From: Proteromonas lacertae | Lineage: Eukaryota | Direction: 5' to 3' | Assembly (NCBI GenBank): GCA_002245135.1 | Contig: NGBS01000356.1 | Span: 1-34,932, forward strand | Length of the DNA: 34,932 bases | In this document: one piece after another, positions 1 to 34,932 of the stretch | Numbering within the stretch: position 1 is the stretch's first letter | Layout of the letters: each line of letters starts with the position of its first letter | Notes under the pieces: generated by a model | Databases searched by the model: none | Seen by the model: only the letters and a program-made list of their open reading frames with translations | What the model was told of the DNA's origin: nothing | Program-made: the position numbers and the translations under genes

Positions 1-3000
1 TCCATTGCAAAACCCAGTCAACACTTTGAGTCAAAGTTCATTTAGGCCTATACTGCTAGACCACCTGTACAGATAGTGCAGAACCCACAGTACCAAACAC
101 CACTGAGAAGACCAACCATCCAAGCTGAGCCACCTCCATCACCCAAAGTTCGTAGAGTGAGCGCTGAACAATTTCAACGATATTTAGAAGATGATGAAAT
201 TCCAGAGTCTCCACATCAAATTGCACCACCTGTGTCAGATATACCAGAGACACATCCTCAAGCACCAAATGTGAGTAATGAGACCAAAGAAGAAATGAAA
301 GATACATTGGAGGCATTAGATGTGTTAGAAAATCATCCTCAACAAATAAGAAGATTACCTATACCGCAGAGAAGAGAATTGATGGAGAATGTAGAAAGAT
401 CATCCAAAATGTACAGTATGTCAATACCTGTCAAATTTGGTAAAGAAAAATTTGAAATTGCAAAATCACCAGAAAGAGTGTTTGAAGAGTTAACTGGATA
501 TACAAGAGATAGAAATAAGCAACAACAGCAAGAAGAAGAAGAACAACAGTCAATTCCAGAGTGTATGGTAAAAATTAGAAATTTCATAGATTACTTTGGT
601 TATGCAAAAATTTATTTTACTTTCAAAGTAGCTTATATCTCAGCAGATGTAATAGAAACTGCAGAATCTGAAGAAACTATGACAAACTGGAAGAGTTTTT
701 TGACACTGATATTGTTAAATTTGTACTAAAAGGTGATTTAGGTGGTGTATTACCAGAAAAATTATATAATCATTTGTATGACAATATGGGTGAGATATTC
801 AATACTCAAAAATCAGATTTTAAGATTTAGATGGATTAATGAAGTAGTAATTAATTTAGCTCGTTCTATTGTCACAGCTGGTTGGGCTGCTACAATGATA
901 GTGAAATTGAGAATATAGAGTTACCAGAAGAGTTAGTAAATAAAAAATGCATAATACAATTGAAATTCAGTAAAGCCAGTTGGTAGACAAAATATATGTT
1001 TTCTATATGCAGTAGCTGCATCAATTCACCTATATGGAATTTTCTAAGTAATAGAATATAGAACACAGTATTATAAGCATTATGTACAATCATATAACAC
1101 TGATTACTTGGAATTTCCATTAGATCCGATAAATTAGCAAAAATGCTATACGTCAATTTGAGAAAAATAAACAAAATCACTCTTAACATATTTACAGTAG
1201 ATTTTGATGAAAGCTATACCATTATATGTCACTCAGATAGATAAATTCAAAAATTGGCCTCATGCCAATGTATTGTTCTATGGAAATCATTTCTACCCTA
1301 TTACCAACTTAAATGCATTTTTACTTACCATTGAAACAAAAGTGTAGTAATTATGTAGAAAGATGTCCATATTGCTTCTGTAGATTATTCAGTGATAAAT
1401 CATTCCAATATCATCAAAAACATAAACTGTCAAGTATGCAAACAACAGAGGTATTATCAGAGAGTTCCCAGATCCTGAAACAATGATTAGCTTCAAAAAT
1501 TATAAGTTTATGCAAATGATGCCAGTGGTACTATACTGGGACACTGAGACATACCAAGAAGATTTACCATCAAATACAGTTATCAAAAATGCAAAAGGTG
1601 CATACAAGAAACATGTTCATGAGCAGCTGGTGCATACACATCAGTTCTCAGTATCCAGGCCACAATTCCAGAAAAAACATACTTTGATGAATTAAAACCA
1701 GGTGAAGATCCATCAGTGTTAGAAACAAGATTAGTTAACAAATTCTTAGAGATTCAAGATAATATAATGAAAATATATGAAGACAAGATAGCACATCCAC
1801 AAAAGATGTGGGGATATATTGAATCAGATGATGCGAATAAAGAATGTGCATATTGTCATAAGCAATTTATCAGTAAAGATAAAGATTTGAGACCTGTTAA
1901 GCACCATGACCACTTCACTGGTCAATACATAGCAACTCTATGTAATAAGTGTAACTGGCACTGTGATTTAAGAAATATGTATATTCCAGTGTTGGCACAT
2001 AATAGCAAAAATTACGACAATAATTTAATTATCAGAGCTCTAGCCAAAAAGACAAAGAATATGAAGCACAGTGGGTTTTGGGAGAACATGAACACTATAC
2101 AGGATGCAGATTTGCCAGAAATTGAAATTCAAGAATCAAACCAGAATCAAGCCGATATTCCAATTCCTGATATGATATCCAACTATAATGCTAGCATAGA
2201 AGAAGAAAAGAAAGATGGAAGAGCAACAAGCACTGATTAACAACTATAATGCTGACACTGAAACAGATAGTGACATTGAAGAATGTGATACTCCAAGAAG
2301 TATGGATCCTACTGTTACAATAATAAATGTTGATCCACTATTGAAAACAATGATGAAGAAGCATTCCATATGTTACATGAAATGATACATAGAGATAATG
2401 TTGTAAATGTATCACCCACATTGTCACCATTAGATGATAGTTCATCAGTATCACCACCTATATTACCTCAGCAACCTGAACCAAGACCTAAACCTAAGAA
2501 AAAGAGATATCGATCAAAACTATCCGTTTTAATGAAAACTGATAACAAATTCTTGATGATAAAATTCATGAAGTTAAGATTCATAGACAGTTGCCAGTTC
2601 ATGCCAGCATCATTAGATAGTTTAGTAAAGTCATTAAAAGTAGAAGCAAATGAACACTCAAATAAAAAATATTTATTCAAACCAGTATATGACTTTGTTA
2701 CTGACAGAGAACAATTCATCTATCAAAAATTGACCAGTAGTGGATGGTCAGTGGAAGATTTCATAGATAAGTGGGGATTAGAGAAGGGACACTTCCCATA
2801 TGAATATTGTGATAGTTTAGGACAAATATTATAAAACTAGCCGTTTACCTAAAAAAGAAGATTTTGCTTCAAAATTAAAACAGAGTGATAATATAACAAA
2901 TATAGAGTATGCATCATGCTGTGAGTTGTGGGATGTCATTCAGTGTAAAGATTTAATGGATTATAATAAATTTTATTTAGGCCATGGATGTTCTCACTTT

Positions 3001-4796
3001 ATCCTCAGTATTTGATCACTTCAGAAAAGTTGTTTTTAAAAACTTTGATTTAGACCCTTGTTGGCACTTATCATCACCTGGTTTGTCATGGAGTGTGTTT
3101 TTGAAATATTGTCCAGTAGAGATAGAGTTGATTAGTGACCAAGATAAATACGATTTTTATTCACAGTGGTTTAATAGGTGGTATATCTATGGTTGGTTCG
3201 AGTCGTTTAGAAGAAGCACATAATCACTATATGGACCCACCCTATATAGTAGAACATCCTCCTCAGATAGAATCATATATTTGCTATGTTGACTATAATT
3301 CACTATATCCAAGTACAATGGCTACAATGAAACTACCATATGCTGATTTCAAGTGGGAAGAAGGAAATGAGCAGGAATTGATGGATATGTATTACAGTCA
3401 AATATATAACATTAAAACATATGAAGAAATGATTAGTGACAAAGAAAAGCATGTAAATGATGAATGGGATAATAAAGACTCCAGAGGTTATATATTAGAG
3501 GTGGATATCGAACCTCCTTCAAACATTCACAAATTCGATGAATATCCATTATTACCTGAAAAGAAGTGTATAAAGTACGAAAACTTATCACAGTTACAAC
3601 AGAGTTGGGCTATGGAGCTTGGATTGGTGAATAAGAAAAAACAGCTTAAAAGCAACACACCTAGAATTATATTGGATTTATCAAGAAAACCAAAATATGT
3701 TGTACACTATCAATATTTGAATTTCTGTGTATCATTAGGTTATAAAATAACAAAAATACATCGTATCATATCCTTCAAAGAATATCACTTCTGTTTTGAT
3801 TTTGTGATGAAGTGTCACTTGTTACGTAGAGAAGCCAAGCAACACAAGAGAGAAGCAGAAGCAGATACATTCAAATTGTTACTCAATTCAGCCTATGGAA
3901 AAATGTGTGAAAATACCGAAAATCGATGTCGATCAAAATTAGTCAATAATGAAGAAGATTTCTTAAAGTGTTCCAGCAATCCTTATTTCTGTGGATTTGT
4001 TAGTATAGATGGTTGTGATTTAAGAATTTGCAAATTTAAAAAATATAAGTGTCAGGTTAACAAACCAAGTTATATAGGAATGTGTATATTATTTGAAAGC
4101 AAGCATTTAATGAGTAAATTCTGGTATGGTACTTTGTATAGAAAATATGGATCAAGCCTCAAGCTTTTAATGACAGATACAGATAGCTTCATATTCAAGG
4201 TATTTACAAAGGATATATATGAAGATATTATGAAGGACCCATCATTTGAAGGTAGAATGGATACTGGTAATATTAATTGTGATTTTTTAAAATCCAAAGG
4301 TATTAGATATACAAACTCACATAGAACTTCAGAATTGAATTTGATGAAATTAGAAGAAAATAAGAATGGTTTGTATACAATTACAAGATTTTGTGGTTTG
4401 AAAGCAAAAATGTATGCATATGAAAAGCAAAGGATAGATGGAACAAATTCATTGTTGTTAAGTGATTCCAGAGCCAAAGGTGTGACTAAAGGATTTCGAT
4501 TACAAACATGTGATTTCAAATATTATTATGATATTCTCACTGAGTCTAAAAAAGTATATGTAGAGCAATTCTCATTCAGAACAGCACGTCAGTGTATTTA
4601 TACAGTCCGTATGAATAAGTTAGCATTTACGATTTTCGATGTGAAAAGAAAATATATTGATGTTTATCACTCAGAGCCATATAATAATGTTATAAAAAAT
4701 ATTGAAGAAGAGAAGAAGGATGATGATGCTGTAGTTCCCTTATATAAAATAAAAAACTCATTTCTAATTAATTGTGTTTATTTTTGTAACGGATAA
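1..4796 (+). pseudogene. polB: Protein-primed DNA polymerase B, copy A (many frameshifts in 1-3160; 5' end probably outside window)
   Basis: Fragments 76-729, 1483-1695, 1716-2240, 2370-2834, 2984-3223 and 3135-4796 give in order ExoI YWDTE, CxxC..HHDHFTG..CxxC, ExoII HNSKNYD, FIDS, KGHFPYEY, ExoIII, GLIGGIS, motif A YVDYNSLYPSTM, motif B KLLLNSAYGK, motif C MTDTDS and GLKAKMY. Colinear with copy B. Confidence 0.92.
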
Positions 4797-5177
4797 ATTT
4801 TTAAAATTATTCCAATTCTTAAATCTTTTTCTTAACTCATCCTATGGCACGTACTAAGACCACATATCGCGTTGGTGGGTATAATTGATTTTTTATAAGT
4901 CTATAGATTTCATCCTAAACATCGCAGAAGCAACATTCATCAATCGATTCAATGTGCACCAGCACCAACGCCCAAAAAACCAATACAAATCAAGTTGGGT
5001 CCATGTTTCAAAGAAATCAATGAATATCTGCATAAAACATATAATGATTCAATTAGATGGTGTTTTAAAATAAATAACGAAAATCTTAGTACTATCACCT
5101 ATAATTTCTTAAAGTAGCTTAATACTAATGATATTAATGAATTTCATCATTATTCTTGTTTTGTGTTTTTGGTCTAT

Positions 5178-6467
5178 ATGTCTAGCACTAATACTTATGA
5201 TCCACATTTATATAGCAACTATAACATCCAAACTCCTTATCCAATTAAACAGGCTCCTACAAACGGGAACTTATCACTTGCAGCATATATTAACAATGGA
5301 GCACCGAATATACAGATTGCACCAAGAGAAGCTTCGTATGATGACCAAATGGCAGGACAAATTGCCCAATATAGAGAACAACTAGATGAACTTTATAAAA
5401 AATATTATTATTTAAAAGATGATGAATTTGTGAAAATGACCCAACAAGTGAAAAACCTCAATGATACACCACCACCACCAGATGTTGTTAGGGAATATCT
5501 AAGGAGACAAGTTGGAAAGCAAGTAGTTGATTTCAAGTACAAAAAAAATAATCCGTTCGCTACTATCAAAAAGCCTGGGTATTTCCAAATGGACTTGGTA
5601 TTTTTCTTGCCTAATTTTCCTCACTTGTATTTAATTGAATTAAACTCTAGAAAAGTATGGGTTACACCAGTTGCTGGTAAAAGAGGTGAATATGATATAA
5701 TGCCTGCATTTTTAAATTGGTACTATGAGTATGATAATTATGGTAACAAAACGCATAAAAATGTGGTAAGTATTTTGTCAGATCAAGAAAGTGGTTTTTA
5801 TAATGTTTTTAAATTTTGTCAAGAAGAAGGTATACAATACTATATGAAAGAGACCAGTGAGCATAAGGTAGAGTCACTATTGGATAGGTCAGTCAGTGTG
5901 ATAAAAAAATTATTGTACAAACACTTGGTAGATATTGGTTTTGAAGCACCTGAATATGTAGCTGATATTGACCGTGGAGATAAACATGTACCTAAAGATC
6001 CAAACTATATAATAAAGTTTAATCAAATAATACAAGAAGTGGTAAATGACTATAACAATAAACCATTACCAGGAATCAAAGGATATACACCAAATGAGGT
6101 ATTTCATAGTCCTGAATTGAAAAAGCAAATATTACAGAAGTCAATAAACTATAATTTGAAAAATTTTGAAAAACTTGAAAAAAGTGATCAAAATTTCGAA
6201 GTTGGTGACTTGGTGAGATTTAAGGAGCGAAGACGTAAAATGGATAAGAATATATACTGGTCAGATCATGTATACAAAATAATTAAAAAAAATAGATATT
6301 CGTATTGTTTAGGAGATCAAGATGGTAGAGAGATACCAGATTTTTCACTTATTCATTTTAAGCACTATGAGTTGCAGTTAGTGAAAAAAGATGAAGCACG
6401 AGATACTTGGTTCAGAAGAATATTACAAAGACCCAGAATTAGAAAAGATGATAAATCGATAGTATAA
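5178..6467 (+). CDS. Retroviral-type (rve) integrase, copy A
   Basis: PGYFQMDLVFF, LIELNSRKVW, ILSDQESGF, LLDRSVSVIKK, YNNKP..GYTPNEV and a C-terminal FEVGDLVR SH3-like motif. First ATG at 5178. Confidence 0.88.
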   Translation: MSSTNTYDPHLYSNYNIQTPYPIKQAPTNGNLSLAAYINNGAPNIQIAPREASYDDQMAGQIAQYREQLDELYKKYYYLKDDEFVKMTQQVKNLNDTPPPPDVVREYLRRQVGKQVVDFKYKKNNPFATIKKPGYFQMDLVFFLPNFPHLYLIELNSRKVWVTPVAGKRGEYDIMPAFLNWYYEYDNYGNKTHKNVVSILSDQESGFYNVFKFCQEEGIQYYMKETSEHKVESLLDRSVSVIKKLLYKHLVDIGFEAPEYVADIDRGDKHVPKDPNYIIKFNQIIQEVVNDYNNKPLPGIKGYTPNEVFHSPELKKQILQKSINYNLKNFEKLEKSDQNFEVGDLVRFKERRRKMDKNIYWSDHVYKIIKKNRYSYCLGDQDGREIPDFSLIHFKHYELQLVKKDEARDTWFRRILQRPRIRKDDKSIV

Positions 6468-6500
6468 CACCAAAAAAAAAATAAAACGAATATATTTTTT

Positions 6501-6997
6501 TTATATTAAACCAAATTGTTTTTTCATTAACCTAATTTTTGCTTCACCTACTATTGTATTAAAATCAGTTGCCTTCTTGAAACTACACTGATCTCTTAAA
6601 ATATTTTTCAAAAAATTAATAGCAAAAAATCCACAGTTGGCAGTATTTGAATTTTGATTCTGTACTCCATTGATTTTAAGTTCATACTTTTCATTATGAT
6701 ACTTTTTGAATTTTTTCAAACTTTTTTGAATTTTTCTAAGTGTTGAGGATCTTCACCAAATGAATCATAGTACAGGAATTGTTTTTTGATATTGTCAACT
6801 ACTAAAGCCACCCAGTGGCCAATTTCATTTGGATTAGCATGAGTGGTGAGTGTATTGATTATGATTCCCCATTGATTCTTCTTTTTGGGTATAGGAAGTA
6901 CAAGCTCGTCCCAGCAGAACACTCCCATGAACTTTCCATGAAAATTATTGAACTCATTTTTTACAATTAATTCTATATCAAAGTTCGATAAGGCATC
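6501..6997 (-). other. Adenain/Ulp1 (clan CE) protease domain
   Basis: His (GHW), Asp (YYDS), oxyanion Gln and Cys (QxxxxxxCG) occur in the canonical clan CE order. Confidence 0.88.
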
Positions 6998-9900
6998 TGA
7001 AGTAATACTGTTATATAAAATCTTCCTACGTGAAATTAATTTTTTATTCCCATTACCTCTTTGAAACCAATTTAAAGCTTGATTAACTTGTTTTAATTGA
7101 TCTAAGTTACTCACTGCTCTACCAAAATTAGTGAATGAACTTGGAATTGACTGTTGTTGTTTTGGAACGTAGTTAGCAAATTGTATTCTATTCTTATGTT
7201 TATGTCCTTCTGGCTTCAGGAAGTTTAATAAACCACCTGCATCCAACAAACCAATGACTCCAGTGAGTGCTGTCATCACTGTTGCTACACTAGCAACTGT
7301 CTGTACTGTACCTGTTGGATCCTGTGCTAACACTTCTGGAGCAGCTTTCAATATCGAACCTGAACTAACATTACTTAAATTAGGAGGTGACATACCAGTA
7401 AACCTAAACAAAAATGGCACTGCTTGAAACAAATGTCTGATATAGGGATGTTTATTGAACAAAAATGATGTACCAAAATTATATATTAAATCTATCGGTA
7501 ACCAAGAGTTTTGTAATGCTTTTGGTAACATAGCCTTCACTTTATCTGAATTACCATAATATAAGTCAGTGATAGCAGGTAAACGACCACCTGACAACAT
7601 ACGAATAATTTCGTAATAATCATACACGAAGTACCACATTACATACAGGAAGCCTGTCATTGGCAATTTTGCCTTCTTCCATAACCAAAAAGCCAAACAT
7701 GAAAGTAATATTGTACGTACATATTTCATTACATGATCTACTTCAAACATTTGAGGAGTAACTCCACCTACTAAATAATCTTTGAATGTATAATATATCT
7801 GAGGAAATATCCTAAACAAATTTTCTACACACAACAACAAGTTACCTACAAAACCTGTATAATCAGTTTCCTTCAAAGAGTCCAGTGCCTTCTGAAATTG
7901 TGAATTTTCAAATTTTGCCCATGATGAACATGCTGTTTTCAACAAACCAAATGCTATTGATACTTTTTCTGGATTAGAAGCTGCCATCCAATCTTCAGGA
8001 AGTTCATGAGCAAATTTCTCTCTATTATAATCAAAATTAATGAAATCTCTACTATTTTGTGAAGCTACTTCATTAAGCATTCTATAATAATCTTCATTTA
8101 TTGGTGAACATTCACCTTGACCTATATCTGGAACTTTTGACATAATGTCTGGATTCTCTGTAGCAAATTTAAAAAAGAGTGATTGGTCTTTTATTTGATC
8201 ATCATTCATTACTCTACCCATTTTTTGATTATTTAATGCAATATATTCTTTAACTTTTTCAGCATCGAGATTAGATGGATCAGAATAAGCATGTATTTTA
8301 CTAACACCATCTGCTAATTCATTTTGCAAGTACTCTTGTTGCAGTAATAGCTTATTATAATATTCATCCATTTCCTTATTATTTCCCATAACATAGTCCC
8401 ATCCTTTAGATAATATATTATTTTTATAGTTTTTATATGCTTGTAGTTCAGGATTCATTTCAATTGCTTGCTGTAATGACTTATAACCTTGTAATTGAGG
8501 AAATCTTTTATATAAATCATCTGTTATTTTATTCACTCCATTATCATATGCCATAACATCTTGTTCTGTAACACCTTTAGGCCAATTTAAAATATATTCT
8601 CTTGGCATTGATGTATCTAATTGAGCTAATGCTGGAGTACCTCTTAAATTACCTTTCTTATGTGCTGGATCTCTCATATCATATAAATCAATGTGATAAT
8701 TATTAGGTAATTGTTGAGCATAGTTATTTGTAATTTGATATTGAATCTCTCTTCTAGCTTGCCTACTTAAGCCAGGTGCAAACAACTTATCATAATTCCA
8801 ATTATAATTGTAGCCAACAGGCTTTTCTGGTATATATCGCTGAACATTAGTTGGTAATTGAGTTGCTAAAGAGATAGGCATATTACCTTCATCTACAGTT
8901 TGTCTTGGATTGGGTACAACAAAGTGTTCATTAGGTTTTACTGTTGTTCCCATATTTAGTTGTACCATACCTCCTAAAACGTTAGTAGCCAAGCGATGCC
9001 TCCGTGGAATTGATTCTAATTTGAATTTATTCTTTCTATCATGTTTTCTATGCTTTTTGAAATGAACATGTTTTCTATGTTTTCTACCATAACCAAAGAA
9101 TCCTTTCTTAGGTAGTTCATCAATTACACTATTTGGATCATTACCTAATTCAGTTATATATGTTTTCAAATTATCTATTGCAGATGCTGCATTACTAAAT
9201 TTAACTATATAATAATCTAAGTAATTTACAAACATTTGCATATTACCAGCTTTACTACTCCAAGTTGAGTAATCACCATAACTAAAACTAAATGCTTTCA
9301 TCAATTGTTGTAAGTTATTATTTTGAACTAATATTTTTATACTTTCATAATTTTGACTACATGCATTTATAAAGGGTTCTAATTTTTTCATCATATCTTG
9401 AATAGTATTATCTTCTTTTTGTTGAGGTGTTGGTGCTATATATTTTCCAACGACTGGCAGTGCTCCTGCCGCTGTGGTGGCAGCAGCACCTGCCATGGCG
9501 AGGTAGTTTCCAGCATTTGAACTTTGGTTATCTGAAGTGGGCAAACCTGAATTTATTGTATATGAATTATCATAACTGGGGGCAGTTGTATTACTATTAG
9601 TTGTATTAACATAACTGGGAGCAGTTGTTGTACCAGGAGTTTGAATACTAGAAGTGGCCGGCTGGGTCGTGGAGTTTGGAGCTGACATATTCTGACTAAG
9701 TGTAGTAGCACTTGCACCAAATATACCTTTGAACCAATTATATACATTGGTAAAAGAATTAGCAACAAAATCCCATATACCTTTGAAACAATTATTGATC
9801 CATGAAAACATATCAACAGGTGGTTTTTTCATCCAATAATTGTATGCCATACTAACAAAATTAGGTGTTAATAAAGACACATATGAAGCTGCTTGAACCC

Positions 9901-10810
9901 ATCCTTTTGATAAACCAAACATCCATTCCATAACTCCACTCCATCCAATACCCATATTTACTATATACTTTAAAATCTGCCCTGTAACTGAATTTTGGAA
10001 TAATATATCAAAAACAGATGAAATAGAACCAAGTGTCATAGTACACAAACAGAACTTTATTCCGAATTTGATCCAATCATAAGTTGGACTACCTGCAAAG
10101 AATTGATCTATTTTTTCAAATAATGATTTCTTTTGGTTATCATTCATGCTAGCAATTTTTCGTTTATATTCTGCATTCTCTGCTTTGATTATTTCATTCT
10201 GTTGTTGCAATTCATATTCATGATTTTGTTGTGTAGTACCTGCATTATTGTTCCACTTTGGATCACCTTGGTATGAATTCATATTATATTGAGAACCCCA
10301 TTGAGTTAAAGGCTGTCCTTCTATTTGTTTTAAAAATGGATTTTGATATTCATAAGTTAAATTTTCTGGTTGTGCATAATAATCAGAATATGGTTTATTG
10401 TACTTTCCAATGTTCTTATAATATCTGCCGTATTGATCTGTTATTCCGCTTAAATATAATTTGTACTTCATCTCGTCAGTCATGAAATTGTTTTTTGTTG
10501 CATCTGTATTTGGATTGACTGGTTTATTCAAATCCTCTATATCATCCTCATTTCCAATAGTATCATAAAATTTATTTGAATTAGGATCATAGATGTCAAC
10601 TCCATAAGTGGCATTACCTTTATCAACGTTGGATGTTGGATTTGCAAGGTGTGATAGATTGAGCTTGATTTTTTTATTATTCTTGACCTTATCATAGATG
10701 ATCTTTTTTAATTTTCTTTTTAAAGCCGTATGATATATAGATGGATTCTCAAAATCATGTGGATTCTCTTGAAACTCTTTTTGATGATTATGTTTTCGTT
10801 TTGTACCCAT
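6501..10810 (-). CDS. ~1,430-aa putative membrane polyprotein with C-terminal adenain/Ulp1-like cysteine protease (one frameshift at ~6722-6727)
   Basis: ORF 6716-10810 ends with IIINT..GHWVALVVD..YYDSFG. ORF 6501-6719 supplies QNQNSNTANCGFFAINFL. One extra A in the A6 run joins them in frame. Confidence 0.82.
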
Positions 10811-10863
10811 TTATATATAAAAAAGTAGAAACAGTACTATTAAAAATATAGCCGTTATTGATA

Positions 10864-11946
10864 TTATGATAAGTATTCATTTTGTAATTCTTCTATAAGT
10901 TTATCAGCATCTTCTTCAGTCATATTAGGATAGTCATTCTTCATTTTAAGTAACTTTTCAATATATTCATTACTCTTATTAAATATCACTTCCTCATCGT
11001 CTGCATCATCGTAATCCATAGCTCCTAATTTCTGGTATTGAAAAAACTGTTTTAAATTATTTTGATCTTCAGGTGGTATATCAGACATCATTTTTTGTAA
11101 CTCTTCCTTGGAAATTTGTTTAGTTAATTCTGTAATTTCTTCTAATGCACTATCATCTAATTTCTGATCTTCTTTTGCTGTTCTCCACAATTCTCTTATT
11201 TCTTTTTGTTCTTCCGGTGTAAAATCAACTAACATTTTTTCTAATTCCTCTTTAGATATGTTTGCTGTAATTAATTTCTTAACATTATCAACTAAAAATT
11301 CATCATCATATGTGAAACCTTTAGTATCAGTAGACGGCTGTACTTTAACATCTGTTTCTGCTTTTGGAGTAATCAATTTATTCATTCTCTACTATATTAT
11401 AAATTAAATTAGTGTATATACCATTTGTTGCATTTGAGACATTTTTATTTGGTTTAAAGGATCACTCATATACTGACCCATTTGCTCTTTTACTTTAGCA
11501 CTAGCTTTTGCCATTTCAAAGTAGTTTGGTCTATTCATATTGACATATATGTTCGAGCCAAATAAATGTTGATCATCTTGTTCTCTCAATGTTTGAGCAA
11601 TAGGATTAGCCATTGAATTACCTTCATGTAGTGATGTGGATAACATAGCATCTATTGCATTCTGTCTCTCTAAAAATTTTTGTTCATCATTCAATTTACG
11701 AATGTCATTTGGATTAGGAGGTGCATCTTTAGAATTCATTTTGCTGATCTCATCTTTTAACTCATCAATACGCCTATCTCTCATACCCACCAATTCTTTC
11801 GCATTTTCCCTATAAAAATTATTATATAAAGATTGATAGTATTTATCGTGTCCTTTGAAACTATGCTTCTTTTTCTTCTTCTGTTTGCCTTTTCCTTTAA
11901 TCCGCTGAACAACAGCAAGCAATAGTTTTCTATTTAATTTTTTCAT
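10864..11946 (-). CDS. Hypothetical protein, basic N-terminus and acidic C-terminus; two ORF-track ORFs probably joined by one tiny intron
   Basis: Removing 11389-11421 gives ...QMQQM|RMNKLITP in frame. N-terminus has IKGKG followed by KQKKKKKH. Confidence 0.65.
11389..11421 (-). other. Tiny spliceosomal intron (33 nt; alternative 30-nt acceptor at 11392)
   Basis: GTATATACACTAATTTAATTTATAATATAGTAG: GTATA donor, CTAAT branch-like motif, tandem TAGTAG acceptor. Confidence 0.65.
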
Positions 11947-12015
11947 AGAGTGGTAAGTTTAACAAAAAGAATATATGAAATATAATAGTTATGAGTATTA
12001 TTAGTATTATTATTA

Positions 12016-21300: not shown

Positions 21301-23205
21301 AATCTTGAATCTCAACAAACTTCTTTACTAGTTGCATCTCCAAATCTTGTGGATCTTGCTGCAATTCCAATTTTCCGAAGAATGTTTCTTCGCTGATGAT
21401 TTCAGGGTACCTGGAACTTAAGTGAATGCACCAACTGCTGAGGATATGTTTTTTAAACGCTCCTTTGGCTCCAGGTATTACTTCAGAAGGATCTATTGGT
21501 ACTTGTACAACTTCTGTATCCCAGTATAATACTACAGGAATCATTTGTTGGTATTTGAAATTATGAAACTTGATGAAGGTGGAAATTGACGAATGATTCC
21601 TTTTTGTAATTGACAATTCTCTTTCTGATGTTGAATTATCATATCAGCTGTTGATAAAGTACAGAAACAATACTGGCATCTGGTATAATAATTATGACAC
21701 CTTTTACCAGAAGGTGATAGGAAGGCTTCTAACTTTGTTATTACCATATAATGATCTTTGTATATTGACAAGTTCACATGAGGCCAGTGTTTTCTTTTAT
21801 CTATGTTGGTAACGTATAAAGGTATTGGTTCATTCTGGTCTATTGTAAATATATTGATAGTAATATGATTCAGCTGTTCAAACTCATCAATTCTGTCACT
21901 ATCATTAATTGCATCTACTGGAAACCTTAAACTACTTACATCCATTAAGTCTACATACTGTTTGTATTTCATTGCTCTGTTACGGTGGTCTTTGAACTCT
22001 ATATAGTGTAAACCAGCTGCCACGCTAAATAAAAAGCACATATTCTTACATTCTTCACTATATCTTACTAAATTAATAACGCACTTTCTATTGTTGAGGC
22101 TTGCTGGTAACTTTATGTTATCATCTTCTGTAGAGGATCCAGCAGCCATTGAACTTTTCATCAGTATCATCTCTACCTTCTTAATATATCTGAACTTTAA
22201 TTCAGATCTTTCAGTGTTGAAAATTGAACCTAAATCTCTAATCATGGCATTGTTTAACTTTGAACCAATTGTACCTAACTCTTGAGAAGTTATAATTTCT
22301 GGCGCTGTTTCGAATGTTTTGTAACAACTTACTTGTGCATTGGCTGGTTCATCGGATCCTATATAACCTACTCTGAATCTGAAATACACTTTTATATAAG
22401 AAAATTTCTTCTCATTTATGTAGTTACGTATGGTAACCATAAAATCACTTGATGCATTGCAGATTTTTGTAAATAAATCCTCAGGTTTCTTTCCATCTTC
22501 TTCATTTATAATCTTCTCGTAGGTACGTTCGTAGTCTCTACTACTTCTCTCTACAAGTTGTAACAAACTTACTCTTTCAGGATGTGACATTGTTTTCAAC
22601 TGCTCTGGATGATTATCAACAACATCCAGAGCAATCATTTCTTCCTGTAGCTGCCTTCTTCTTTCAACATCTGTAGTTGATTGAGGATGTATTTCAGGAA
22701 TTGGTCCATCATTAATTGGTGAAAGTGTTGGTGGATCTTCAGGAGGAGGTGTATCTAGTAATAAATCATCTGGGATTTCTGATAATCGTTGTATTTTTGG
22801 AGGTGGAGGAGGTGGCTGATCAATTACAATTGAAGATGTTGTTCTTCTTCTTGGTGTTATGAAACTAGTTTCATTAGTACTTCTAGTAGTGTTTGATTGC
22901 TGTTGTTGTTGTTGCTGCTGCTGCTGAGGTTGTTGTGGATGTTGATTTAATGATCCTACATAATATGGTGGAGGATAGTAATAGGATGGTGGTGGTGGGA
23001 TAGCTGGAGTAAAATAAGGGTTCATCCAGGGATTAAAATAACTTTGTGGCAACATTGGAATCTGATTTGCTTGACTATTGCCTTGAATAGGCATAGAAGT
23101 ACTTGGAGACTGGTAATACCACGGATTAAACCAAGGAGGATAGCTGGATACATTAGAACCTATAAAACGAGAAAGATATAAATATACCCAATAAAATAAC
23201 TCCAA
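18302..23205 (-). pseudogene. polB: Protein-primed DNA polymerase B, copy B (frameshift at ~21580; in-frame TAA at 19049-19051)
   Basis: ORFs 21541-23205, 19049-21616 and 18302-18982 carry all exonuclease and polymerase motifs. VNNED*FLKCVSNPYFTGFVSIDGCDLR reads in frame across the stop. Confidence 0.93.
23160..23187 (-). other. Probable tiny intron (28 nt) at the 5' end of polB copy B
   Basis: GTATATTTATATCTTTCTCGTTTTATAG has the same length and ends as the other introns; probably in the 5' UTR. Confidence 0.5.
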
Positions 23206-23234
23206 ATGTATTAATATGATTTGCTAATTGAAAT

Positions 23235-23295
23235 TCCTTGATAATCAAGGAGTTGTAATAATATAGTTAAATTTTTTCTTTGATTATCAAAGAAA
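23235..23295. promoter_or_regulatory. Two related dyad sites TTGAT-W-ATCAA in a divergent intergenic region
   Basis: TCCTTGATAATCAAGGA (23235-23251) and TTTCTTTGATTATCAAAGAAA (23275-23295). Confidence 0.6.
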
Positions 23296-23381
23296 TAATT
23301 AACTTTACTTTTAATTTATTGTTTTTTGATTATTTTGAGCTATGAAGGACTCAGCTATGAAGGAAACGAGTCTTAGATGAA

Positions 23382-23795
23382 TTGAAATCAGATATTAACA
23401 AATATGATAAATTCACCAGTTTATTAGAAGGTACTTTTGCTAAGGATATTGCTAAAATCGAATTCAGTTTATATCAATCATATTTGCAAGATATTAGTGA
23501 AAGATTTCAAAATATTGTTACAGAGCACAAACGTATCAAAAACTACAGTGATAAAACATTTATATTGGCAAGGCGTAATTTTATTTTAAACCAATTGTTG
23601 CGGATAGAAAATAGATCCGATAATTACATAAAGATGCTTGAACTCCATATAAAGTGGAACATGAAACAGTAGTTACAACACCTTATTAATGAGATCCACT
23701 TATTTAGTATAATTTTAAAACAACAGAAAGCAAATGAAGAAAGGGAATTCAATAAAATGAATTACCTTAAGAAATGGCACCACCATATTCACTAA
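23382..23795 (+). pseudogene. Hypothetical helical protein with in-frame TAG at 23670-23672
   Basis: Frame continues MKQ*LQHLINEIHLF...KKWHHHIH to TAA at 23795. The nearby ATG (23356) is out of frame. Confidence 0.45.
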
Positions 23796-23879
23796 TTGAT
23801 TGATTATATAATAATTGATTGATTTGTTTTTATTAAAAAGGGTTTTTTAAAAATAACATAAAAAATCCATAACCGATTC

Positions 23880-23955
23880 TTCTTTTTTTTCACTTCCTTA
23901 CTTAGGGAAAGTGAAGTCGATCACTTTTCTCTAGGTAAATAAGTGAAAAAAAGAA
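23880..23955 (+). repeat. Long imperfect hairpin, loop AGTCGA
   Basis: TTCTTTTTTTTCACTT-CC-TTACTTA-GGGAAAGTGA / TCACTTTTCT-C-TAGGTAA-AT-AAGTGAAAAAAAGAA, with G-U pairs on the + strand. Confidence 0.8.
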
Positions 23956-24042
23956 AGGGAAAGTGAAAACGAGTCTTAGGTGGTGTATATGGCCTTCCTA
24001 AGCTTTATATCAGTCTCTATAACATAATTGAACAAATGTTTA

Positions 24043-24106
24043 CAACGGACGGCAGTTACACCGTCAGTTATGTAACTGACATGTAACGGATTCATAACGA
24101 CCGTTA
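24043..24106. promoter_or_regulatory. Cluster of six YAACKG (Myb-consensus) hexamers
   Basis: CAACGG 24043, CAGTTA 24053, CAGTTA 24065, TAACTG 24073, TAACGG 24084, CCGTTA 24101; near-match TAACGA 24095. Confidence 0.6.
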
Positions 24107-24178
24107 AAACCATAGTACAAATCAATGGTTATTGAATAAAATGAAAAATAAGAAAAATGAAACGAATATATGAATTTT

Positions 24179-24221
24179 AGCCTCGGGTCTAGTGTCAAGC
24201 CTCTGGGTCTAACGTCAAGCC
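24179..24221 (+). repeat. Imperfect ~20-bp GC-rich tandem duplication
   Basis: AGCCTCGGGTCTAGTGTCA followed by AGCCTCTGGGTCTAACGTCA and AGCC. Confidence 0.8.
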
Positions 24222-24255
24222 ATTTTGAGTCTGTAGCCCTTAATATATATTATTA

Positions 24256-25500
24256 TTATCCTACACTATAAACTGGAATATCTCGCAAATCCACACCTTC
24301 AAATTCTAATGCTTTATTCTTTTTACTAAACATTATTTCTAAATGATTCTTTTCTTTACCAATATCTGTTAATAAACAAGAATGAATAAGTGGATATTCT
24401 GATTTATCTTTTATTTTTAATCCAAATAATATTCCATTATATTTATATCCAATTGACATTTTCATTTTTTCACTCTTTACTGTAATTTCACATTTATAAA
24501 ATCTCCCTATTTTACTTATAGGAGTCAATTCTATATTATTGTTTTCTTTAGCATCTAACAGTAAGTTTTCATTATGGAATATTATATCCCATTTATCTGT
24601 GTGAAGTAATATTGATTCTTCTTCTATATTATTTGGGATTATGTAAAATGATATTTCTATTTCTTCTGTATATATATATATATACTAAATATCAAACACT
24701 TTGTCAATGAATCTCTAACTATATTCCATGTAATTTCTGCATTATAAGCTAATAGAAAATCATTCTTCCAATAACATTCTTCATCATTACAAAACAGAAG
24801 ATTCACTTTCATTATTTTATCCTATTACAACAGTTATATATGTATGTATATATACATCTTTATTTCTATAATAATAATAATCATTCAGTTGATATGCTGA
24901 TATTTCTCTTTCTGTTATTTTTATTTTTTTGATATTTACTTTCTTATCACTATAATGAATATGTAACAACTTCTCATCGTTAACATATATCCCACTTATG
25001 CCATTATCTATATTTGTTGAACGAAAACTTGCTTCTTTTGATAATTTATTTGTTTTGAACTTGTCAATAATCATTTTATAACTGTTTGGTGATAAATAAT
25101 AAGATAAATGTGAAATAATTGATCCTATAACAGCCTTTAAAGAAAAACTAATTGTTCCATCCTTTCGCGAGATTTCTATTCTAAAATATATTATTATTTT
25201 ACTTCAATACACATAATTTAAAAAATCAATTAACTCAAACAATAAACAATGAGGAAATGGGAAAGGAGATTGCAGTAGAAAGTCAATCATAGCATAATAT
25301 TTCTCAGTCTTTGGAATATTCTCATATTTCATATTTTGTAACTCCTTAATCTTCCTATAGACATATTTACTAACAGATTTAACATATATTTCAAATAATT
25401 CTATTTGCTTATATTCTTCACACTTCATAATTAAATTTTCAAAGTAATCCAGTAATTTTTCTTCATCTTCTGATTTTGTATATTCCAAAACCTTTTCCAA
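24256..25500 (-). CDS. Multi-exon hypothetical protein joining three ORF-track ORFs (5' exon unresolved)
   Basis: Introns 25181-25210 (30 nt, GTATT..TAG), 24822-24855 (34 nt, GTATA..TAG) and a less certain 24666-24685 (20 nt, GTATA..CAG) give one continuous frame. Confidence 0.65.
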
Positions 25501-25567
25501 AGTAATGGAAACTAATCAGTACATCATACATATAATGTGATAATATATATGTATAACCGTAAGAATA

Positions 25568-25683
25568 TCACTGTAGCTGGGTAGCCCGTACCAGACTATT
25601 CTTAGGTGCCTTCTACAGGTAAGAATAAGCGATTTGAGTGTGAATTAGTTTTTGGTACGGGTTATACTGGAGGAAGCGGTGAG
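25568..25683 (+). ncRNA. Candidate structured RNA (~115 nt), unassigned
   Basis: Nested stems TCACTGT/GCGGTGA, GTAGCCCGTACCAGA/TTTGGTACGGGTTAT and TATTCTTA/TAAGAATA, with several G-U pairs. GC-richer than its flanks. Confidence 0.5.
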
Positions 25684-25809
25684 TTTAAATTTCTTTATAT
25701 ATTTTTGCGTATGAGTAATTTTATGGGTTAAAATTTTTTCTTTTGTTTTTTGTATATAATTTCATTTAACTTTTTTTTATTGTTATTTATCAATCATAAT
25801 TTCAAAAAA

Positions 25810-26163
25810 ATGTCAAGAATTTGGATCGAGAATGTTAATATAGAAGATAGAAGTAAGCGTGAAGATGAAGACTTTGAAAGAATCTATGCAATCATTGAAA
25901 GTGAAGTAGCTAGAATAGTTGCTCAACCACCACCACCATCACCTCCAGTAGTAATGTGGTATACATCTGATACAGCTGATGAGGATGACAGAAAGTATGA
26001 AGAATGGCGTGCAATTCATAAACCAACTAGAGTAGCACAAGCAACCATACGTCCTAGAAAATGGATTGATCCTGAAGAAGAGCGCAGAAAAACAAAGATG
26101 TTAAAGCGTTATGGCATTGATGAAAAGAACATCATTGAAGAAAGACTAAGATTTCATAACTAA
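25810..26163 (+). CDS. Hypothetical charged protein with Pro tract
   Basis: ATG at 25810 after an A-run; MSRIWIENV...RLRFHN. Confidence 0.65.
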   Translation: MSRIWIENVNIEDRSKREDEDFERIYAIIESEVARIVAQPPPPSPPVVMWYTSDTADEDDRKYEEWRAIHKPTRVAQATIRPRKWIDPEEERRKTKMLKRYGIDEKNIIEERLRFHN

Positions 26164-26290
26164 TTCTTAAATCATTGGTTTTAATTGAATTTTGTTTTTT
26201 GATTGGCTGAATTGAAATAAACATAATATTGCATAATTCTTTTCATTCATAAAATTCTTGCGATTTTTGAAATAATCTACATAAATTAAA

Positions 26291-26875
26291 ATGAGTGATA
26301 TACAAAACGAATTGGATGTTAATATTGAAAAACACTTACAAGAAGGTGAAATGTATGAGAATGATATGTCTGAAGTAAAATCATTAATTATTAAAGTATT
26401 TAAGGATATGTTGGATGGTATGTATTCTGTGATTGAAGAGTATGAAGATGATCCAGAATGGAGTGAACAACCAGGTGATGATATTGATATAACAATGGAA
26501 GAAGAAGAAGTGAAGGAAGAAAAACAAAGTGAATCTAAATCTAAAAAAAGAAAGGATATAACAAAGTCAGATTCAGATTCACAAGTATGTAGTACTTGTG
26601 GTAAGAAGAAAGCTAATGATGAATTTGGTTATAAGAGTGAAGGTGTATTCTATAAATCTTGTACAGAGTGTAGAAATAAGAAGAAGAGAAGATATGAAGA
26701 AGTAAAGAAAGGAAGTGATAATAGTGGAGAAGATAAGAAGCGTAAAGTAGAGAATAGTTCCACTGCCGAGGGTCGACCAAAGGTAGATATTGCTAAAGTA
26801 GAAACACCTACAAGTTCTATCCCGGGGGTAGCTACAGTAGATCTAACTACATCACCTACTTGTATAATTAATTAA
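26291..26875 (+). CDS. Acidic protein with C4 zinc ribbon
   Basis: CSTCGKKKANDEFGYKSEGVFYKSCTECRNKKKRR. Confidence 0.75.
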   Translation: MSDIQNELDVNIEKHLQEGEMYENDMSEVKSLIIKVFKDMLDGMYSVIEEYEDDPEWSEQPGDDIDITMEEEEVKEEKQSESKSKKRKDITKSDSDSQVCSTCGKKKANDEFGYKSEGVFYKSCTECRNKKKRRYEEVKKGSDNSGEDKKRKVENSSTAEGRPKVDIAKVETPTSSIPGVATVDLTTSPTCIIN

Positions 26876-26940
26876 CTTTTGGTTTAAAAATTCATTTTTA
26901 TATTTCTATGCGTTTTTATATATAAATAATTTCACATAAT

Positions 26941-27324
26941 ATGCCATATAATACATCTTTAGTTATGTTAGGTGATATGAAAGATACTTTAAATGGTTTG
27001 AAACAAGAACTGTATATTTTATTAGGTTGTGTAGTTCTATGGGTTCTTTATAAATGCAAGAGAATATGTGCATGGTGTTATCATAAAGCCTGTCCTCCAG
27101 AATTAAGTGAAATATTAGCTGAGCCAGAACCTGCTGTTCAATTAGCATTAAGAAAATCTACTATTGTTTCTGCTATTCCATTTACTTTAACACCTGAAAA
27201 TAGCAGAATAAATTCTAGAAATGCTAGTGATAATGAAGATGAAGAGCAATTAGAAACAGAAATAGAAATTATTCCTATTAATAAACCTGAGATTGAAATT
27301 CAAAAACCATTCATAAATATTTAA
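26941..27324 (+). CDS. Single-pass membrane protein with juxtamembrane Cys cluster
   Basis: LYILLGCVVLWVLY followed by KCKRICAWCYHKAC. Confidence 0.65.
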   Translation: MPYNTSLVMLGDMKDTLNGLKQELYILLGCVVLWVLYKCKRICAWCYHKACPPELSEILAEPEPAVQLALRKSTIVSAIPFTLTPENSRINSRNASDNEDEEQLETEIEIIPINKPEIEIQKPFINI

Positions 27325-27505
27325 TTTTATATATAGTCTTTTTTCGTATTTGATTTTTGAAAGTTATTTTTTTGTACCCCCTTAAAAAATTACATAAAGA
27401 AAAACCGTTTTTTTTCATTCACACTTTTCTTACTCATTTTCAGTATTTTATATTTTTCATTTTTTACTTTAATAGAAAATTAATTATTCAATCATTCAAT
27501 CAAAA

Positions 27506-28675
27506 ATGCCAGCAGACAGAGTCAAACAACCAACCAATTCAGAATTATGCTCCCAGCTTCCATTAAAGGGACAGGCTTATGAGTTCTATCAGAAAGTGAG
27601 TCGTAACATACAGCATTTAAAGTCATTTTGCGATGAAATGTATATTCAAAGTTTGGCTTATGATGACAGCAAAAAATCAAAGAAGAAGCAAAGTCCACCA
27701 CAATTCAACTATATCGAATTAGAGAAGTCAGCTACAGCAGTTTATTATTGCTTTTCATGTAAGTTTGATAATCAGAAGTTAATTCCCATCAAACATCTAG
27801 AGACATTAGATCAAAATGAGTATATGAATTTATACTTTAGTGACGATGAGATGAAGAGTATAGTAAAACCAAATGTAAAACCGATTAAACCTTTTATTCA
27901 ACCTCAGTTAAAACAGCAACAACCACAACAAGAACCACCACCACCAACTATACCTCAAAAACCTAAAAGAGTTTATAAAAGAAGAACTGATACTGTAAAG
28001 AAACCTAAAACAAAAGCAATTATTGATAGTGATGATGAATTAATTCATTTAAAGAAAAGAAAGATTGTTAAGGATTCTGATTTTGTTGACGAACCAATGG
28101 GTATAATTGTGAAAGATACTGAATCAAGAACATCTGCTGATGATTTATTAAGTAGCCAAAGTCCTACCTTTACACCTCCAATGTCACCAAGGTCTGATAC
28201 TACACTTCTTGATATTACTGATATTGATATTCTAGATGCTGAACTGAAGTATTTTAATGCTGAATTAACTAAAAAAGATGAAGAAAAACAAAAAGAGATA
28301 GAAGAGAAAATTAAACATCAAGATGCAGAGAGAAAGAAACAAGAAGATGAAGAAAAAAAGAAAAAACAACAAGAAGAAGAAAGAGTTAGAAAGGTACAAG
28401 AAGAAGCAGAGAGAAAAAGAAAACAAGAAGAAGCAGAAAAGAAAAGAAAAGAAGAATTAGTCGTTATTAGAATGCTTCAAGAAGAAGAGAATATGAGACA
28501 ACAAGAAGAGTTAAGAAAGAAATGGGTATTAGAACAAAAGAGACAAATGGAAGAAAAGATGAAAAAAGAAAACGATGAATTAGAAAAGAAAATGGAAGAA
28601 GAGTTTAAGAAGAGAATTGAAGAAGAGAAAAGAAAGAAAGCTGAAGAGTTTGAGAAGATGATGAAGAACTTATAA
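27506..28675 (+). CDS. Hypothetical protein with Pro/Gln linker and long E/K/R charged helix
   Basis: 389-aa ATG ORF; C-terminal third is EEEKKRK-type. Confidence 0.75.
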   Translation: MPADRVKQPTNSELCSQLPLKGQAYEFYQKVSRNIQHLKSFCDEMYIQSLAYDDSKKSKKKQSPPQFNYIELEKSATAVYYCFSCKFDNQKLIPIKHLETLDQNEYMNLYFSDDEMKSIVKPNVKPIKPFIQPQLKQQQPQQEPPPPTIPQKPKRVYKRRTDTVKKPKTKAIIDSDDELIHLKKRKIVKDSDFVDEPMGIIVKDTESRTSADDLLSSQSPTFTPPMSPRSDTTLLDITDIDILDAELKYFNAELTKKDEEKQKEIEEKIKHQDAERKKQEDEEKKKKQQEEERVRKVQEEAERKRKQEEAEKKRKEELVVIRMLQEEENMRQQEELRKKWVLEQKRQMEEKMKKENDELEKKMEEEFKKRIEEEKRKKAEEFEKMMKNL

Positions 28676-28813
28676 GTATTAATATATACTTTAAATTTGT
28701 CTGGTTTATGCTTTAATCCATATACTTGAAAAAGCACTTTGAATTCATTACTTTGATGAAAATTGGTGTTTGTTTTATATGTAAAAAATAACATAAATAA
28801 AAAACATAAAAAA

Positions 28814-29974
28814 TTATACGAAATCATTAAATAGCGAATTTTTCTTATATACTCTACCATATCTACTTTTTCTGCCTTCTGGCACTGGTTGAATATCTGG
28901 TTCTATAGGTTGTGCTTCATTATTTATACTATGAATTTGTCTTAATCTAAACTTACCATTTGTTGTAATACTATTAACAGGTACTCTTTTAATTTCATGA
29001 GATTTGAATCTATATGAACCTATATCTCTAGGATTGAATTCTTTAGGTATTGTTCCATCCAAGTTCTTAACAGAATATGAAAATGGTCCAACTTTGTGTA
29101 TTTGGTATACTTTATCAGTATAATAAGTAGTTTTTTGAAGTTTGTTATCTCTACGTTCTTTAATTCTGACAAAATCATCAGCTTTAAAATGAGTATCACT
29201 TTTACGCTTCTTTAAGTTTCTAGCATGTGATTCTTTATACAATCTATCTTGAACTTCAAAATCATTGAATACTTCATTTGGAGTTAGATTATTCAGCGCA
29301 GAATGTGGTTTTGCATTGTAATCATCTACAACAGTATATACTATATTACACAATGATTCAATATTGTTAATTTTATCAAATTCTTCATCAGAAAATGTAT
29401 TAATTTTTCTATAAAACATATCTTTAATAGTTCTCACACATCTATCCAATATTTTCATTATATTATGTTCATTACGTTCTTTAAGTATAAATCGTACATG
29501 ATTTTTGTTAAACAAATCTAAAAATTTCTTACCATAGATAATACCAGACTCTTCATCTGATAAAATACTCCCTACAAAACGAGCGTTTTCATCCTTAGGT
29601 TGCATACCCTGATAAAACCATTTTTCAAACACTGGATACACATCATTTTCTGATTTAGATTTAACATAATATATCCAGCACTTACGACTAACAACTTCTA
29701 TAATTAACAAAAATGGAACTTTTGTGTTGTTGAAAAACACCAAATCTATTTGATATGACCCAGGTAACTTTTCAATTTCATATTTAATTCTATTCCTTTT
29801 AGTTGCAGTGATTTGATAATCTGGTTTAGACTCTACAAGTTCACTACTAGCTTTTTTAATGTCAGATTTTTTAAAGTTATTCTCAAGTTCATTTACAGAG
29901 AAATTAATAAAGTCTCGTTTGTTTAAATAACCATATGTTTTGTATAACTCATTTATTTTATCTTGTAGTGACAT
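28814..29974 (-). CDS. Retroviral-type (rve) integrase, copy C (more divergent)
   Basis: PGSYQIDLVFF, IIEVVSRKCW, ILSDEESGI, ILDRCVRTIKD, YNAKPHSALNNLTPNEV and FKADDFVRIKER. Confidence 0.88.
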   Translation of the reverse strand: MSLQDKINELYKTYGYLNKRDFINFSVNELENNFKKSDIKKASSELVESKPDYQITATKRNRIKYEIEKLPGSYQIDLVFFNNTKVPFLLIIEVVSRKCWIYYVKSKSENDVYPVFEKWFYQGMQPKDENARFVGSILSDEESGIIYGKKFLDLFNKNHVRFILKERNEHNIMKILDRCVRTIKDMFYRKINTFSDEEFDKINNIESLCNIVYTVVDDYNAKPHSALNNLTPNEVFNDFEVQDRLYKESHARNLKKRKSDTHFKADDFVRIKERRDNKLQKTTYYTDKVYQIHKVGPFSYSVKNLDGTIPKEFNPRDIGSYRFKSHEIKRVPVNSITTNGKFRLRQIHSINNEAQPIEPDIQPVPEGRKSRYGRVYKKNSLFNDFV

Positions 29975-30041
29975 TCAAACAATATATATAAAAAATATGA
30001 ATGATATATATTTAAAGAATTAATGAATTAAAATAATTAAA

Positions 30042-30818
30042 TCATTCTTCTACCTCTCCCAAATCCTTATCACTTAAAGTGTTACCACCATTACCAAAGT
30101 TAATAACTTTAGCAGCACTAATAAAACCATTACTAATTACTTTTTTAGCAGGGAATGGTCTACGAGTACTAATTAAATCACTATCTTCTATCTTAGTTCT
30201 CTTAATTCTTGGAGGTGAAACAAATTTGTTTTGATTAGCTTGTTCTTTCTTAATTTTCTTCTCATTACTTCTTCTAATAGTTGTAGCTAAATCAGGATTT
30301 TCATCATAACCAACAATATCACTACAAACTCTATGATTAACAAAGTTTTGAGTACCATTACTCTTAATAGAGATTTGATTATCAACAACACTTACAGCAA
30401 TTTTACTACCAACATCAACATCAGATGGAACTCTATAGTTACTATTATCCCATATCATAATAGAATTGAAATTGTGGAAGTATTTAATACCATGTTGTGG
30501 TTCTCTACATCCTACACTAATCAAATATCCACGAATGATTTTTTCTATAAAGTCATTCTCGTTTCTATCATAAATTTGTTTCAATACATATTTCACTTCA
30601 TCAGCTGAATATGTTTCAAAATCTCTTCCATTATTAATTACAACTTTATGATCCAAATCATGAACAAAAGTAATCAATACATATTGACTAGTTTTAGTAG
30701 GCTTAACTGTAATACTCTCAACAGTTCCTTTAATAATCCACTTGTTACATAACTTTGGATTCTTGTAGTAATCACTGAATTCTACATCTGTAGCTTCATA
30801 GGGTGTTTCGTTACTCAT
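30042..30818 (-). CDS. Hypothetical protein, possible OB-fold ssDNA-binding protein
   Basis: WIIKGTVESITVKPTKTSQYVLITF and SIMIWD...VDVGSKIAVSV fit an OB beta-strand pattern. Lies between integrase C and polB C. Confidence 0.5.
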   Translation of the reverse strand: MSNETPYEATDVEFSDYYKNPKLCNKWIIKGTVESITVKPTKTSQYVLITFVHDLDHKVVINNGRDFETYSADEVKYVLKQIYDRNENDFIEKIIRGYLISVGCREPQHGIKYFHNFNSIMIWDNSNYRVPSDVDVGSKIAVSVVDNQISIKSNGTQNFVNHRVCSDIVGYDENPDLATTIRRSNEKKIKKEQANQNKFVSPPRIKRTKIEDSDLISTRRPFPAKKVISNGFISAAKVINFGNGGNTLSDKDLGEVEE

Positions 30819-30960
30819 TTTATATAAGGGAGAGATGAAAATAAAAAATGATAAAAAATGTCAAGAAAAATGAAAATGAAAATTTCTTTTTATTTTTAAA
30901 GTCGACCAATCAAATTTCATATTTCCATTTTTGATTTATTTCGTGAATTCTGTCTATATA

Positions 30961-33339
30961 ATGAGCAAACATAAAAAGCTTTTAAAAGCATTTTTTAAGC
31001 TTCTAGAACAAACTTTTAATAAAAATAAACATCATAAGCATAAGCATCACCATCATCATAAACATAAACATACAGATGAACCACCACCACCAGAAGAAGC
31101 TCCAAAACGAAGATTAGCGCCATTATTTAGCACAGATGCTATTCAAAATAAAAAAAGATACAATAATGATATACCAATAATCAGTGATACATTCTTTGGT
31201 GGATTAATGCCTTCTTCCCTACCAAAACCTAACCAAAATCAAAGATTTAATGATAGAATACGTGATGCTAGAGAAGTTGATAAATCATCTCAAGGTGTTA
31301 CCAGGAAATGGGTTTTCAATTATAACAATAGAAATTACAGTACTCCACAACAATGTTATCATGATTTTGTTAATAATAGTGATATCAAAGATATATTACA
31401 TGAACTAGCTGATACTATGAATATGATAAAATTTTTCTTTATTGTACGTTCAATTTATATACCTGATGAGTCTACTGACAGTGATGATGAAGTTTCTATA
31501 TTTAGTCGTAGTAGACTATGTGAAATAACAAAAATGTCTACTGTAGGTGAAATACAAACTATACTGGAGAATATATTTACAAAAATATCAGAAGATGATT
31601 CAAATCATCCTCAAAGTGGTCTTACTTTTGCTAGAGTAAATACTATAGAATTATATGTAACAAAATTTAAAGTGATACGTGGAAGCAGTTTTATTGTTTT
31701 ACCTGCTAAACTTCAAGGTCTTAGATGTTTAACAAATGTAATAAATGAAGATAATGAATGTTTTAAGTACTTGATTTATTCTTACATGTATCTGATGTGG
31801 AACTTAAATTATTTTGTGAACCTGAATACTATGATTTTATATTGAATGGTTTATACGGAGGATTATCATATATTGGTAAGCGTAAGGAAGATGCTAATAA
31901 CAAATTTATGAAAAATTATGATGAAACTTTACCTAGTAAATTCTTATTATATCAAGACTACAATTCTTTATACCCTTCAGTTATGGCTTCTTGTAAAATG
32001 CCTTTAGATGACTTTGAATTTATTGATCCAAATTCTATTACATTAGAAAGTATACTTGATTTGCCATATTATGAAGAAATGGATCAAGATAGATTAGGAG
32101 AATAATGATTTTGGTTATATATTAGAAGTTGATATCGAATTACCTATAGAACTACAAGACAAGTTTAAAGAATACCCATTACTACCTGAAAGGAAGAAAA
32201 TACCTAAAGAATGGTTATCTGATATACAAACTGAAAGAGCTGAAAATCTTGGTATTATACATAAAGAAAGAGGTACTTACCATGCTACTGAGAAATTAAT
32301 AACTGATTTGTATCCTAAAGAAAAATATATAATACACTACCAAAATTTGAAGTTTGCAGTTGAACATGGCTATAAAGTGGGTAAAGTGTATAGAATAATG
32401 AGATTTACTGAAGGTCTATATATGGGTAAATATATTAATACTATGGTACAAAAAAGAGTCCAAGCTAAAGAAAACAATCAAAATACTACTGCAGACTATA
32501 TAAAGAAATTAATGAATAGTTTATACGGTAAATTTATGGAACGTGTTGAAAAGAGAAGTAACATATCTTTAATTACTAATGAAGACCAAATGATTAATGC
32601 TGCAAGTGATCCATGGTTTAAAGACTTTATCATTATTGAAGGTGATTTAAGAATTGCACATTTTCATAAGAAGCTATATGAAATTAATAAACCTATACAA
32701 ATTGGAATGGTTATCTTAGCACTGTCTAAACTCAAAATGCAAAAGTATTGGTATGATGTATTAGATAAAAAATATGGTTCTGATAAGCTAACACTATGTA
32801 TGACTGATACTGATAGTTTACTTTTCTCAGTTGAAACTAATGATATTTTTGAAGACTTAGAGGATCCTATCTTTAATAATTGGATTGATGGAAGTAACTT
32901 GAAAAATCCCTATTTAGAAAATTATAAGTTAGATATACATAGAGCTGTTCATTCAGGTACATTGAATCGATTAAAATTTGAAGAGCAGGATAAGAATAAT
33001 AAAAATCTGTATGTTATAACAAAGTTTATAGGATTAAAATCAAAGTGCTATATATACGAAAAGGAGAAAGTGAATGATGAATCTGATAATAATACTAATA
33101 CTGACAATCGTTGTAAAGGTATTAATGTGAAAGTTTCTAGAAAAATAACTTATGATATATACAATGATTTTGTTGAAGGTGCTAGTAAAAGTCAAAAATA
33201 TGAAGTATGTCAAATCAAATCAATACATCATAATGTTTATACGACAGTACAAAACAAAACTGGCTTAACCTATTATGATGATAAAAGATATTTTTTTGAT
33301 AAATACAATACATTGCCATATGGATATAAAAATAATTAA
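30961..33339 (+). pseudogene. polB: Protein-primed DNA polymerase B, copy C (internal deletion of the exonuclease region at ~31770; frameshift at ~32098)
   Basis: GSSFIVLP..NVINEDNECFKY, then DLFLHVSDVELKL..GLYGGLS, YQDYNSLYPSVM, GYILEVDIE, KKLMNSLYGK, MTDTDS and GLKSKCY. Confidence 0.9.
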
Positions 33340-33368
33340 TACTTATATTATATAATTGTTTTTTTTCT

Positions 33369-34010
33369 TTAAAAAGCTGCCACCTCTTCATATTGAGGTA
33401 CAAATTGAGGTACATTTGCAGTTACTATAAATTTTGAGCCATATTGTGGTGTTTGTTGACTATATTTTCTTGCTTTTTGTGGTATAACATGAAAAGTGTT
33501 ATCGTATGGATTAATATATTCATCACTAAACTTTTCAGTTTTTATAGAATCTGCCATTCTATTTAATCTTGTTTTCACTGAATTTATAATATTTTCTCTC
33601 ACATTTTCTCTTCTTCTCATTCTATTAGTAGTTCTATTCATATCTAAATCTTTATTTACTGTACTACGTTCTATATTTTTTATTATTGCCTTACGTCTCT
33701 CTATAAACTTCCTCACTTGATTATAAGTTAAGGTATTTGCATCAAAATTTGGATGTTCTTCTGGTCTATTACTGTGTTCATCATTATATTTTTTCAGATT
33801 ATCAAAGTACTTGTTTATTCTATTCAATTTGTCGCTAATAGTTTCTTTATTTGGAGCAACCTTAATTTCATCTGATTGTGTTTCCTCCACGTTTGGTATA
33901 ATACTATTAGTTTGTTGTTGTTGCTGTATTAATTCAGGATTGACTATATCTGTATTAACAGGAGCTGGTACAACTAAATCTAAAGTTGGTTCATTATATA
34001 CTAAAATCAT
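33369..34010 (-). CDS. Hypothetical protein
   Basis: 213-aa ATG ORF; its start overlaps the upstream stop (ATGA). Confidence 0.65.
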   Translation of the reverse strand: MILVYNEPTLDLVVPAPVNTDIVNPELIQQQQQTNSIIPNVEETQSDEIKVAPNKETISDKLNRINKYFDNLKKYNDEHSNRPEEHPNFDANTLTYNQVRKFIERRKAIIKNIERSTVNKDLDMNRTTNRMRRRENVRENIINSVKTRLNRMADSIKTEKFSDEYINPYDNTFHVIPQKARKYSQQTPQYGSKFIVTANVPQFVPQYEEVAAF

Positions 34011-34932
34011 TTGTTATAGGATATTGCCACTACTCCTAAATCATCATAAGATGGTTTATTTGCATTATTCATTACACTTGCTAATTGAGCAGCATATACT
34101 GATTTTTCTTCTTCCATTCGTTTTAATATTTGTTGCATATTATTTTGATATGTTAAATCATTTCCTTTAAGAGCTTTGATTGCTTCATTCTTTATAAATT
34201 CTATTTCATTTTGTTGATTTTGTATAGTATTTCGTCCAGCTTCTAAAGTATTATTTAATTGTGCTTGCAATGTTTTATTTTGCTCTACACTTGTATTATA
34301 TAGCTGTTGTTGTTCTTGTAATTGCTGCATATATTTATTCATTTCTACTTGAAGCTTCATTTGCATCTCCTCCAATTGTGCATTATCTTTTGCTTTAGTA
34401 TTTTGTAATTCCTCTGATATAGCATCATAACTTTGTTTAAGACTAGCTAAATTCTTTTCAGCTTGTTCATGATTCATTTTTAGTGTCAATACTTCATTTT
34501 CTCTTAAAGCTAATTTTTCATTCACTGTATTAATTGAATTAAATGTTGTTCTTTTTTCTGTATTTATTTCATCAATTCTATTCCTTAATATTGCTAAATT
34601 TTGTTCCACTTCTTGTTTACTGAATGGATAATCTTCTTTATATGTAGTATAATCAGTTTCAATTTTTGATTTTATTTCTTTTAATGCATTTAATTCTTTA
34701 TCTTTATCATTTAAACTTTGCACATATTGAGTTTTGAGACTTTCAGCATTGCTTAAAGCAATATTTAATTGTTTAGTATTTTCTTTATTTGCATTTTTTA
34801 ACTCCTCATTCTGATGTTTTAATTCTTTAATTTGTTTTTCATATAATTCTTTGAGCTCATACAAATCTGTATTATTCTTATTCTCTTTTTGTGAAAGTGT
34901 TACTTTTAATTTTTCATATAAATCTTCTTTTA
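34007..34932 (-). CDS. Long coiled-coil protein, 5' truncated by the window end
   Basis: Heptad-like Q/E/K/N-rich sequence; frame stays open to the window edge. Confidence 0.75.
   Translation of the reverse strand, partial: KEDLYEKLKVTLSQKENKNNTDLYELKELYEKQIKELKHQNEELKNANKENTKQLNIALSNAESLKTQYVQSLNDKDKELNALKEIKSKIETDYTTYKEDYPFSKQEVEQNLAILRNRIDEINTEKRTTFNSINTVNEKLALRENEVLTLKMNHEQAEKNLASLKQSYDAISEELQNTKAKDNAQLEEMQMKLQVEMNKYMQQLQEQQQLYNTSVEQNKTLQAQLNNTLEAGRNTIQNQQNEIEFIKNEAIKALKGNDLTYQNNMQQILKRMEEEKSVYAAQLASVMNNANKPSYDDLGVVAISYNK

Follow-up and report, generated by a model that had tools for sequence, protein, structure and literature searches.

In adenoviruses, virophages and Polintons, the maturation protease is described as a small enzyme on its own and, to our knowledge, its substrates are mostly unmapped outside mavirus. 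The mavirus enzyme MVP and the PRO proteins of virophages and Polintons (vUlp1, adenain-like) share the clan CE fold and its His-Asp-Gln-Cys set; they are treated as the products of separate genes, with the capsid tail and MV13 as substrates in trans. The mavirus protease cleaves GG↓X and GY↓G, GK↓G being possible (PMC6048507). In the adenain system, which comprises pVI, pVII and pX (mu), basic peptides lie between Gly sites next to amphipathic or hydrophobic stretches; pre-mu is cut into hydrophobic, basic middle and C-terminal parts (PMC7998265). Adomaviruses (LO6) and adintoviruses (PLA2X, GasderminX and cupiennin, the 'Macc' class) also have core precursors that are membrane-active and are processed by the protease of the virus. 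In ASFV, a large nucleocytovirus, the structural polyproteins pp220 and pp62 are cut at Gly-Gly by the clan CE protease pS273R, which exists as a protein of its own (chains of 267-273 aa). Fusion of the protease to a structural protein has been proposed for adintoviruses, as hypothetical Hexon-Adenain ('Hexain') frameshift fusions (PMC11071296). In the literature searched, no earlier account of a precursor fusion ending in its protease was found.

The window analysed here is a 34.9-kb stretch of DNA in which a decayed Polinton-type element carries such a fusion gene. This gene lies on the minus strand (10810-6501, about 1,435 codons) and its C-terminal part is a clan CE (adenain/Ulp1-type) protease (Table 1). 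The element resembles virophages and Polintons in having a protein-primed PolB (E 1.6e-9) together with an integrase-like gene, and three polymerase/integrase sets are present in the window. The polymerase gene is fragmented, and the element has many frameshifts and stops. The integrase-like gene has no Pfam match of its own, and the ORF to which it is related matches rve weakly (E 0.006). The left end of the element falls outside the window, within which no pair of long terminal inverted repeats was detected, only hairpins at 16281-16349 and 23879-23957.

Table 1. Features of the fusion gene and its neighbours (positions in the window; residues numbered along the window protein).
Feature	Position	Strand	Remarks
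Polymerase-containing feature	46..4796	plus	contains pPolB match PF03175 at 3132-4793
Integrase-like gene, tail to tail with the protease gene	5118..6467	plus	33% identical to rve-type ORF 28814-29974
Other-frame 83-codon piece: protease Gln/Cys half	6501..6752	minus	76% identical to P0001 end
Long ORF, 1,364 aa: precursor modules and protease His/Asp half	6716..10810	minus	ends at the frameshift; has homologues
G-N-G junction, predicted self-release site	7049..7057	minus	20 residues ahead of first protease helix
Module 2, residues 615-1253, predicted mostly helical	7052..8968	minus	xxGGV conserved at 1013-1017
Cassette G-Y-G / basic peptide / L-G-G, residues 573-614	8969..9094	minus	GG in 4/4 aligned lineages
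Ser/Thr/Asn-rich low-complexity linker, residues about 367-432	9515..9712	minus	
Module 1 hydrophobic/amphipathic block, residues about 245-366	9713..10078	minus	kept in P0001, replaced in P0060
Three co-oriented ORFs, 174, 184 and 206 aa	10864..12636	minus	
Basic 89-aa protein: Arg run, GG, amphipathic stretch, G-F-G and Arg run	12742..13011	minus	candidate core protein/substrate
Basic 151-aa protein: amphipathic stretch, G-Y-G and Arg run	13070..13525	minus	

The protease domain is compact (about 165-185 aa) and its catalytic residues follow one another as His (nt 6817), Asp (nt 6766), Gln (nt 6656) and Cys (nt 6635). This set is split over two frames in the window copy and continuous in the homologue P0001. 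The best Pfam family is Peptidase_C48, not Peptidase_C5: P0001 scores 39.6 bits for the former and 19.7 bits for the latter (PF00770), under the cut-off of 21.3, which is passed by two relatives, P0014 and P0031. The best PDB match of the protease by sequence is SENP1 (E 0.003). When a model of the relative P0011 (pLDDT 77) was compared with the PDB, the top fold matches were ASFV pS273R (E 4e-6) and the adenovirus proteases (E 8e-6), SENP/NEDP1 ranking closely after the viral enzymes (the pS273R/adenain/SENP range is E 4e-6 to 1e-4). The catalytic set, the sequence matches and this fold match supported the adenain-clan protease originally predicted at the C-terminus, and the model places the domain in the adenain/Ulp1 fold and in clan CE. 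An enzyme of this kind might instead be a deSUMOylase or deubiquitinase that targets proteins of the host and uses its N-terminal part as an anchor. The Peptidase_C48 and SENP1 matches agree with such a role, as does the failure to detect a capsid gene in the window; nevertheless, it appears very unlikely, given the compact domain, the first rank, if narrow, of viral maturation proteases by fold, the relatives located in penton/ATPase modules and an upstream Gly motif that it would leave unexplained.

In this copy, a frameshift within an A-rich stretch near 6716-6735 separates the His/Asp half from the Gln/Cys half of the protease. Both pieces align with P0001, the long one at 38% identity (883 columns) and 42% identity (440 columns), the short one at 76% (66 aa). 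The break may be either a mutation or an assembly error. A programmed frameshift is unlikely, since P0001, P0002, P0010 and P0060 are in a single frame throughout and the adjacent polymerase has many breaks. As the Cys lies past the frameshift, no active enzyme is expected from this copy. The polyprotein of about 1,430 aa that had been predicted is not a single ORF in the window, where it occupies two frames; in the intact homologues the frame is continuous.

Intact fusions in a single continuous reading frame were found in P0001/P0002 (1,354 aa) and in P0060 (1,068 aa). Further long fusions are P0005, P0006, P0015, P0017, P0018, P0023, P0024 and P0025, together with loci L002, L003 and L009; in the P0025 cluster, 14 of the 15 listed members (19 in all) are full-length and intact. 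Homologous copies encoding the protease as a separate ORF had been named as evidence against the polyprotein: the closest full-length homologues, P0001 and P0060, do not do so, whereas P0012-P0014, short proteases of 187-193 aa that lack extensions and form a supported sister group, appear to stand alone. P0011 seemed to stand alone too but has almost the same sequence as the P0060 end, and therefore short matches can be fragments. Although the decay of the element would suit a fusion created by a lost stop codon or by mis-assembly, this explanation is largely refuted because P0001 and P0060 are intact; independent intact homologues at 37-42% identity share the continuous frame, the P0025 cluster speaks against it as well, and we consider such an artefact extremely improbable. 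The protease fusion is real and typical of this protease group. No BLAST similarity exists between the extension families, and the alignment of the window family profile with that of the P0005/P0023 family is confined to the protease. In the protease tree, which omits L006, L007, L009, L012, L013, P0026 and P0029, 13 of 24 inner branches are open.

All the features listed in the original prediction, from the basic N-terminus through QRGNG (residues 1250-1254), were found on the minus strand. Module 1 has a 19-residue Kyte-Doolittle peak of 1.69 at residues 253-271 and Trp-rich amphipathic helices at 334-366. FFGYG-RKHRKH corresponds to residues 571-581 and VLGG-M to 611-615, and the peptide predicted to be released from this cassette is 41 aa long, with a pI of 11.9 and 21 K/R/H. 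In module 2, LVGG is located at residue 1013, LSGG at residue 1072 and a hydrophobic stretch (peak of 1.87) at 1171-1189. The model of module 2, obtained from 7 sequences, had a pLDDT of 42, and nothing in BFVD matched it with an E value of 0.001 or lower; its best Z of 7.1 among 48,161 chains is not meaningful for a low-confidence helical model. Likewise, the ESM Atlas gave no usable match to P0001 480-1170.

In hydropathy scans only, the window protein has three 19-residue peaks, from 1.48 to 1.87. P0001 has peaks of 1.75 and 1.71 at the equivalents of 253-271 and 1171-1189, and P0060 keeps the second (2.24), but no peak at 1.3 or above was found in P0005, P0025 or P0006. The peaks are marginal, and Gly, Ala and Thr abound in them. 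The term membrane polyprotein was therefore overstated: hydrophobic stretches are present, but only two or three of them, all marginal. A precursor giving integral membrane proteins for a dedicated entry apparatus or for a membrane inside the virion would agree with the conservation of these stretches and with the strong amphipathic helices, and ASFV-type structural polyproteins yield parts of multilayered capsids (10.1101/2024.03.23.586382). It remains distinctly unlikely in view of the weakness and composition of the peaks, their lack in three relatives and a module 2 model too poor to support a membrane fold; moreover, adenoviruses and adintoviruses have membrane-active core proteins without an internal membrane. 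The internal membrane initially suggested was thus not upheld. Membrane-active core proteins are already described for Polintons/adintoviruses and adomaviruses.

The Gly motif directly before the protease is conserved in most relatives. G-x-G or GG occurs at most 27 residues before the first protease helix in 18 of the 20 proteins with an extension of at least 80 aa. When one random member was taken per extension family (13 families), the mean was 12.2 matches with a minimum of 11, against 6.0 for local shuffling and 1.1 for composition sampling, and 0 of 5,000 controls reached the observed value. The motif is Gly-specific and exceeds local shuffles that retain the Gly content. Left out of this count were L013 (cellular/transposon Ulp1), L006, L007, L010 and L012 (fragmentary or unrelated), proteins with fewer than 80 aa before the helix (P0011-P0014, P0016, P0020, P0026, P0029, L005, L008 and L011), near-identical cluster members and the probably chimeric L001, which has G-S-G six residues before the helix.

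Inside the window protein, Gly motifs occur at chance frequency, and their significance comes solely from the comparison with relatives. In 2,000 shuffles, (M/L/I)xGG was observed twice for 0.73 expected (p 0.17), (M/L/I)xGxG 0 times for 0.74, GG four times for 4.4 and GxG four times for 4.4. The strict adenain consensus originally invoked does not hold: neither QRGNG nor FFGYG fits (M/L/I)xGx↓G. Nor is LSGG conserved, its position being GE in P0021 and GN in P0060. The pattern fits the looser mavirus rule, GX↓G or GG↓X. A cassette made of small-x-G, a basic tract and GG is common to the window protein, P0001, P0060, P0005 and P0023, and in P0060 module 1 is exchanged precisely at this cassette. 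The protease of intact relatives likely cuts at small-x-Gly and Gly-Gly sites.

The same junction could be read in another manner. A maturation protease might stay tethered, its N-terminal region serving for targeting or as a scaffold, with the Gly motif as just a flexible linker; a junction inherited along with the protease could persist as a structural linker. Two proteins go in this direction, P0060, whose junction has only A-M-G and whose internal site has S-R-G, and P0028, whose nearest motif is 70 residues from the protease; the extensions are also highly varied, from coiled-coil-like to hydrophobic. However, the motif is specific for Gly, surpasses the local shuffles, matches experimentally mapped mavirus sites and recurs internally and in adjacent basic proteins, and we hold permanent tethering to be rather unlikely.

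The reading that we favour, with a probability of roughly 0.6, is that the fusion gene encodes a self-processing virion-core precursor, from which the protease would free itself and likely release core products. A cis or trans cut at the G-x-G that precedes the protease would be accompanied by cuts at G573-Y-G575 and G613-G614, giving module 1 (~65 kDa), the 41-aa basic peptide and module 2 (~74 kDa). The very basic peptide may serve in DNA condensation or nuclear import, like adenovirus mu, and the amphipathic stretches would be membrane-active entry peptides rather than internal-membrane anchors. Such a fusion would package the protease at a fixed stoichiometry with its substrates and may hold it inactive until assembly. 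Compared with PRO and with MVP, whose mapped specificity the predicted sites fit, the protease here closes a product of 900-1,800 aa and is itself preceded by a predicted site; substrate and enzyme form one chain, unlike in adenain systems. Hexain would join a capsid protein by programmed frameshift, whereas the intact homologues studied here are in-frame fusions to non-jelly-roll, helical or low-complexity regions. If correct, this would mean that small eukaryotic DNA viruses express polyproteins in the manner of RNA viruses, in a widespread group that has the protease as last domain of swappable 300-1,800-aa products and almost invariably behind a Gly motif. With substrate and site named by one gene, specificity, auto-activation and core or entry proteins become testable with one construct, and the motif could be used for annotating core proteins where capsids are too divergent to detect.

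Neither a major capsid protein, nor a penton, nor an A32-type ATPase was detected in the window by Pfam on 32 ORFs and tblastn, by a Walker A scan or by three small profiles over 449 six-frame segments, in searches that divergent capsids, or genes beyond the left end, can escape. Any particle of this element is therefore hypothetical. From the polymerase through the basic proteins, about 13.5 kb hold no detectable MCP, penton or ATPase, and one may imagine a lineage without jelly-roll capsid, whose particles are built or modified from a Gag-like self-processing precursor and small basic peptides. The order would then be membrane-binding module, basic nucleic-acid-binding peptide, helical module and protease, either enveloped as an independent particle or entering a helper capsid as satellite cargo; we regard this as improbable. 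Capsid modules do occur in distant relatives (protease 35-42% identical to the query used): in L002-L004, the long protease gene adjoins a penton-like gene (profile match to PDB 8h2i P1v1, E 3.5e-5), and L002 and L004 also have a Pox_A32 ATPase. Another gene of these loci, the presumed MCP from its size and position, had no Pfam or PDB match. Viral contigs searched with P0001, the integrases, the polymerase, an MCP alignment and P0015 yielded nothing, as did GTDB genomes and phage records searched for context. The gene set of L002-L004 recalls, by gene content only, that of Gossevirus-group polinton-like viruses, which are viruses of protists and encode a cysteine protease, a penton, an MCP and an ATPase; long protease fusions are not mentioned in the descriptions consulted.

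The self-processing precursor may not be the only substrate, and cleavage could extend to the neighbouring small basic proteins, which carry the same Gly motifs. The 89-aa protein may resemble pVI/pX; this likeness is one of architecture, because no sequence match to pVI or pX was obtained, and the two small basic proteins matched nothing in Pfam or PDB. The 151-aa protein showed a weak similarity to the basic protein of the capsid-module contig L002 (z 7.1, falling to 2.9 once basic runs were masked); with the same masking, the values for the two small proteins were 2.9 and 0.5. In addition, the 184-aa ORF has K-G-K-G ahead of a Lys run.

The protease gene of the window is split in two. The long ORF contains the catalytic His and Asp and stops after them, and the Gln and Cys lie in a second piece, in another reading frame; together the pieces span about 1,435 codons, and the break sits in an A-rich stretch. 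All the motifs named in the original prediction were found in this protein. Since the neighbouring polymerase shows at least five frame changes when compared with its paralogue, the window copy reads as decayed or error-rich.

That the fusion of protease and precursor is an artefact was considered extremely improbable. The whole-length query had a single match among 5,381 candidates, the homologous protein P0001, which is intact and to which both window pieces align. A second intact homologue, P0060 (1,068 aa), was picked up as a cluster member; it is 37% identical to the window protein across 844 columns, starting at residue 568, and carries a different first module. When the protease region served as query, 3 of 656 long candidates and 11 of 682 short candidates matched, as did 14 entries of a representative library. 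Many of these are long products (677-1,793 aa) in which the protease occupies the C-terminal end or lies close to it, and three proteases of 187-193 aa, devoid of any upstream extension, form a supported sister group. On these sequence comparisons, the fusion is conserved.

In P0017 (704 aa), the protease is located mid-chain; behind it come one more Gly motif and an additional domain, which on visual inspection looks like a separate 360-aa protein encoded at a relative's locus (L004, 3615-4697). This may be an instance of two-sided processing. The extensions of P0015, P0017, P0018, P0019 and of loci L002 and L003 begin, by eye, with a similar short aromatic/basic motif, a likeness confirmed by BLAST for P0017-P0019 only. 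In contig L001 (9779-10462), a protease of the same group with a G-S-G junction is fused to the end of a Lin1244_N-like start; the contig is tailed-phage-like (portal, terminase) and probably a chimeric assembly, or else an unusual transfer.

A family structure model was built on the homologue P0011 (11 sequences, pLDDT 77, pTM 0.78). Its top fold matches were ASFV pS273R and adenovirus proteases, with NEDP1/SENP just slightly below, and mimivirid, adintovirus and Sputnik proteins were among its matches in a viral library. Pfam preferred Peptidase_C48 over C5. Of the adenain-clan assignment first proposed, membership of clan CE is upheld, and adenain proper is not demonstrable. It is very unlikely that the enzyme acts as a deSUMOylase.

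Within the window protein alone, Gly motifs occur at chance-level frequency. In a first count, G-x-G or GG ending at most 27 residues ahead of the first protease helix was present in 17 of 18 proteins; among 5,000 controls of each kind, composition controls averaged 1.7 and peaked at 7, and local shuffles averaged 6.5 and peaked at 12. With P0060 and locus L009 included, the count was 18/20, the misses being P0028 and P0060, which has A-M-G then Lys. When one random member was drawn from each of 13 families defined by extension similarity, a mean of 12.2 matched, versus 6.0 in the local-shuffle and 1.1 in the composition controls, none of which (0/5,000) was as high. This comparison indicates that the junction motif was retained while the upstream region was exchanged; independent origin is not implied, because the proteases share descent. 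The mavirus protease is reported to cleave GG/X and GY/G, and the junction sites agree better with this specificity (PMC6048507) than with the adenovirus consensus. We favour, with a probability of about 0.6, a virion-core precursor that bears its own maturation protease and would be cut at Gly sites; we infer the cleavage, its timing, its cis or trans mode and the functions of the products. A protease remaining tethered and uncut is unlikely.

An internal cassette (small-x-G, a basic tract, then GG 20-50 residues further on) is present in the window protein, P0001, P0060, P0005 and P0023, the last two forming a family with the same feature order as the window family, yet alignable with it solely in the protease. 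Cuts in this cassette would release a 41-aa peptide (pI 11.9) resembling adenovirus mu as described in PMC7998265. GG 613-614 and GGV 1015-1017 are kept in 4/4 aligned lineages, and LSGG at 1072 is not conserved; as 14 of 40 aligned Gly positions (residues 570-1260) are identical in the window protein, P0001 and P0060 anyway, a single conserved GG is modest evidence by itself. In addition, two small ORFs of 89 and 151 aa, both encoding basic proteins and co-oriented with the protease gene, carry G-F-G or G-Y-G ahead of Arg runs. The G-x-G/GG-plus-basic pattern was found in just 4 of 24 window ORFs scanned, every one in the protease gene block. At L002 13981-15087, a 368-aa basic protein with many G-x-G plus Arg-run repeats and amphipathic inserts is a strong candidate for a multi-site substrate.

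The original prediction had also implied an internal-membrane or entry apparatus. The window protein shows three hydropathy peaks (1.48-1.87) and several amphipathic helices, and the peak ahead of the protease is conserved in P0001 and P0060; the scan gave no peak reaching 1.3 in P0005, P0025 and P0006. The internal membrane was left unsupported, and an internal-membrane apparatus is quite improbable. Since adintoviruses and adomaviruses have already been proposed to possess adenain-cut membrane-active core proteins (PMC8502044, 10.1101/341131, PMC11071296), entry peptides are the more economical reading.

Searches of the window, outside which the left end of the element lies, revealed neither an MCP nor a penton nor a packaging ATPase, and no capsid or ATPase gene near its three polymerase/integrase sets; certain protist Polinton capsids are reported to have been recognised by structural modelling alone (10.64898/2026.06.19.733378; PMC10120064). 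Genomic context was available for three distant relatives, L002-L004, whose proteases share 35-42% identity with the query used; there, the long protease gene adjoins a penton-like gene and a presumed MCP, so labelled from size and position. Because these loci also carry a basic Gly-motif protein, and L002 and L004 an A32 ATPase, gene content ties the protease group to virion maturation. In openly accessible full texts, no account was found of long in-frame precursors that terminate in such a protease, although long forms may have been noticed elsewhere. The nearest published cases seen are hypothetical Hexain fusions, which would arise by frameshift, and a vOTU domain within pPolB (PMC11161782).

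Positions of features in the window
Feature	Position	Strand	Remarks
Polymerase + integrase, set 1	46-6467	plus	related to sets 2 and 3
Endonuclease VII-like insertion	1623-2240		in polymerase
Protease gene, second piece	6752-6501	minus	83 codons, other frame
Protease gene, long ORF	10810-6716	minus	1,364 aa
RRM-domain gene	14447-15328	plus	in-frame TGA at about 14744
Tandem repeat	16009-16152		24 nt, about five copies
Hairpin	16281-16349		33-nt arms, 94%
Polymerase + integrase, set 2	16898-23223	minus	related to sets 1 and 3
Endonuclease VII-like insertion	19049-21643		in polymerase
Hairpin	23879-23957		32-nt arms, 81%
Polymerase + integrase, set 3	28814-33339		related to sets 1 and 2

Sets 1 and 2 share about 67% DNA identity and are inverted relative to one another. 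The second seems to carry little else and is flanked by the two hairpins, which are possible element ends or junctions. The interrupted RRM-domain gene, possibly cargo or a host gene, adjoins an acidic ORF. The tandem repeat lies in frame within an 80-aa ORF, and PF02945 matches of the polymerase insertions were weak.
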